This document shows, in pieces, positions 1 through 64,000 of a DNA stretch of 64,000 nucleotides (the first letter of the stretch is position 1; the number at the start of each line of letters is the position of its first letter). Made by a program: the position numbers and the translations under genes. The notes beneath the pieces were generated by a model, which was not told the DNA's origin, did not search any database, and saw nothing but the letters and a program-made list of their open reading frames with translations. Source of the stretch: Oscillospiraceae bacterium (lineage in GTDB: Bacteria > Bacillota > Clostridia > Oscillospirales > Oscillospiraceae); assembly GCA_031261745.1 (NCBI GenBank), contig JAISJC010000083.1, forward strand, positions 22,772 through 86,771, given 5' to 3'.

Positions 1-115
1 TACGGATTTTCACAGTCGCCGGGGTGCCGTCCTCGTTCTTAAAACGGTCGGACACGATAACCTCCGCTGTGTTTTCCGTATATGTCGGAGAGAGGAATGC
101 CTGTAAACTGCTCAT
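1..115 (-). CDS. Tail assembly chaperone, XkdN-like position (N-terminal part only; gene runs off the window)
   Basis: ATG at 113-115 preceded by SD AAGGAGAA. Begins MSSLQAFLSPTYTENTAEV. Lies directly downstream of the tube gene, as xkdN does in PBSX. Confidence 0.45.
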   Translation of the reverse strand, partial: MSSLQAFLSPTYTENTAEVIVSDRFKNEDGTPATVKIR

Positions 116-130
116 ATTGTTTCTCCTTTT

Positions 131-601
131 TTAGTCGCTGCCGAGTTCGGCAGGGTCATTGAACCGCGAGAGAACCTCGAAACTCGTGAAACTGAACCCA
201 ACGTCCATTGTGAGGGCATCGGTATCCGCGTCGAGCTGCGTAATCGGCAACTTCTGCAACTTCACATTGTAGAAAGCTACCGTTTGCGTTCCGACCGTCG
301 TTGACGGGTCGTTGTTGGTAATTTGCAGCGAGAAGTACGGGAGCCGCCCCGTTTTCAGATACTGCACCAACAAATCGAGGAAGTACGGCGTTCCGTAGTA
401 AATCGTCATCGTACCGTCAAGTTTCACGCCGGTCGTTTTCTTTTGAACGAGGCGGGTACCGACGACTTTGAAATCCGATTCCTCAAACGACGCGTTTGTA
501 TTGAACTTTTTGATGTTGAACATCTCGTGGATAAGACCGTCAATGGTGAGAAAGCCTTTCCCCTCTTTGCCGTTTACGGCATCACGTTCTAACAGAAACA
601 T
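131..601 (-). CDS. Phage tail tube protein (XkdM-like)
   Basis: 156 aa ORF abutting the sheath gene stop. Sequence pattern resembles XkdM/DUF2001 tube proteins, and the sheath-tube order fits. Confidence 0.7.
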   Translation of the reverse strand: MFLLERDAVNGKEGKGFLTIDGLIHEMFNIKKFNTNASFEESDFKVVGTRLVQKKTTGVKLDGTMTIYYGTPYFLDLLVQYLKTGRLPYFSLQITNNDPSTTVGTQTVAFYNVKLQKLPITQLDADTDALTMDVGFSFTSFEVLSRFNDPAELGSD

Positions 602-2035
602 TTATACCGCCTCCTTTTTGACCACAACGGTCATATAGACCTTTTCGACGGAGTCCACGGGCTGAATCGCCACGTTGATAAGAATTGCGTCAACATCGTT
701 GCCCGGCAGCACCTCAATGTCCTCCGCCGCGAAGTCCTTAATCGCGGGCGGCGACATTCCTTGAAGCGTCATTATCTCGGCGATGCACTCCGCTTTGTAG
801 AGGTTGCGTCCGTCGTCGTCATTATTGACCTCGCCGTTGTAATTCTGCGCGAAAATGCGGTACACGTCATTTGCGATTGTGTACAGCACGCGAATCACGC
901 GGTTTTTTGAAAACTCCTTGCCCTTGTCCGGCGAGAACGACGTGTAGGAGTTAATGTCGGTCAAGACTTTCACCGCGTCAAACTCAATGAAGAAAGTGAG
1001 CGAACCCTCGCGGATAGCGTCGTCGAGTTGCGTACCCTTGTACAACGGCACAGCGGCGACGGCATCGGGGTGAATCTTGTTCGTGAGCGACTTGTTGACC
1101 GCTGCGCCCGCTTCCACGCCGCCGACCCACCACGTCGCGTCCTCGGGCGTGAGCGTTTCTCCCGTGTTGAGCGTAAAGCCGTTTTTAACGCTTATGAGCG
1201 TGTCGTGGTCTGCCGCGACATAGTTTGCGACCGTCGCTTGGCAATAACGCCCCTCGCCGTAACTGAGCCGCTTGACGAAGTTGGCGACGCTCGTCTTTGC
1301 GACTTGGTCGGTTCCGTCATAGACAAAATTGTCGAAGCGATAAGGCTCGATTGCATCGAGGGCTTGTGAAATCCCGCTTGCGACGGCATCGCCATCTGCG
1401 CCGCCCGTGAGCGTTGTTCCCGCAGTCGGCGTGAGCGCACTTCCGGCACTTCCCGAAAAAGCAACCCAGTTATTGTTCACGAGATCCCCGATTGTGCCGA
1501 TTTGGTAAGTTTCGTTATCCGTGAAGCTGCCCACGACCTGCGTATCTTGAATCAAGCCGTCAACGACCGTTTCAACGAAAAACACGGTGTACGCGTATGT
1601 CGTATCGTCGCCATCAGAGATGCTAATTTGCGAGTCGAGGTCGGGAGCGATGATTATCGAGATGTCATTTCCGCGCCCGCCTATGTATTTCGCCGTTACC
1701 GTGAGCGACCCTATCGTTGCGGTCGCCGCCGTGCCGCCCGAGGTCGGCAAGCGGTAGACGAGAACCTTTGACGCGCCCGGCGTTTTATTCGTTCCTCTGA
1801 ATGCTTGGCGCAAAAACAGCATCTCGTCGCTCGTAATGTCGTATCCGAGTTTGTCGAACACGTCTTTTGTTGATTCGATAACGGTGATTCCACCGGGAAC
1901 GCCCCAACTTAACGCCTTGGGGCCGGCAACGATTCCGCGCTCACCAATCGACACGAGGCTCGACGGCTTTGACCGGAAATTGATGTACACGCCGGGTTGA
2001 AGTTTGTTTTGAGTTTCCCACGTTCCTCCTGCCAT
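602..2035 (-). CDS. Phage tail sheath protein (XkdK-like)
   Basis: 477 aa. The N-terminus MAGGTWETQNKLQPGVYINF is typical of contractile-tail sheath proteins. Confidence 0.85.
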   Translation of the reverse strand: MAGGTWETQNKLQPGVYINFRSKPSSLVSIGERGIVAGPKALSWGVPGGITVIESTKDVFDKLGYDITSDEMLFLRQAFRGTNKTPGASKVLVYRLPTSGGTAATATIGSLTVTAKYIGGRGNDISIIIAPDLDSQISISDGDDTTYAYTVFFVETVVDGLIQDTQVVGSFTDNETYQIGTIGDLVNNNWVAFSGSAGSALTPTAGTTLTGGADGDAVASGISQALDAIEPYRFDNFVYDGTDQVAKTSVANFVKRLSYGEGRYCQATVANYVAADHDTLISVKNGFTLNTGETLTPEDATWWVGGVEAGAAVNKSLTNKIHPDAVAAVPLYKGTQLDDAIREGSLTFFIEFDAVKVLTDINSYTSFSPDKGKEFSKNRVIRVLYTIANDVYRIFAQNYNGEVNNDDDGRNLYKAECIAEIMTLQGMSPPAIKDFAAEDIEVLPGNDVDAILINVAIQPVDSVEKVYMTVVVKKEAV

Positions 2036-2041
2036 TGTGCA

Positions 2042-2245
2042 TTACCTGCCTTTCTCAAAATAGTTTTTGACAATCTTTTCCGCTTCTTCAACGGTATAGG
2101 AGGGCGCAGTCAGCAACGCCCTCAAGAAGTCTTGCTGATAGTTGGAAAACCGCTTACTCGTAATGAGTTTTGACGTGGGAAAAGAAAAAGCCGACTTCGC
2201 GGCCGGCGTTTGCTTTCTCGCGTCTTCGCTTTTACTGTGCGCCAT
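2042..2245 (-). CDS. Hypothetical small structural-module protein
   Basis: 67 aa ORF packed between neck genes and the sheath gene. It overlaps the upstream gene by 14 nt. Confidence 0.45.
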   Translation of the reverse strand: MAHSKSEDARKQTPAAKSAFSFPTSKLITSKRFSNYQQDFLRALLTAPSYTVEEAEKIVKNYFEKGR

Positions 2246-2732
2246 CTGTTGCTTCCTCCTTGATCGTTTCGGTTAAGCTCTGTATTTCGAGCATTTTCGG
2301 GATCGGCGGCAACTCCCGCGACACTTCCAATTCAACGCGGAACTTGTAATGTAATGCGCCCAAGTCGATACTCCAATCACGGTCGTATGTCCTTATGAAC
2401 GCGAAGTTTTCCACCGTCTCGCCTGTGATTGCGTTTTCTGTGGTATACGGGAACTTGAACAACTCTAAACCGTCGTCGAGGACTTCGGCAGCCGCTTGAT
2501 AGCGGTCGTAAAGATCGACGAGGTCAAAGTCCTCGAGATACACGAGGTCAAAGTTCAGCGTTCGCATATACCGGTTTCCAACCCCTTTTTTAATGCCCGA
2601 AAGAGGTATCGAGTTGATATGCCAACAAGGGGTATCCTCTCCCTGCTGATTGGGGTTGTTGAACACGGTGCGGTTTGGGAACCGCGACACAATAAAATCC
2701 GCGAGAGCAGACTTCACAAGTTGCGCGGTCAC
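2232..2732 (-). CDS. Hypothetical neck/tail-completion protein (XkdJ position)
   Basis: 166 aa ORF, tightly packed in the head-tail joining block. Function is assigned only by position. Confidence 0.45.
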   Translation of the reverse strand: MTAQLVKSALADFIVSRFPNRTVFNNPNQQGEDTPCWHINSIPLSGIKKGVGNRYMRTLNFDLVYLEDFDLVDLYDRYQAAAEVLDDGLELFKFPYTTENAITGETVENFAFIRTYDRDWSIDLGALHYKFRVELEVSRELPPIPKMLEIQSLTETIKEEATDGAQ

Positions 2733-2742
2733 TTCAATCTTA

Positions 2743-3246
2743 TCAATCGCCCATCACCGCCTTAATCTCTATATCCAAGGTTCGCTCGACCTCGTTTTCC
2801 CAAACGAGCGTGGCATATTCCTTAGCGTGAACGCCCGGGACGTACTTCGTCTTTGTTCCGACCATAATGCCGCCCATATCGGGGTCTACCTTTTCAAGCA
2901 AACCGCTGTACGGATTAAGCACCAACCCCGGTACAAAGTGTTTGTCCATTCTGTGGCCGTCGTTCACATAAGACGCGTAATCGACGCTGTTTGCGAGAAC
3001 CGTCGTGTACTCCGCGCCCGTTTTTCGCGGCACGGCGTCGCTGTCTTGCGCCCAATGTGATTGCATTTCGCCCGTCGTCGTGTTCGTCCCCTCGGAAACT
3101 TTTTCATCGGGCGGTGTGTACTCGATTGCGGTTTCAATCGCCCTCATTGTCGCCGCCGTGTGAACCTTTTCGATGACCTCGGGTATACGAACCCCGCGTT
3201 GCCGCAAGACGCTCATTCTTGCCCTTATTTCGTCACCAAACGCCAT
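2743..3246 (-). CDS. HK97 gp10-family head-tail joining protein (XkdI-like)
   Basis: 167 aa. The NSVDYASYVNDGH-type motif and its position after the adaptor genes fit this family. Confidence 0.55.
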   Translation of the reverse strand: MAFGDEIRARMSVLRQRGVRIPEVIEKVHTAATMRAIETAIEYTPPDEKVSEGTNTTTGEMQSHWAQDSDAVPRKTGAEYTTVLANSVDYASYVNDGHRMDKHFVPGLVLNPYSGLLEKVDPDMGGIMVGTKTKYVPGVHAKEYATLVWENEVERTLDIEIKAVMGD

Positions 3247-3255
3247 ATTGTCACC

Positions 3256-3654
3256 TCATTTTGCCCGCTGCGTGGAGCTTATCGGAACCTGCTGATGCGC
3301 CATTCCGGGGAGAACGCCGCCAAACGGCTCAAAGTAGTTATCGGGCTGTCCCGCATAGTAGACCTCGGTCGAAGTTTTACCGAGCGCACCTCCGCGCGTT
3401 ATGTGCAGTTCGTCGCCCGGAATAATGTCAACGCCATTGTCACACGCAAGCATCGTTGAGGGGTTGTACTCGGCGGCAGTCACCGTCATTTTGAGCTGAC
3501 TCGCCGATTTCTGATACACCCTGCACGGTATCGCTGTTTGTATCTCGTCACGCCTTTGTTTTGTGAGGTTACCCTCCTTGTACGGCGTGTTTCGGTAAAT
3601 CGACATCAAGTCGGTATACCAAAGGTTTTTGGGGCTTTCAAGCATACTCATCAC
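3256..3654 (-). CDS. Head closure / head-tail adaptor protein
   Basis: 132 aa ORF between the DUF4054-like gene and the gp10-like gene. Size and position fit SPP1 gp16-type adaptors. Confidence 0.45.
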   Translation of the reverse strand: MMSMLESPKNLWYTDLMSIYRNTPYKEGNLTKQRRDEIQTAIPCRVYQKSASQLKMTVTAAEYNPSTMLACDNGVDIIPGDELHITRGGALGKTSTEVYYAGQPDNYFEPFGGVLPGMAHQQVPISSTQRAK

Positions 3655-3655
3655 C

Positions 3656-4183
3656 TCAAATTACATAGGTGCCGCCCATAGCGACAAGACGCGCTTCGGT
3701 AACGAGTAGTTGCCCGTATGTTGTACCGTTCCAAGCACCCCATAACTCCGTTGCCGCCGTCACCGCTTTTGTGTCATATGACACGGAAGCGTCGCCGAGC
3801 GAAGCCGAGGCGACCACGCCGAGAACGGATCCCGTGTTCGCTGCCGCCGCCGCGTTCGGTGAGTTTTCGGCATAGGTTCGCAAATAGAGCGTTGCGTAAT
3901 GGGCAACGAAAAGCCCCATTGCGTAACTCCATTTTTCAAACCACCTATTCTCTTGAATTGCGGCATTCGCCATCGAAATGAACGAGTCGAGCATCATCTG
4001 AGGGATTAGGCTCTCGCTTGTGTACGTCGGCGGGTCTGTCGGCGGCAGCACTTCCACCTTTTTCGTGAACTGTGGAAACGCCTCCGAGAACATTTCGGCG
4101 GTATATTCTGTCGTGTTCGGGCTAACGAGATTTGACGCGTTAGCCCGTAACCCGAGAAACTGTGAAAGGCTGATTCCGCTCAT
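3656..4183 (-). CDS. Head-tail connector protein (DUF4054-like)
   Basis: 175 aa, second gene downstream of the capsid gene. N-terminal pattern ...EMFSEAFPQFT... resembles DUF4054. Confidence 0.5.
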   Translation of the reverse strand: MSGISLSQFLGLRANASNLVSPNTTEYTAEMFSEAFPQFTKKVEVLPPTDPPTYTSESLIPQMMLDSFISMANAAIQENRWFEKWSYAMGLFVAHYATLYLRTYAENSPNAAAAANTGSVLGVVASASLGDASVSYDTKAVTAATELWGAWNGTTYGQLLVTEARLVAMGGTYVI

Positions 4184-4203
4184 AACGCACTACCCCTTAT
4201 TCT

Positions 4204-4659
4204 TTACTCGGCATTTGCCGCGAGAACAGTTTGTTCCGCTTCCTTTTCGGCTGCCGCTTTGAGTTCGGCGGTCTGGGCAACATCAAACCCTTTTTCGGCG
4301 GCTTCTTGCTCTGCGGCGATGCGGGCAGCTTCGACAGCCTCGTCAACCTTGCGTTTGAGTTCGGCGACTTTTTCGGCCGCTTCCTTTTCGGCTGCCGCTT
4401 TGAGTTCGGCGGCTTCGAGGTCATCGTCTTTCGTTGACACGATTGAGGTGATGTTGCCCGCCGTGCAGTGCGCCTTGAAATACCAGTGGCTCTGCACCCA
4501 CTTCGGAACGGAGCCGATATACCCGTTGGGGATTTCAAACTTCGTTTTTCCGTCGTCGGCAACAATCACAATGTTCTGTCTGCTCGTAATGAACAGATTA
4601 CCGTTTCCGGCAGAAACGGCGACCGCAGGAGCGGTCGCCGCCTTTTTTTGATTAGACAT
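4204..4659 (-). CDS. Ala/Glu/Lys-rich repeat protein (possible head decoration or scaffold accessory)
   Basis: 151 aa. C-terminal AELKAAAEKEA repeats are encoded by a perfect 36-bp direct repeat. Lies directly downstream of the capsid gene. Confidence 0.5.
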   Translation of the reverse strand: MSNQKKAATAPAVAVSAGNGNLFITSRQNIVIVADDGKTKFEIPNGYIGSVPKWVQSHWYFKAHCTAGNITSIVSTKDDDLEAAELKAAAEKEAAEKVAELKRKVDEAVEAARIAAEQEAAEKGFDVAQTAELKAAAEKEAEQTVLAANAE

Positions 4660-4668
4660 ATTGCCCTC

Positions 4669-5679
4669 CTAAATCCCGTCGCGGTAAGCGATGGGCTGCG
4701 TATAGAACACCTCAACCTCGGAGATGTTCGCCGCGTAGATGGTATCATACGCGAACGCGTCCGTGTTCGGAGACGTCATCGAGCGCATAAGCGGCACGAG
4801 TTCATCAAGGCCGAGGAACTTGCGGTCGTTCCGATACACGACAAGGCGGTCGGTGTTCGCCGCGCCGGTTCCTTTGCAGTACGCAGTCGCGCCGATGAAC
4901 AGGTCTGAACCGTTTTTCCGTGCGATGTTGTTCTCCTCAAGGAAAGTCAGAATCGTTTTCTCGGCAAGCGGGGAAACTTTCTGAGTTGCGATATAGCTAT
5001 ACTGCTCATAAGGCATAAGCGCGTGGTTTGGAATCGCGGAGCGGTCATATGCAGATGCCGCCCACGCAGCCACAATCGCGCTGTTGATGTCCGCGAGTAT
5101 CTCGTCAGCGGTCTTGCCCTCGAATTGAGTGCTACCGCTGTCGCCCGTCGCGGCATTTTGCGCGGTTACAAACGGATTGTTGAGCAAGCCGGACGTGCCG
5201 TAGCGGGCGAACCCGACGTACACGTTGGCGTCCATATGCTTATCGTAAGCGATACGAATGCCGTCCGTGAGCAAGTCCTCAAGCGAACGCCCCGCGAAGT
5301 TCTCGCGCTGTGCATCAATCCAACCCACGCGGAGCGCGATGTTGAATATATGCGCCTTGTAGATGTCGTCTTCAAGGTTCGCTTGTACGACGGGGATCCC
5401 GTTCGCGCCGCCCGCAGAGATAACGCCGTCGTTGGAGCCGCCCGTAACGCCAAAGTCGATGTTCATAGCGTTGATGTTTTTCGCCCAACCGCCGCCGACC
5501 TTGATGTCGATGTCACGCTGATAGGTTGTGCTGTTGAGCGGCTCACGAATAAGCGTGTCGCGTTTTGCGAGTTCGCTCGTCAGAAAAGCCTGTCCCGAGC
5601 GGATTGCCGAATCACGCATACTGATAGGGCGGCCTTTCTGCCCGGCAACTCCCGCGTCGTATGTACCAACATTTTTCAT
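4669..5679 (-). CDS. Major capsid protein (DUF2184-like)
   Basis: ATG 5679 preceded by SD AAGGAGGA; 336 aa. Follows a DUF2213-type scaffold gene, as DUF2184 capsid genes do. Confidence 0.8.
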   Translation of the reverse strand: MKNVGTYDAGVAGQKGRPISMRDSAIRSGQAFLTSELAKRDTLIREPLNSTTYQRDIDIKVGGGWAKNINAMNIDFGVTGGSNDGVISAGGANGIPVVQANLEDDIYKAHIFNIALRVGWIDAQRENFAGRSLEDLLTDGIRIAYDKHMDANVYVGFARYGTSGLLNNPFVTAQNAATGDSGSTQFEGKTADEILADINSAIVAAWAASAYDRSAIPNHALMPYEQYSYIATQKVSPLAEKTILTFLEENNIARKNGSDLFIGATAYCKGTGAANTDRLVVYRNDRKFLGLDELVPLMRSMTSPNTDAFAYDTIYAANISEVEVFYTQPIAYRDGI

Positions 5680-5692
5680 TTCAATATCCTCC

Positions 5693-6199
5693 TTATGCGT
5701 TCGCGCGGGTGAGCAGCACAAGCTCCGCGACACCATTGGCATCGGGTTTGCCGCCCCACTGCGCGTTGGGAATCAAGACGTTGTTTGCGCCGTCCGCTGT
5801 CGCTTCAAAATCACCGATCTTTTTCGGTGTGTTATCGGTGATGCGGACATAGACCTTGCCGTTCGGTACGGCATCGAGAAGCGGATTAAGCACGTTAATG
5901 CTTCCGCGCTGAAAAACCGACACGGCTTCGTTCGGCGCGTACTCGCCGCCGCCGTTTTGGTCGAGATAGTCGGTCGCAGAGGTCACTTCAAACGACGCAA
6001 TTCCCTCGAACAGGGCGGCTGTCAGCGTCGCGTCGGCACTTTTCACGCCGCCTGTGGCTCCGTCAGCGAGGAGCGCGGTGCCGAACTTGATTTTTGTTGT
6101 CCCCGTATTGGGGCGGCTCTGAATAATCATATCCGGCTGCCGCGCGTAGCTTCCGGCGAAACCGTTATTCATTACGAGACCGATGACTTTTCCGGGCAT
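5693..6199 (-). CDS. Structural protein between scaffold and capsid genes (possible decoration protein)
   Basis: ATG 6199 preceded by SD GGAGGAGAA; 168 aa, begins MPGKVIGLVMNNGFAG. The upstream part of the tracked ORF overlaps the scaffold gene and is Arg-rich. Confidence 0.5.
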   Translation of the reverse strand: MPGKVIGLVMNNGFAGSYARQPDMIIQSRPNTGTTKIKFGTALLADGATGGVKSADATLTAALFEGIASFEVTSATDYLDQNGGGEYAPNEAVSVFQRGSINVLNPLLDAVPNGKVYVRITDNTPKKIGDFEATADGANNVLIPNAQWGGKPDANGVAELVLLTRANA

Positions 6200-6200
6200 A

Positions 6201-7472
6201 TTATTTCTCCTCCTTTTTCTTGTGCGGATTATGCTTGTCATAAGCCGCCTGTTGCGCTTCAATGATTGCCGATTCGGACATCTCACCGGAATCGCGCACG
6301 TTCTTTTTCGCCGTGCTGTGCGTGGTTTCAAGGACACCCGCATACGACGAATTGAGCGACTTTCTGATTGACGCAGAGAGTGCGTCCGTCACGCGCTTGC
6401 GCTCTTTCGGGTCTGCGATTGCCGCGATCGCCGGACGCGCATTTTTGATTATGCGAATCGCCGCGTCTGCGGTAATCTCCGAGACCTCGTCATCATCGAG
6501 TGCGCTTGCCGACACGGTGACGGCTTCCTCTTGCTCGGTCGGGCTTTCGCCGTCGTCGCCCGTTTCGAGTTCACCGAGCAACTTGTCGATAGCGTCCTCT
6601 TTCTGCTCGGCCGCCGCTTCCTCAACGGCAGCGGGCAGTTCGTCGGGCGTTTTTGCCGCCGACAGCGCGTCAATCTTTGCTGTCAACGCGGTGATTGCTC
6701 CGAGGAGAGCATCAAGTGCGCCGCCCTTGGCGGGGTCGCAGTCCTTGACTTCCTCTTTTGCGGCGGGCGCGGGTGCTGTTTCCTCTGCGGTGAGTTTCTC
6801 GACCGTTTCGGCAGCGTCTTGAACAAGCTCGTCGATTTCGTCCGGCTTTGCATCGCGGACGCTTTTCGCAAAAATGTTCAAGAACCCGCTTGTCTTCGTG
6901 GGTTTACTCATTTTTCGTGTTCTCCTTTCGATTTTTGTTGGTAGTTCGTCTTTTATTGAAACACTTTTACCCGCGCGTCCGTTATCAACGAGCGCGACGT
7001 GGTTACCGCGTATCTCAATCTGTGAAAATGTGCCGTCCTCGTTCAGTGTGTACTGCGCCGTGTACCCCGAGGACACCTCGCGTTTTCCCTCCTCAATGTC
7101 GGAGATGGCGCGGGGATCCGTAAAGAACAGATCCGCAACAATTTTGTCGCTGTCCTTATCCGCGCCGCGCCGCACATTCTGAACGTGTCCGACCGCATAT
7201 GTGGCATAGTTCAGCGGCTCAACATCTTTCGGTGGGTGTTCGTTTGTTGTGGGTTTCCCCTCAAACGAAGCAAGAACGGCGAGGTCAAAAATATTGTCGC
7301 CACGAATGACCGTGACGACTTCGTTCGGGGAATCCTCTAACCCGATTTCGCCCCGCAGATATTCCATAGTGCCTGTGCGCCCAATCGGTACGTTCTTGCA
7401 AATGAGAAATCCCTCGGGAGTCTTAACCATATTCGGCGATATGCGGTCGCCATAATAAGCAAGTTGTGCCAT
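6201..7472 (-). CDS. XkdF-like DUF2213 prohead scaffold/protease protein
   Basis: 423 aa. N-terminus MAQLAYYGDRISPNMVKTPEGFLICKNVPIGRTGTMEY is typical of DUF2213/XkdF. The C-terminal half is Ala/Glu-rich low-complexity sequence. Confidence 0.7.
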   Translation of the reverse strand: MAQLAYYGDRISPNMVKTPEGFLICKNVPIGRTGTMEYLRGEIGLEDSPNEVVTVIRGDNIFDLAVLASFEGKPTTNEHPPKDVEPLNYATYAVGHVQNVRRGADKDSDKIVADLFFTDPRAISDIEEGKREVSSGYTAQYTLNEDGTFSQIEIRGNHVALVDNGRAGKSVSIKDELPTKIERRTRKMSKPTKTSGFLNIFAKSVRDAKPDEIDELVQDAAETVEKLTAEETAPAPAAKEEVKDCDPAKGGALDALLGAITALTAKIDALSAAKTPDELPAAVEEAAAEQKEDAIDKLLGELETGDDGESPTEQEEAVTVSASALDDDEVSEITADAAIRIIKNARPAIAAIADPKERKRVTDALSASIRKSLNSSYAGVLETTHSTAKKNVRDSGEMSESAIIEAQQAAYDKHNPHKKKEEK

Positions 7473-8155
7473 CAGCTCACCTCAACCCAACTTAGCACTC
7501 CGTCAACAGCTTCGAGCCTAACCGTCCCGTTCAGCGGTGGAGTCGGAATAACAAGCCCCTCCTTGTCGGTCATTGCCACAAAATGCTCTGAAAGGTCGGC
7601 TCTCCAAACTGTCGGCGTTTTGTTGGAGCGTATCCGCGTCTGATTCTGCGTGTCTCCGAATTTCTCCGTGTACGGTGCGCCCTCCTCTCCGTCCGGCAGC
7701 GTTATTTGACCGCCTATTGCAAGAAAGTCGGGGTATTGCTCCCCTGCGAGTGCGAGACCGAGTTCAAAATCGCCCGTGTCGGGGTTGGCCTCCGGTATCT
7801 CGATGGAGTAGTCGCCCGCTGCCGCGTCGTAAAAGGTTAAGACGTTTCCTTGCAGCGGCACTGTCTTACCCGCGCCGTTGACGATTGTTGCGTCGCCACC
7901 CCCACCGCTCGATCCTGTTTTCCTCGTCCATACGGAGCCGTCCGACTTCAAATACTTCGTGGGTTCAACAGGGGCTTTCCCCCACAAAGCGGCTCGTCCC
8001 ACATCGGGCGGTAGCACCTGCGTACCGTTATCGTCGCTCTCGTTGGGAATGCTGTCCCAAATCGAGCCGTCCGGCGCAAGGTATTTAAGGGGCGCGAGGT
8101 TTATAGCGGCGTACAGTTTCGCCCGACCCCCGTCGGGAGGTAATATCTGTCCCAT
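7472..8155 (-). CDS. Hypothetical head-module protein with N-terminal tandem repeat
   Basis: 227 aa, with two copies of LPPD(G/V)GRA..L......P.KYL..DGS.W. ATGA-type overlap with the downstream gene. Confidence 0.5.
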   Translation of the reverse strand: MGQILPPDGGRAKLYAAINLAPLKYLAPDGSIWDSIPNESDDNGTQVLPPDVGRAALWGKAPVEPTKYLKSDGSVWTRKTGSSGGGGDATIVNGAGKTVPLQGNVLTFYDAAAGDYSIEIPEANPDTGDFELGLALAGEQYPDFLAIGGQITLPDGEEGAPYTEKFGDTQNQTRIRSNKTPTVWRADLSEHFVAMTDKEGLVIPTPPLNGTVRLEAVDGVLSWVEVS

Positions 8156-8175
8156 ATGTAGTGTCCTCCGTTCTG

Positions 8176-8427
8176 TTAATTTGTCGGCGAAAATGCTTCT
8201 TCCGGCGCAGCGGCAAGAACGCCAGTGAGTGCCTCAATGAGTAAATCCGTGTAAATCTTGATATGGTCGTTCTCGTCCATAAAGATTTCAATGAGTTTCG
8301 GCATTTTCTCTCGCGGAGCCGTCGCCATCGTCATCATAACGATTTGCATTGCAGACGCTTCCTCGTCAATCGCAATGTACAACGCCTTTATGTATTCTTG
8401 GAGTTCCTCGGGTTTCATCCTGTTCAC
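8176..8427 (-). CDS. Hypothetical small protein
   Basis: 83 aa ORF abutting the MuF gene stop. Confidence 0.45.
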   Translation of the reverse strand: MNRMKPEELQEYIKALYIAIDEEASAMQIVMMTMATAPREKMPKLIEIFMDENDHIKIYTDLLIEALTGVLAAAPEEAFSPTN

Positions 8428-9647
8428 TATCCTTTCGCGGCAGCCGTAATGGCTTTATTTTGTTGACGGTATAGTCGCTGCAACTCGGTATACTTATCGC
8501 TCCCCGCGAGTTTGTGCTTTTGGAACGTCTGAAAGGTCTTCGGAGCCTTATCGCCAAGAACTGTTTGATACCGTTTGAACTGCTCAAAGTCGTTCAGCAT
8601 CTTTGTCCGTGCGGCTTCCTTTTCGCGGTAGGCTTTGCGCTGTGCTTCCGAGCGCGGGTCAACGTCCGGCGGGTTATCCTCGAAACTGCTGAATTTCCGG
8701 GTTTCCTCGATTTCCTTTTCGGAGCGGTAATCCTCTGTGTACGGTATCAAGGTGTGCTTGCAGTTCGGGTGAATGTTCAAGTATGAGTTATCGAGCGAGT
8801 TCGGGCCGGCAGCGTCTACTTTCCCAAATGCTGACGAGAGCGGCGGGTAGTTCGGGTTCTCGCCGCTCCGGCTGTACACACGCCCCTCGAAAGGAGCGCA
8901 TATAGGACACGTTGAAGCGTGAGAGCTTATCTTGTAGAGGTCGTGTTCGGGAAATGCGAATAACGCGCCGAGGTTCGTGGACTGTCGGCTCGTCGTGCGT
9001 GTCGCCATATTCGCATAGTTGCTCAAACTCCAATTCCGACCGCTTTTATCTGTGAACGCCGTCACGCCCTGTTTCTCCATATCCTCGAGGAATATAGCCT
9101 TTGCTTTCGACAGTCCCAAACCGGACGCTTCGCTCGTCGCTACTGCCTCTCCAATGGACGTTCGGAACAGGTCGTCGCTGCGTCTGCCGAGCGTCACCGA
9201 CTGCGCCCACGTTTTATGAATATTGCTATTCGTGGTGTTTACGGCTTCGGTAAGCGTTCCCAACAGGTTAGCCGACAGCTTGTCAATCAAGGCGCGTTCG
9301 GAGATTGCCATCGCGGACGCGGCAGAGTAGCCCGATGTGTGTTTTGCTATTTGCTCGGCGGTCGATAACCCCTCTATGTTGCGGTAATCTCCGAGTTTGC
9401 CGAGGTAATACTGACGCTCAACAGCCGCAGGGACATAGTCGCCCGCTTCGTTCAGCGCGTCACGAAGTATACGCTGAACGCGTTCGAGTGCGGCTTCTTG
9501 CGAATAATCCACAAGCCCGCGTGAGCGTTTGTATTGCAGCTCCCGAATAATGTCCTGTTCCGCTTTACGGAATATCTGCTCGATTTTCAGCGATTCGGGA
9601 GAGTACCCTGCTGTATTGACTTTTTTCGGTTTCACAGGCGTTGCCAT
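8427..9647 (-). CDS. Minor head protein, Mu F / SPP1 gp7 family
   Basis: ATG 9647 preceded by SD AGAGGAGAAG; 406 aa. Signature ...STCPICAPFEGRVY...HPNCKHTLIPY. Follows the portal gene. Confidence 0.85.
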   Translation of the reverse strand: MATPVKPKKVNTAGYSPESLKIEQIFRKAEQDIIRELQYKRSRGLVDYSQEAALERVQRILRDALNEAGDYVPAAVERQYYLGKLGDYRNIEGLSTAEQIAKHTSGYSAASAMAISERALIDKLSANLLGTLTEAVNTTNSNIHKTWAQSVTLGRRSDDLFRTSIGEAVATSEASGLGLSKAKAIFLEDMEKQGVTAFTDKSGRNWSLSNYANMATRTTSRQSTNLGALFAFPEHDLYKISSHASTCPICAPFEGRVYSRSGENPNYPPLSSAFGKVDAAGPNSLDNSYLNIHPNCKHTLIPYTEDYRSEKEIEETRKFSSFEDNPPDVDPRSEAQRKAYREKEAARTKMLNDFEQFKRYQTVLGDKAPKTFQTFQKHKLAGSDKYTELQRLYRQQNKAITAAAKG

Positions 9648-9658
9648 AGCTTCTCCTC

Positions 9659-9687
9659 TTGACAATTACGGTGATCTGTGTTATAGT
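9659..9687 (+). promoter_or_regulatory. Consensus sigma-A-type promoter on the antisense strand (TTGACA-17-TATAGT)
   Basis: TTGACA at 9659-9664, 17-nt spacer, TATAGT at 9682-9687. Sits inside the 144-nt portal-MuF intergenic region. Confidence 0.4.
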
Positions 9688-9791
9688 ATGAGTAAAGATA
9701 CTGGCTCCCGACTTTCGACGACTAAACGTAGGCGAAAGCCGTGTAGGGGCGGCAGAGTACAAACCTCTCCGTCTTCACCCAGTATTTTTTG

Positions 9792-12113
9792 TTACCCAAT
9801 TTTCCACCCCGTCAGCAACCACGTCTTTTTTTCTCCGTGTTCGTCAAGCGATAGAACCGCCTCGTACCCGTCCTTTTCGACGTGAATGGTTTTCTTAGCT
9901 GCGACGTACTTCACGATGTTTCCATCAACAACTGCATCAATGACTTTCGGCACGGTTTCGGCACCGTGCCTTTCCTCAATATGTACCAGGCCTTTCTTTT
10001 TATCGCCTTGAATAAGCGTTATGTCGTTTGTTCCCCCATACCGCTCCAAGTCGTCGCGGAGATTGCTAATTGTTACTTCGCTTTCTCCGGCTGACAGACG
10101 CTCAATCGCGTTCTCAACTTGCTTGTGCTTTTCGGCACTGCTACTTTCGCCGTTTTCGCCGCTGCCCGACCCGCCGCCGCTTCCGAACTTTCCATCTCCA
10201 TCGCGCGGTTGGTCGGGGTCGAAGTCATCGGTAACGCGTGTCGTTTCGCCATCACGCGCAAGGTAGTCAGCAAGCAAGCCGAGCGACTCCTTGAACGGCG
10301 GGAATAGGTCAATCGTTTTTAGCGCAGACGGCTCCACAAGTGTAAAGTCGCTCATCTCGCCGTCCGTGGCTATTTCTCCACGGTTCTTTCCGCATTTTGT
10401 GCAAAGAAAGATATGCGGAGAGCCGTATTCCTCGGAAAGTGTGTTCAGCTGATTCAGCGGCACAAGGTTTTCGGCAAGCAAGCCGAATTCCTCTTGCAAT
10501 TCACGCCGAGCGGCTTGCTCCGGCGTTTCTCCCAAGTCTATGTGACCGCCCGCGCTTGCCCACCCCTGCCCGTCGCTACGCTTGGCAATAAGGAATTTGC
10601 CGTCTTTCATCACGATTATTCCGACAGTCCCGGGTGCAAGGCTCGTGTCCTGTGCCATACTCGGCAAGTCCGCGTCTATATCACCGCCAACGCCCGCGCC
10701 GCCCATCAGACCCATCATAGGGTCGTTCATTGATTGTAGGTCTTTTGCCCATACGCCCGCGCCCTCGGCGATCATTTCGTCCGTGATGCTTGCGTACATT
10801 CCGCTTTCGTCGCTGAGGGCTTTGAGTTCTTTCAGAAACGCCTCTTGCGTCATTCCGTTGGCGTTGAAAACCTCAATCAGCGTCATCGACTTTTTGTGCG
10901 CGATTTCGGCTTTCTCACTTTCGGTCGGATTGCGGACATTGTCGTAAACGTAATCAATATCGTCGGGCAGAACGCCCCACGCTGACAGCGCAAGGATCGG
11001 GAGCAGCTGCTCAACGACCGGTGACAACTCAATTTCGCGGCGTTCCTCGGCGTAGTCGTAATAGTTCTGCAAGTCCGACTCGCCTGTCGCGTTCATTCCG
11101 GCGGGACTTCTCCCGAATAACTTTGTCGCGGGGATATGCGATGCTCCCGTAATATCCATCATCAGCGCATTGTAAACATCGGCAAGCCCGGCGAACGTAT
11201 ACTGATACTGTTGAAGCGTGTCGCCCTTGTTGAGTATCCGCGTTCCGAGGTTTGATTCAAGAACGCTTATCGCTTGCATCTGATTCCAAAAACGCCGTTG
11301 AACCTCGCCGCCGCCAATCGCAAACATCTGGTCAATGTTGTCCATTGTGAGAACGGTTTGGTTCGCCTTGAACGTGAGCGACGCGATATTTGCAGATACA
11401 TTGTCGTGCTTTACGATTTCCTCGTAAATCGCTTCGATTTCGCTTTGCCCCCAATGCAGCTCCGCAACACGCTCTACCCACGGCAATTCGCGCCCGATAA
11501 AGCGGATGCAGCGAGAGTGATGCGCTTTGTACTGAACCGACCCGGCTTCATTCCGAATCTCGTAGAATTCGGGGTACCCGTAGTTCGGATCGTTTATATC
11601 GCTCACAAGCGACATACTCGGGTATGCACCATTCCAACGGTCAACGATATACAAGCCGCGAAAGCTGTCCGGCATTATCTCGTCGAGGTTCAGCGGCTTT
11701 TCGAGGTCGTCTTGTCCGTCAATCAAAATCAACCCGATTGCGCCACCATAAAGCCGCCCCCACTTCATACCCTCGAGGACGGACTTGCGGAGACGTGTTG
11801 TCCGCATTAGCTTGTTGAGTTTACTGAGCATATCCGGCGCGACATTGGACGTGACCTTGAACCACTTTTTTGTGATATCCTCGGGGATTGTGTTAATCAC
11901 ATTTTGAACAATCCAATTCCCGCGATAAAGGCTATTGAGCAGTTGATAATTCTGCGTCAGCCGCATAAGCGGGTACTCGGTCGCTTGCATAAGGTTTTGT
12001 GTGCCAACGCCGAGCCGCGCGGCGGGGTTGCTGAACGCATCTGATGTTCGCGCCAAGTGAGTGGACGTGGTAGGCGTTCCGCGCGACACCGCTTTTAATT
12101 TTACTGTTGCCAC
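9792..12113 (-). CDS. Portal protein (DUF1073-like) fused to a NUDIX hydrolase domain and a C-terminal nuclease-like module
   Basis: 773 aa, placed right after terL. The portal-like region covers aa 1-~480. A perfect NUDIX box GGHIDLGETPEQAARRELQEEFGL sits at aa 522-545. This is followed by a DQPRDGDGKF linker plus Gly/Ser spacer, then a terminal module with GLVHIEERHG. Confidence 0.85.
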   Translation of the reverse strand: MATVKLKAVSRGTPTTSTHLARTSDAFSNPAARLGVGTQNLMQATEYPLMRLTQNYQLLNSLYRGNWIVQNVINTIPEDITKKWFKVTSNVAPDMLSKLNKLMRTTRLRKSVLEGMKWGRLYGGAIGLILIDGQDDLEKPLNLDEIMPDSFRGLYIVDRWNGAYPSMSLVSDINDPNYGYPEFYEIRNEAGSVQYKAHHSRCIRFIGRELPWVERVAELHWGQSEIEAIYEEIVKHDNVSANIASLTFKANQTVLTMDNIDQMFAIGGGEVQRRFWNQMQAISVLESNLGTRILNKGDTLQQYQYTFAGLADVYNALMMDITGASHIPATKLFGRSPAGMNATGESDLQNYYDYAEERREIELSPVVEQLLPILALSAWGVLPDDIDYVYDNVRNPTESEKAEIAHKKSMTLIEVFNANGMTQEAFLKELKALSDESGMYASITDEMIAEGAGVWAKDLQSMNDPMMGLMGGAGVGGDIDADLPSMAQDTSLAPGTVGIIVMKDGKFLIAKRSDGQGWASAGGHIDLGETPEQAARRELQEEFGLLAENLVPLNQLNTLSEEYGSPHIFLCTKCGKNRGEIATDGEMSDFTLVEPSALKTIDLFPPFKESLGLLADYLARDGETTRVTDDFDPDQPRDGDGKFGSGGGSGSGENGESSSAEKHKQVENAIERLSAGESEVTISNLRDDLERYGGTNDITLIQGDKKKGLVHIEERHGAETVPKVIDAVVDGNIVKYVAAKKTIHVEKDGYEAVLSLDEHGEKKTWLLTGWKIG

Positions 12114-12120
12114 AGGGAAA

Positions 12121-13416
12121 TCACCCTACTTTCTGCCGTTCTTCTTTTCGCTCCTCGAAACCTATGCGCCACTTCGGCAACTTGGTAAAAACGAAATAAC
12201 GGAGCGCGTCGGCTCCGTGGTCGTTTTCTTTAATCGGTTTATCCTCGCCCTTTTGGGACGCTTTCTTATCCCACGCATAGGAGCGCAGTTCGCCGATAAG
12301 GCCCGCGCACCGTTCCCGATGCACGCGAATTTTCTTTTTCATAAACATATTGGACGTTGCGCGGATCCCGTCGTTCACCGCGTTGTCCGCTTGCGTAACG
12401 AACATTAACCTTGTCAGCAGTTCCGCAATGAAACTCGCTGCGGAGGGGTCAACGACGACCTCGCAGAGGTTATCCCCCATAAAGGTAACCATATCTGCGC
12501 CGTACTCCCCATCCGTCTTTTGAGCGCGGGGCGCACGTTTCGCTTCGTCACTTTGGCTGTCCCACCGATATTCGTTGTCAACCCATATTGTGTCGCCGTC
12601 ATCGTAAATATCGAGAAAAACGCACGGGTTTGTAGTGCCATAGTCAACCGCGATCGTGCGCTGCGATATGAGTTCAAGATTGTGCGGCCGCTCCGCGTCG
12701 TCGTAGATATTCGTTTCCGAAAAGGAATCGTAAATCACGCCCTCGGCGACGACACGTTCCCCGAGTATGTATCTGCGGTAGAAAACGCCGGTGTACTGCT
12801 TTTTCAGTTCCTCTTTGCGCTCCTCGGGAATTGCGAGATTGTCGTCAAGCGTAAAGAACCACTGCCGATACCCGGGCAGTTTCTCATTGAGGTATCTGTC
12901 CGTGTATTCCCTATAAATCCAGTGGTTAGGGTTATCGGGGTTGAGTGTCCATATGTTCTTGCGATCAACCGACGCAAAGGAGCGTTTGAACGCTTCCTCA
13001 ACGAACGACTGCGGCTGCAAATTGACCTCGTCGGCGTACCAACCGCCGACTGTTGCACCGCGCAAGGAGTTAAAGGAGCGTTCCGTATTCGCTCCGAAAC
13101 AATAGCATATCTTATCCTTGCCGCGCCCTGCGTGAACTATGAGCTGTCGAGTGTCGCGGCTCGTGATGTACTCAGCGCGACGACCGAGAACCGAAAGCAA
13201 TCCGTAATCGCCCGAAATGACATTGCGGTAAAGCGACGCGATTGTATTGCCCGACATAATAAAGAACTTCTCGGGGCTGTTGGTGATATAGTTTATCCAC
13301 GCCAACTCCGAGGCTACGGTTTTGCCGGAGCGAACCGCGCCCTCGTAAACGGTCAAGTACCCGCAGTTCGCTATGCTGTTGATTGCCTTTTGTGTCAACG
13401 GTTTAACTATCCCCAT
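12121..13416 (-). CDS. terL: Terminase large subunit (PBSX XtmB-like)
   Basis: 431 aa with P-loop-like GAVRSGKT. Overlaps the terS stop by 14 nt and is followed by the portal gene. Confidence 0.9.
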   Translation of the reverse strand: MGIVKPLTQKAINSIANCGYLTVYEGAVRSGKTVASELAWINYITNSPEKFFIMSGNTIASLYRNVISGDYGLLSVLGRRAEYITSRDTRQLIVHAGRGKDKICYCFGANTERSFNSLRGATVGGWYADEVNLQPQSFVEEAFKRSFASVDRKNIWTLNPDNPNHWIYREYTDRYLNEKLPGYRQWFFTLDDNLAIPEERKEELKKQYTGVFYRRYILGERVVAEGVIYDSFSETNIYDDAERPHNLELISQRTIAVDYGTTNPCVFLDIYDDGDTIWVDNEYRWDSQSDEAKRAPRAQKTDGEYGADMVTFMGDNLCEVVVDPSAASFIAELLTRLMFVTQADNAVNDGIRATSNMFMKKKIRVHRERCAGLIGELRSYAWDKKASQKGEDKPIKENDHGADALRYFVFTKLPKWRIGFEERKEERQKVG

Positions 13417-14359
13417 CGGTTTCGTCCTTTTTCACACCCGAAACATCGGCGATAACCTGCGCGAACTCCGAAAGCAAGCCGTCGCTGTCCTCAATGTCCC
13501 CGCCATACTTTTTCGTTTCGTGTTCGTGTTTCTCCTGTTGCATTTTGAGTTGAGCAGCGTCATAGTCGATTTTGTGCCTATCAAGCGGATTGACGAGGAA
13601 GTACCGTTCTAAGAAGTCGAGCGACTTATTGCGGTCAGCGAGTTTGATTTTTACGCCGCTGTCGCTTTCGGTTATCTCGCTTATGAGCTGCCCGTCTACA
13701 TCTGCGCTGCTCTTAATGGTGACTTCGTTGACGATTCGAGTAACAGGCACCATCGCGCCAGTGTCGGGCCGCTCCATCATAACGACGTGTCCGTTGTACA
13801 CTTTCGGCGTTTTATGTGAGCCGAAGTCCACGAAGTCCGTGATGTCGGAGAACGCAACCCTCATATGGTACTCGACGAGTTCAGCCGCGTCAAAGGTTAT
13901 GCGGTTTCTGACTTCGTCGCTCATTCGCTGAAGTAAGGCTTTAATTTCGGGTTTTTTCAAGAGTTCGCTTGCCATTGAGTACGCGCTTTTCGGTGAGTAT
14001 CCCGCTCGAATTGCCGCTTGCGTTCCGTTCTTATTGCGGAAATAATAATAACAGAATTGTCGCTGCTTTTCGTTGAGTCCGTCATCGTCGAGTGCTTCGT
14101 TAGCAGCCACCGCAATGTATTCCTCAACGGACGGTGTTTCTTTTTTTGGAACGCTCCGCACAGGTATCGGAGCGTTCCGTTTGTTTTTTGGAACGCTCCG
14201 CTCGTTTTTTTTTGCCCAATTATCTTTGTTTTTCCACGCTCTGATGGTTGATTCGGGGAGTTGAAGCGTTCCCGCTATATCGCAGAGTTTTGCCGTTCCT
14301 TTTGATTGTTCCCACATTATTCGGGCTTTTTCTCGCTTTGGATCTCTTGCCCTTGGCAT
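13403..14359 (-). CDS. terS: Terminase small subunit
   Basis: ATG 14359 preceded by SD GAGGGGTGG. Terminase_2-type segment NEKQRQFCYYYF...AAIRAGYSPKSA, plus an N-terminal HTH-like region. Confidence 0.8.
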   Translation of the reverse strand: MPRARDPKREKARIMWEQSKGTAKLCDIAGTLQLPESTIRAWKNKDNWAKKNERSVPKNKRNAPIPVRSVPKKETPSVEEYIAVAANEALDDDGLNEKQRQFCYYYFRNKNGTQAAIRAGYSPKSAYSMASELLKKPEIKALLQRMSDEVRNRITFDAAELVEYHMRVAFSDITDFVDFGSHKTPKVYNGHVVMMERPDTGAMVPVTRIVNEVTIKSSADVDGQLISEITESDSGVKIKLADRNKSLDFLERYFLVNPLDRHKIDYDAAQLKMQQEKHEHETKKYGGDIEDSDGLLSEFAQVIADVSGVKKDETDGDS

Positions 14360-14374
14360 TTCGCCACCCCTCAA

Positions 14375-15007
14375 TCAACTTGTACCGATTTGGAGCAGTT
14401 CGCTCCTTGGCAACCGCGCCGTGCCATCGAATGGCGGCTCCCACGTTGCAAATCTGTCATCTTGCGGTACGCGCTTCGCCGTTCCCGCTGATATAGCGTC
14501 CACAGCGTTGCACAGCATTTCTACGCCTATCGGGAATATCTCTGCCCAAAGACGGTGATAATCCCAATCCCGAGCGACAAAGACGGGCGTTTGCGCGAGG
14601 ATGTCCCCGCCGTCCACCTTATCGTCAAGCCAATAGACCGTCGCGCCGGTTATTGCGTCGCACATATCGACCGCCCACCGAACAGCGTCACGCCCTCGGT
14701 GCCGAGGGAGGAGCGACGGGTGAAAACCTATCGCTCCATATTTTGCCGATGATATGGTCTGCGCCGATATGTACCAATGCGAGTGCGCTGAAATAACGAG
14801 TTCGGTGTTTCGTGGTATCTGCGCCGACGTGATGTTCTCGCAGTCGCTTATTACGGGAATTTTCCGCTTCAACGCCGCGCCTGTGATTTTGTCGTAATAT
14901 TTCTCTTGCGGCGGCGGGGCGACTCCGACGATATTGTGACCGCGCTCGAAAAGGTTCACGAGGACAGCGCGACCGAAACTGCGCTGTCCGCATATGAAAA
15001 TGTTCAT
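14375..15007 (-). CDS. Formyltransferase N-domain protein (Fmt/PurN-like, no Fmt C-terminal domain)
   Basis: 210 aa with FHPSLLPRHRGRDAVRWAV and DGGDIL motifs. The usual Asn of the N-x-H motif is Gly (IGFH). ATGA overlap with the upstream gene. Confidence 0.7.
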   Translation of the reverse strand: MNIFICGQRSFGRAVLVNLFERGHNIVGVAPPPQEKYYDKITGAALKRKIPVISDCENITSAQIPRNTELVISAHSHWYISAQTISSAKYGAIGFHPSLLPRHRGRDAVRWAVDMCDAITGATVYWLDDKVDGGDILAQTPVFVARDWDYHRLWAEIFPIGVEMLCNAVDAISAGTAKRVPQDDRFATWEPPFDGTARLPRSELLQIGTS

Positions 15008-16140
15008 ATGCGCTCACCTATGTACTTGAATCCTTGTACCGCTCGGAAGTGTCCTCCATAGCCGAGGTTCATTTTTATATTGCCACGGCTTTTCGTCATA
15101 CTCCGTGCGCTGCGCGTCTTGTTATCTCCATAGAGTATTGCGCTTGTCTGTACCCACCGTTTACTGCGCCGCAGGGCGGCGCACAGCTGAGGGTGCGACG
15201 TGTGAAAGAATGTCGGTATTTTTTTGTTCTTTCTGCCGTTCCCCTCAAGGTGGTATTGGCATACCCATTCGAGAAATCTGACTCCGACTCCCGCGCCCTG
15301 CCACTCCGGCATCGTAACAAGCCGTGTCGCCCTGTACCCGTTCGCGGTGAATAGCGGAGCCACCGCGAGATGACACGCCAACTCTCCGTCCACCGTGCCA
15401 ACAAAATATTCGGCTGCGGGTGGCATCGGGAGGTCTAAATAATAATGCGGCTTAAAGTAGTGCCAATAACTGCCGTCCGTCTTGAAAACCTCAAGCTCAA
15501 TTTTCGGCCTTTGCCGAAGCCGCCCGCGCTCGAATTCTCTTGACTTTGTATCAAATACCCAGTCGGGCTGAACCCAGTCGAGAATATCGTAGTGCGGGGT
15601 AAGCAACACCACCTTTCCGTTTGGATTGGTGCGCCGCCAAGCCTTTTGAAATGCCTGTGAGCCTATGCGGGCAATTTGCCGATCAACGACGCTTGTGAAC
15701 TCGTCAACCACTACCCGTTCGGGCCTGGTGCATATGAGCCGCGCAAGACCTGCGCGGAACTGTTCACCGTTTGACAATACACGAAACGGACGGAGCCACG
15801 CCGGAACATCTCCGAGTCCCACGTTCGCAAGTGCGCCCGTGACCTCGTTAAAATCGCCGTCCGGCGCGATCTCGTCAATTATTGGGCTGTCAGCCGCCCA
15901 ACCCTGCGTGTAATCGTGAATTAAGTTTTCGCCGAATATGACTTTCCCGATTGAGGACTTGCCGGATCCGGACGGCCCGACAACAACTCCAATCTGCCAA
16001 TCTCCCGTGAGGTCAAGTTCCGCTTCGAGGTCAAAATTGCAGCCGCTTTCGGCATTGAAAAGGCTTTTTACCCGCGCGGCGCGGTAACTGTCGAAGTCTG
16101 ATGTGCGGTTATGCACCGCAATCTTTGTCAACTCGCTCAC
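15004..16140 (-). CDS. Soluble ABC-type ATPase fused to a GNAT-like acyltransferase domain
   Basis: GTG 16140 preceded by SD AAGGTGGTGG. ATPase motifs: Walker A GPSGSGKSS, signature-like LSNGEQ, Walker B VVVDEF. GNAT motif A-like RLVTMPEWQGAGVGVRFLEW. Confidence 0.7.
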   Translation of the reverse strand: MSELTKIAVHNRTSDFDSYRAARVKSLFNAESGCNFDLEAELDLTGDWQIGVVVGPSGSGKSSIGKVIFGENLIHDYTQGWAADSPIIDEIAPDGDFNEVTGALANVGLGDVPAWLRPFRVLSNGEQFRAGLARLICTRPERVVVDEFTSVVDRQIARIGSQAFQKAWRRTNPNGKVVLLTPHYDILDWVQPDWVFDTKSREFERGRLRQRPKIELEVFKTDGSYWHYFKPHYYLDLPMPPAAEYFVGTVDGELACHLAVAPLFTANGYRATRLVTMPEWQGAGVGVRFLEWVCQYHLEGNGRKNKKIPTFFHTSHPQLCAALRRSKRWVQTSAILYGDNKTRSARSMTKSRGNIKMNLGYGGHFRAVQGFKYIGERI

Positions 16141-16712
16141 GTCGCCACCACCTTGCAGTTAAGACCCTGCTCGGTAAGGCTCTCGTAAACGCCGCGTTGC
16201 TCGTCCTCATCGGCGCATATGACAATGACCCCGAATTGCTCTTGGTAGTTGAACCCGGATTCTCTGTTCGTTTCTCCGTCGTCATCATCCATATTGTCTG
16301 CATCGGGCAGCATAAACAGCTCGTCGAGTTCCGCTTGCGTGAACCCCGTGAGGCTTGCCAACATCTCATCGGCATCTGCCGCGAGTTCCTCGAGAAGTAC
16401 GCTTAACTTGTCATCGTCCCATTCGCCGGATATTTTGTTGAGGGCAATATTGAGCGACTTCTCCTGTAATTCGTCAATGTCTATGACGCTTACGTCGAAT
16501 TCGTCGATGCCCATATCGCAGAGAACGGTGTACCTTTGATGACCGCCGACGATGTTTCCGGTGCGGCGGTTCCAAACGATCGGCTCCACCATACCGAAAT
16601 GTTCAATCGACCTCTTTATCTGCTCGTATTCCGCATCGCCGGCCGCAAGTGTTTTCCGTGGATTGTATGCGGCGGGGCTGATTTCGGAGGCTTTAACGCG
16701 TATAATTTCCAT
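16137..16712 (-). CDS. ParB/Srx-like N-terminal domain protein with acidic C-terminal tail
   Basis: ATG 16712 preceded by SD GAAGGAGAA; 191 aa with EPIVWNRRTGNIVGGHQRY. First gene of the late operon. Confidence 0.8.
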   Translation of the reverse strand: MEIIRVKASEISPAAYNPRKTLAAGDAEYEQIKRSIEHFGMVEPIVWNRRTGNIVGGHQRYTVLCDMGIDEFDVSVIDIDELQEKSLNIALNKISGEWDDDKLSVLLEELAADADEMLASLTGFTQAELDELFMLPDADNMDDDDGETNRESGFNYQEQFGVIVICADEDEQRGVYESLTEQGLNCKVVAT

Positions 16713-16821
16713 TGCTTTTCTCCTTCGTCGTTGCTCCACCCGAGGTACTATCGGCGAATAGTACGACGTTGGGCAGCGACGCGCCAAGGAGCGAACGCGC
16801 CGCAAGAAAAGCCCCCTTTCA

Positions 16822-16854
16822 CAAAAGAATGCCGCCCCCGGCGAGGGGCGGCAT
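16822..16854 (-). terminator. Intrinsic terminator downstream of the RinA-like gene
   Basis: 10-bp GC-rich stem (ATGCCGCCCC / GGGGCGGCAT, 16829-16854) with a 6-nt loop. On the minus strand it is followed by TTCTTTT. Confidence 0.6.
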
Positions 16855-16934
16855 ATGAGGTTACAGGATATTATGCTGACATAATAGCACGGGTTTAGGG
16901 GTCGTTATACGCCATTTTGTGATTTTTTTACCTT

Positions 16935-17354
16935 TTATCCCCAGTACATACCAAGATTGGCGGCTACGCTTCTGATGAAATGCCCGTGCCACCGCTCGGC
17001 GGTCTTGTATGATGTCGGGATCTGCATTGCTGCGCCGTTCATCGTGTGCGTCCGTTTCCAGTACATCAAGTCAATGAGTTTGTAACGCGCCTCGCCGTCC
17101 GGCATACGAAGGCAACTCGCAATCGCGTTTGTCACCGCGTCATATTCGCTCTGCTCCCAAGGATCGAGTTCTCGTAATGCGAGGGTTTCTGTTGCGCGTG
17201 GTGTTAAGCCGCCGTTTTTGACACCGAGTCCACCCGATGGCGCGGAAAGCTGCGGTCGATGCAGTTCGTTGTACGCCTCGCGCATTTTCGGATAATTGTA
17301 CAGAACGGTTCGTATGTAAGACCACCACTTAAATCTTGTTTTACCCACTTGCAA
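16935..17354 (-). CDS. Late-gene transcriptional activator, RinA family-like
   Basis: 139 aa with LYNYPKM...YKLIDLMYW...TAERWHGHFIRSVAANLG architecture. Located just upstream of the packaging operon. Confidence 0.65.
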   Translation of the reverse strand: MQVGKTRFKWWSYIRTVLYNYPKMREAYNELHRPQLSAPSGGLGVKNGGLTPRATETLALRELDPWEQSEYDAVTNAIASCLRMPDGEARYKLIDLMYWKRTHTMNGAAMQIPTSYKTAERWHGHFIRSVAANLGMYWG

Positions 17355-17446
17355 AGCCGCCTTTCTTGTGATATAATGACTTTGCTTTCAAATATTAATT
17401 ATGTTTCACAGGAAGTCGTCCGCTTTGCAGAGTGGGCGGCTTTCGC

Positions 17447-17674
17447 TTATGCGGATAGAGCGTCGCGTTTCAAATGCCATCCGACACCATATGCGCCGTG
17501 TAGAGCTTCGGTATATCCGTGAACATACACGTCGGGCGCGATGGAGTCCTCAACTTTGCCCGTGAACGGCCCTGCATCGCACACAACGTAGATTTCCGTG
17601 CCGTCCGGGAACGGGGCAATGTAGATGCGTTTCTCGCGCATAGCGGCAAGAACAAGGGCGACAACAGCTTTCAC
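17447..17674 (-). CDS. Hypothetical small protein
   Basis: GTG 17674 preceded by SD GGAGGT at 6 nt. The upstream part of the tracked ORF overlaps the neighbouring gene. Confidence 0.4.
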   Translation of the reverse strand: MKAVVALVLAAMREKRIYIAPFPDGTEIYVVCDAGPFTGKVEDSIAPDVYVHGYTEALHGAYGVGWHLKRDALSA

Positions 17675-17699
17675 GGTATTACCTCCAATGTTGTGATAA

Positions 17700-18140
17700 T
17701 CACTTCTCGCTCCTTGCCCTGTCGTATTGAGTACACCAACAATTCTTATCCATAAGGCTGCACCTTTTCCTTTGGCAGAACCCTCCGCGTATGTACTTTT
17801 CGCAGCTTTCGGGGCCGCCCTTTGTGTAGAGTTCGCACTCGCCAAGCTGCTCACAAATATCGAACCGCTTCTTACACTTTTCGCATTTAACGCTCCTCCA
17901 CCAGTCACCTACATTCGAGTAATCATAGCCGCTCTCAAGGTCAATCAGGTCTTGGTCGTTGACGAAGTCGTCGAGAACTCCCGCGCATTCGAGGTGCAGC
18001 TTTTCCGTGAAAAAGTCGCCGTCAAATGTGCCGATTCTCACGCGATACCGCGTCCCTTTTTGCACTGCCTCGCCGCACAGTTCGCACTTATGCTCTTTTT
18101 TCGCGGTCGGGAAGCTCTCCCTAAATAGTTCATAACTCAT
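17700..18140 (-). CDS. Cysteine-rich hypothetical protein (several CxxC pairs)
   Basis: 146 aa with CELCG...CEKCKK...C motifs. Overlaps the next gene by 4 nt. Confidence 0.5.
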   Translation of the reverse strand: MSYELFRESFPTAKKEHKCELCGEAVQKGTRYRVRIGTFDGDFFTEKLHLECAGVLDDFVNDQDLIDLESGYDYSNVGDWWRSVKCEKCKKRFDICEQLGECELYTKGGPESCEKYIRGGFCQRKRCSLMDKNCWCTQYDRARSEK

Positions 18141-18331
18141 TTTGTGGACATTCCTTTCTTGCGCCGCTCGGCGCGGTTTCTCGGCTTTTCGTCTGCCCTA
18201 ACAAGTATAGGCTTCGCGGGTGCTACATCAAATCCATCGCTGATAATAACGCGAAATTGCTTATCAAGATTGGGGAAGTCTTGCTTAATAAAAGCGTACT
18301 CCTTTGATGTCATTACCAAAATATCCATCAC
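18137..18331 (-). CDS. Hypothetical small protein
   Basis: 64 aa ORF with a 4-nt overlap onto the downstream gene. Confidence 0.4.
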   Translation of the reverse strand: MMDILVMTSKEYAFIKQDFPNLDKQFRVIISDGFDVAPAKPILVRADEKPRNRAERRKKGMSTK

Positions 18332-18467
18332 TTACGCGTCTTTTTGCAGCCGCGCAATTTCCGTTTCCGATGCGGCGGCTTGTACACACGGATCGCCTTT
18401 GCCGGTTTCCACCCAAATCCGTCCACCAAATAATGGCTGCTCGGCAAGATTTTTTCATCTTTTCCTC

Positions 18468-18896
18468 TCATTCCAAATCCTCCTCGTCATCGCCATAGTC
18501 GCGCTCATAAAATTTCGGGTTGTCATAGATGTTGCCAACGACTTCCGGCACTCCACTTCCGTTATCTCCCCACCAATACGCCATTATCTGCGGCACGTCA
18601 TCGCGTTCTGTCTTAGCAAATCCGTTTGAGCAAACCGCGACAAATGCGCCCTCTGAAAACTGAACGAAGTATAGGTAGTTCGGATCCCTCAGAAACCGTA
18701 CAATGTCACCCTCGAATATCCGCTCACCGTTTTTATCATTGAAGCCTGTAAATTGCCCTACCGTCGCAGGGTCTACCTGCGGTCGTCGATTAGGCGCGTC
18801 GATACGCACGTCTGAACCGACTGACATTAGGTTTCCTTTCACCCACATACCGTTGTCTAAAGCTATACCCCGAAACAATATCTCACGCATTTTCAA
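18468..18896 (-). CDS. YopX family protein
   Basis: 142 aa with REILFRGIALDNGMWVKGNL...FEGDIVRF, the typical YopX pattern. Confidence 0.75.
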   Translation of the reverse strand: MKMREILFRGIALDNGMWVKGNLMSVGSDVRIDAPNRRPQVDPATVGQFTGFNDKNGERIFEGDIVRFLRDPNYLYFVQFSEGAFVAVCSNGFAKTERDDVPQIMAYWWGDNGSGVPEVVGNIYDNPKFYERDYGDDEEDLE

Positions 18897-19104
18897 TCAC
18901 TCCTTTCGCACATATTGCCGCTTCCCGCACAAAATCGTCGCAAACGAATTTATGCCCGAAGTTCAGCTTGTGTTTTTTGTTGCATCGCTTATCGGGTTCC
19001 TCGGGGCCGGTGACGAGTAGTTCACCGCGCGGGCAATGCCCACACACTAAGCAGATAATTTCCCTCGGTTTGCGCTTAACGCGCTGTACGACAACTTTTT
19101 TCAT
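18883..19104 (-). CDS. Small zinc-ribbon-like protein
   Basis: 73 aa with CLVCGHCPRG...C motifs. Overlaps both neighbours. Confidence 0.4.
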   Translation of the reverse strand: MKKVVVQRVKRKPREIICLVCGHCPRGELLVTGPEEPDKRCNKKHKLNFGHKFVCDDFVREAAICAKGVIENA

Positions 19105-19412
19105 TCCTTACTCCAATCAAGTCTCTGCCCGCAGTAGGGGCAATAGTCGGGGCGGTTCATTTTTTGCCCACGGTTGAATATTTCATAATCATTTATGCGT
19201 TGGCAGCAGAAGCAACCGCTATTTGACCATAAGATTGCGGATTGCGTAAGCGCAAAAGGCTGAACTGTTTCGGGTTTTATTCGCGCACCGCGTTTCTCTA
19301 CCGTTATCATATATTCTCGCCCGTCGTTGATATAATCCCCGACATAAAACCCAGTGACTTTTTGTGCGCTTTCGTACCGTTCAGCAGTTACGAGAAATCT
19401 GTATTCATTCAT
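19101..19412 (-). CDS. Zinc-finger hypothetical protein
   Basis: ATG 19412 preceded by SD GGGAGG. C-terminal CFCCQ...CPYCGQ motifs. Confidence 0.45.
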   Translation of the reverse strand: MNEYRFLVTAERYESAQKVTGFYVGDYINDGREYMITVEKRGARIKPETVQPFALTQSAILWSNSGCFCCQRINDYEIFNRGQKMNRPDYCPYCGQRLDWSKE

Positions 19413-19423
19413 CCCAAGCCTCC

Positions 19424-19783
19424 CTAATACCACTCGCCCACACGGACAATCCAAACCTCGAACCACCCCGGTAAATTCTTTCCGCTATTATCAAGGCGTT
19501 TTTTGCTGCCGAAATCCTCTACAACGTAGCCGCCACGCGGTGTGCCGTCGCCATCTAACCAGTCCGTGCGGACTTGGTACTTGCACCACCCGCTAATAAC
19601 ATCCGCTTCGGAGAGGTGCGCTCCAAGCTCCGGGTTGAGGCATTCGGGCGAGAGGTAATCTTTATCCACAATGAATTTCGGCACCTCCGCTTTATTCGGG
19701 CATAGGTCTTTTCGTATGATGTAAGCGTTTCCGTCGCCATCGTAATCCCAAGCGTTCCACTCAAATTTAGGCTTTCTGCTCAT
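19424..19783 (-). CDS. Hypothetical protein
   Basis: ATG 19783 preceded by SD GGGAGG, with ATGA overlap onto the upstream stop; 119 aa. Confidence 0.45.
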   Translation of the reverse strand: MSRKPKFEWNAWDYDGDGNAYIIRKDLCPNKAEVPKFIVDKDYLSPECLNPELGAHLSEADVISGWCKYQVRTDWLDGDGTPRGGYVVEDFGSKKRLDNSGKNLPGWFEVWIVRVGEWY

Positions 19784-20637
19784 TTTTCTACCTCCCACGG
19801 AAATTCTTGTATCAGCGGTTCGCCCCATATCACCCCGAGCGAGGATTTCATAAAGATTGGTACCAGTTCCCACCTCGCCGCATCGACAATATCCTCGACC
19901 CACCCACGCTGCGGAATTATCTTGTCTTTCCGATTGCCCGTTTCCGCTCCGATTATCAGCCAGTCGAAATAGGTTCTCTCGTAGTTGTCTGTTATCGACT
20001 CGTGCAGAGGTTCAATACTCGCAAAGGCATTTACACTCGGCGTGAGGGAGCCTATTGCGTCGCTCGCACGCTGCGCCGACACCTTATCCGTTATACTCGC
20101 GCCATACCAAAAGTTCTCGTAGCGAGGCAGTAACGCCATCTCGTCAAGGTCTTGGTACCGTCCCGGATTCTTTGTTAAAAACAGGTACCGATGCTGCGGA
20201 GCCGCCGCGCAAGCGTCAAATACGTCTTTTATCCACGAAGTCGGAACCCAACTCCCGAACAGGTCGCACATACTGCCGACAAATATCGTGCGCGGTTCTT
20301 TCCACTTTTGCGGTTCGTCGAGGCGATAGCGGTGGAGCGTCGGCTCAAAGCCGAACGGGTATGGGTCAATTTTGCCGTTTTGCGGGTTGCCGAGCGGCAC
20401 ATCTAACTCCTTTTTCAAGAAAACCTTGTCGGCTTGCTCTTTGGTGAACCTCGTTTCTCGGAGAATGCGACCGCGCGGATCGCTTGCTGTATTCTCGAAA
20501 TACGTCGCTTTCTGCGACAGACACGAACCGCCGAACCGCCGTGCCATACTCCGCGCGTAGCAATACTCGCAGTCGTGGCGGCAACCGGTGACGGGATTCC
20601 AAGAGGCATCAAAAGTTTCAATTTTCGTTTTATTCAT
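19780..20637 (-). CDS. Gp37/Gp68 family protein (DUF5131) with radical-SAM-type CxxxCxxC motif
   Basis: Begins [32 protein letters not shown] overlap with the HNH gene stop. Confidence 0.7.
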
Positions 20638-21146
20638 TGCGCTTTTCCTCCCCACGTCCACGTTTTTCCTTTTGTGTTGTGACCACGAACATTTTTTCGT
20701 AATCTTCCCTTGCTGTCACGGCATTCAATACGTTGACCGCATCCGCAAGCGCAAAGAACTAACTCACGAGATAGCTTGCGAACTTTTTGATATTGAACTA
20801 ACCCCGTAGCCATTGCCGATTTCTGCTCCGATGTCATTTTCGACATATGCAAGCGTTTGTGTTCAGAGTTTCCGAGCATTTCAAGGTTTTCAATCCGATT
20901 ATCCGTTTTATCTCCGTTGATGTGGTGGACGTGTTCATCTTTTGTGAGAGGTCTCCCTAAATGGTTAGCCATTACCAAACGATGTTCAAAGACATAACCG
21001 CCCTTGCCGCTTTTATTAAATTTTGCCGCAGGGTATGTCGGCGCGTGTACCAATACATATCCCTGCTTTATATGAACCTTTTTTCGCGTAGGTGTGGTTT
21101 CCCACGGCGCGCTCGAATCGCGCCAGTCAATCTTTGTCTTGTTCAT
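20634..21146 (-). CDS. HNH endonuclease
   Basis: 170 aa with [26 protein letters not shown]. Confidence 0.8.
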
Positions 21147-21160
21147 ATACCTGTAACCTC

Positions 21161-21544
21161 CTATGCGCCTGTTTTTTCTATTTTAATTATCCATTTCGCG
21201 GGGATTTTCCCTTGGTAGATGTACCAATTTTGATTGCCCGCCCACGCCGTTACAATTTTCTGCTGCTCGACAGGCAGATCCTTTACGAAAGCAACCGCCG
21301 TTTTGAGCTTCCGCAGTCTGCCCATCGGAATATCAACTGTGAGCCTGTACGCCGTTCGGCTGTACGGTATGAGGACGCTTGTCGCCCAACTCTGCGCCAT
21401 TGGATTTTCGTCAGCGGTAAGCCATTGAACCCCGTCAATAAACGACATATGCCCATCGCCGAGCAGTGGAAACTTTCCGAGCGTTAATCCGTTTCTCTGT
21501 ATACCCCCCACCATATGGGCGGGGCAGAAATGATAGAGTTTCAT
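21161..21544 (-). CDS. Hypothetical protein
   Basis: ATG 21544 overlaps the upstream stop (ATGA); 127 aa, begins [14 protein letters not shown]. Confidence 0.4.
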
Positions 21545-21927
21545 TCCCCGAACAACTCCTCTCGCATATCGGTGACCCTGTATTTGTGGGACGGCCAAAG
21601 TCCCGAATAATCCGCACTTTCCTTGTGACAGCAGAACGAACGGCATATGCTCGGTCGGTTTTCGTATATTCTGCAACGCTTGTCTTGTGACAGCAGCGGA
21701 CACGTCCAGTCAACGCCTATTTGCGGGATTTTTATAAACGTGTTCGACTTGATGTTCTCCTTTGCAACCATCGCTTTGAGCCGCGCCAGTTCATCCGATG
21801 TCATTGGCAGCATTCGGCTGCAACACTCGGCGCAGCTCACGCACTCGCCGTTTTGCGTGTAATCGGTTATTTTTTGATTCCCCTCGCGTATGGCGATAGC
21901 AATCGCCGCGCGTTCCAACGCATCCAC
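21541..21927 (-). CDS. YkgJ-family cysteine-cluster (zinc/iron-chelating) protein
   Basis: 128 aa with CVSCAECC...CPLLSQDKRCRIYENRPSICRSFCC. Confidence 0.6.
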   Translation of the reverse strand: MDALERAAIAIAIREGNQKITDYTQNGECVSCAECCSRMLPMTSDELARLKAMVAKENIKSNTFIKIPQIGVDWTCPLLSQDKRCRIYENRPSICRSFCCHKESADYSGLWPSHKYRVTDMREELFGE

Positions 21928-21930
21928 GCG

Positions 21931-22314
21931 CTACACCTCCGAATCTATATTGCCTATCCAACACCAATGCGCGTCGTCATAGCAGTCGTAACACATACTT
22001 TCGGGATTTTGTCGACCGTCCCATTCGTGAACACACACGTCGCAAACATTCGTAATTGCGCCGGGTTTCGCGGACAACACTCTACATAGCCGAACGATTC
22101 GCCGTCTTAATACCGCAACTTCTAATTTGAGCGAGTTTATTTCGTCGGGGTCATTATTTCTGTCCTCGTATGCGCCGAGTTTAGTGATCGCTTCGCCCAA
22201 AACGCCATTCACTTCTGCGCTCGTGAAATTTCCGAACAATGGCGGCAGTTTTTTCAGTTTGTATCCCTCGGTACCGGGAATATTTTCAGTCAACCGCACA
22301 TCATTGCTTTCCAT
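21931..22314 (-). CDS. Hypothetical protein
   Basis: 127 aa ORF, tightly packed, Cys-rich at the C-terminus. Confidence 0.4.
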   Translation of the reverse strand: MESNDVRLTENIPGTEGYKLKKLPPLFGNFTSAEVNGVLGEAITKLGAYEDRNNDPDEINSLKLEVAVLRRRIVRLCRVLSAKPGAITNVCDVCVHEWDGRQNPESMCYDCYDDAHWCWIGNIDSEV

Positions 22315-22817
22315 TATGCGTCCCCCATTGCTTCAAGGCACGTTATATAGTTCTGCTGCAAAGCCTCAAACGCCGCGCTCGTGCCGCCCGCGTCGGGATG
22401 TAACACTTTCGCCAGTCGGCGGTATTGCACCCTAACCTCCTCTGCCGTTGCCGGATGCTCGGTAAAGCCGAGAGCGATAAACCACGGGTCGAGGTGTGCG
22501 ACCGACTCCGGCAGCGATGGCAATCCGCTGATTATCGTTGCAAAGTCGTACAGTCCGCGCTCCGATGCCCGCGCCAAGTCCTCAAGCATAAGCACAATTC
22601 GCGCGAAAACGTCCGACACAGCGGTTATCTTTTCGCCACGGATCCTCGCGGCTTCAAGGCTGTCGGAAAAGTGGAACACGCGCCCCTTGCAGAGCAGCTC
22701 CACGAAACAGTCTTGACGCGTCCAGTCATAGTTAAATTTCTCGACTCCGAGCCGTGCCATTACTTTTTTGAGCTTCCCCTCATATTCGGGGAAACCGCCT
22801 GTATAGAACTTTGCCAT
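22314..22817 (-). CDS. J-domain (DnaJ-like) protein
   Basis: 167 aa. The C-terminal EEVRVQYRRLAKVLHPDAGG contains the HPD tripeptide. Confidence 0.6.
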   Translation of the reverse strand: MAKFYTGGFPEYEGKLKKVMARLGVEKFNYDWTRQDCFVELLCKGRVFHFSDSLEAARIRGEKITAVSDVFARIVLMLEDLARASERGLYDFATIISGLPSLPESVAHLDPWFIALGFTEHPATAEEVRVQYRRLAKVLHPDAGGTSAAFEALQQNYITCLEAMGDA

Positions 22818-22820
22818 AAT

Positions 22821-23615
22821 CTATTCCTCCCGTTTTAAGTGCCGAAACCTTTTTGCGTCGTTTTCCATAGTTTCAAACGTAATCGGCAGATTTGCCATAA
22901 GCACGTCGTTGAAGTCCTGCACATACTTCTTGACAATCTCAAAGCCGTATGCCTTGCGCCCGAGTAGTTCCGCGCAATACAGCGTCATTCCGCTGCCCGC
23001 GCAGGGGTCAATCACCACATCGCCTATATCGGTGAACGTCGTTATCAGTTTGTTAATGACGTGTTTCGACTTCTGCGTCGGGTGCAGCTTCGGCGTTTCG
23101 TTGTCGCGTACATAGTCAATGCAGTTGAACACCATTTCGCCGCCATTCCGAAACTTCGGCAGCTTGTCCCGATAAAGCAGTACGGCGTATTCGCAGTTCC
23201 CAACCACTTTCATATTCGCTTTCAGTACTTGCGCCGACCAGTTTTTACGAAAGACGAGGTTTATGTAGTGACCGAAACCGTACTTTTTCCCTTGCTCTAT
23301 CAGCATAAACTGTTGTTCAAATTCGCAGAACACTATCATACAGCCCGCGTCGGACTTGCTTTTCGGCTCCGGTTTCAACATACGATTTGCGAAGTGCATA
23401 AACTCCGCGATGTTAAAGTTGCTGTCGGTGTTAAAGAATTGTTTACCCGCGAACTCGCTCTTGCCGTTTGCGTTATCGCCGTCCTTGTACCACTTCGGGT
23501 TGCTTGCGTACGCGTTTATACCCAAATTAAAGGGGATGTCCGCGATGATGAGCTGCGCCTTGGGGATTTGATAGGTTTTGAAGTTTTGGAAACTATCGTG
23601 AAACAGTTCAGCCAT
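22821..23615 (-). CDS. DNA methyltransferase, amino-MTase (N6-A or N4-C), beta-class motif order
   Basis: 264 aa. Motif IV-like IIADIPFN lies near the N-terminus and motif I VIDPCAGSGMT near the C-terminus. Confidence 0.75.
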   Translation of the reverse strand: MAELFHDSFQNFKTYQIPKAQLIIADIPFNLGINAYASNPKWYKDGDNANGKSEFAGKQFFNTDSNFNIAEFMHFANRMLKPEPKSKSDAGCMIVFCEFEQQFMLIEQGKKYGFGHYINLVFRKNWSAQVLKANMKVVGNCEYAVLLYRDKLPKFRNGGEMVFNCIDYVRDNETPKLHPTQKSKHVINKLITTFTDIGDVVIDPCAGSGMTLYCAELLGRKAYGFEIVKKYVQDFNDVLMANLPITFETMENDAKRFRHLKREE

Positions 23616-23618
23616 TTT

Positions 23619-23798
23619 TTACTCATCCTCTTGGCAAGTGACGCACACGTCCTCCCACTCACCGTTTGTTTTGCGGCTTTTCCACCCCGCCGTCTTTTTT
23701 GCCTGCACCGCGTCGTAGAAGTCAAACCCGCCGTCAAGTTCCTCGCCGCAAATGTCACACGTTGGCGTGAATATCCCGCCGAACTTTTCAATGCTCAT
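23619..23798 (-). CDS. Small zinc-ribbon protein (below the ORF-track size cutoff)
   Basis: Read by hand as MSIEKFGGIFTPTCDICGEELDGG...DVCVTCQEDE. ATGA overlap with the MazG-like stop; fills the 180-nt gap. Confidence 0.35.
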   Translation of the reverse strand: MSIEKFGGIFTPTCDICGEELDGGFDFYDAVQAKKTAGWKSRKTNGEWEDVCVTCQEDE

Positions 23799-24232
23799 AC
23801 GATTTTCCCTCCGTGGCGGTACGGCCGCGACTTGTTGTACTCCATTTTCAAGCGCACAACTTCGTCAATGTCAATTCCCTCTGCCGCGCAGGTATCGAGT
23901 ATGCGTATCAAGCAATCAGCAAGTTCTACCGCCACGCCCTCGGGTTTTGCTTTCGCGCAATGTTCGCCTCTGCCGTTGCGGAAATGGCACGGACTCTTAT
24001 CGTCATCGCATAAATAGCTCTCCTTACCGACCGCGTCATTAAAAGTATCGCACCCGAAGTAAAGCATCGGTTTTCTGTCGCGGTACTCCTCCATAGCTTC
24101 CGAAAGTTCACCGACCATATTCATAAGCGCGGCCGGCAACGGCGGGTTTCCGTTTTCATACCACCCGTGGTCGATTGCGTTTTCGTGTATTTCACGAGCA
24201 AGTCTGCCGAACGCATTTTCATTACTGTTCAT
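23795..24232 (-). CDS. MazG-like nucleoside triphosphate pyrophosphohydrolase
   Basis: ATG 24232; 145 aa. Motifs MVGELSEAMEEYR and VAVELADCLIRILD, with a ...KMEYNKSRPYRHGGK tail. Confidence 0.65.
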   Translation of the reverse strand: MNSNENAFGRLAREIHENAIDHGWYENGNPPLPAALMNMVGELSEAMEEYRDRKPMLYFGCDTFNDAVGKESYLCDDDKSPCHFRNGRGEHCAKAKPEGVAVELADCLIRILDTCAAEGIDIDEVVRLKMEYNKSRPYRHGGKIV

Positions 24233-24590
24233 CGCTTTGATTCCTCCCGCTGTATTGCTCCGATAATTCCTTAAACGAAAACCACTTGTCCTCAATGAGG
24301 TTACCGATTTTTTCGATTACGCCTCCCAGGCCGGTATGTGCCACACGCACAAATGCCCCTTTCAGATCTTCCCACTTTTCGACGCCAACCGTGTCTAAAA
24401 TGCGGATGATGCATTCGGTTCCGAATGCTGTACCGACACGCCGCTTTTCGCCCGCGCTCCAAGAGTCAAGCGAATAACCCCCGAAAGAGCAACCACCCGA
24501 CGCGAACGTAATCGTCAGATATGCGGACAATATACCGTGGTCTTCAATGCCGAGCATCGTTGAGGTGATTTTCCCGTTTTCAATCGTCAT
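24222..24590 (-). CDS. Hypothetical protein
   Basis: 122 aa ORF overlapping both neighbours by a few nt. Confidence 0.4.
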   Translation of the reverse strand: MTIENGKITSTMLGIEDHGILSAYLTITFASGGCSFGGYSLDSWSAGEKRRVGTAFGTECIIRILDTVGVEKWEDLKGAFVRVAHTGLGGVIEKIGNLIEDKWFSFKELSEQYSGRNQSDEQ

Positions 24591-25462
24591 TTCTCCAACC
24601 GCTCCCTAAACGCCGCGCGAATTTTATTCGCCACAAGCTCGGTCTCCTCGCGCGTTCTGTAATAGTTTCCGTTCTTATAGCGGTCGTTATCAATGTAGAT
24701 ATGGGTATCGATCACGTCCATAACCGAGATGTAAAAGTCATCGGGGCCAGCAAAATAAACGCAATAATATGTGCCGCCATACTCCGCCCGCCACCTCGGC
24801 GACTCCACAGGTTCCCATTTATTGGTGTAGCTGTTAGCACAATCCGCACACGGATATTCATTCTCGCTTTTACCCTCATATTTACAAGTATCGCAACCAC
24901 GGGCATCTGCATCCTCGTCAGATGGCAGAGTGTCAGAGGAGCAGACTTCAAGGCAGGGCCGCCACCCGATGCGCGCGTACGCGGTCGACGACGTGTAGTT
25001 GTTCCAATAGCGGGCGGAGAAGTAGCCGCGAAGCGCGCGGTTCGCACTTGAAACGTAGTTGCTCGTCCACGAATAGCAATTATCCCAATTCATCAACGTT
25101 TCGTTCGGCACAACCCACTTATCCCATTCCTCGCTTGACAGCATACGCACCTTGCATTGCAACCAGTCAATAGTCGTTTCAACGCCCTCCACAAAGCCGT
25201 TTTCGTTCAGCGTATCCCACGATATGTCAACGAGGATATTTCGGTCAGCAATCAAATACCACTTTCCGTTCTCGCACACGGGGAGCCAATTAATCGCGGT
25301 ATCCGTATTCCCGCTGTCCGTGTCGCCAATGTCGATGTCGCCGCCATCATACGACGGAATATCTCCGTCGTTGCCGTAATACGGGTGTTCGGGATTCGGC
25401 ATCGGATGCCCGTCAATCCATAGTGTGCCGAGCGACACAATTTTCCCTTGCTCAAATTCCAT
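24587..25462 (-). CDS. Hypothetical protein with DUF1566-like segment and Cys-rich middle
   Basis: ATG 25462 lies 8 nt after SD GGAGGG. Contains a YSWTSNYVSS...YARIGWRPCLEV pattern. Confidence 0.45.
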   Translation of the reverse strand: MEFEQGKIVSLGTLWIDGHPMPNPEHPYYGNDGDIPSYDGGDIDIGDTDSGNTDTAINWLPVCENGKWYLIADRNILVDISWDTLNENGFVEGVETTIDWLQCKVRMLSSEEWDKWVVPNETLMNWDNCYSWTSNYVSSANRALRGYFSARYWNNYTSSTAYARIGWRPCLEVCSSDTLPSDEDADARGCDTCKYEGKSENEYPCADCANSYTNKWEPVESPRWRAEYGGTYYCVYFAGPDDFYISVMDVIDTHIYIDNDRYKNGNYYRTREETELVANKIRAAFRERLEK

Positions 25463-25898
25463 TGTCATTTCCCTCCAAGTCTTTAATATCAAACACGATT
25501 CCGACACAGAAAGAGTCGCCGTCGTCGTAAATCTTGAATACCTCGTGCGGTATGTCGGTTTCAAACGTCCATACCGCTTCCGCATCGGGCAGACACCAAC
25601 GGACAATTATCGTGCGGCTCCGCGCGAGTTCGCGCTTGTAGAACTTGCAATCCTCACACGCCTCCCTGTCATCGTATGGGCTTTCGAGAAACCCCTCTGC
25701 CGTGAGGTGGAGCGTTGTCCCCTCATACGCGCCGTATTCCTCGTTGAACGCGCCACGCACTTCTACGTTGTCGTCGCTGTACCCAAACATTACGACAAGC
25801 CCCGCCTCTTTTGCGGCTGCTTCCTCTGCCCGGGTGATTTCGTTCCCGTACTCGCGCCCATAGAGTATCTGCGCGAGTTCCTTTGCCGTCATTGCCAT
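25452..25898 (-). CDS. Hypothetical protein
   Basis: ATG 25898 preceded by SD AAAGGTGGA; 148 aa. Confidence 0.4.
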   Translation of the reverse strand: MAMTAKELAQILYGREYGNEITRAEEAAAKEAGLVVMFGYSDDNVEVRGAFNEEYGAYEGTTLHLTAEGFLESPYDDREACEDCKFYKRELARSRTIIVRWCLPDAEAVWTFETDIPHEVFKIYDDGDSFCVGIVFDIKDLEGNDNGI

Positions 25899-25900
25899 TT

Positions 25901-26587
25901 CTATTCCACCTTTCCGATATTCTCTTCTCCCGCATAGTTTTGAACCCAGTCTGTGCAAGTACCATTGAGCCGAACCTTTACCGGCGCGTCCTCGCGTCCG
26001 TCTTTTAACACAGCGCAGTACAACCCGACGAACGGATACGACATAAATTCCGTTTTCTTGGCCTGGGAGCCGTCGAGGTATAAAATTACGCCCACGCCCT
26101 CCGGCACGAGGTCTTTTATTTGCGGATACAGTTCGCGCGGCACGACGTAATAATTCAGATTGCCGACGAAGTTATGCCCGTTCTTGCTGCCGAAGTCCGC
26201 TTTCGTGATTTTGATTTCAAAGCAAACAACAAGGATTTTCGGTACACCGCGTTTTATTTGATGATTATCGCGGCATCGCGTGTGTTCACATTCCTCCGGC
26301 TCTTGCCCGGGCGGCACTCCCAACGCGCAATCGTGCGGGAAGTCTTTACCTCGGATCCCGCTGCGCTTGTACACCGGCCATCGGCAGCAGTTCCTATATT
26401 CAATATCTCCAAAGTATTCAAACACTTCGACAGCGTCCACTAAACCGAATCGCGTCGAGCCGCACTCCACGGGAACCTCAAATGCGATGTGCCGGCCACG
26501 AAACGGGTTAGTCTTGATGCCCCCGAGTACTGACGGACTGTAAGCGCGGAGCGCGTTCTCAATCGTAAGGGTTAGGTCTGTTTTCAT
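25901..26587 (-). CDS. PD-(D/E)XK nuclease-fold protein (MmcB-like)
   Basis: 228 aa with GLVDAVEV ... VVCFEIKITKADF, a D...ExK arrangement. Confidence 0.5.
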   Translation of the reverse strand: MKTDLTLTIENALRAYSPSVLGGIKTNPFRGRHIAFEVPVECGSTRFGLVDAVEVFEYFGDIEYRNCCRWPVYKRSGIRGKDFPHDCALGVPPGQEPEECEHTRCRDNHQIKRGVPKILVVCFEIKITKADFGSKNGHNFVGNLNYYVVPRELYPQIKDLVPEGVGVILYLDGSQAKKTEFMSYPFVGLYCAVLKDGREDAPVKVRLNGTCTDWVQNYAGEENIGKVE

Positions 26588-26759
26588 TTTGCCCTCCCTT
26601 TTTGTAGAGGTTCTCTAACACCTTCAAGCATAGTTGCAGAGCCTCCGTGCGCGTGAACCCCTGCGCGAGAAATGCTTTCATATAGGCTCCGAGTACTTCG
26701 CTAACGACTCCGATACCGTCAAGGATCCCTCTGATTTTCCCGTTTTCGTAGTCCGTCAT
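26559..26759 (-). CDS. Hypothetical small protein
   Basis: 66 aa ORF with a 4-nt overlap onto the upstream methylase ORF. Confidence 0.4.
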   Translation of the reverse strand: MTDYENGKIRGILDGIGVVSEVLGAYMKAFLAQGFTRTEALQLCLKVLENLYKKGGQNENRPNPYD

Positions 26760-27328
26760 CCCAACATCTCCCTAAATATCGCTTCGAGTATGTCCACGAC
26801 TATGGAATTTCCCGCTTGCTTGTAGAGCTGCGAATTGCTGTTGACCGCCGCTGCCTTGTCGAAGTCCTCGTCCAAAAAGCCCATAAGTCGCCACGTTTCT
26901 CGCGGGGTGAGTTTGCGTATTCGCAATGGCGGTTCGATTACCACATTGTCCTTTTGCACAGTCGTCACCGCGTTACTCGTGCCGCCCGGCTTAATCTCTA
27001 ACATCTGCTGCGTCGGTTCACCCGCGTTACGGCTTGTCGGGTCGTCGGGGTTGCGCCCGCGAATCGCGCCAATCGTCGGCTCCGCAACAAAGTTGTTGTT
27101 TTGCCACTTGCCGCCCGCCGTCAGCGTTGGACTTTGCTCGTAATTGACGCTCCCCGCGTTGAAGCCGTGCGGGCGGTTTATGATAACGGGTTCGACAATT
27201 TTGATTTCTTGATTGCCGCCGCCCTGTGTATGTATGGTTGGAGAAATATAATCGGCATCGTAAACCCGGCGGGATTGCTCTATCATTTTTGAATACCCCC
27301 CCCCGTTAGCATTCCGACACATCGGCAC
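26756..27328 (-). CDS. C5-MTase C-terminal part (TRD motifs, motifs IX and X)
   Basis: Motifs ISPTIHTQGGG, SPTLTAGG, RKLTPRETWRLMGF, GNSIVV. Start is GTG 27328 or ATG 27322, overlapping the middle frame by 23 nt. Confidence 0.65.
   Translation of the reverse strand: MPMCRNANGGGYSKMIEQSRRVYDADYISPTIHTQGGGNQEIKIVEPVIINRPHGFNAGSVNYEQSPTLTAGGKWQNNNFVAEPTIGAIRGRNPDDPTSRNAGEPTQQMLEIKPGGTSNAVTTVQKDNVVIEPPLRIRKLTPRETWRLMGFLDEDFDKAAAVNSNSQLYKQAGNSIVVDILEAIFREMLG
27296..27304 (-). repeat. Homopolymeric G9 tract inside the C-terminal MTase ORF
   Basis: Counted directly: C at 27296-27304, read as Gly-Gly-Gly. Confidence 0.95.
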
Positions 27329-27520
27329 TTGTTATGACTACCATAGGGATGTGCTTGTAGTCCGTCGCACTCAAACATTGCGAGATACCTCCAACTTTCA
27401 TAACGTCACCACTTTGATGCGGCTTCCCGTCGCGGCTAATATTGCCGCCTATTTCCACTCTCGGCGACGATGTCCCACATATGGCGGTCAACGCTTCCGC
27501 GTCCGCCGCTGCGGACTGTT

Positions 27521-28261
27521 TTAGAAATCCCCCCCCCCCGCATTATCGCGTAGGGTAGCAATCAGCTTGTCGGCAGCTTCACCGGTGAGGTAATACTTCT
27601 CGTCAACGTGTTCCTCAAGTACATCTTTGAGCCGTCGTTCAAGCGGTATCGGTTCGGGAAAGTCGTAATAATAGCTGCCAAGCCACGACGCCATAAATAT
27701 CCTTTCGCGGTTCTGCGGCACTCCGTAATCGCAAGCATTAAGGACTTGATATTCGTTCGTGTACCCTTTGGATTCAAGGAATCGGCACCACTCGGAAAAC
27801 TCGTCAATATTTTTCGGCGACAACACGTCCGCCACGTTCTCCATAAGTAGGATTTGCGGTAACTCCGCGCACTCGGATAGCAGACGTTCGACTTCCCACA
27901 GCAGACTTGACGCGGTGCCGCTGTCGCGGCTCATACCCTCCATTTTGCCGGCCTTTGAAATCGAGGTGCAGGGATACGAATATGTCAGTATGTAGCAGCA
28001 ATCCTCGGTGCGCTCAATGCCCAAGTCCTCGCCGCGCCACTTCGTTACATCGGACGGCTCCCACGCGGTGCCGTGAACCGCGTTATAGGAATTAACCGCA
28101 AATCTATCAATCTCGCAGAGGCGATAATGTTCAAACGGAACACCGAGGTTGCGGGGAGCCATTGCCTGTGAGCCGATACCGCCGAACAGCTCAATCAGTC
28201 GGATGGGCTTGCCAATCCGCAGCGGCGACTCACCGTCAAAGAAACTTATCTGATGCGCCAC
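27521..28261 (-). CDS. C5-MTase N-terminal part (motifs I-VIII), terminated just after the G11 tract
   Basis: GTG 28261 lies one nt after the rusA stop, with SD GAGGGGAG. Motifs LFGGIGS, YPCTSIS, ENV, QNRERIF. Ends ...NAGGGDF*. Confidence 0.7.
   Translation of the reverse strand: MAHQISFFDGESPLRIGKPIRLIELFGGIGSQAMAPRNLGVPFEHYRLCEIDRFAVNSYNAVHGTAWEPSDVTKWRGEDLGIERTEDCCYILTYSYPCTSISKAGKMEGMSRDSGTASSLLWEVERLLSECAELPQILLMENVADVLSPKNIDEFSEWCRFLESKGYTNEYQVLNACDYGVPQNRERIFMASWLGSYYYDFPEPIPLERRLKDVLEEHVDEKYYLTGEAADKLIATLRDNAGGGDF
27529..27539 (-). repeat. Homopolymeric G11 tract (C11 on the plus strand) inside the C5-MTase
   Basis: Counted directly: C at 27529-27539. The frame switches here. Confidence 0.95.
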
Positions 28262-28262
28262 A

Positions 28263-28685
28263 TCAGCCCACTCCCCTCGTCGCCTCGGTTTCCTCAATGA
28301 CAATGTGCAGTTTCGGAACCTCGGCATAATATTTTCGGACATACATTTCACAGACTTGCGCGTCGTCCGCATACGCGAGTTTGTTCAGAGCGTCGGCAAC
28401 GATTTTCAACACATTGTCGAGATCCGGCTTGACGATCGGCATTGCCTCGTCGCGTATCATCGCTTCTCGCCGCACCTTGCTGACGCTTTTCGGTATCGGG
28501 TACCCCGCGAATATTTGAAGCGTCAGCGGAATTCCCTTGTCAAACTGTTTTCCGTGCGCCGCGCGGAACGCCCATTTGATTTTTTCCTCATAGGCGACGG
28601 TTTCGGGCGGTGTATACGCGTGGCCCGCAAATCGCGGGCGTTGTTTCCCGAACGGCTGCCCCGGCACGTCAAACTCAATTCGCAT
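28263..28685 (-). CDS. rusA: RusA-family Holliday junction resolvase
   Basis: ATG 28685; 140 aa. MRIEFDVPGQPFGKQRPRF...VKPDLDNVLKIVADALN is the typical RusA pattern. Confidence 0.8.
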   Translation of the reverse strand: MRIEFDVPGQPFGKQRPRFAGHAYTPPETVAYEEKIKWAFRAAHGKQFDKGIPLTLQIFAGYPIPKSVSKVRREAMIRDEAMPIVKPDLDNVLKIVADALNKLAYADDAQVCEMYVRKYYAEVPKLHIVIEETEATRGVG

Positions 28686-29073
28686 TATTTTCACCCCGCA
28701 TAATTGCGCGTTTCCTACGCTGATACGCCAAGTCCAACAAACGCTCGTCGCGGTTTTCGTGATATGCTTTCCGTTGCCGATCGCATTCCGCTTCGTGGTG
28801 CGACTCGTAATATCTGCGATTTTTCGCCGAGATGTCACGCTTTGACTCACGTTCGGCACGCCGCTCGGCGGCTTTGCCGTCCCACTTGTGTATGTACGAC
28901 GAAGCTTTGCATTTGTCCGAACAGAAGTAAATCGTTTTCTGAACGCCGCCCGTTGACGCATTTTTTATGCTTCTCACGAACGGCGTGTCGGCTGTCGTTC
29001 GGATGCGCTTTCCGCATATACCGCAATCTCTAAACAAAATCCATCTGTTCGTCGTTGCCCGTCTAACACTCAT
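28675..29073 (-). CDS. Hypothetical zinc-finger / basic protein
   Basis: 132 aa with CGICGK...CSDKC and an Arg/Glu-rich tail. Confidence 0.4.
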   Translation of the reverse strand: MSVRRATTNRWILFRDCGICGKRIRTTADTPFVRSIKNASTGGVQKTIYFCSDKCKASSYIHKWDGKAAERRAERESKRDISAKNRRYYESHHEAECDRQRKAYHENRDERLLDLAYQRRKRAIMRGENNAN

Positions 29074-29098
29074 TGACTTTCTCCTTTGCCGACTTTGA

Positions 29099-29197
29099 AA
29101 GGGGCGGCGGGAATTGAACCCGCTCTTCCGGCACTAATCACGGCGTGCATTGAAGCTGCCGTTTATCTCCGACGCTCTTCCTTTGAGCTACGCCCCC
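29099..29197 (-). tRNA. Aberrant tRNA-like gene: canonical acceptor, D and T arms, but a 45-nt extended helix in place of the anticodon arm
   Basis: Hand fold of the minus strand, 5' to 3'. Acceptor GGGGGCG, then TA, then D-arm GCTC-AAAGGAA-GAGC. A 45-nt imperfect hairpin tipped by CUUCAAU follows, then AAGA. T-arm is GCGGG-TTCAATT-CCCGC and the 3' acceptor strand is CGCCCCT. No CCA is encoded. Confidence 0.5.
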
Positions 29198-29363
29198 GTG
29201 TCGCCGTGTACCGCCTCAACCCGCCACGGCTCGGTAATCGTAAAGGTGCGGCTCCCACTCGCTATTTTGCAAACTCAAACGCCCTACTGCACTCAAGCCT
29301 CGCTGCTCGTTTGCATATTCACGAATCGCCCACGAGGTCATATGCCCTCATAGTGGGACGTAC

Positions 29364-29436
29364 TGGTGCAGGGGTTCGGAGTTCCACCGAACGCTATAAC
29401 GGGTTTCACGCCGCCAACTGCATAATGGCACCCTGC
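29364..29436 (-). ncRNA. Second tRNA-like element ending in an encoded CCA, without a recognisable anticodon arm
   Basis: Hand fold. Acceptor GCAGGG pairs with CCCTGC, followed by A-CCA. T-arm GTTCGG-TGGAACT-CCGAAC. D-arm-like ATGC-AGTTGGCG-GCGT. Only 15 nt remain where the anticodon arm should be. Confidence 0.35.
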
Positions 29437-29472
29437 ATATTGGCAGTTATCGTACTGCCGGACGTTGATTTT

Positions 29473-29676
29473 TTAATCTTTGTTTGCCTTGAACGCTTCG
29501 CGGTATGCCCTGTCCGAGTAAGCGTATTTCTTGCATAACGGCTTACTTTGTCGGAGAAGCTGTTTCGAGTACACGCACTCGCCCGTTGTTCGCGGCATAT
29601 TATTCAGCGATTGGCTATATCTCTTGAAGTGTTTGCAGCCGCCGCAGGTATACGGCTTATAGGACAGATACGCCAT
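29473..29676 (-). CDS. Small Cys-rich protein
   Basis: ATG 29676 lies 6 nt after the G11 tract; begins MAYLSYKPYTCGGCKHF... Confidence 0.45.
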   Translation of the reverse strand: MAYLSYKPYTCGGCKHFKRYSQSLNNMPRTTGECVYSKQLLRQSKPLCKKYAYSDRAYREAFKANKD

Positions 29677-30337
29677 CAATTACCCCCCCCCCCGCAGGGG
29701 TAACAACCCACACATCGCGGTTCGAGGTGACAGCGAAGCAGTCCTTGTCATTGTCGAACGCAATATCAACCATCGCGTCGCCGACACCCCTATCCTCGAC
29801 GACGTATTCCCCGAGTCCGTCTATGTAAATCACCGTGCCGAATGGGAGGTCTTTCATAGCCACGGTGCGCCCAACCGTCACCTGTACGCCGCTTTTGGTG
29901 ATTCCGTCAGCTTTTTTCTTTCCGACCTGCTTCGGGTCAGTCCAGTTATACCCGACGATTTTGTATTCGCCGAGATAAGTCATTCCCTCGCGGTACACGC
30001 CCCAGTCCTCCTCGACACGCTGATTATAGGCATCAATGCCGCGTCGCGCGTCTTCCGCTGTCAGCGTTCGTGGTTCCGGCTCCTCCGGCGTGGGTTCTAC
30101 TTGCTCGGGTGACGGCGTAAATGTCACGATCGGCGCGACAGTCGTTGCAACTGCGGGGCTTTCGTACTTGACCGTAACTTGCTCCGTCGGCGCAATCGAC
30201 GGTTCCGGCTCCCTCACGTCCTTGTGCTGCGTCGTCAAAGCCGCTGCCGCTATTGCGACGATGCAGCAAAATACGACTCCGACAAACTGTGAGTCGGCAC
30301 GTTTGCGCCCTGTGTAGGGCTTTGTCTTTCGTTTCAT
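29657..30337 (-). CDS. Membrane-anchored 3D-domain (MltA/YocH-type) protein
   Basis: 226 aa. N-terminal TM segment VGVVFCCIVAIAAAAL, a Pro/Glu-rich linker, and a C-terminal GRTVAMKDLPFGTVIYIDGLGEYVVEDRG pattern. Confidence 0.6.
   Translation of the reverse strand: MKRKTKPYTGRKRADSQFVGVVFCCIVAIAAAALTTQHKDVREPEPSIAPTEQVTVKYESPAVATTVAPIVTFTPSPEQVEPTPEEPEPRTLTAEDARRGIDAYNQRVEEDWGVYREGMTYLGEYKIVGYNWTDPKQVGKKKADGITKSGVQVTVGRTVAMKDLPFGTVIYIDGLGEYVVEDRGVGDAMVDIAFDNDKDCFAVTSNRDVWVVTPAGGGVIDGVSVL
29683..29693 (-). repeat. Homopolymeric G11 tract at the 3' end of the 3D-domain gene and the SD position of the next gene
   Basis: Counted directly: C at 29683-29693. Confidence 0.95.
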
Positions 30338-30744
30338 AAGTCCTCCGTTTCGTCCGTTTGGGACGACTCCATTTTTGCAATTAGATTTTGCATACGCTCA
30401 AAGTCGCGCCGAGCGCGTTCGGGAGCCTCCCTGCGGTCTTTTGCTTGGTCGATTTCGGCAAGAACAGCGGGCAAGCTCGGAAAGAATACCGCGTCCTTTG
30501 ACCGTTGCATTCTTATCGCGTCGATTGCGGTGCGTACATCAGCAGGGTTTTCCCGTTCAAACGCAATAGCCCAAGCGATTACCATCATTTGACCGTCGCG
30601 TTTCGACAAGCCGCGAAGCTGATTCGGGAAAGACGCTTTGAGGAGTGCAAGCATCTCCGTTGTGTGTCGGACAACCTCCGCAGACGCGCTTTTTACGATC
30701 CCCTCTTGACGCTCGGCGGCTATTGCCTCGCTATTCGTTCCCAT
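30334..30744 (-). CDS. G39P-like replicative helicase loader
   Basis: 136 aa. LLKASFPNQL...W...DVRTAIDAI....FFPSLPAVLAEI resembles the 'loader and inhibitor of G40P' pattern. Follows the DnaD-like gene. Confidence 0.5.
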   Translation of the reverse strand: MGTNSEAIAAERQEGIVKSASAEVVRHTTEMLALLKASFPNQLRGLSKRDGQMMVIAWAIAFERENPADVRTAIDAIRMQRSKDAVFFPSLPAVLAEIDQAKDRREAPERARRDFERMQNLIAKMESSQTDETEDL

Positions 30745-31633
30745 TGTTCATATCCCCCATAATGCTTAGAAATACGTTGTCCTCTTGGGGTGAAGCCCGC
30801 GCCCCGCCGGAAGCGGTGCCGCTCCGAGCATTTTCAAATCGTTCGGCATATGCCGCAACATCGGCAAGCGATATAACGCCCGCCACTTTCCACTTTTTCA
30901 GAATGCCGTTTATGTACGTCCAATTTCGGCTCCGTTTGGCTGCGGCAACTCGAAACGCTTGAATAAGCACGTCGGACGACATCCCCTCGTCGAGATAATA
31001 CTGAACTCCCTCGATAGCCATTGCCGGTGGTATGCTTTCGATTTCTTGCATATAAGCGGTCATCGCCGCGCCGAGTTCGGGGTTCACGCTTTCGCGCGTG
31101 TGCGCGTTAAAATTACTACTACTATCGTTATCCTTGGTTAGGTTGGGTACGGTTGGGTTGGGTACGGTAGGCGCGTTACATTCCGTTTCACTTGCGTTAC
31201 ATTGCTCGTTGTAACGCGTTACATCTGCGTTACATTCCGTTTTTTCTTTGTTTTCAACGGGTTTCTGCCGCTTTCTATAATTCTCAACGCGCTTTTTTGA
31301 CTGTGCTGTAACGCGTTCCCTACGCTCCATTAGCTTCCCGGCGTAATCGTCCCAGTCGTGAAGCGACATAATTCCGTCACTATCCTTGTCAATGAATCGC
31401 GTTTCAATTAGTGCCTCGGTGAACGCCACTGCGTCCCCGTCCCATTCCGCTGCGTCTGCTATATCGTGTTCGTCAAACCCCACGAGGCTCCCGCTCTGCG
31501 CGTAATCCAATGCCCACCACCAAAGAAAATGTAGGTGTCCGACCGCAGTCGGTAACGATATTTGAAGTGTCCGCGCAAGTCGTTTCGTTTTTGGGTGTCG
31601 CCCGAGTTGTTGGTGGCTTTCAATCCACGCCAT
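30731..31633 (-). CDS. Replisome organiser / DnaD-domain replication protein
   Basis: 300 aa. C-terminal SSDVLIQAFRVAAAKRSRNWTYINGILKKW is DnaD/DnaB_2-like. Internal iterons are present. Confidence 0.7.
   Translation of the reverse strand: MAWIESHQQLGRHPKTKRLARTLQISLPTAVGHLHFLWWWALDYAQSGSLVGFDEHDIADAAEWDGDAVAFTEALIETRFIDKDSDGIMSLHDWDDYAGKLMERRERVTAQSKKRVENYRKRQKPVENKEKTECNADVTRYNEQCNASETECNAPTVPNPTVPNLTKDNDSSSNFNAHTRESVNPELGAAMTAYMQEIESIPPAMAIEGVQYYLDEGMSSDVLIQAFRVAAAKRSRNWTYINGILKKWKVAGVISLADVAAYAERFENARSGTASGGARASPQEDNVFLSIMGDMNNGNE
31141..31235. repeat. Iteron cluster (putative phage replication origin) inside the organiser gene
   Basis: GGTTGGGTACGGT occurs twice (31141, 31156). GCGTTACAT occurs four times (31173, 31194, 31216, 31227), plus an inverted GTAACGC at 31211. 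Confidence 0.6.
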
Positions 31634-31636
31634 AGC

Positions 31637-32353
31637 TTACTTCCTCCATTTGAGGATATCGCACAAATGCTCGTCGAGTGCGATGCTCTCTGTATGATAC
31701 TTGTCGTCAAACGACTTTTGCCCGATCGTTCCGACCTCGTTATGGTGTTCACGACAAAGCGGTTGCACCCGCAAGCCGAGGTTATGTATCTTGTGCCTAT
31801 CGCGCAGCCCGACGTGGTCAACGTGATGTATGTCGGCGCGAGTTCCGCAGATGCAACAGCGTCGGTTTGCAACGCAAGAGTAAAGGTATCTGCCTATGTC
31901 CTCACATCGGTTGAGTAGCGTGTCCTCGCACGGTATGCCGTGGACGACGCAAAGCTCAACGAGATAGTCTATAAACTCCCGCGCCGTCGTCATATCTACG
32001 TCCGAAAGCGAAAACAGGTCAATCTGCGACAACTCGCAAAAGTGATAAGTGAGCCGCCGCCGTACCGCTTCACTGTCCGTGCGGTCGATAAGATATAGCA
32101 GCTGCATTTGACGGAGCATTTCGACGTTCTCGCGCTTTCGGGCCGCGGGCATCGGCGCGGACACGAACTCGGTGATGTCGTGAATAAGGGCGAATGTCTT
32201 GCGCCGTTGGTCGCTCGAAATCGTGCGCCCGTCGTCGATCCGAACCTCGAATTCGTTTATCATATGTTTCTGAATCCAGTCGGTGTCGGAGAACGGCACA
32301 AACACAGAAAACCCGTTCTCGGTTACGTCTTGTAAATATCCCGTGCCGTTCAT
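31637..32353 (-). CDS. Putative HNH-type nuclease (HNHc_6-like C-terminus)
   Basis: 238 aa with CCICGTRADIHHVDHVG...LCREHHNEVGTIG. Confidence 0.5.
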   Translation of the reverse strand: MNGTGYLQDVTENGFSVFVPFSDTDWIQKHMINEFEVRIDDGRTISSDQRRKTFALIHDITEFVSAPMPAARKRENVEMLRQMQLLYLIDRTDSEAVRRRLTYHFCELSQIDLFSLSDVDMTTAREFIDYLVELCVVHGIPCEDTLLNRCEDIGRYLYSCVANRRCCICGTRADIHHVDHVGLRDRHKIHNLGLRVQPLCREHHNEVGTIGQKSFDDKYHTESIALDEHLCDILKWRK

Positions 32354-32365
32354 TCCATCACCTCG

Positions 32366-33106
32366 TCAAAATGGTTGCAGGGTCAATTCGATATGCGTCC
32401 CGGCATTTGCAGCACTCGTGGTTATTCCTGTGAGGTTCTCTATCTCGCGCACCATACGGCGTTCGTCTGCGTTGCCGCTCGAAAGGTGTATCAACAGGAT
32501 TCGGCGCGTGTCGGTTAGATCGCAAGCTGCGAGAAATTCTTTCAGATGTTCAAGCGACATATGAGAGGACATCAGCCTATCGTAAACCGCCCTGTGTAGG
32601 TCGCCGCTCTCGAATCGCTCAACCGCAATATCGCGGCTGTAATTGCACTCAACAAGAAAATAGTGAACGCCTTTGAACGCGGATTTGAGATAAAACGTAT
32701 CCGTGGCGTAAAGTAAAACTTCCCTCGTCGGTCTATATGTCACGAGAAAGCCTAACGGCTCGGCGGCATCGTGTTCCGTTTCAAACGGGTAAACGGTAAA
32801 GTTTCCGACCGCGAACACGGTATCGGCAGCGACAAGGCGTATTCTGTGGCTTTGTTCGCGCATTTTCGCCGCTGTACCCATAGACATAAAGCAATCAATA
32901 CCGGCGCGCACAGCGTCGGGAATTGCCCTCGTGTGGTCGCCGTGTTCGTGCGAAACAAGGCACCCTGCGACATTACGCGTATCGAAACCGAGCGCGGTCT
33001 GTATATCTCGCCACCGCGCTCCGCAGTCAAGCAGTAGGCGGTCGCTTCCGGCCGTCAATATATACGCGTTTCCCGAGGAGCCGGAAGCGATAACGTCCAA
33101 TGTCAC
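32366..33106 (-). CDS. MBL-fold metallo-hydrolase
   Basis: 246 aa with the VSHEHGDH motif. Lies adjacent to recT. Confidence 0.7.
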   Translation of the reverse strand: MTLDVIASGSSGNAYILTAGSDRLLLDCGARWRDIQTALGFDTRNVAGCLVSHEHGDHTRAIPDAVRAGIDCFMSMGTAAKMREQSHRIRLVAADTVFAVGNFTVYPFETEHDAAEPLGFLVTYRPTREVLLYATDTFYLKSAFKGVHYFLVECNYSRDIAVERFESGDLHRAVYDRLMSSHMSLEHLKEFLAACDLTDTRRILLIHLSSGNADERRMVREIENLTGITTSAANAGTHIELTLQPF

Positions 33107-33109
33107 GGC

Positions 33110-33988
33110 TTAAAACGGCGCGGATTTCTGCGTATCCGAGGGCGGCGCGTCGGTAGTGGACGCGCCTTCGGGTTCGTCATCGGGTTCGTCATACTCGTCG
33201 TTCCCAACGACCGACGACGCGTCAATCAGTTTCTTATTGGCGTTCGCGGAAATCTCCGCGTTCGACACTTCGTAAGCGTCAACTTCAACATACTCGGTGT
33301 TATTGAACGCTTCGATAATGAGGTCGGAATCGTCCGAGGCGTTGACAAAGCGTTTCGCGCCCCTGTTGATAACGGTACGCATCGCCATTTCCTCGGGGAA
33401 TTCCTTTGCGACACTACCGCCCGTTTTCGACTTACCCCAAGACACGTCGATTTGCTTTTTGCTCATAAGCTCGGTGAACGGTTTGCGATCGTCGTCAAAT
33501 ATAATGACGGAGTACGCGCCGACGATGGGCCTGTCGAGGGATTCGAGTGTCTGCTTATGCTCAACAACAGAAATCACAGCGTTGTCAATTTCATAGACAA
33601 ACTCGTCGCCCTCGTGAACGACCTGCGCGAACACGTCTTGTACCCCGTTCATCCGTTTCAGAACGGCTTTCGTTCCGTGATAGCTCCGCATCGTCGTGAG
33701 CTTGTCGCCATAGACGATAAAGTAGCATTGCTTTTTCGCCGGGGAAAGCCCTTGAATTACCATATCAAAGAGCGCGTTTGCGATGCTGTCCCTTGTGCAT
33801 ACTTCGAGCGCGGGTTTCTTGTTCCTGTCCTCGACCGCTTGGAGGGCTAACCACGCGCTTTTGAGCGCGTTCTGCGGGGAGTAGTTCGGCGGGAAGTGAA
33901 TATTCCCATTTTTTTGCAGAGATTCGACACGTTCAAGAACGGTGTCGCTGATGTTCTTGCTCTGCGTTGCGAGTTCCTGTGTTCCCAT
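33110..33988 (-). CDS. recT: RecT-family single-strand annealing recombinase
   Basis: 292 aa. RecT-like pattern with an acidic C-terminal tail. Confidence 0.8.
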   Translation of the reverse strand: MGTQELATQSKNISDTVLERVESLQKNGNIHFPPNYSPQNALKSAWLALQAVEDRNKKPALEVCTRDSIANALFDMVIQGLSPAKKQCYFIVYGDKLTTMRSYHGTKAVLKRMNGVQDVFAQVVHEGDEFVYEIDNAVISVVEHKQTLESLDRPIVGAYSVIIFDDDRKPFTELMSKKQIDVSWGKSKTGGSVAKEFPEEMAMRTVINRGAKRFVNASDDSDLIIEAFNNTEYVEVDAYEVSNAEISANANKKLIDASSVVGNDEYDEPDDEPEGASTTDAPPSDTQKSAPF

Positions 33989-35979
33989 TACGCTACCTCA
34001 GCTTTCTTTTTTGATTCGGTTTCGATATACAACGTACCCTTTGCACCTTGCAGCGCAATCGCCCCGTCAACGGGGTTCTTGTCTACTTTCATACAAATCA
34101 TCTGCGGCGCAATAGATACGAGGTCTACAATACTTTCGCATTGGTCTACAAAAACAGGTGCAAAAGCGTCATAGTGCTTGCAGAGGGCATCTATGATTTC
34201 CATACCGGCGTTGAATTGCCCCGCGCTGTTCGCGTCGCTGTACGGTACGCCGTCAATTAACGCCTCGCACGTCGGCTTTAGACCGCCGTTTATTTGGTCA
34301 TCGAACATCTTGAAACGCACGGTATTGAATTTTTCGTTGACAGACGTTTCAAGTAATTCGGCTTCTGCACGGACATAGGTTTCGATAGCAAACAACTGCC
34401 CGTCAAGTTCCGCGAGTTGGTCGGCAAGTTCACGCTCACGCGCCGAATATTCGTCAATCAATGCGCGTGACTTTCCGGCAGCATCGCGCTCGGCGATTAC
34501 TTTCATAAGCTCCGCCATACGCGCATTAACGTCGTTTCTACGCGCGGAAATGTCGGCGGTGGTGTCATCGGACGACGCGTCGATTTGAGCCTGTAACGCC
34601 ACATAGTCGGGCTGCGAGGTCGGGTCATATGCTCCCTCGGGACGCATATGCTCAATATCCGCGCGGAGATTTGCCGCCTCAACCATAATCGCGGCCTGTT
34701 TTCCGTCAAGTTCAAGCAGCGACTGCTCGATTTTACCGAGGTTCTCGGACATCACTTCGCCATACTTTTTCTTGTCCTTGCCCTCATTGGCGATGCGGTC
34801 GAGCCGCGCGTTATGTTGCTCATTGAACTTGCGCTCCAACTCGCGGAAATGCTCCTCGCGCTTATCCGACGGGAGGGCTTGTCCGCAATGGCGGCAAGTA
34901 AACTCGTCGTCGCTTGGGGTTTCAAATGCCGTCGCGTATTCCCGGTTGTATTCATCGCGCAGTTCGTCAAGTCCGACTTCGTTTTCCGCGATTTTCGGGG
35001 CAAGTGCCTCGCGGTCAGATTTGAGTGTCGCAATCGACCTGCCGATTGCCGTGAGTTCTCCTTGCAATTTTTCGAGGTTCTCACTTGCCGTGGTAAAACC
35101 GATATTTGCGAACTTTTCAAGCGCGTCGCCAAAGTCCCGCTGCTCTTTTTCGAGCCGTGCGAGTTCTCGCCCTTTCGCGCGGATAGTTTCGACGGCTCGG
35201 CTTGCGCTTGACATTTCCGCATCAAGGCTTTCGATTTCGCTTTGGCACCCTTTAATGTCTGACTCAACTTTTGCGTAATCACCCAACAGTTCGGGTATCG
35301 TGCGCGTGACCGCCTCAATCTGCGCGGGTATTTTCGTGAGTTCGTCATTGATTTTGCGGCGGCGGTCGTTCAGCACTTTCCGTGTGTCGTCGATGCTGCG
35401 GTCGCCCATAATATCGCGCAGGCCGGAGAGCCGCACGTCGGAGCCGATAACCGCATCGACCGAGATCTCGCCGCAGAGTTCGAGCAGAAGTTTTCTGCGT
35501 TTCTCCCAGTGCAGCTGCACGTTAAAATATGTCGGCGAGGTCAAAAGCCGGAACAAGTCCTCGTCAATCAGCCCCGCGATGTACTTCTTGAAGTCGCCCG
35601 CCTTGGTCGGCACGTCGTCAATCCAATAGTCTGTCGTATGCCCGGAAAAGACCTGCTGCGATTCACCGCGTTTCTTTTCCCACTTCTCGCGCAGAAGTTT
35701 GCGGAGCGTCACATCGCGCCCGTCAATGGTAACAACAGCCTCTACTTCGTGTTCGAGGTTGTGAATCGGTTTGTCGTCCGCATCAAGCGTCTTGACGTTG
35801 AAGTTCGACGACCCCTTGCTATCCTTGTCGAAAAGGAGCCACAGGAAAGCGTCGATAACGCTCGTCTTGCCCGCTGCGTTGGTGCCGCTGATGGTTGCGT
35901 CGCGTCCGTACAGGTTCAGCGAAAGGTCACGAACGCCCTTGAAATTGTGCAGCGTGAGTTTTTGCAGTTGAATATCCAT
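33988..35979 (-). CDS. SbcC/Rad50-like AAA ATPase with long coiled-coil
   Basis: 663 aa. N-terminal Walker A GTNAAGKTS, a central coiled-coil, and a C-terminal FVDQCES Walker B-like motif. Confidence 0.7.
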   Translation of the reverse strand: MDIQLQKLTLHNFKGVRDLSLNLYGRDATISGTNAAGKTSVIDAFLWLLFDKDSKGSSNFNVKTLDADDKPIHNLEHEVEAVVTIDGRDVTLRKLLREKWEKKRGESQQVFSGHTTDYWIDDVPTKAGDFKKYIAGLIDEDLFRLLTSPTYFNVQLHWEKRRKLLLELCGEISVDAVIGSDVRLSGLRDIMGDRSIDDTRKVLNDRRRKINDELTKIPAQIEAVTRTIPELLGDYAKVESDIKGCQSEIESLDAEMSSASRAVETIRAKGRELARLEKEQRDFGDALEKFANIGFTTASENLEKLQGELTAIGRSIATLKSDREALAPKIAENEVGLDELRDEYNREYATAFETPSDDEFTCRHCGQALPSDKREEHFRELERKFNEQHNARLDRIANEGKDKKKYGEVMSENLGKIEQSLLELDGKQAAIMVEAANLRADIEHMRPEGAYDPTSQPDYVALQAQIDASSDDTTADISARRNDVNARMAELMKVIAERDAAGKSRALIDEYSARERELADQLAELDGQLFAIETYVRAEAELLETSVNEKFNTVRFKMFDDQINGGLKPTCEALIDGVPYSDANSAGQFNAGMEIIDALCKHYDAFAPVFVDQCESIVDLVSIAPQMICMKVDKNPVDGAIALQGAKGTLYIETESKKKAEVA

Positions 35980-35988
35980 AACGTCCTC

Positions 35989-36444
35989 CTATATCGCCGC
36001 CGCAGCGGTTGTTTCCAAATTCAAGTGGCTCAACAGCACGATTGTATTTGTGAGGTTGTCGAGCAGTTCGCGCTGATAGTTCTGCCACATATCCCATTCG
36101 CCGAACCGAACGAGCCGCCGTAAGTCGGGGATTAACTTCTCGCTCTCGCTAACATCGTGTTCAAAAGCGATAAACGCCTGTTCGAGCGACATTCGGGGTA
36201 GTTTCGCGCCGCCCGTCAATGCAGAAAACATCGGGTCTTTCTCGTAGTAGAGCGAAATCAGCTCCATACTTTTGTAAACCCAAGCGGCTGTCGTCCAAAT
36301 GTCGGGAGCCGTCTCCTTGACTTCGCCGCTCTCGTGCCGAGCCAACTGCCGTTCGCTAAGTCCTAACCGTGAAGCGGCAGCTTCAAGGGTCAGCCCCGCC
36401 GCTAAACGTCCGCTTTTGAGTTCGTTTGAACCGTGTAATGTCAT
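35989..36444 (-). CDS. XRE-family HTH protein
   Basis: ATG 36444 preceded by SD AAAGGAGG. HTH segment AAGLTLEAAASRLGLSERQLARHESGE. Confidence 0.55.
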   Translation of the reverse strand: MTLHGSNELKSGRLAAGLTLEAAASRLGLSERQLARHESGEVKETAPDIWTTAAWVYKSMELISLYYEKDPMFSALTGGAKLPRMSLEQAFIAFEHDVSESEKLIPDLRRLVRFGEWDMWQNYQRELLDNLTNTIVLLSHLNLETTAAAAI

Positions 36445-36519
36445 TTTCAACGCCTCCTTTGTGTGGGATAATATAAACAGCCACGCAGTCAAGCTACTGC
36501 TTGTCCGCAGTGAGCGGCA

Positions 36520-36714
36520 TTACGCCGCTCCGTCCTCCGTCCGCTTTCGTATGTTCTCCGCGTGAATCCCGCCGGCCAACTTGCTGATAGCGTCAAGTCG
36601 CCGCTCGTTTTCCTCGGGTGTTATTTCGGCGTATGTCACGGAAACTCGTGTAACCCCCTGCTTGCCGTAGTCAAGCTCGGTTCCGTCACCTTTGACCGTT
36701 ATAGTGGGTTCCAT
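36520..36714 (-). CDS. Hypothetical small protein
   Basis: 64 aa ORF in the early operon. Confidence 0.4.
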   Translation of the reverse strand: MEPTITVKGDGTELDYGKQGVTRVSVTYAEITPEENERRLDAISKLAGGIHAENIRKRTEDGAA

Positions 36715-36755
36715 AAGACCACCTCCGTTGACAATGTATTTTTGCTCGGCTTGTC

Positions 36756-37004
36756 TTATACGCCTTTGAAATACTGCTCGTACAGGTGCAACGAGTCCTC
36801 AACAAAAAGCGGATCCCGTTCACGCAACCACGCCATCGTCTTTTTGCGGAGATTCTCAAACCCGCGTTCACTTCGCTTGGCGAGTTGGAGCGAATAATTT
36901 TTCACTCCTATGCTGTTTGCAAGTTCGTTCGTCGTCAAGTTGTAACGCTCACAGTAGAGGTTTGCCACAAACCCCAAAGCAGTCAGATCATACTTTGTAA
37001 CCAC
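36756..37004 (-). CDS. Small HTH protein (Cro/antirepressor-like)
   Basis: 82 aa, SD GGAAAGGAGGG. HTH-like segment YNLTTNELANSIGVKNYSLQLAKR. Confidence 0.5.
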   Translation of the reverse strand: MVTKYDLTALGFVANLYCERYNLTTNELANSIGVKNYSLQLAKRSERGFENLRKKTMAWLRERDPLFVEDSLHLYEQYFKGV

Positions 37005-37030
37005 GAAATTCCCTCCTTTCCGTTTTACAG

Positions 37031-37059
37031 TTGACTTTTGCTATTAACTGTAATATAAT
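37031..37059 (+). promoter_or_regulatory. Consensus plus-strand promoter (TTGACT-17-TATAAT) inside the minus-strand early operon, overlapped by an 8-bp inverted repeat
   Basis: TTGACT at 37031-37036 and TATAAT at 37054-37059. The inverted repeat is TTACAGTT (37025-37032) / AACTGTAA (37046-37053). Confidence 0.45.
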
Positions 37060-37144
37060 AATGTATCGTCGTGCGGCTTCCCGCGACCGCTATTGACGGC
37101 GGTTTCGGCTGATTGCCACTCAGCTCTTGTTCAAGCAGGTGCTG

Positions 37145-37381
37145 TCAGTTGTACTTTTCGAGGACAATGCCGTAAACCGTTCTGACTTCATCGTCTGCGC
37201 GGTCCACATCAAGCCCGCGGTCGTAGTTGTAAAGGTCTTTTGTTTCTCCGACCTTGCGGATGGTGAGTTTGCTGATTCGACCGCCATCAATGCCGAACTC
37301 CGAGGCTTTCTTATAGTGCTTGACGTAGTATTGGTATTTGCCGCCCGTTTCCGGACAGGTGAGAATTCCTTGTGACCACAT
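37145..37381 (-). CDS. Hypothetical small early protein
   Basis: 78 aa ORF. Confidence 0.45.
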   Translation of the reverse strand: MWSQGILTCPETGGKYQYYVKHYKKASEFGIDGGRISKLTIRKVGETKDLYNYDRGLDVDRADDEVRTVYGIVLEKYN

Positions 37382-37384
37382 AAG

Positions 37385-37597
37385 CTATGCCCTTTCCTTT
37401 TTTCGCCACAGCGCGACTTTTTCATATTGCTCGTCGAGCATTTCCTCAAACTCGGCGGCTGAGATGTCGGTATCGAGCCGAACGTAGCGCGAAATCAAGA
37501 TGTTCTGAATGCCGCGCCGCGAAATGCCGTCCATACCCATACTTTGAATGTCCCCGGCGAGAGTATGGAGCATCTGTTCCTTATCGCTCATTTGCAA
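37385..37597 (-). CDS. Hypothetical small early protein
   Basis: 70 aa ORF, overlapping the upstream gene by 10 nt. Confidence 0.45.
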   Translation of the reverse strand: MQMSDKEQMLHTLAGDIQSMGMDGISRRGIQNILISRYVRLDTDISAAEFEEMLDEQYEKVALWRKKERA

Positions 37598-37851
37598 TCC
37601 TCCCAGTCTGCGCTTTCGACATATTCCTCGTTCTCGTCGTAGACCTCAAACGAGCCGGTCAGATGCGCTTTCCCCGTTTCCTCGTCAAAACGGACGGTCG
37701 CGCAGATGTGCTTGTAGTTGAAATCAAACATACCGTCCTCGACATTGTGTCCGTGAAGCGTATGGCACAGCGCGGCGAAATTCGGCGAACTTTCGATTAT
37801 CGCATTCAGTTCCGGCTTTAACGCCCTGCCCGCCGCCACTAACCCGGTCAT
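37588..37851 (-). CDS. Hypothetical small early protein (first gene of the early operon)
   Basis: 87 aa ORF downstream of the early promoter. Confidence 0.45.
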   Translation of the reverse strand: MTGLVAAGRALKPELNAIIESSPNFAALCHTLHGHNVEDGMFDFNYKHICATVRFDEETGKAHLTGSFEVYDENEEYVESADWEDCK

Positions 37852-37931
37852 AGTCGCTACCCCCTTGCAATTCCAAGTAATTTTGTTGCTTATTGGTTCA
37901 ATCGTTCTTTCGCAGTCGATTGTATGTATTG

Positions 37932-37960
37932 AGTATAACTCTAATTTCTCTAATTGTCAA
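37932..37960 (-). promoter_or_regulatory. Early lytic promoter (TTGACA-17-TATACT on the minus strand)
   Basis: The -35 is the reverse complement of 37955-37960 and the -10 is the reverse complement of 37932-37937. It diverges from the repressor gene. Confidence 0.6.
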
Positions 37961-37987
37961 TAAAAATAATAGAGATTTTAGAGATTT
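37939..37987. promoter_or_regulatory. Operator-like repeats at the lysogeny switch
   Basis: CTCTAATT at 37939 and 37948, inside the promoter spacer. AGAGATTT at 37971 and 37980. The cores CTCTA / TAGAG are in inverted orientation. Confidence 0.5.
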
Positions 37988-38054
37988 GGATAATATAAAC
38001 AGCAACCCCTACGAGTATCACCGCTTTTAATGTGCATATTTTACAAAGGATGGT

Positions 38055-38675
38055 GTGTTAGTTATGCCGACCATTATTGATGTCATTGACCGTTTAATGT
38101 CTGAACGCAATATAGGTTCATATTCAGAGTTGGAACGGCTTTCCGGCATTTCAAATGGCTCTATCGGGAAATGGGCGAAGAGCAACTATGAGCCATCAAA
38201 GAAAAGTTTGAACCGTTTAGCCGCGTACTTTGATATTTCTGTTGAGGAACTGCTTGTAACGCCCGACTTAATCAGCGTGGGCGTTACCGGAGTCCGCACT
38301 TGGGCTGATAACGATTTTTTTACCGAAGAGGAATCGGCAAATATAAAAGAACATTTTACTGACTTACTGTTTCGGTACAAAAATGTTGTGAATCACGTTT
38401 GCGACGCGCGCACAGGTGTACACGGGGATATTGATGTTGATGCAATACGAAACCGCGTTCATAGTGATATAGACGCCTTATTGCACTGGGTGGACCTAAT
38501 CCCGGATTATTTCTTTGGAAAGCGCAAAAAACCGACTGCCCTTGATGGGCAGCCGGCAAGCGAACGTGCAGAGCGTTTAGTTGACAAAATCATTCGTCTT
38601 TCGCCAGAGGACGCTCAGAAAGCTCTTGACTATGTAGAGATGTTAGAGTTGAAACGAAATCATCAAGGGTCGTAA
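38055..38675 (+). CDS. Phage repressor, XRE-family HTH (CI-like)
   Basis: HTH segment SYSELERLSGISNGSIGKWAKSN. Divergent from the early operon. Alternative ATG start at 38064. Confidence 0.7.
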   Translation: MLVMPTIIDVIDRLMSERNIGSYSELERLSGISNGSIGKWAKSNYEPSKKSLNRLAAYFDISVEELLVTPDLISVGVTGVRTWADNDFFTEEESANIKEHFTDLLFRYKNVVNHVCDARTGVHGDIDVDAIRNRVHSDIDALLHWVDLIPDYFFGKRKKPTALDGQPASERAERLVDKIIRLSPEDAQKALDYVEMLELKRNHQGS

Positions 38676-38963
38676 GTTCCTCGTCAGTCAGTGACGCGAG
38701 TTGCTCAATCAGCCTATACCTCGGGTCACTTTCGCGTTCGTATTTATCCATAATGCCTTTCGGCACCACCTTTCAATTATAATGACGCACGGAAAGGGAG
38801 TAGGTATACCCACTCCCGAAAGCAAATGGGCGGAGATGCGCCCAGTCCTTTCATAAAACCACCCGCGAATCATATTCCCAAAAAAGTGGGGATTTCCATT
38901 ATACGACGGCGCGAGATAAAAGGCTTTAATTTGTTAGATTATCACGGAAACAGGAGAAACGGT

Positions 38964-39761
38964 ATGGACTTGATTTATAATACTGTTGAGGAAATACTTG
39001 CAATTCCGATTCCAAAATACGAGCGGTCGTCGGAAATATCGTCACCTCACGAAAATATCGAGTACATTTTACAGCGGATGGCTCTCCCGTATCGACACGC
39101 GGGGCGAATGGACTTGGCTATTGCGTGTTTGCGGAAGTCAAACGAAATATTCCCCCATTCAAATTTTTCTTGGTCTGCTGATGATTATTTGCGCCTTGTT
39201 ATGTACCTTCGGCTCGACGGTAAACCCGATGAAGCGAAAACAGAGTTGCGCGGGCTTCGAGAGCAATTCGCGCCCAAGGACGGTGAGCGCGATACAAACA
39301 GGCTTCTCTCCTACTCAAAATTCACGGAAGCCGACCTCGACAAAGCGGAACATATTCGTGCGTGCTGTAAGCGACATCATATTTTAATGAATCAGAATAC
39401 CGGCGGGTTTCCCGATCCACACGCAATAAAAAGTCTTGGCATTTTGATTTATACGGACAAGCTAACGTATGACACGTTAATTCGTGATTACCCCGGGTTC
39501 GTTGACGACATTGCAGAATCCTCCGACGCGCTCTCGGCATCCCAAACGCTTGAGGTGCTGATTGAAAATATCCGCGACAGCGAGGAGCGGCTTGCCCCAC
39601 GCGTTCAAATGCAAAACGATTACGAGGAGTATAAAGCAATGTGCGCGGCTCTCGGTGATTTAATGCCTAAAACGTTTCAGACATTCCATAAACACAAGAT
39701 CGCCAACAATGATAAGTACCGATTGTGGCACGACGAATACACCTCCGCGATCGCGGAGTAG
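38964..39761 (+). CDS. Lysogeny-module (moron) protein with a C-terminal motif shared with the MuF head protein
   Basis: ATG 38964 preceded by SD AGGAGAA; 265 aa. The C-terminal NDYEEYK...LGDLMPKTFQTFHKHKIANNDKY matches the C-terminus of MuF. Confidence 0.55.
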   Translation: MDLIYNTVEEILAIPIPKYERSSEISSPHENIEYILQRMALPYRHAGRMDLAIACLRKSNEIFPHSNFSWSADDYLRLVMYLRLDGKPDEAKTELRGLREQFAPKDGERDTNRLLSYSKFTEADLDKAEHIRACCKRHHILMNQNTGGFPDPHAIKSLGILIYTDKLTYDTLIRDYPGFVDDIAESSDALSASQTLEVLIENIRDSEERLAPRVQMQNDYEEYKAMCAALGDLMPKTFQTFHKHKIANNDKYRLWHDEYTSAIAE

Positions 39762-39795
39762 CGTTAAACGCAGAAAGGGCAGACGAGGGCGGTAT

Positions 39796-41337
39796 ATGAA
39801 AGAAACCATCGAACAGAACATTGAGCATCCGGAAATTGCTATTTATCTACGCAAATCAAGAGACGAGGAAAACGCCGGGCTTGAGGAAACTCTCGCCCGG
39901 CATCGTGCCGTTCTGCTCGGAATAGTCGATTCTCTGAAGCTCGTTCTCGTAGACATTTACGAAGAAGTCGTCAGCGGCGAGAGCCTTTTCCGTCGTCCCG
40001 AAATGCTGAAACTGTTGGAGTCCGTACAGGCGAATAAATACGACGCTGTTTTGTGTATGGATATTGACCGCCTCGGACGAGGCGGTATGCAAGATCAAGG
40101 TCTTATTCTTGATACATTCAAGCAGTCCGAAACGAAAATCATCACGCCCGAGCGCACCTACGACCTCACGCTTGATTTTGACGAGCAGATTACCGAAATG
40201 CAAACTTTCATTTCGCGGCAAGAATACAAGATGATTCGGAAAAGACTTCGGCGCGGCCTCGATACCACAATTTCGGAGGGCGGCTACGTCGCAAATCCCC
40301 CATACGGGTACCGCAGAACGACCGTCAACAAAAAGCCGTCGCTCGAAATTTACGAACCCGAAGCCCATTTTATCCGTATGATTTTTGATATGTATTGTGC
40401 CGGGGACGGAACGACAGCAATCGCCGATACGCTTAATCACCTCGGAGCCGTGCCGCACCGTTCATCTCAATGGAATCGGAACAGCGTCCGTCATATACTG
40501 CTGAACCCGACATTTTGCGGGAAAGTCGTTTGGTACAAAAAGCAACACATACGCCCCGGCAGACGCGGGAACGCAAAAACAATAACGGTCTACAACCCCG
40601 TCGAAAAATGGCTTATATACGACGGTTTACACCCCGCCATTATCAGCGAGGAGCAGTTTCAAGAAGCCGCCGAGGTACGCTCGGGACGGAGAACGCCTTA
40701 TCGACGGAATGCGGATGTCGCAAACCCCCTCGCCGGTCTTGTAGTGTGCGCCGTGTGCGGCTCAAAAATGCAACGTCAAGGCTCGAACAAGGGTACCGCC
40801 TACTTGCTATGCCCGAAAGCGGGATGCGTGGCAGGGGCGAAATTTGAGTATGTGGAAACGGTATTGATTGGGCAGCTGCACGAGGAATTGAAGAGTATCC
40901 CTGTGGACGACGCGGCTCTCGCTCCGCTCCGCACTTTTGACTACGCCGCCGTTGCAGACGGCATAAACAAAGCACTCAACAGATCCCAAGCGCAAAAGGA
41001 GCAACTGTACAATTTCTTGGAGCAGGGCGTTTACGACGTTCAGACGTACAGACAGCGAATGGCTGCTTTGTCGGAAAGAATTGCAGACCTCGAACAGCAA
41101 CTCGAAAAGAACGAGAAGTCGCGCAGAAACGAGGAGCGAAGCAGCGTCACCGCGCTCCGCTCACGGCTCACCAATGTCCTCGAAGTTTATGATGAATCCG
41201 ATGCCGCCGGACGTAATTCACTGCTGAAAAGCGTTATCGAGCACGTCTATTACAGCAAGGCGAAAAAGACTAAGCCCCGTGATTTCTCATTGCAAATACA
41301 GCTTAAACTCATACCCTCTAATTCGCGTAATCCTTAG
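39796..41337 (+). CDS. Large serine recombinase (prophage integrase)
   Basis: 513 aa. N-terminal resolvase domain IAIYLRKSRDEE (catalytic Ser), a recombinase domain, a zinc ribbon CAVCGSKM...CPKAGC, and a coiled-coil tail. Confidence 0.9.
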   Translation: MKETIEQNIEHPEIAIYLRKSRDEENAGLEETLARHRAVLLGIVDSLKLVLVDIYEEVVSGESLFRRPEMLKLLESVQANKYDAVLCMDIDRLGRGGMQDQGLILDTFKQSETKIITPERTYDLTLDFDEQITEMQTFISRQEYKMIRKRLRRGLDTTISEGGYVANPPYGYRRTTVNKKPSLEIYEPEAHFIRMIFDMYCAGDGTTAIADTLNHLGAVPHRSSQWNRNSVRHILLNPTFCGKVVWYKKQHIRPGRRGNAKTITVYNPVEKWLIYDGLHPAIISEEQFQEAAEVRSGRRTPYRRNADVANPLAGLVVCAVCGSKMQRQGSNKGTAYLLCPKAGCVAGAKFEYVETVLIGQLHEELKSIPVDDAALAPLRTFDYAAVADGINKALNRSQAQKEQLYNFLEQGVYDVQTYRQRMAALSERIADLEQQLEKNEKSRRNEERSSVTALRSRLTNVLEVYDESDAAGRNSLLKSVIEHVYYSKAKKTKPRDFSLQIQLKLIPSNSRNP

Positions 41338-41357
41338 ACAAGGACTGCATCGAGGAT

Positions 41358-42065
41358 TTGCGGCTGTACCTCACGCGGGAGTCCCAGCGCGCCGTTGACA
41401 ACGCCGTTTCCGTCCGTGCCAGGTCCGCAAAGCTCCTGTACGCGAACATTGACGTCGAGGAAGTCACGTTTAACCGCGGCTATTACTCGGTCGATATCCG
41501 CTACTACTACCGCATCCACGGCGAAGCCTTTACGCTTATCAACAAGCCCGTTGAGATCTCCGGCCTTGCCGTGTTCGACAAGCGCGTGATTCTCTTCGGC
41601 AGCGAGGGCAACGCGAAAATTTTCACCTCAAAAACGGTTCTCGGCGGCGACGACTTCGCGGAGCTTGAATACTCGAACCTTCCGACGGCGGTCGTCGAGG
41701 CCGTGGATCCGATTGTCCTCGCGATGAAGCTCGTTGACGTGACTGATAACCGCTGTGAATTCGGTGTTTCGGAGATTCCCGAACAGATTTCCGACAACTT
41801 CGGCGGCGACCTCGCGTTCGACAACCCGAACCGCCGCGTCTACGTCACAATCGGGCAGTTCTCCATTATCCGGTTGGAGCGCGACACGCAGCTGTTGATG
41901 CCTAGCTACGACTACTTCGTACCCGACAAGGAGTGCATCGGCTCCGGCGACGACGACGCCTGCACACTGTTCTCCCGCATACATTTTCCGGTTGAGGAAT
42001 TCTTCCCGCCGGACACGCTGGAAATCCCTGAGGGATACCGCGAGGCAAAAGAAAAGTACAATTAA
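41358..42065 (+). CDS. Host hypothetical protein, probably 5'-truncated by the prophage insertion
   Basis: Only a TTG start is available. The frame stays open upstream to 41331 and overlaps the integrase stop codon. No SD is visible. Confidence 0.5.
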   Translation: MRLYLTRESQRAVDNAVSVRARSAKLLYANIDVEEVTFNRGYYSVDIRYYYRIHGEAFTLINKPVEISGLAVFDKRVILFGSEGNAKIFTSKTVLGGDDFAELEYSNLPTAVVEAVDPIVLAMKLVDVTDNRCEFGVSEIPEQISDNFGGDLAFDNPNRRVYVTIGQFSIIRLERDTQLLMPSYDYFVPDKECIGSGDDDACTLFSRIHFPVEEFFPPDTLEIPEGYREAKEKYN

Positions 42066-42172
42066 TCGGAATGCGGCAAACCCGCCCGCGCGGGTTTGCC
42101 GCAAAAAAAATGCTGACCTTAACACTACTTTAACAATTGTGTGCTATAATACCCCAAATGGGAGGTGGCGCA

Positions 42173-42844
42173 ATGATACGCATACTCGTAGTCGAGGACG
42201 ACGCGAAGCTGAACCAAATCGTCCGCAAATACCTGAGCAACAGCGGTTACCAAGCCGAGGGCTGCGCGAACCCGAACGAGGCTTACGACCTGCTTTTCGC
42301 GTCGCGGTTCGACCTGATAATTTCCGACATTATGATGCCCGGCGTTGACGGCTTTGAGCTCGCCGAAACAATCCGCGAACAGGACAAGACCATTCCGATT
42401 CTGTTTATGACCTCGCGCGACGACATTTCCTCAAAGCAGCGGGGCTTCCGAATCGGGGTTGACGATTATTTGGTCAAGCCGTTCGATATGGACGAAATGG
42501 TGCTGCGCGTCGGCGCGCTCCTGCGCCGCGCCAACATCACAAACGAGCGCAAGCTGACGGTCGGTAGCCTCACGATGAACGAGGACGAACGCTGCGCCGT
42601 CGTGTTCGGCGAGGAAATTCCGCTGTCGGTGCGGGAGTTCAATATTCTCTTCAAGCTGCTGTCCTACCCGAAAAAGACGTTTACACGCAGCCAGCTAATC
42701 GACGAATTTTGGGGCTTGGAGAGCGAATCCGGCCTGCGGACGGTCGATGTGTACATCACAAAGCTTCGGGAAAAGTTCTCGGAATGCAAGGATTTCGAGA
42801 TCGTCACAATCCGCGGGTTCGGCTATAAGGCGGTGATTAAATGA
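42173..42844 (+). CDS. OmpR-family response regulator
   Basis: ATG 42173 preceded by SD GGGAGGTGG. Begins MIRILVVEDD, with DIMMPGVDG and a C-terminal winged helix ...TIRGFGYK. Confidence 0.9.
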   Translation: MIRILVVEDDAKLNQIVRKYLSNSGYQAEGCANPNEAYDLLFASRFDLIISDIMMPGVDGFELAETIREQDKTIPILFMTSRDDISSKQRGFRIGVDDYLVKPFDMDEMVLRVGALLRRANITNERKLTVGSLTMNEDERCAVVFGEEIPLSVREFNILFKLLSYPKKTFTRSQLIDEFWGLESESGLRTVDVYITKLREKFSECKDFEIVTIRGFGYKAVIK

Positions 42845-43884
42845 AACGTCGAAAAGATAAGCGCGTCACTGTGAAATTTATATCGCTGAAACAATTTTTC
42901 GCGCTGTTCGCGGCGATTTTATTCATTTGCGGTGATTACTACATTATTTATATAAATTATCTTGAAGACCATCAGGAGGGCAGTACGCTTTTCGGCATTT
43001 CGATTGTGCTGCTGCTGTCGCTCGCGGGCGCGTTACTGCTCAGTTTAATCAAAGAAGCATACTTCGACAAGCCGATAGAAATAATCTCCGAAGCCGCTCA
43101 AAAGGTCGCGAACGGCGATTTCAGCGTGCGTTTGCCGCCCCACCGAAAAGACGGCAAAAAAGACCATATAGAGGTCCTGATCGAGGACTTCAACACGATG
43201 GCATTGGAGCTTTCGACGATTGAAACCCTGAAAACGGACTTCATAACGAACGTGTCGCACGAGATTAAAACACCGCTGTCCGTCATTCAGAGCTACGCGG
43301 TCGCCATTCAGGACGACGATATTTCCGCGGAGGAGCGGCGCGAATACGGCAAAACGATTGTCGAAGCCTCAAAGAAACTGACCGAGCTTGTCACAAACAT
43401 TCTCAAGCTGAACAAGCTGGAAAACCAAGAGATTCTGCCCGTTTCGGAGCCTTACGCGCTTGACGAGCAGCTTCGGGAGTGCGTTTTGAGTTACGAGGAG
43501 CTGTGGGACAAGAAGAACATCACGCTCGTGGGCGACGACATCGGCGAGGTCGCAGTGAACTGCGACAGGACGCTCCTTGAACTTGTCTGGAACAACATCA
43601 TTTCCAACGCGATCAAGTTTACTGACACGGGCGGCACGATTACTCTGACGCTCCGCGAGGAGAACGGCCGCGCCGTCGTCACAGTGGCGGACACGGGCTG
43701 CGGGATGAGCGGGGAAACGGCGGCGCGTATCTTCGACAGGTTCTATCAGGGTGACACCTCGCATTCCGCCGAGGGCAACGGCTTGGGGCTTGCGCTCGTC
43801 AAAAGGGTTATGACTCTAATCGGCGGCGAGATTTCGGTCGAGAGCCGCGTAAACGAGGGAACGACGATTACGGTTAAAATTTAG
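42841..43884 (+). CDS. Sensor histidine kinase
   Basis: 347 aa with TM segments, a HAMP-like region, H-box SHEIKTPLS, and GNGLGLALV. Overlaps the response regulator gene by 4 nt. Confidence 0.9.
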   Translation: MKRRKDKRVTVKFISLKQFFALFAAILFICGDYYIIYINYLEDHQEGSTLFGISIVLLLSLAGALLLSLIKEAYFDKPIEIISEAAQKVANGDFSVRLPPHRKDGKKDHIEVLIEDFNTMALELSTIETLKTDFITNVSHEIKTPLSVIQSYAVAIQDDDISAEERREYGKTIVEASKKLTELVTNILKLNKLENQEILPVSEPYALDEQLRECVLSYEELWDKKNITLVGDDIGEVAVNCDRTLLELVWNNIISNAIKFTDTGGTITLTLREENGRAVVTVADTGCGMSGETAARIFDRFYQGDTSHSAEGNGLGLALVKRVMTLIGGEISVESRVNEGTTITVKI

Positions 43885-43895
43885 TTGCAAACAAC

Positions 43896-43928
43896 AAAAA
43901 CCTCCGTTCTGATGAACGGAGGTTTTTT
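43896..43928 (+). terminator. Intrinsic terminator after the kinase gene
   Basis: Stem CCTCCGTTC / GAACGGAGG with loop TGAT, followed by T6. Confidence 0.8.
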
Positions 43929-44033
43929 ACGTTTAACATTAATTTAACAAAACTCTAACGCAAGTCAAACAAAGCAGCGGTAAAATGCAATCATTCCAAG
44001 CGGAAACAACAATAAATAACGGAGGAAAGCACA

Positions 44034-44147
44034 ATGAAAAAGGTAACTGTTACAGCAATCGTACTCGGCGTTATCGCCGCCGTCGGCGTCGCCATTCGTG
44101 TCCGCCACATCACGAAGAACAGGAGCGGTAATTATGGCGGTAATTGA
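44034..44147 (+). CDS. Small membrane peptide (37 aa) preceding the ABC operon
   Basis: SD GGAGGAAAG. Sequence MKKVTVTAIVLGVIAAVGVAIRVRHITKNRSGNYGGN. Overlaps the ATPase start. Confidence 0.35.
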   Translation: MKKVTVTAIVLGVIAAVGVAIRVRHITKNRSGNYGGN

Positions 44148-44970
44148 AGTAAACAACTTGACAAAGGATTACGGACACAGGCGCGGCGTGTTCGACGTCT
44201 CCCTGCACGTCGAAAAGGGCGAGGTGTTCGGGTTCCTCGGCCCCAACGGAGCGGGAAAAACGACGACAATCCGACACCTGATGGGCTTCTCCGCACCGCA
44301 AAAGGGCAAGACGGCAATCGGCGGTCTTGACAGTTGGAAGCACTCGGCGAAAATTCTCGAAAACGTCGGCTACCTGCCCGGAGAACCCGCAATACCGGAA
44401 AACCTCACGGGGACACAGTTTATCCGAATGATGCAGGGGCTGCGGAACTCGCACGACGAGGCGCGGCTGAAATACCTGCTCGACCTGTTCGCGCTCGACC
44501 CGCGAGGGAAAACGAAACGTATGAGCCTCGGCAGTAAGCGTAAACTCGCTGTCATCACGGCGTTTATGGCGGACCCGGACATTCTCCTGCTTGACGAGCC
44601 GACGAGCGGACTTGACCCCGTGATGCAGGAACGGTTCATTGAGTTTATGCGCGAGGAAAAGAAGCGCGGCAAGACGATTCTGCTGTCAAGCCACATATTC
44701 AGCGAGGTGGACGCGGTGTGCGACAGGCTCGCGATTATCAAGGACGGCGAGATCGTGTCCACCGTCAGAACCGCCGACATTCGGCACAACGAGAATAAGA
44801 CATACAAAATCACATTCAAAGACGGCACGACGGAAACAGTCAACGTCAACGACCGCGATATAAACGGTCTGATTAAGCGGCTTGCGGCCGGCGGCGCGGT
44901 CGCGAGCTTCAAGGAAGAAAAGTTTACGCTTGAAAAGCACTTCCTGCATTTCTACGAGAAGGGGGCATAA
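44134..44970 (+). CDS. ABC transporter ATP-binding protein
   Basis: ATG 44134 preceded by SD AGGAG. Motifs GPNGAGKTT, LSLGSKRKL, LLLDEPTSGLD. Confidence 0.9.
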   Translation: MAVIEVNNLTKDYGHRRGVFDVSLHVEKGEVFGFLGPNGAGKTTTIRHLMGFSAPQKGKTAIGGLDSWKHSAKILENVGYLPGEPAIPENLTGTQFIRMMQGLRNSHDEARLKYLLDLFALDPRGKTKRMSLGSKRKLAVITAFMADPDILLLDEPTSGLDPVMQERFIEFMREEKKRGKTILLSSHIFSEVDAVCDRLAIIKDGEIVSTVRTADIRHNENKTYKITFKDGTTETVNVNDRDINGLIKRLAAGGAVASFKEEKFTLEKHFLHFYEKGA

Positions 44971-44972
44971 CC

Positions 44973-45881
44973 GTGGAGAACATCATCAACATTCAAAACC
45001 TCACAAAGGACTACGGGTTGGGGCGCGGACTGTTCGGCGTCAATCTGTCCGTGCGCGAGGGCGAGGTGTTCGGGCTTGTGGGCATTAACGGCGCGGGGAA
45101 AACGACGATGATTCGCCACTTAATGGGATTTTTGCACCCGACACGCGGCAAATGCTCCATTATGGGCGAGGACTGCTGGCGCAACGCCGAAGAGCTGAAA
45201 ACCTTCGTGGGCTATGTCCCCGGCGAAATCGCGTTTCCCGACGTAAAGAGCGGCATAGACTTCTTCAAACTGCAAGCCGAATATATGGGGATGAACGGCA
45301 TATCCCGCGCAGTTGACCTCGCAGAACGCTTCAACCTCGACGCGACGGCGCGGCTCAAACGAATGAGCAAGGGTATGAAGCAGAAGAGCGCGATTGTGAA
45401 CGCGTTTATGTCCGACTCGGATATTCTGCTGCTTGACGAGGCGACGACGGGGCTTGACCCGCTGATGCAAAAGGTTTTCACCGACTTGGTGCGCGAGGAA
45501 AAGCATCGCGGCAAGACGGTTTTTATGTCGAGCCATATGTTCGACGAGCTTGAAAGTGTCTGCGACCGCGTGGCATTCCTAAAAGAGGGACACATCATCG
45601 ACATCATAGAACTCTCGAAAATACGCGGCGACGAGCGCGTCAAGGAATATAAAATCGAGTTTGTGAACGACGGGGATTATCTTGCGTTCCTCGGAAAACC
45701 GTTCAACGTAAAACAGCGGCAGGAGGAATACAAGCAGGTGACAATCACTATTCCCGACGACGATATTAACGAGCTTTTCCGCGTCCTGTCGGCGTTTGAG
45801 GTGAAGTACATCACGCAAAAGCCGCAGACACTCGAAACCTATTTTCTTGAAAAATACAACAATACGGAGGTATCACAATAA
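44973..45881 (+). CDS. ABC transporter ATP-binding protein (second ATPase)
   Basis: 302 aa with GINGAGKTT, MSKGMKQK, LLLDEATTGLD. Confidence 0.9.
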   Translation: MENIINIQNLTKDYGLGRGLFGVNLSVREGEVFGLVGINGAGKTTMIRHLMGFLHPTRGKCSIMGEDCWRNAEELKTFVGYVPGEIAFPDVKSGIDFFKLQAEYMGMNGISRAVDLAERFNLDATARLKRMSKGMKQKSAIVNAFMSDSDILLLDEATTGLDPLMQKVFTDLVREEKHRGKTVFMSSHMFDELESVCDRVAFLKEGHIIDIIELSKIRGDERVKEYKIEFVNDGDYLAFLGKPFNVKQRQEEYKQVTITIPDDDINELFRVLSAFEVKYITQKPQTLETYFLEKYNNTEVSQ

Positions 45882-46651
45882 TGAACGGAACCTTGATGAA
45901 GCAGACAATCAAGAACAACATCTCGCTGTGGGCGATACTCACAATCGTTCAGGCGTTTTTCATCGGCGCGATGGTAATGGGCGGCAAAACGCCGGTGTCA
46001 ATGACCGCAATGAGTTACTACGCGCTGCTGCCGGGGCTAATATCGGCGGTTTACGTGATCGTCACGGGCAATAAACTGATTGCCGCGCAGGTGGATAAAG
46101 GCACGATGGCGTATGTGCTGAGTACACCGATTCGCAGAACAAAAGTGGCGTTGACGCAGGCGGCATATTTCGTCGGCTCGCTGTTTGCGATGTTCGCCAT
46201 TGCCGGTTGCACTCACATCATCGCGCATCGCCTCGGCGCGGGCGGCATCAGCGGCGACGAGGTGAAAGCTATCCTGCTCATCAACGCGGGGCTGTTTATG
46301 CTTAACTTCGCGTTGAGCGGCATATGCTACTTAGCGTCAAGCGTGTTCAATCTCTCAAAGTACGCAATCGCGGTGGGCGGCGGCATCGTCGGCGCAATGC
46401 ATCTGATGAGCCTAATGGCGAAATTCAATTCCAGCTTCGACTGGTTGAAGAGCTTTTCGGTCGTGACGCTGTTTGATATTGATTCGATACTTGCGTTTTC
46501 CAATCAGCAGGTGCTTTCAATGACGGGTCACGCGGCGGACGCGCCGGACGGTGCGGCGTTCATCTGGAAATTCTGCATACTCGCGGCGGTCGGCGCGGTG
46601 ACGTACGTCGCCGGAAGTACACTGTTTGCAAAGCGGGATTTGCCTCTGTGA
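45881..46651 (+). CDS. ABC-2 type transporter permease
   Basis: 256 aa with multiple hydrophobic segments. TAATG overlap with the ATPase gene. Confidence 0.8.
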   Translation: MNGTLMKQTIKNNISLWAILTIVQAFFIGAMVMGGKTPVSMTAMSYYALLPGLISAVYVIVTGNKLIAAQVDKGTMAYVLSTPIRRTKVALTQAAYFVGSLFAMFAIAGCTHIIAHRLGAGGISGDEVKAILLINAGLFMLNFALSGICYLASSVFNLSKYAIAVGGGIVGAMHLMSLMAKFNSSFDWLKSFSVVTLFDIDSILAFSNQQVLSMTGHAADAPDGAAFIWKFCILAAVGAVTYVAGSTLFAKRDLPL

Positions 46652-46727
46652 CCGTTGCAAAAATCACCATTTCTTGTGCCTGTAACCACACTAAATACAC
46701 AAAATATCGCAAAAATGTAATTTTCTA

Positions 46728-46756
46728 TTGCCAAAAGTTAAAATAAGGTTTATAAT
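46728..46756 (+). promoter_or_regulatory. Candidate murA promoter (TTGCCA-17-TATAAT)
   Basis: TTGCCA at 46728-46733 and TATAAT at 46751-46756, about 100 nt upstream of murA. Confidence 0.5.
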
Positions 46757-46855
46757 GTTGCAAAAGTGTTACAATATTAATGTCTCAACGCTTCGCGTTG
46801 ACCCGCGCTGTGCGCCCGTAAGCACTACTACACTTATTTTGCAGGAGAATTACAA

Positions 46856-48154
46856 ATGTCAAAATATATTATTCGCGGCGGCACGCCGCTCCGCGGTCAA
46901 ATCACTATCAGCGGCGCGAAAAATGCCGCGGTCGCAATCATTCCCGCCGCTCTCCTCGTAGACGGCGTGTGCCGCGTCGAGAATGTTCCGGACATCTCCG
47001 ATGTCGATATGCTCTTCTCAATCCTGCGCCAGATGGGCGCGTCAATCACCGACTGCGGCTCCGGCGCGTTTGAGATTGACTGCCGCGGCGTGAAAACCCA
47101 CGCCGCAACCGGCGAGGCAATGCAGAAAATCCGCGCCTCGTACTACCTGATCGGCGCGCTGCTCGCACGTTGCGGCCGCGCGGACGTGGCTATGCCGGGC
47201 GGCTGTAATTTCGGCGGTCCCCGCCCGATCGACCAGCACGTAAAGGGCTTCACCGCGATGGGTGCGGAAATTGACGTCAAAAACGGCATTCTCACCGCCG
47301 TGACGGACGGCGGTCTGCGCGGCGCGTCGATTTTCCTCGATGGAATCCCCTCCGTCGGCGCGACAATCAATATTATGCTTGCCGCCGCAAAGGCCGACGG
47401 CACAACGATAATCGAGAACGCCGCGCGCGAGCCGCACATCGTTGACCTCGCCAACTTCTTAAACTATATGGGTGCCAACATTCGCGGCGCGGGTACGAAT
47501 GTAATCCGCATTCGCGGCGTGAAAAACCTGAAAGGCGGCAGCTATTCGATTATTTCCGACCAAATTGAGGCGGGAACGTATATGGCGGCGGCAGCCGGAA
47601 CGGGCGGCCGCGTCGAGATAATCAACATCATTCCGAAGCATTTGGAGTGTATTTCCGGCAAGCTGCGTGAGATGGGCGTCGAGGTGTACGAATCCGGCGA
47701 TTCCTCTATTGTCGTTGAATCCACCCGCCGTTTCCGCAAAATTGACGTTACCGCAATGCCTTACCCCGGCTTCCCGACGGATATGCAGCCGCAGATTGCC
47801 GCGCTGCTGTGCCTTGCCGACGGGACAAGCACCGTCACGGACAATGTGTTCGACACGCGTTTTAAGTACGTTGACGAACTCGCAAAAATGGGCGCGTCCA
47901 TCCGCGTCACCGGCCGCACCGCGATTATTCAGGGGCTTGACCGCCTGACGGGCGCGCCGATCAGGGCGCACGACCTGCGCGCGGGCGCGGCTCTCGTTAT
48001 CGCCGGATTGTGCGCAAACGGCACGACCGAGGTCGAGGGCGTCAGCTATATCGAGCGCGGCTACGAGGACATCGTCGGCAAGCTCCGTTCCCTCGGCGCG
48101 GATATCATCTCCGTTGACGACGGCGGTGAGCTGTCCGAGTCCGCGGCGGTTTAG
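46856..48154 (+). CDS. murA: UDP-N-acetylglucosamine 1-carboxyvinyltransferase
   Basis: 432 aa. Begins MSKYIIRGGTPLRGQITISGAKNAAVAIIPAALL, with a full-length MurA pattern. Confidence 0.95.
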   Translation: MSKYIIRGGTPLRGQITISGAKNAAVAIIPAALLVDGVCRVENVPDISDVDMLFSILRQMGASITDCGSGAFEIDCRGVKTHAATGEAMQKIRASYYLIGALLARCGRADVAMPGGCNFGGPRPIDQHVKGFTAMGAEIDVKNGILTAVTDGGLRGASIFLDGIPSVGATINIMLAAAKADGTTIIENAAREPHIVDLANFLNYMGANIRGAGTNVIRIRGVKNLKGGSYSIISDQIEAGTYMAAAAGTGGRVEIINIIPKHLECISGKLREMGVEVYESGDSSIVVESTRRFRKIDVTAMPYPGFPTDMQPQIAALLCLADGTSTVTDNVFDTRFKYVDELAKMGASIRVTGRTAIIQGLDRLTGAPIRAHDLRAGAALVIAGLCANGTTEVEGVSYIERGYEDIVGKLRSLGADIISVDDGGELSESAAV

Positions 48155-48155
48155 T

Positions 48156-48938
48156 ATGCACTTAACTACGCTCGCAAGCTCCTCTTCGGGCAACTGCGTC
48201 CTTGTGTCGCAAGGTGAAACGCATATTCTTATCGACGCCGGAATCTCGTGCAAGCGCATATGCGAGGCTTTGCGCGAACTGGATATTCAGCCGTCCGATA
48301 TTGACGCCGTGGTTCTGACGCACGCGCATACGGACCACGTCAGCGGTCTGCGGACACTCAGCCGCAGCTTCTTTCCGAGGATTTACGCTTCCGAATTGAC
48401 GCTGTCGGCGATTGAGGGTTCCGTCTCTCCGAATACGAAGCTGTGCGCGATTGAGCCGGGTGAAGCATTCGCGGTGCGGGAACTCGAAATGTCGTCGTTC
48501 CGCACCTCGCACGATTCGCCGGGGAGCGTCGGTTACACTGTTACATACGGCGGGCGAAAGCTCGTCCTCGCCACGGATTTGGGGATTGTCACGCAGGAGG
48601 TCGCGGACGCGGCGCGCGGCGCGACGCTTGCGATTGTAGAGGCAAATCACGATCTGACAATGCTCAAATACGGCTACTATCCGCCGACGCTGAAACGGCG
48701 GATTTTGTCCGATGTCGGGCATTTATCCAACACCGCCTGCGGCGCGTTCGCGCTTGACCTCGTGAAATCCGGCACTGAAAACCTGATTCTCGCGCATCTG
48801 TCGCGTGAAAACAACACGCCGGAACTCGCGCTCCGCGACGTGCAGGCCGCCCTCACAAACGGCGGGGCAAAAGTCGGAACCGACGTGAAGCTCTCCGTCG
48901 CACCGCATTTCACGCTTGGGGAACGCGTCGCGGTATGA
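48156..48938 (+). CDS. MBL-fold metallo-hydrolase (YycJ-like)
   Basis: ATG 48156 lies directly after the murA stop. Motifs LTHAHTDHVSG and ...GHLSN. Confidence 0.8.
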   Translation: MHLTTLASSSSGNCVLVSQGETHILIDAGISCKRICEALRELDIQPSDIDAVVLTHAHTDHVSGLRTLSRSFFPRIYASELTLSAIEGSVSPNTKLCAIEPGEAFAVRELEMSSFRTSHDSPGSVGYTVTYGGRKLVLATDLGIVTQEVADAARGATLAIVEANHDLTMLKYGYYPPTLKRRILSDVGHLSNTACGAFALDLVKSGTENLILAHLSRENNTPELALRDVQAALTNGGAKVGTDVKLSVAPHFTLGERVAV

Positions 48939-49414
48939 TTGGTCTCACATTTCTGTGCGCGGGGCGCGTAAAGGAAAAACACTTCGCGGACGCGACGGCG
49001 GAGTACATAAAGCGTCTCGGCGCATACTGCGACGTCAGCTTTGCGGAGGTTCGCGAGGAGCGCACTTCCGAGAATCCGTCCGACGCGGAAATTTCAGCCG
49101 CATTGCGCCGCGAGGGCGCGGAAATACTCGCAAAAATCCCCAAGGGCGCGTTCACAATCGCGCTCTGTGTCGAGGGAAAACCGCTCTCCACGGAGGAATT
49201 CGCGGAGACGCTGCGCACAATCACGCTTGACCATTCTAAACTCTGCGTCGTTATAGGTTCGTCAAACGGTCTGAGCGGCGACGTGAAACGGGCCGCGCAA
49301 CTGCGGCTGTCGATGTCAAAAATGACGCTGCCGCACGCGCTCGCGCGCGTTATGGCCGCGGAGCAGCTATACCGCGCGTTCAACCTGTTAAACGGCGGCA
49401 AATATCACAAGTAA
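48935..49414 (+). CDS. rlmH: 23S rRNA (pseudouridine1915-N3)-methyltransferase
   Basis: 159 aa SPOUT pattern: ...VIGSSNGLS...LSMSKMTLPHALARVMAAEQLYRA. Confidence 0.9.
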   Translation: MIGLTFLCAGRVKEKHFADATAEYIKRLGAYCDVSFAEVREERTSENPSDAEISAALRREGAEILAKIPKGAFTIALCVEGKPLSTEEFAETLRTITLDHSKLCVVIGSSNGLSGDVKRAAQLRLSMSKMTLPHALARVMAAEQLYRAFNLLNGGKYHK

Positions 49415-49425
49415 TCGAGGGTTTT

Positions 49426-49704
49426 ATGGGAATTTTCGGATTTAGCTTCAAGAAGGATAAGCCGCTGCCGTGGGATTTGACGTCCGACGGCGAACTTGTT
49501 ACGCCCGCGCTCCTGAAATCGTCGGTTTACGACGATATGGACGTGGAAATCACGCTGAATCTGCTGACCGCCTACGGCATTCCGTCGGACAAAAAGTGGA
49601 CGAAAAAGACGCACGGCGTCGATATTTTTGTCCCCGAAACGCGGCTTGAAGAGGCGCGTGAGTTGCTCGCGGCGGAGATTCAGACGGAGGACGAAAACGA
49701 GTGA
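49426..49704 (+). CDS. Hypothetical small protein (DUF2007-like)
   Basis: 92 aa ORF between rlmH and the phosphomutase gene. Confidence 0.5.
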   Translation: MGIFGFSFKKDKPLPWDLTSDGELVTPALLKSSVYDDMDVEITLNLLTAYGIPSDKKWTKKTHGVDIFVPETRLEEARELLAAEIQTEDENE

Positions 49705-51353
49705 GCGCGATTGCAGAATTAGAAAAATGGCTCGCCTCCCCCGCTCTGTCGGACGCGGAAAAGGACGAGCTTAAAGCTGTCCGCGCGGACGCGGCGGAGG
49801 TTGAAGCGCGGTTTTTCGCTCCGCTGCCGTTCGGGACGGCGGGCTTGCGCGGCGTTTGCGGCGTCGGACTCAACCGAATGAACCGCCATATCATCCGCTG
49901 GACGACGCAGGCCTTTGCTGAAATAATCGCGCAAAACGGCGGCGGCGAAGTCGCGGTCTGCTACGACCCGCGCCACGATTCGCTCGATTTCGCGCGCGCG
50001 GCGGCGGAGGTTTTCGCGGGCAACGGATTGCGCGTGCGCATCTTTGACGACATTCGTCCGACGCCGGAGCTGTCGTTCGCCGTGCGCGAATATCACTGCG
50101 CCGCAGGCGTGAACGTCACCGCGAGCCACAACACGCGCGAGTACAACGGCTACAAACTCTACGGCTCCTACGGTTCGCAGCTCCCGCCGGACGACGCTTC
50201 GCGCGTCGCAAAACGTATGGCGGAACTGGATATTTTCGCGGACATTCGCCGGCTCGACTTCGACGCCGCGTTTTCCCAAGGTCTGATCACCGAAATGGGC
50301 GCGGAAACGGACGCGGCATTCCTCGCCGCCGCGCTCGGCGAAGTCACGGACACGCAAATCGTCCCTGAGGTCGCCGAAAGGCTGAAAATCGTCTACACGC
50401 CGTTCCACGGCGCGGGGCGCGTCCTCGTCCCCGAAGCGTTGCGGCGGCTGGGTGTGAAGCACCTGTTTCCCGTCGCGGAGCAGATGATTCCCGACGGCGA
50501 CTTCCCCACCGTCGCGTCGCCGAACCCCGAAAATCCGGAGAGCTTCGCCCTCGCGGTCGCACTCGCGGAACGCGTGGACGCGGATCTGATTATCGGCACC
50601 GACCCCGACAGCGACAGGATCGCGATTCTCGTGCGTGACAGCGGTGTTTATACGCATATTTCCGGACACAAAACGGGCGTTTTACTGCTCGATTATCTGC
50701 TTGGCGCGCGGAAAAAGGCGGGGCGGCTCCCCGAAAACGCCGTCGCGCTGAAAACAATCGTCACGACCGATATGGCGCGCGCAGTCGCGGAAAGCCACGG
50801 CGCGCAGTCCTTTGATACGTTTACGGGCTTCAAGTTTATGGCGGAGCGCAAGCGCGAGCTGGAACAGAGCGGTGCGGGAAAGGTCATCTTCGCGTACGAG
50901 GAGAGCTACGGCTATATGATCGGCGATTTTGTCCGCGACAAGGACGCCGTGACCGCCGCCGCCCTGCTCACCGAGATGACGGCGCACTACCTCGCGCAAG
51001 GAAAAACGCTCCTCGACGCGCTCGGCGGTCTGTACGAGAAGCTCGGTTATTACGAAGAGGCGGCTATCAGCCTCGTTATGCCCGGCCTTGACGGGCTGCG
51101 GAATATGCAGGCGCTGATGCGGCGGCTGCGCGACACGCCGCCGGCTGAAATCGCGGGCGCGCGTGTCACGGCGACGCACGACTACATTCCCGACGGCTCG
51201 GACGTTCTGCGGTTCGGGCTTGACGACGGAACGGCGATTCTCATTCGCCCGTCCGGTACAGAGCCGAAAATAAAGGTGTATGTGCTGGCGCGCGGCGACA
51301 CAAAAAAATATGCCGAATGGGCAAAAAATCTATCCGCCGCCGCGCCGGAATAA
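49701..51353 (+). CDS. Phospho-sugar mutase (phosphoglucomutase/phosphomannomutase family)
   Basis: 550 aa. Active-site loop TASHNTREYNGYK. GTGA overlap with the upstream gene. Confidence 0.9.
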   Translation: MSAIAELEKWLASPALSDAEKDELKAVRADAAEVEARFFAPLPFGTAGLRGVCGVGLNRMNRHIIRWTTQAFAEIIAQNGGGEVAVCYDPRHDSLDFARAAAEVFAGNGLRVRIFDDIRPTPELSFAVREYHCAAGVNVTASHNTREYNGYKLYGSYGSQLPPDDASRVAKRMAELDIFADIRRLDFDAAFSQGLITEMGAETDAAFLAAALGEVTDTQIVPEVAERLKIVYTPFHGAGRVLVPEALRRLGVKHLFPVAEQMIPDGDFPTVASPNPENPESFALAVALAERVDADLIIGTDPDSDRIAILVRDSGVYTHISGHKTGVLLLDYLLGARKKAGRLPENAVALKTIVTTDMARAVAESHGAQSFDTFTGFKFMAERKRELEQSGAGKVIFAYEESYGYMIGDFVRDKDAVTAAALLTEMTAHYLAQGKTLLDALGGLYEKLGYYEEAAISLVMPGLDGLRNMQALMRRLRDTPPAEIAGARVTATHDYIPDGSDVLRFGLDDGTAILIRPSGTEPKIKVYVLARGDTKKYAEWAKNLSAAAPE

Positions 51354-51452
51354 TCGCTCCCGACGCAACGGCGGCTATATAAAAGACGGCGGCGCGCCGA
51401 CGCCTATGTAATACTATGCACACAGCTTGAACTTGGTTAGGGGATATTTATT

Positions 51453-52097
51453 ATGGTTAAAATCGCACCTTCGATACTTTCTGCCGACTTTACACGGTTA
51501 TATGAGGAAATACTTAGCGTTTCCACGGCGGATTATCTGCATTTCGACGTTATGGACGGCGTGTTCGTGCCGAACATCTCTATCGGTCTGCCCGTGCTTG
51601 AATCCGTCCGCAGGGTCACGGAGATGACGCTCGACGTGCATCTGATGATTACGGAGCCGTCGCGTTTCGCCGTGAAATTCGCGGAATCCGGCGCGGATAT
51701 CGTGACGTTCCACGTCGAATCGGACGAACCGGAAGCGATTGCGCGCGCGATTACGGGCGTGCATTCCATCGGCAAAAAAGTAGGTCTCGCACTGAAACCT
51801 GCTACGCCGGCGGACGCGGTTCTGCCGTACATCTCCCTGCTCGATATGGTCGTCGTGATGACTGTCGAGCCGGGTTTCGGCGGGCAAAAGTTTATGACGG
51901 AACAGATGCCGAAGCTCAAAGCCCTCCGCGAGATGATCGAGGCGTACAATCCGCGCTGCGAGTTGGAAGTTGACGGCGGCGTAAATCCCGAAACCGCAAG
52001 GATTTGCGTGGAAAACGGCGCGTCCGTCCTCGTCGCAGGCTCCGATATTTTTAAGCAAGCGGACCGCGCGGCGCGTATTCAAGAATTACGGGGTTGA
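51453..52097 (+). CDS. rpe: Ribulose-phosphate 3-epimerase
   Basis: 214 aa. MVKIAPSILSADF...HFDVMDG...VDGG pattern. Confidence 0.95.
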   Translation: MVKIAPSILSADFTRLYEEILSVSTADYLHFDVMDGVFVPNISIGLPVLESVRRVTEMTLDVHLMITEPSRFAVKFAESGADIVTFHVESDEPEAIARAITGVHSIGKKVGLALKPATPADAVLPYISLLDMVVVMTVEPGFGGQKFMTEQMPKLKALREMIEAYNPRCELEVDGGVNPETARICVENGASVLVAGSDIFKQADRAARIQELRG

Positions 52098-52105
52098 GGT
52101 AAGCT

Positions 52106-52705
52106 ATGTCACTGTTTCCACCGTCACTCGAAAATTTAATCGAAAAATTTGCCTCCCTGCCGGGCGTCGGAACGAAGTCCGCGCAACGGCTCGCGTTTCA
52201 CGTTCTCGCCCTGCCCGATGGCGAGGCGGAGGCGTTCGCGGAGGCGATTCTTGACGCGCGACGGTCCGTTCACCGCTGCGCGATATGCCAGAATTTGACG
52301 GACGAGGATATCTGCCCCATATGCGAAAGCCCGCGCCGCGAGAAGAAAATCGTCTGCGTCGTCGCCGACCCCAAGGGCGTACTCGCAATTGAGCGCGCGC
52401 GCGAATACAACGGCGTTTTCCACGTCCTGCACGGCGTAATTTCGCCGATGAACCGCGTCGGACCCGACGATTTGCGGATTCGCGAACTGGTCGAGCGCGT
52501 CGCCGAGGGCGGGATTGAAGAGGTCATTATGGCGACGAACCCCGACACGGAGGGCGAAACGACCGCGCGGTATATCTCGCGCCTGCTCGCGCCGTTCGGC
52601 GTGAAAATCACGCGCCTCGCCTATGGAATCCCCGTCGGGTCGAGCCTCGAATTCGCCGACGACGCAACGCTCACAAGGGCGTTGGAGGGGCGGCTGGAGT
52701 ATTAA
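52106..52705 (+). CDS. recR: Recombination protein RecR
   Basis: 199 aa with LPGVGTKSAQRLAF, zinc finger CAICQNLTDEDICPIC, and a Toprim region. Confidence 0.95.
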   Translation: MSLFPPSLENLIEKFASLPGVGTKSAQRLAFHVLALPDGEAEAFAEAILDARRSVHRCAICQNLTDEDICPICESPRREKKIVCVVADPKGVLAIERAREYNGVFHVLHGVISPMNRVGPDDLRIRELVERVAEGGIEEVIMATNPDTEGETTARYISRLLAPFGVKITRLAYGIPVGSSLEFADDATLTRALEGRLEY

Positions 52706-52711
52706 ACGGCG

Positions 52712-53014
52712 TTACTGCTCACCGTTTCTGTTCTTTTCAAAGTAGTTCAGCAAGCCCATCAGCAGCATTTTTTCATCGTCCGCCAGCTCGCTGATGTCAA
52801 TTTGAAGTGTCGCGTTAAGTCCGAAGATATAGTCCGTCGTCGTGCCGAAGAGCTTTGCGAGCGCGACGATATATTGCGTTGACGGCACCGAAATGCCGAG
52901 TTCCCAAGCGTTAATTGCCGAGCGCGTAATGCCGAGCCGCCGCGCCAAATCACTTTGCGTCATTGCTTTTTGCTGGCGCAATATTTTTATTCTGTCCGCT
53001 ATCATTTTCATCAC
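52712..53014 (-). CDS. XRE-family transcriptional regulator
   Basis: HTH segment MTQSDLARRLGITRSAINAWE. The most likely start is ATG 53005, after SD AGGTGA. Confidence 0.8.
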   Translation of the reverse strand: MMKMIADRIKILRQQKAMTQSDLARRLGITRSAINAWELGISVPSTQYIVALAKLFGTTTDYIFGLNATLQIDISELADDEKMLLMGLLNYFEKNRNGEQ

Positions 53015-53019
53015 CTAAG

Positions 53020-53067
53020 ATGATATTAGTTTAACCGCTATGATATTGCATTATCATCAATGATATT
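53020..53067. promoter_or_regulatory. Three perfect ATGATATT repeats spaced exactly 20 bp apart (operator-like)
   Basis: Copies at 53020, 53040 and 53060, plus a related GCGATATT at 53082 inside the promoter spacer. Confidence 0.55.
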
Positions 53068-53072
53068 TTCTG

Positions 53073-53101
53073 TTGACAGAAGCGATATTACGCTGTATAA
53101 T
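53073..53101 (+). promoter_or_regulatory. Perfect consensus promoter TTGACA-17-TATAAT
   Basis: TTGACA at 53073-53078 and TATAAT at 53096-53101, upstream of the Cys-rich ORF. Confidence 0.65.
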
Positions 53102-53139
53102 AGAAACGTCAAGTCAGGTTGAACAGCAAAGGGATAATT

Positions 53140-53439
53140 ATGGACACAAAGTTGTTAAAAGCGTTATACATAATTGCAAAAATTGCAAAACCGGGAAAAG
53201 TTGCCATTCAATGCTTAGATATGGGCGAAGATGTCGGCAACAAGATTCCGAACAGCGTAAAGGAACGCAAGCTTTACAAAACGTGCCTAAAAAACGAAAA
53301 CAAAAGCGGCGGTGCCGCAAGTCTGGGTTCGTGCAACGGGAGATATACATCCGACGATGGCTACATATTGACAGATAAATGCAAGGGATGTCCTTACTGC
53401 GAGGACATAAGAGGGAGGATGCGTAATGGCGGACATTAA
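53140..53439 (+). CDS. Small Lys/Cys-rich hypothetical protein
   Basis: ATG 53140 preceded by SD AAGGGA; 99 aa with a C-terminal CKGCPYCED. Confidence 0.5.
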   Translation: MDTKLLKALYIIAKIAKPGKVAIQCLDMGEDVGNKIPNSVKERKLYKTCLKNENKSGGAASLGSCNGRYTSDDGYILTDKCKGCPYCEDIRGRMRNGGH

Positions 53440-54181
53440 CTTTGAAATGGTGTTAAAATCGGCGTCGGGCTTACCGCTCGTAAAAATCGACAGGGCAGAG
53501 TTTCTGCGAAAGGAACTCCGCAATCACTGCGCCGCCGATGTGGTGGACATTGCAATCGCACAATCCCCCGCGACAGCGGGTATCCCAGTAGAAACGATAA
53601 ACGCAATCGCCGACAAATGCGTGAATTTTGAAACGAACAAGGTTTCCGGCATATCGTTTGTCGCGGGCTTGCCCGGTGGCATCGCAATGCTCGGTACTAT
53701 CCCCGCGGATTTGGCGCAATTCACGGGTCACCAGCTCCGTATTGCACAAAAATTGGCGTACCTGTATGGTTGGGGTGACTTGTTCGGAAAAGATGGTATG
53801 GACGACGGAACGCAGGACATTATGACGCTGTTCCTCGGTGTAATGTTCGGGGTCAGCGGTGCGGCGGGAGCTATTCAGAAAATTGCTGCAAAAGCCGCCG
53901 CCGGTGCGGCAAAGAAGTTACCGCAGAAAGCACTTACAAAGGGAGTTATATATCCAATAGTTAAACAAGTTGCAAAACTATTAAGTCAAAGAATGACCAA
54001 AGATATTTTTGCGAAAGGCGTGAGCAAGGCAATACCCGTAGTCGGCGGCGTTCTGTCCGGCGGTCTGACATATGTCACGTTCAAACCGATGTCAAAAAAA
54101 TTGCAAAAGCATCTTCAAGCCCTGCCCCTCGCGACGGAACCGTATGCGGACAGTGCTGACGATGTTTTTGATATAGTTTGA
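53426..54181 (+). CDS. EcsC family protein
   Basis: 251 aa with an AGLPGGIAMLGTIPADLAQF...AQKLAYLYGW pattern. Confidence 0.65.
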   Translation: MADINFEMVLKSASGLPLVKIDRAEFLRKELRNHCAADVVDIAIAQSPATAGIPVETINAIADKCVNFETNKVSGISFVAGLPGGIAMLGTIPADLAQFTGHQLRIAQKLAYLYGWGDLFGKDGMDDGTQDIMTLFLGVMFGVSGAAGAIQKIAAKAAAGAAKKLPQKALTKGVIYPIVKQVAKLLSQRMTKDIFAKGVSKAIPVVGGVLSGGLTYVTFKPMSKKLQKHLQALPLATEPYADSADDVFDIV

Positions 54182-54201
54182 GCCAATAAATAGTAACCGC
54201 C

Positions 54202-54230
54202 CCCCGATTTTTATCGGGGGCTTCTTTTTC
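54202..54230 (+). terminator. Intrinsic terminator
   Basis: Stem CCCCCGAT / ATCGGGGG with loop TTTT, followed by CTTCTTTTT. Confidence 0.8.
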
Positions 54231-54241
54231 GTTATTCTCCC

Positions 54242-54270
54242 TTGAATTTCCGGCAAACATACTATATAAT
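54242..54270 (+). promoter_or_regulatory. Candidate ahcY promoter (TTGAAT-17-TATAAT)
   Basis: TTGAAT at 54242-54247 and TATAAT at 54265-54270. Confidence 0.55.
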
Positions 54271-54308
54271 GTCACCACTGACAAAAATTACCCGAAAGGA
54301 CCCACACA

Positions 54309-55565
54309 ATGTCCGACATTCGTAACCCCGCGCTCTATGAATCCGGCGAGCGGAAAATTCAATGGGCGGCGCGCAATATGCCGCTGCTCGCCGCAATCTC
54401 GGCGGAATTTGAGAAAACGCAGCCGTTTCGCGGCGTAAAAATCGCGCTCTCCGTGCATATGGAGGCGAAAACCGCGCAGCTCTGCCGCGTCCTCGCTCGC
54501 GGCGGCGCGGAGATGCACGTCACAGGCTGCAACCCGCTGTCCACGCAGGACGACGTTGCCGCCGCGCTCGCCCACGGCTCCGCGACCGACGCGCCGCTCG
54601 ACGTTTACGCGTACCACGCGGCGACGCCCGAAGAGTACGAGCGGCATCTGATTGCCGTGCTTGAAACCGCGCCGAATATCGTGATCGACGACGGCGGCGA
54701 CCTCGTGAACCTGCTGCACAGAAAGCTCACACACTTACTGCCGCAGGTGTTCGGCGGCTGCGAGGAAACGACGACAGGCGTAATGCGTCTGCACGCGATG
54801 GCCGCTGACGGCACGCTGAAATATCCCGTAATCGCGGTCAACAACGCGAAATGCAAGTACCTTTTCGACAACCGCTACGGCACCGGTCAGTCCGTCTGGG
54901 ACGGGATTAACCGCACGACGAACCTCATCGTCGCGGGCAAAATCGTCGTCGTCGCGGGCTACGGCTGGTGCGGCCGCGGCATCGCGCTCCGCGCCCGCGG
55001 TTTCGGCGCGCGTGTAATCGTCACGGAAATCGACCCCGTGCGCGCGCTTGAAGCGCGAATGGACGGCTACGACGTTGTGCCGATGACGGCCGCCGCGCCG
55101 CTCGGCGACATTTTCGTCACCGCGACCGGCTGCCGCGACGTGATCACCGTTGAGCATTTTGACCTGCTGAAAGACGGCGCGGTTCTCTGCAACGCGGGTC
55201 ACTTCAACGTCGAAATCGCTATGGACGTGTTAGAGGGTTACGCAGAGTCAAAATACGAGGCTCGGCAGAATATTGTCGGTTATAACCTTAAAAACGGTAA
55301 TACTATCTTCATTCTTGCCGAGGGTAGGCTGGTAAATTTGGCGTCCGGCGACGGCCACCCCGCCGAGATTATGGATATGTCGTTCGCGATTCAGGCGTTG
55401 TCCGCGCGATATCTGCTCGAAAACCGCGCCGATTTGACCGCCGGCGTCCACGACGTTCCGGAGGCAATCGACGAAAAAGTCGCGCGAATGAAGCTCGCCG
55501 CGTCGGGTCTCGCCATTGACGCGCTCACGCCGGAGCAGGAAAAATATCTGCACAGCTGGGCGTGA
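54309..55565 (+). CDS. ahcY: Adenosylhomocysteinase
   Basis: 418 aa with CNPLSTQDDVAAAL and the NAD-binding VVVAGYGWCGRG pattern. Confidence 0.95.
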   Translation: MSDIRNPALYESGERKIQWAARNMPLLAAISAEFEKTQPFRGVKIALSVHMEAKTAQLCRVLARGGAEMHVTGCNPLSTQDDVAAALAHGSATDAPLDVYAYHAATPEEYERHLIAVLETAPNIVIDDGGDLVNLLHRKLTHLLPQVFGGCEETTTGVMRLHAMAADGTLKYPVIAVNNAKCKYLFDNRYGTGQSVWDGINRTTNLIVAGKIVVVAGYGWCGRGIALRARGFGARVIVTEIDPVRALEARMDGYDVVPMTAAAPLGDIFVTATGCRDVITVEHFDLLKDGAVLCNAGHFNVEIAMDVLEGYAESKYEARQNIVGYNLKNGNTIFILAEGRLVNLASGDGHPAEIMDMSFAIQALSARYLLENRADLTAGVHDVPEAIDEKVARMKLAASGLAIDALTPEQEKYLHSWA

Positions 55566-55569
55566 TTTT

Positions 55570-55926
55570 ATGGAGACGATTTTCATCGCCGTTGCGGGTA
55601 CGGCTCTGCTCGCCGTCGTCATTGCGACCATCGTCCGTACGAGCCGCAAATCCGATGCGGATCCCGATGTAACGCAGGACGGCACTCCGAAAACGCCGGA
55701 GGCGGAGCGTGCGATGATTCGCGACGGTCTTATTCGCGCGTTTATTTCGATGTTTTTCACGTTTTTGCTTCTGCTGCTCGGAATTGTGACGCTTATCAGC
55801 AACAAGGAGCTGCTGTGCCTCATTCTTATCGCGCTCGGCGCGATCGGAACCGCGTACCAAATCCGCCTCGCCGTACTCGGTTTTCGCCGTCTCGAAGCAA
55901 TAAAGAGAGGTGAATCTGACGAATGA
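55570..55926 (+). CDS. Small membrane protein
   Basis: ATG 55570; 118 aa with three hydrophobic segments. Confidence 0.55.
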   Translation: METIFIAVAGTALLAVVIATIVRTSRKSDADPDVTQDGTPKTPEAERAMIRDGLIRAFISMFFTFLLLLLGIVTLISNKELLCLILIALGAIGTAYQIRLAVLGFRRLEAIKRGESDE

Positions 55927-56045
55927 GAAACCCTCACCGCACCGTATTTCGCCGAAGTTGAGGCGAGCGGCGGCGAGGATTGGTGGAACGTCTGGATAAC
56001 CTCCGACGAGTGGATAGCTTTATATGAAAAGGAGCACGGAATATC

Positions 56046-57155
56046 TTGAAGAAAATCACCCTCGTTTTCGGGACGCGCCCTGAGGCCATAAAAATGTGTC
56101 CGCTCGTGCTGGAATTGAAGTCCCGCCCGCGCGAATTTGACGTGTCCGTCGTCGTCACGGGACAGCACCGCGAGATGCTCGACTCCGTGTTGCAGGCGTT
56201 TCGCGTCGTGCCGGATATCGACCTGAATATTATGAGCGTGAGCCAGACGCTCTTTGACGTGACGCAGCGCGTCCTCGCCGAAATGCGGCGCGTGCTGACC
56301 GAAAACCGCCCCGACGTGCTGCTCGTCCACGGCGACACGACGACGGCGTTCGCGTCCGCGCTCGCGGCGTTTTACCTTGAAATTCCCGTCGGTCACGTCG
56401 AGGCCGGCCTGCGGACCTACGACATTCACGCGCCGTACCCTGAGGAATTCAACCGCGCCGCGATTGACGCGTCCGCCGAATACTTTTTCGCTCCGACGGC
56501 GGCGACGCGTGAAAACCTGCTGCGTGAGGGCAAGCCCGCAGAGCGGATTTTCGTCACCGGCAACACGGAGATTGACGCGCTCCGCTTCACCGTGCGCGGG
56601 GAATATTCCCACGCGGAGCTGGACTGGGCGGCGGATTCGCGCCTCGTCGTGATGACGGCTCACCGCCGCGAGAATTTGAAGAACGCCGCGAACCCGGAGG
56701 GCGCGATGCGTGGGATTTTCCGCGCGATTTTACGCGTCGTCAACGAACACCCCGACGTGAAAATCGTCTACCCCGTCCACCTCAACCCCGCCGTGCGCGA
56801 CGCGGCGGAGCTGCTGCAAAACCACCCGCGCATACACTTGATTGAGCCACTCGGCGTGCTGGATTTCCACAATTTCTTGGCGAAAGCGCACCTCGTCCTG
56901 ACCGACAGTGGCGGGATTCAGGAATCCGCGCCCGCGCTCGGTAAGCCCGTTCTCGTCCTGCGCGACACGACGGAACGCCCTGAGGGCTTGCAAGCCGGCA
57001 CCCTGCGCCTCGCCGGAACGGGCGAGGACGGCGTTTACGCGGAATTCACGCGCCTTCTCGACGACGAAAAACTGTACGCCGAGATGTCTGCCGCAAAAAA
57101 CCCTTACGGCGACGGCACGTCGGCGCGGCAAATAGCGGATATTCTCGCGAAATAG
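56046..57155 (+). CDS. wecB: UDP-N-acetylglucosamine 2-epimerase (non-hydrolysing)
   Basis: 369 aa from a TTG start. MKKITLVFGTRPEAIKM...HGDTTT...DSGGIQEE-like pattern. Confidence 0.9.
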   Translation: MKKITLVFGTRPEAIKMCPLVLELKSRPREFDVSVVVTGQHREMLDSVLQAFRVVPDIDLNIMSVSQTLFDVTQRVLAEMRRVLTENRPDVLLVHGDTTTAFASALAAFYLEIPVGHVEAGLRTYDIHAPYPEEFNRAAIDASAEYFFAPTAATRENLLREGKPAERIFVTGNTEIDALRFTVRGEYSHAELDWAADSRLVVMTAHRRENLKNAANPEGAMRGIFRAILRVVNEHPDVKIVYPVHLNPAVRDAAELLQNHPRIHLIEPLGVLDFHNFLAKAHLVLTDSGGIQESAPALGKPVLVLRDTTERPEGLQAGTLRLAGTGEDGVYAEFTRLLDDEKLYAEMSAAKNPYGDGTSARQIADILAK

Positions 57156-57193
57156 GCGCATAATAACCACACATCTTTAATGTGGAGGTTACT

Positions 57194-57475
57194 ATGAAAA
57201 CCAATTACAGACCCAAAAACGCGAACGGCGTCGCGAGCGAAAATGTCGCCGGCAACGGCGTTCTCGTCGGCCCCGACGGCTCCGGCTTCGCCGTTCCCGA
57301 TTGCTGTGCGGCCGTTGCCGCGCAGGATATGACAGGCTCCGTGCCGACGCCGATTATCAGCGAGGCCGACGCGCAGGCCTACGCGGCTCTTTCCGGCGTC
57401 CCCGTTGCCGACGTGAACAGGAACGTGGGAACGCCGCGCTCAAAACAGAGCGGTGCAAATTCAATCAATGATTGA
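57194..57475 (+). CDS. Hypothetical small protein
   Basis: ATG 57194 preceded by SD GGAGGT; 93 aa, Gly/Ala/Val-rich, with no obvious signal peptide. Confidence 0.45.
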   Translation: MKTNYRPKNANGVASENVAGNGVLVGPDGSGFAVPDCCAAVAAQDMTGSVPTPIISEADAQAYAALSGVPVADVNRNVGTPRSKQSGANSIND

Positions 57476-57521
57476 TATTGAAACAACTGATTGATTATTG
57501 CTTTCCGCGCGAAATAACATT

Positions 57522-57567
57522 ATACTGCAATCATCGGCCGAAATTTTTTGGGAGATGATTGCAGTAT
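57522..57567 (+). promoter_or_regulatory. Perfect 14-bp inverted repeat covering the SD and start codon of the XRE-TPR gene
   Basis: ATACTGCAATCATC (57522-57535) pairs with GATGATTGCAGTAT (57554-57567), with an 18-nt loop. Confidence 0.55.
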
Positions 57568-58396
57568 GTTTATTAAAATAGGTGAACGGATTAAGCAGCT
57601 CCGCCGAAAGCGCGACGTGACGCAGGAGCGGCTTGCGGAATACCTCGGCATTACGCCGCAGGCCGTTTCCCGCTGGGAATCCGAGCTTGCGTACCCCGAC
57701 ATTGAGCTTCTGCCCGCCGTCGCGGACTTCTTCGGCACGAGCGTTGACGAGCTGCTCGGCGTGGACGCGGGAAAACGCGAGGCGGAAATAAATTCGTATC
57801 ACACGCGTTCCCGCGCCCTGTGGGAGAGCGGGAAATACGGCGAAGCCGCCGCGCTGTTCCGCGAAGGCGTGAGCCGGTTTCCGAGCGACGACGGGCTGTG
57901 GAGCGAGCTTGCAAATTCGCTGTCCGCGTCGCAGAACGAGGAGGAGCTGCGCGAGGCCGTCACGATTTACGAGCGCGTGCTGTCGGACGGCAACCCCTCG
58001 CCGAAGCTCCGCGCGTCAATTCTCGGCAATTTATGCCTGCTGTACGCAAAAGTCGGTGAGCGCGAACGCGCGATAGACCTCGCGCGGACGCTGCCGCATA
58101 TTTATGAGAGCCGCGTGGCGACGCTGCCGCTTGTGCTTGACGGCGAGGAACGCGAAGCCGCGTTGAAGAGCGCGATTTTCAGTGCGGTTGACCTGCTGTG
58201 CGTGTCGATTTATTCGTTGGCAAGCGGCGATACGTTTGAAATCGGCCCCGACCCCGTGCATAAGGCTGAAACCGCTCAAAACAGAAATTGCAAAATGGCG
58301 GTCGAAGTGCGTGACGGCGACAAAAGCTATTCCTTTGACTTTGATTGGAGCAACAACCGGCGCAACGTCAGCATAATGAGCTTCTCGCCGTCATAA
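57566..58396 (+). CDS. XRE-HTH plus TPR-like repeat transcriptional regulator
   Basis: HTH segment VTQERLAEYLGITPQAVSRWE, followed by a helical-repeat region. Confidence 0.75.
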   Translation: MFIKIGERIKQLRRKRDVTQERLAEYLGITPQAVSRWESELAYPDIELLPAVADFFGTSVDELLGVDAGKREAEINSYHTRSRALWESGKYGEAAALFREGVSRFPSDDGLWSELANSLSASQNEEELREAVTIYERVLSDGNPSPKLRASILGNLCLLYAKVGERERAIDLARTLPHIYESRVATLPLVLDGEEREAALKSAIFSAVDLLCVSIYSLASGDTFEIGPDPVHKAETAQNRNCKMAVEVRDGDKSYSFDFDWSNNRRNVSIMSFSPS

Positions 58397-58462
58397 TCCC
58401 TGTCCGCTCCGCATACAATCACACATCACTGTCAATACGATTGCACGAGGAGTGGACAATTT

Positions 58463-60004
58463 ATGGAAATAACTCTCACACGCGAGAAGCTGAATTACGC
58501 CGAACGGATACAGAACGAAACGCGCCGCGCGGAGGAGAACACCGAGATGATAGTACCCGACGCGCTGCCGGATATTCTGCGTATTGTCGGCACGGACGCG
58601 GAGGTCACGGTGCGCTCCAAGGACCTTTCCAACGGCCGCGCAACGGTCAGCGGGAACGCCGCCGTCACCGTCGTCTACGCGCCGGACGGCGAAACCGGTC
58701 TGCGCCGCGTGAACCTCGACCTCCCCTTTTCCGTCGTCACGGAACACCCCGACATCAACCAGAACAGCCGCCTGACCGCGCGCGTGAGCCTCGACAGTGT
58801 TGACGCGAACGCCGTGAACCCACGCAAAATCGCGGCGAACGCCGCCGTCCGCGCGGAGCTTGCAGTCTACAACAACGCGGAGGTCGAAATCCCGACGGGC
58901 ATTGTGCCGAACGCCGACGCGGACATCGAGCTGCTCACGGACAATTCAGAGCTGTCGCTCGCGACCGACGTGCGTGAAAAGACGTTCACCGTCACCGATG
59001 AGTATCAAATTCCGGCGGCAAACCCGCCCATCGGCGAGCTGCTGCGCTCAAATATCGCGATTACGGCGGACGACACGAAGGTCGTCGGCACAAAGCTGAT
59101 TTTCAAGGGTACGGCGCACGTCAATCTGCTCTATTCGGGCGCGGGCGACGGCGAGATTGCCTCCAACGCGTTTGAAACGGAATTTTCGCAGATTCTCGAA
59201 CTGGAAAACGCGAACGCCGACAGCGAATTTGAGCTGATTCCCCTGCTCACGGGCGCGCTCGTCACGCCCGACAACACGAACGGCGCGGACGGTCGCCGCG
59301 TCGCGGCGGAGTTCCATATCGCGGCGCAGGCCGTCGCGCGCTCCAAGACGAAATTTTCGTTTATCGGCGACGCCTACGGCTCGCGCCACGCGCTTGAAAC
59401 CGAGAATTCGCAGCTGTCCTTTGAGAACAATCTCGGCACGCGCTCGGCTAACACGATTCTGCGCGGGACACTGGACGCGCCAGACCTCGCGCGCATAATC
59501 AGCGTTTCGGCGCGCCCCGGCGCGGTCGAGCATAAAACCGACAACAACGCCCTCTCGCTCAAATGCCCCGTGCGCGTGGACGCGCTCTACGTCGCGTCCG
59601 ACGGAACCGTGCGCCCCGCGTCCGGCGATTTCACGCTTGACGCGAGCATTCCGGAAGCGAACGCGAACAGCGGTTACAGCGTCCGCGCGGAAACCTCGCG
59701 CGACGTCTACGGCGTCGCCGCCGACGGCGGGATTGAGCTGCGTATTCCCGTCGATATCCGCGCCGAGGAAACGCGCCGCGGCTCTTATTCGCCGATTTCC
59801 GCGATTACGCTCGACGCGGACGCCCCGCTGAACCTGTCCAATCTGCCGTCGCTCGTCATCTCCCGCACGAACGCGAACGCGTCGCTCTGGGACCTTGCGA
59901 AGCGGCACCACTCCACGCGTGAGCTGATTTTGCAGGCCAATGGCCTCGACGATGAGGATGCCGCAAAGGGCGCAGAGAGCCTGATAATTCCCAAAAAAAG
60001 GTGA
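58463..60004 (+). CDS. DUF3794-repeat protein with C-terminal LysM domain (SpoVID/SipL-like sporulation protein)
   Basis: 513 aa. C-terminal SLWDLAKRHHSTRELILQANGL...LIIP is LysM-like. Confidence 0.6.
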   Translation: MEITLTREKLNYAERIQNETRRAEENTEMIVPDALPDILRIVGTDAEVTVRSKDLSNGRATVSGNAAVTVVYAPDGETGLRRVNLDLPFSVVTEHPDINQNSRLTARVSLDSVDANAVNPRKIAANAAVRAELAVYNNAEVEIPTGIVPNADADIELLTDNSELSLATDVREKTFTVTDEYQIPAANPPIGELLRSNIAITADDTKVVGTKLIFKGTAHVNLLYSGAGDGEIASNAFETEFSQILELENANADSEFELIPLLTGALVTPDNTNGADGRRVAAEFHIAAQAVARSKTKFSFIGDAYGSRHALETENSQLSFENNLGTRSANTILRGTLDAPDLARIISVSARPGAVEHKTDNNALSLKCPVRVDALYVASDGTVRPASGDFTLDASIPEANANSGYSVRAETSRDVYGVAADGGIELRIPVDIRAEETRRGSYSPISAITLDADAPLNLSNLPSLVISRTNANASLWDLAKRHHSTRELILQANGLDDEDAAKGAESLIIPKKR

Positions 60005-60006
60005 CA

Positions 60007-60035
60007 AAAATCCCCCGACTTTGTCGGGGGATTTT
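60007..60035. terminator. Bidirectional intrinsic terminator between convergent genes
   Basis: AAAATCCCCCGAC-TTT-GTCGGGGGATTTT. Confidence 0.85.
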
Positions 60036-60043
60036 AACCGTCC

Positions 60044-61723
60044 CTACATCTTTTCCTTCGCCGCGACGCCGACAATTCCGAGGCAATTCGCAAGCACGCT
60101 GCGCGTCAGCTCCGCGAGTTTCAGCCGCGCGGCGAGGATTTTTTCCGGCTCGCCCTTTATGCGGCAGGCGGTGTAGAATTTGTGGAAACGCGTCGCAAGC
60201 TCAATCACATACCTGTTCACGCGCGACGGGTCAAGCTCCCGCGCGGCGAGCGCAAGCTCGTCCGGCAGCGCGGCGAGGGTTTTTATCAGCTCGCGCTCCT
60301 GCTCCCCGTTCAGCACTGCGAGGTCAAGCTCAGCCGTCGGTTTTACCGCGTTTCCCTCGGCTGCGAGCGCGGCGAGCAGGCTGCAAATCCGCGCGTGGGC
60401 GTACTGGACGTAATACACGGGGTTCTCGGAATCCTGCCGCACGGCGAGTCCGAGGTCAAATTCGAGGTGGTTGTCCGGCTTCGCGTTGAACACAAAGCGG
60501 CACGCGTCAACACTCACCTCGTCGAGCAGGTCGTTGAGCGACATCGCGCGCCCCGTGCGCTTTGAGACCTTAATCGTTTCACCGTCTCGCGTCATCCGCA
60601 CCATCTGCATAATCAGAAAGTCGAGCTGCTTGCCTTTAAGACCGAGCGCGTCCGCGCCCATTGTCTGCTTGAACCGCACGGCGTGGCCGTGGTGGTCCGC
60701 GCCCCAGACGTCGATTACGCGGTCAAACCCGCGCACGACAAATTTATTGCGGTGGTAAGCGATATCGGACGCGTAGTAGGTAAAAAAGCCGTTGGAGCGC
60801 GTCAGAACCTCGTCCTTGTCCGCGCCCAGCTCAATGTTTTTCAGCCAGACCGCGCCGTCCTTTTCGTATGTCAGCCCCGCGTCCGTCAGCAGCTGCACCG
60901 TTTCCGCAACGTAGCCGCTCTCGTGCAGGCTGCTCTCGCGGAACCACTCGTCGTAGCGAATGCGGTACCGCTCCAAATCCACGCGCATTGCCGCGATGTT
61001 GCGCGGCAAGCCGTATGTGACGCAAATTTTCTCGCGCTCGTCCTCCGGCAGCGCGGCGAGCGACGGGCCGTATTCGTCCAAAATGAGCCGCGCGAGGTCC
61101 TTAATGTCCTCGCCGTGGTAGCCGTTTTCGGGGAATTCCACGGCGTCCTCACCGAGAACGAGCTGCATATACCGCGCGGAAATGGACTTGCCGAACAAAT
61201 CCACCTGGTTGCCCGCGTCATTGATATAAAACTCGCGCCAAACGTCGTATCCGACGCGCTCCAAAACGCTCGCCAGCGCGTCGCCGAGGACGCCGCCGCG
61301 CGCGTTGCCGATTGTCATCGGACCCGTCGGGTTCGCGGAAACAAACTCGACCATCACGCGCTCACGGCTACCGTCCGCCTTGCGCGCGAGATCCGACGTG
61401 CCGTAATTCACGCCCTCACTCTCAACGGCGCGGAGCGTCTCCGCGTACCATTTCGGCGCGAGGGTAAAGTTAATAAACCCCGGTCCCGCAATGCTAACCG
61501 CATCGAAAAACGAGCCGTCGAGGTTGATATTATCGACGAGCGTCTGCGCGATTTCGCGCGGGTTTTTGCCGAGCTTTTTTGCCGCCGCCATTGCGTGCGT
61601 CGCGGCAAAGTCGCCGTTTTTCGTGTCCTTCGGAATCTCAATGCTGCCGCTGAGCCTTTCGGGATACGCCGCGTCGATAAGCTCCTGTATCTGCAATTTC
61701 GCCTGTATAATTGTGTTTATCAT
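60044..61723 (-). CDS. argS: Arginine--tRNA ligase
   Basis: 559 aa. Contains the class I HIGH-type segment SANPTGPMTIGNARG and a C-terminal anticodon-binding region. Confidence 0.95.
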   Translation of the reverse strand: MINTIIQAKLQIQELIDAAYPERLSGSIEIPKDTKNGDFAATHAMAAAKKLGKNPREIAQTLVDNINLDGSFFDAVSIAGPGFINFTLAPKWYAETLRAVESEGVNYGTSDLARKADGSRERVMVEFVSANPTGPMTIGNARGGVLGDALASVLERVGYDVWREFYINDAGNQVDLFGKSISARYMQLVLGEDAVEFPENGYHGEDIKDLARLILDEYGPSLAALPEDEREKICVTYGLPRNIAAMRVDLERYRIRYDEWFRESSLHESGYVAETVQLLTDAGLTYEKDGAVWLKNIELGADKDEVLTRSNGFFTYYASDIAYHRNKFVVRGFDRVIDVWGADHHGHAVRFKQTMGADALGLKGKQLDFLIMQMVRMTRDGETIKVSKRTGRAMSLNDLLDEVSVDACRFVFNAKPDNHLEFDLGLAVRQDSENPVYYVQYAHARICSLLAALAAEGNAVKPTAELDLAVLNGEQERELIKTLAALPDELALAARELDPSRVNRYVIELATRFHKFYTACRIKGEPEKILAARLKLAELTRSVLANCLGIVGVAAKEKM

Positions 61724-61742
61724 CTGTGTTTTCTCCTTAGTT

Positions 61743-62159
61743 TTACGAGGGTTTTACGTTAATCTTGAAGCTGTTGCGGCTCACAAGCACGTTGTCCACG
61801 TCAAGTGCGTAAACAATCTGCACATCGCCGCCGCAATCGGTCAGGTCACGCCGTACAAATTCCGTATTGATGCCCATTGTGAGCGAGCCGTACGGCGTCG
61901 TATACAGGAAATGTTGCTTTTCGCGCTCGTCGAACACCATATTGCCGCCGTACCACGTGTCGCGCGTGAGCGTAATGCGCTCCGGCTCGACGATAAACGT
62001 CGTCTGCGCGCCTTTGAAGCCCGTCACGTCGCTGTCCTGATAGCTGATTTGCGTCGCGCCGTCCGTGTGAATAAAATTGCCCTCGGTAATCAGCTCGAAC
62101 TTTTCCTCGTCGTCGTCCGCGGACTTCTGACTGCCCAATATTGAAATCGTATAATCCAT
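61743..62159 (-). CDS. DUF1934 family protein
   Basis: 138 aa, in the usual Firmicute position upstream of argS. Confidence 0.7.
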   Translation of the reverse strand: MDYTISILGSQKSADDDEEKFELITEGNFIHTDGATQISYQDSDVTGFKGAQTTFIVEPERITLTRDTWYGGNMVFDEREKQHFLYTTPYGSLTMGINTEFVRRDLTDCGGDVQIVYALDVDNVLVSRNSFKINVKPS

Positions 62160-62171
62160 AATATATTTCCT

Positions 62172-62981
62172 CTATCCCAGTGTAATCTGTTCTACCGTGC
62201 CGGAGATGTCCGCTTCGAGGAAGCGCGAGGCCTGTGCCGCAAAGTCCTCCGCGGAATCCGTGACGAAGTATCGTCGCCTCCCCGGCTTCGCGCGGTCGGT
62301 GAGCAAATCCGCGCTCCGCAGCCGCTCCGCAACGAATTCCGCCGTCACCGCGCCCGAATCCACGAGCGTCACGCCCTCACCGAGGACGAGGGCAATCGCC
62401 CCCGCCAAAAGCGGATAGTGCGTACATCCGAGGATTACCGTGTCCGCGCCGCTGTCGATAACCGGCTGCAAATAATCCCGCGCTATCGTCGTGACGGCGA
62501 TGTCGTCCGCGCTCACGCGCCCGTTTTCCACGAGCGGCACGAAGAGCGGACACGCCGCCGAGGTCACCGTGAGCTTCGCGTCAATCCGCGCTATCGCGGC
62601 CGCGTACGCGCCGGAACGCACCGTCGCTGCCGTACCGATTACGCCGATTTTGCCGTTCTTCGTCAGGGCGGCGGCGCGCGCCGACGGGGGTTCCACCACG
62701 CCGAACACGGGAACCGCAATCTCCGGCGCGATTACGTCCAGCGCGGAACTTGACACCGTGTTGCAGGCGACAATCATCGCTTTTATGCTGTGCGAGAGGA
62801 GAAAGCGCGCGTCCTCCCGCGCGTATTTAATTATCGTCTCGCGTGAGCGCGAGCCGTACGGCACGCGTCCCGTGTCGCCGAGATAGACGATTTCCTCGTG
62901 CGGCAGAAGCTGCGCGAGCCGCTTTACGGCGGTCAGACCGCCCAAACCAGAGTCAAAAACGCCGATTGGTGAGCTATTCAT
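62172..62981 (-). CDS. murI: Glutamate racemase
   Basis: 269 aa with IGVFDSGLGGLT, ...ACNT... and ...GCTHYP. Confidence 0.95.
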   Translation of the reverse strand: MNSSPIGVFDSGLGGLTAVKRLAQLLPHEEIVYLGDTGRVPYGSRSRETIIKYAREDARFLLSHSIKAMIVACNTVSSSALDVIAPEIAVPVFGVVEPPSARAAALTKNGKIGVIGTAATVRSGAYAAAIARIDAKLTVTSAACPLFVPLVENGRVSADDIAVTTIARDYLQPVIDSGADTVILGCTHYPLLAGAIALVLGEGVTLVDSGAVTAEFVAERLRSADLLTDRAKPGRRRYFVTDSAEDFAAQASRFLEADISGTVEQITLG

Positions 62982-63095
62982 TAATAAACCTCAAATTTAA
63001 CATTTCACTATTGCAACATATGATTAAACAGGTTATAATATATTAAAGCAAAACGACACAAATTACAAGCATTATTTTCACGGAGGTGATTTCCA

Positions 63096-63503
63096 ATGAA
63101 GATTGAACTGACGGATAAGCAATTTCGGCGGCTTTTGGATATGGTCTATATCGGCAACTGGGTGCTGAATTCTACGCGCGGCGACGACCGGATCGCCGAC
63201 TACGACGACGTGGAGAGCGCGCTCTTCGCGCAGGCTCCCGCAGCCGGAATGGGCGTCGTTACGGCATTCGAGGGCGGCGTTGCCGTGCCGAGCGAGAAGT
63301 TTGAAAACGGCGGCATTTACGAGGCGATTGCCGATTACGAGGACACGGTTTTCTTTGAGATTCTCGCGGAGGAACTTGCGCGGCGCGATATGGCGTTTGA
63401 GCCGATCAGCCCTGAGAATATGCGCGAGCTGTCCAACCGCATCGACGAGTATATCGAAGAATTTGAGCAGAACGGTATGGACCACATCGTTTTGGAGAAG
63501 TGA
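63096..63503 (+). CDS. Hypothetical acidic protein
   Basis: 135 aa ORF with SD GGAGGTG. Confidence 0.5.
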   Translation: MKIELTDKQFRRLLDMVYIGNWVLNSTRGDDRIADYDDVESALFAQAPAAGMGVVTAFEGGVAVPSEKFENGGIYEAIADYEDTVFFEILAEELARRDMAFEPISPENMRELSNRIDEYIEEFEQNGMDHIVLEK

Positions 63504-63504
63504 C

Positions 63505-63942
63505 GTGAGATTGGACGTAAAAATTCTGCGCGAGGGCGCGCGTCTCCCGACATACGGCACGGACGGCTCTGCGGCGGCGGACCTCTACGCGTGCCTTGAC
63601 GCGCCGGTCACGCTGAACCCCGGCGAAACCGCGATTATCGCGCTCGGCTTTGCCGCCGCAATTCCCGATGGCTACGTCGGGCTTGTTTTCGCGCGGTCGG
63701 GTCTCGCGACGAAGAGCGACATCGCCCCCGCGAACAAGGTCGGCGTCGTCGATTCCGACTACCGCGGCGAGTGGCAGGTTCCGCTGCATAACCACGGCGC
63801 GGTTCCGCGCGTGATTGAACACGGCTTGCGTATCGCGCAGGTCGCGATTGTTCCCGTCGCGCGGGCGGAATTTGAGATTACAGACGAGCTTGACGCGACG
63901 GAACGCGGTCACGGCGGGTTTGGTTCAACGGGAGGATTTTAA
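63505..63942 (+). CDS. dut: dUTP diphosphatase
   Basis: GTG 63505 preceded by SD GGAGAAG. Motifs GSAAADLYA, ...GVVDSDYRGE... and ...RGHGGFGSTG. The upstream part of the tracked ORF overlaps the neighbouring gene. Confidence 0.9.
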   Translation: MRLDVKILREGARLPTYGTDGSAAADLYACLDAPVTLNPGETAIIALGFAAAIPDGYVGLVFARSGLATKSDIAPANKVGVVDSDYRGEWQVPLHNHGAVPRVIEHGLRIAQVAIVPVARAEFEITDELDATERGHGGFGSTGGF

Positions 63943-64000
63943 TGGAAGAAATCAAATTACAGGCGCAGGCCGCAATCCGCGAGCTGCTGTCCGTTTCTAA
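63942..64000 (+). CDS. Start of an unidentified gene (runs off the window)
   Basis: ATG at 63942 overlaps the dut stop (TAATG). Begins MEEIKLQAQAAIRELLSVS. Confidence 0.3.
   Translation, partial: MEEIKLQAQAAIRELLSVS

Follow-up and report, generated by a model that had tools for sequence, protein, structure and literature searches.

We found that a prophage of a Clostridia host carries a 99-nt tRNA-like gene, in which an intact acceptor, D-arm and T-arm body is combined with a 45-nt arm at the position of the anticodon arm. We consider this gene to be a rearranged, non-decoding tRNA relic that is possibly still processed, a reading to which we assign a probability of about one half. The gene was identified in a 64,000-nt stretch of DNA, which is referred to as the window. 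The relic reading is favoured because the inserted segment contains a copy of the gene's own T-arm, because the long arm has no excess stability, and because no homologue was found in the collections searched. The coordinates of the gene, its parts and its neighbours are listed in Table 1.

Table 1 Features of the tRNA-like gene and its surroundings in the prophage (positions of the window).
Feature	Coordinates	Strand	Basis or detail
132-aa DUF7576-like gene, downstream of the tRNA-like gene	28675-29073	-	ORF list, Pfam
25-nt spacer with Shine-Dalgarno AAAGGAG of the 132-aa gene	29074-29098	-	sequence
Whole tRNA-like gene, 99 nt	29099-29197	-	Rfam RF00005 and MFE cloverleaf
Acceptor stem 3' strand CGCCCCU and discriminator U73	29099-29106	-	CCA absent; UCA comes next
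T-arm GCGGG-UUCAAUU-CCCGC	29107-29123	-	G53-C61, U54, U55, C56, A58
Variable loop AAGA, 4 nt	29124-29127	-	sequence, RF00005 alignment, fold
45-nt arm replacing the 17-nt anticodon arm	29128-29172	-	fold
Diverged internal T-arm copy, forming the arm apex	29141-29159	-	GCAGCTTCAATGCACGCCG; local alignment
D-arm GCUC-AAAGGAA-GAGC	29174-29188	-	G18 and G19 present
Acceptor stem 5' strand GGGGGCG	29191-29197	-	7 pairs with 29100-29106 CGCCCCU; G1-U72 wobble
Apparently non-coding region of ~275 nt, 68-aa ORF to tRNA-like gene	29198-29472	-	ORF list
68-aa ORF, upstream of the tRNA-like gene	29473-29679	-	ORF list
Large serine recombinase gene	39709-41337		prophage

The canonical tRNA model of Rfam (RF00005) matched the gene with 47.2 bits, well above its gathering score of 29; over the 64-kb window, this corresponds to E = 6e-7. 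The match covers model positions 1-71 and is not truncated; at the anticodon loop and the inner stem pair, the gene has 37 nt in the alignment, compared to 9 in the model. No second match besides this one was obtained in the Rfam scan of the window, and ARAGORN at default settings reported zero tRNA or tmRNA genes in the whole window. The minimum free energy (MFE) structure predicted by RNAfold is a cloverleaf (-40.6 kcal/mol, z = -2.4). Acceptor stem, D-arm, T-arm, the AAGA variable loop and the missing CCA had been assigned in the initial annotation by a hand fold; the RF00005 match and the RNAfold structure confirm them at the same coordinates.

Closer inspection of the sequence showed that the positions forming the core and the elbow of a tRNA are all there (U8, A14, G18, G19, A21, G26 and G46), including those on the T-side (G53-C61, U54, U55, C56 and A58). 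All 21 of 21 stem pairs of the gene body are intact, and it shows no decay. The 3' end lacks an encoded CCA and carries a U directly after the discriminator U73. The acceptor end, with G1-U72, G2-C71, G3-C70 and U73, presumably matches none of the identity sets of the synthetases that ignore the anticodon; G3-U70 and a long variable arm, which we take to be the identity features recognised by AlaRS and SerRS, respectively, are both absent in the gene.

The 45-nt arm adopts in the MFE structure the imperfect hairpin that had been proposed from the hand fold, with UCGG/CCGG at the base, a 3x3 loop (AGA/GUG), UAA/UUA, a GA bulge, and ACGGC/GCCGU. Towards the tip, an A/AC loop and GC/GC pairing lead to the apical loop UUCAAU, and this 6-nt loop is predicted to be closed by two G-C pairs. 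The initial annotation had read CUUCAAU at this site as having the shape of an anticodon loop with UCA, which we could not corroborate, since a G-G mismatch would close such a 7-nt loop. With an arm that is approximately 28 nt too long and no loop containing U33, the RNA would be unable to place an anticodon in the ribosomal decoding centre.

The long helix had also been put forward as the notable feature of the gene. This view had to be abandoned, as its stability ranged from z = -0.9 to z = -1.6 compared to shuffled sequences. For the entire 45-nt arm (z = -1.6), 81 of 1000 dinucleotide shuffles were equally stable; when only the inner 37 nt were shuffled and the basal 4 bp were kept fixed (z = -0.9), the number was 185 of 1000. 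The hairpin is what nearly any insert of such composition would fold into: the arm hairpin lies within chance expectation, which is far exceeded by the tRNA body. The present evidence suggests that there is no detectable selection on the arm. An Rfam search with the arm alone matched no family. Likewise, a search of the window for antisense targets gave no candidate; the best duplex between the arm apex and a translation start region had -27.0 kcal/mol. Shuffled probes reached -25.4 ± 2.3, and 47 out of 200 paired as well as the arm apex. A 12-mer match of the arm at 36375 is within chance expectation.

The origin of the insert became apparent from a local alignment of its inner 37 nt with the rest of the gene. 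Positions 29159-29141 (GCAGCTTCAATGCACGCCG) aligned with positions 29123-29105 (GCGGGTTCAATTCCCGCCG), a segment comprising the T-arm and the two adjoining bases with which the acceptor 3' strand begins, and 15 of the 19 bases are identical. The alignment score was 22, compared to 11.4 ± 2.1 for shuffled inserts, and none of 2000 shuffles reached this value; in a second run of the test, the score was reached by one of 300 shuffles. In an ungapped comparison by eye at a 36-nt offset, the match extends to 17 of 23 bases. The presence of this T-arm copy in the insert indicates that the gene arose by internal duplication or recombination within a tRNA sequence.

Of the five T-stem pairs, three are lost in the internal copy, but none in the actual T-arm, which is perfect. 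Three stem positions allow the ancestral state to be deduced, and at each of them it is the copy that has changed. The contrast between an intact body and a decayed copy is a weak hint that the body may have been under selection after the rearrangement; the weight of this asymmetry is approximately one chance in eight, with ascertainment bias. Still, a perfect body beside a decayed copy counts weakly against a pure relic.

When 80 oversized tRNA-like sequences were tested for a T-arm copy in the same way, most of those that reached significance besides the prophage gene were tandem or truncated tRNA fragments (L133, L017, L078, L112, L006 and L028). Well-formed long-hairpin sequences (L020, L134, L149, L152 and L025) were not significant. 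By the outcome of this test, the prophage gene groups with the rearranged tRNA genes.

Relatives of the gene were searched for with several patterns and by way of its neighbours. A pattern anchored in the D-arm and T-loop, which left the arm free, gave no match in the genomes of 185,579 species and two sequences in JGI metagenomes, both of them unrelated. A pattern anchored in the arm returned only chance matches in IMG/VR viral contigs, one anchored in the acceptor stem and T-stem returned none, and blastn against GenBank phages gave nothing useful. Where homologues of the flanking 132-aa and 226-aa proteins were found, their genes abut or overlap without a gap, and no RNA family matched there; no homologue was found for the 68-aa upstream ORF. 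In addition, nothing comparable to the tRNA-like gene was present in 26 viral contigs that carry a related DnaD-like replication gene. The sole other copy found lies on a Logan contig (L095) that is 100% identical over 7174 bp, which argues against an assembly artefact. As no diverged homologue was obtained from the searched collections, the arm offers no covariation. In the literature searched, we found no description of tRNA-like phage RNAs whose anticodon arm is greatly elongated.

The prophage in the window encodes structural proteins (tail sheath, a portal fused to a NUDIX domain, and terminase), replication and recombination proteins (RecT, an SbcC-like ATPase, a DnaD-like initiator and a G39P-like loader), as well as RusA and C5 DNA methylases. 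Genes in its flanks (SipL, RecR, ArgRS and EPSP synthase) point to a spore-forming Clostridia host. The tRNA-like gene has a central position in the prophage, with ~10 kb between it and the gene for the serine recombinase, and we found no association with an att or integration site. It shares one strand with both of its flanking genes, and neither promoter-like nor terminator-like sites were found flanking it on this strand.

The region of 275 nt upstream of the gene gave no match to an Rfam family and had fold z-scores between +0.9 and -1.65. Its best alignment to the gene scored below the shuffle mean, so the region is not a graveyard of tRNA copies. It contains a stem-loop (29230-29203) that ends 5 nt before G1; with z = +0.9 for this part of the region, it is not unusually stable.

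On the basis of these findings, the history and the fate of the gene may be pictured as follows. An internal duplication or recombination event would have placed a T-arm piece into the anticodon loop of a tRNA gene and thereby produced a non-decoding gene. The inner anticodon stem and the loop would have been replaced by ~37 nt, whose core would be the decayed copy of the gene's own T-arm. Given the sense orientation in an early operon and the lack of an own promoter-like site, co-transcription with the neighbouring genes is the simplest expectation, and the gene is probably transcribed together with these early-operon neighbours. In Firmicutes, tRNA maturation is carried out by RNase P, RNase Z and the CCA-adding enzyme, which act on intact tRNA bodies. 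Since the acceptor/T-arm domain and the elbow are intact, all three should still act on this RNA. RNase P would generate the 5' end, and RNase Z followed by the CCA-adding enzyme would be expected to form the 3' end, because CCA is not encoded and a U follows the discriminator. It is thus probable that RNase P and RNase Z still excise the intact body from the transcript of the early operon. Such processing would release a tRNA-shaped RNA of ~99 nt and would sever the operon transcript at a site 25 nt ahead of the start codon of the following gene.

Of the roles that the initial annotation had envisaged, i.e. a decoy or sponge for an anticodon nuclease or tRNA-modifying enzyme, a processed precursor, or a degenerate tRNA, the last is best supported by the T-arm copy, the lack of excess arm stability and the lack of a homologue; a simple processed precursor did not hold up, as detailed below. 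The decoy or sponge is a less likely candidate, for which we obtained no support: the apex is not a mimic of an anticodon stem-loop, and no nearby defence or tRNA-targeting gene was found.

Two observations besides the perfect body count against the relic reading. Phage genomes are compact, yet the gene has been retained together with 275 nt of non-coding DNA. Moreover, tRNA-like genes with long hairpins occur in other phages and in bacteria. In IMG/VR, 22 of 64 distinct oversized tRNA-like genes bear a single long arm at the position of the anticodon arm. Near-perfect hairpins at the same position were found in bacteria, namely in a Verrucomicrobiota (L134), a Saccharibacteria (L149) and an Obscuribacteraceae sequence (L152). 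One further gene (L048) has a promoter-like sequence, TTGACG-17-TAGTAT, that ends 10 nt upstream, and one family (L025) shows an invariant 19-nt loop and three compensatory pairs. The existence of such clearly designed long hairpins elsewhere implies that functional RNAs of this shape probably exist.

These genes lend some plausibility to the possibility, which we hold only tentatively, that the prophage gene encodes a selected tRNA mimic. Its intact body would be excised, CCA-tailed and stabilised by host enzymes, the arm would keep the RNA off the ribosome, and the RNA would act as a decoy or sponge for a factor that binds or cleaves tRNAs, or would display its hairpin, with the T-loop-like UUCAAU apex, to a partner. 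The perfect body next to the decayed internal T-arm copy is in line with such a role, as are the recurrence of the shape among the IMG/VR genes, the near-perfect bacterial hairpins, and the promoter-like site and compensatory pairs just described. Phage tRNAs are also known to counter tRNA-targeting defences (PMC10264068, PMC13096335, PMC11455837). However, the stability of the arm is in the range of shuffled sequences, its apex does not mimic an anticodon stem-loop, with a G-G pair closing the 7-nt reading, and the lack of a homologue leaves no covariation to be assessed. Among the scanned proteins of the window, no anticodon nuclease, toxin, tRNA-targeting protein or PADLOC defence protein was detected, nor was an RNA-repair gene, and an antisense target was not found in the window. 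In addition, the known phage counter-defence tRNAs are reportedly functional decoders and not armless mimics. Finally, the arm of the prophage gene could not be aligned in a meaningful way with the arm of L048, which looks most similar among the long-armed genes.

It is rather unlikely that the gene is a working member of an RNA class of phages and bacteria of which the literature searched here gave no description, and in which a tRNA body serves as the scaffold and a hairpin replaces the anticodon stem-loop. In an RNA of this kind, the body would provide a scaffold for processing and stability, and the RNA could be a decoy, a sponge or a ligand for a host or defence factor that recognises tRNAs.

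A role of the gene as a cis-acting processing signal, known as tRNA punctuation, is improbable. Cleavage by RNase P and RNase Z would then divide the early polycistronic transcript, irrespective of the content of the arm, and would uncouple the stability or translation of the upstream replication genes from those of the downstream RusA and methylase genes. The arrangement is well compatible with such a function, as the gene has the orientation of both neighbours and lacks its own promoter- or terminator-like site on the minus strand, and its 3' end lies 25 nt from the next start codon, with a strong Shine-Dalgarno sequence in between. The cleavage product from the upstream side would be capped by the stem-loop located 5 nt ahead of G1, and an unconstrained arm fits the results of the shuffling. 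On the other hand, the relatives of the flanking genes abut or overlap without such an element, and the region of the upstream hairpin (z = +0.9) is not unusually stable.

By far the least probable is that the gene is the precursor of a working tRNA, from which most of the arm is removed by unconventional excision and ligation. That no simple intron restores a 7-nt loop with U33 had been stated before and was borne out by a full enumeration: none of the contiguous deletions by which the arm would be shortened to 17 nt in the canonical register provides U33. In a relaxed register, four solutions exist, with the loops AUAUUAG (twice), AUAAUAG and AUAAAAG; they involve a 26-nt intron, a variable loop of 5 nt and 2 nt that separate the D stem from the anticodon stem, and all of them carry an A-G mismatch in the stem and an anticodon with A34. 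The intron mode of ARAGORN does return a call, Leu(aag), but a forced one: a 14-nt intron would interrupt the anticodon, and the variable arm pairs badly. Neither this call nor any of the four solutions is credible. A direct GAT repeat that flanks a 28-nt unit could be taken as a further point for a precursor. Every solution, however, breaks tRNA geometry, contains a stem mismatch or needs an A34 anticodon, so that no canonical arm can be recovered, and neither an RNA ligase nor a splicing enzyme (including RtcB) was found among the scanned proteins of the window.

Known types of introns are equally difficult to reconcile with the insert. The bulge-helix-bulge motif of archaeal-type introns consists of 3-nt bulges separated by 4 bp and is absent here; the fold instead combines a symmetric 3x3 loop with a bulge of 2 nt and a 1x2 loop. 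The archaeal intron-containing examples that we compared have a normal CU-NNN-A loop 5' of the intron, unlike the prophage gene, which has no such loop, and the host is a bacterium; to our knowledge, the archaeal splicing endonuclease is absent from bacteria. Group I self-splicing introns in bacterial tRNAs have roughly 200 nt or more, and the insert, with only 28-37 nt, is far too short. No match to Intron_gpI was obtained even at E ≤ 10, and no other intron family matched.

Other members of the wider tRNA world were considered as well. The hallmarks of tRNA-Sec are an 8/5 arrangement of the acceptor and T stems, a 6-bp D-stem, a long variable arm and a UCA loop on a stem; the prophage gene has a 7/5 arrangement, a 4-bp D-stem and a 4-nt variable loop, its CUUCAAU lacks a closing stem, and its best match within the tRNA clan is the generic tRNA and not tRNA-Sec. 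A tmRNA combines a tRNA-like domain with a tag reading frame and pseudoknots. The gene has only 99 nt, ARAGORN detected no tmRNA, and the sole match to tmRNA_permuted covers the T-arm alone (11.9 bits). A classification as Y RNA, a group whose member YrlA is reported to mimic tRNA (Chen et al. 2014, PMC4201824), was rejected, as the RNA would end on the acceptor stem and no Y RNA family of Rfam matched. Recoding of UGA, which had been judged unlikely in the initial annotation, is indeed not to be expected: 18 of the 43 prophage ORFs stop at TGA, eight of them in ATGA overlaps.

If the gene is a relic, it is mainly a lesson for annotation, since a covariance model scores a non-decoding gene as a confident tRNA. 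The internal T-arm copy would then illustrate one route by which phage tRNA genes become scrambled. If the body is truly under selection, it would represent a natural tRNA that is used purely as a shape, be it a processing handle, a decoy or a scaffold, and would point to the wider group of long-armed tRNA-like genes in other phages and in bacteria. This wider set is a more promising lead than the single gene.

The body of the gene agrees with the canonical tRNA (RF00005) in its 7-bp acceptor stem, its 4-bp D-stem, its 5-bp T-stem with UUCAAUU and its 4-nt variable loop, and the lack of an encoded CCA is shared with many Firmicutes tRNA genes. It differs from the canonical tRNA in its arm of 45 nt instead of 17 nt, which lacks a 7-nt loop with U33 and has no assignable anticodon. 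A similar overall architecture is reportedly found in the bacterial Y RNA YrlA, which is said to mimic tRNA by means of a tRNA-like body and a long helix at the position of the anticodon arm; relatives have reportedly been noted in some phages. Both RNAs join an acceptor/D/T body to a long helix in place of the anticodon arm. YrlA is said to be permuted, with the ends of the RNA on the long helix and the acceptor-like stem capped by a loop, and its long helix is reported to bind Ro60 (Rsr), which is encoded nearby. The prophage RNA, in contrast, would end on the acceptor stem, and a TROVE/Rsr (Ro60) gene was not found among the scanned proteins of the window. Engineered tRNA scaffolds (Ponchon and Dardel 2007) come close to the arrangement of the gene, too; in these, a hairpin replaces the anticodon stem-loop, and the resulting chimeras are reportedly processed and accumulate stably in E. 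coli. They share with the prophage gene the hairpin in an otherwise intact tRNA, but are man-made.

Phage tRNAs have been described as evading anticodon nucleases and other tRNA-targeting defences (PMC10264068), among them PARIS (PMC11455837) and Septu (PMC13096335). Like these, the prophage gene is phage-encoded, has the shape of a tRNA and differs from host tRNAs in the anticodon region; the tRNAs of this group, however, reportedly decode and have a normal loop altered by point changes only, whereas the prophage gene has no anticodon loop.

The closest known category is that of partial or rearranged tRNA genes. Partial and non-canonical tRNA genes that originate from recombination or from the integration of mobile elements are a documented class (van der Gulik et al. 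2023, PMC9897764). The prophage gene resembles them in that it is derived from a tRNA, is scored as a tRNA by search tools without being a standard decoder, contains a duplicated piece of tRNA and is located in a mobile element. Typical partial tRNA genes are truncated halves or duplications of the 3' end next to a complete gene, comparable to L133 and L017. In the gene presented here, the duplicated T-arm piece lies internally, at the site of the anticodon loop, while both ends and the body are intact.

In other phages and bacteria, tRNA-like genes whose acceptor stem, D-arm and T-arm are all good often carry a single long hairpin in the position of the anticodon arm. The D-stem and the T-stem are separated by 38-65 nt in these long-hairpin genes, and one motif scan of the viral contigs in IMG/VR recovered a single long arm in 22 of 64 distinct sequences. 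Most of the long-armed genes lack an encoded CCA. Near-perfect hairpins occur among them, for example in the bacterial loci L134, L149 and L152 and in the viral locus L020, whose hairpin is capped by UUCG. We found no description of this class of genes in the literature searched.

Conserved loops were observed in two groups of tRNA-like genes. In the L025 family, which consists of phage tRNA-like RNAs, an arm of ~10 bp is capped by the invariant 19-nt loop AGAGUUAAAYGAGAACGAA, and compensatory changes were present at three base pairs across five sequences. The acceptor stem of this family has only 4-5 good pairs. The second group shares the loop GUAGUGSCGCGAAAC, of which L068 carries a more diverged version. 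The stem around this loop covaries (AAGGA/UCCUU, GAGCG/CGCUC, GAAGG/CCUUC, AAGCA/UGCUU), and the stem-loop is located between the anticodon-like region and the T-arm in all four genes. Furthermore, a promoter-like sequence, TTGACG-17-TAGTAT, lies upstream of the long-armed gene L048, divergent from another promoter-like site on the opposite strand. It ends ~10 nt before the 5' end of the gene. This arrangement suggests that L048 is an RNA transcribed independently.

Features of the window and tRNA-like loci seen elsewhere
Feature	Source	Coordinates	Strand	Remarks
Portal protein (Phage_portal_3)	window	9792-12113	-	fused to C-terminal NUDIX hydrolase domain
DUF5131 protein (phage Gp37/Gp68 family)	window	19780-20661	-	adjoins HNH endonuclease gene
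318-aa ORF	window	23061-24017	+	strand opposite to surrounding prophage genes
Stem-loop GCCGUG...CACGGC	window	29203-29230	-	ends 5 nt upstream of 5' end of window element
Weak cloverleaf	window	29364-29436	-	73 nt, predicted fold
L048, long-armed	36-kb viral contig	7076-7215		tRNA-like gene
L025	L025 family	2670-2746		
L047	L025 family	2175-2251		
L250, L252, L254, L257	L025 family			
L001, L040, L068	viral			GUAGUGSCGCGAAAC loop
L114	Clostridia MAG, water-buffalo cecum			GUAGUGSCGCGAAAC loop
L005, L008, L012-L015, L019, L020, L023, L025, L027, L035, L039, L043, L045, L047, L052, L060, L061, L067, L070, L077	viral			long-armed
L125, L134, L139, L149, L152, L157	bacterial			long-armed

Two folds lie upstream of the window element, the tRNA-like gene of the prophage. 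If RNase P cleaves at G1, the first nucleotide of the element, the upstream product would terminate in the stem-loop at its 3' end; the stability of the 93-nt stretch containing it is ordinary (z = +0.9). The weak cloverleaf combines a GCAGGG/CCCUGC stem with the hairpin GUUCGG-UGGAACU-CCGAAC beside the 3' strand of this stem, followed by ACCA. With no significant stability (z = -1.1) and no match to any Rfam family, this fold may have arisen by chance. Among the other prophage genes, the DUF5131 protein has a weakly radical-SAM-like N-terminus, and the 318-aa ORF, which had no match in Pfam, PHROG or PADLOC, may represent either a moron or another accessory gene.

Six tandem or truncated tRNA fragments (L133, L017, L006, L028, L078, L112) were used for comparison in the internal-duplication test. 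In these fragments either a 5' half precedes a complete tRNA or the T-arm and 3' end are duplicated, layouts that are typical of integration-site duplications. Four phage tRNAs from viral contigs (L004, L024, L026, L079) are candidate amber suppressors: their anticodon loop is CUCUAAA or CCCUAAA, the anticodon CUA would read the amber codon, the variable arm is long and CCA is encoded. Among 495 ARAGORN calls, it is one of these tRNAs, L079, whose body is closest to that of the window element.
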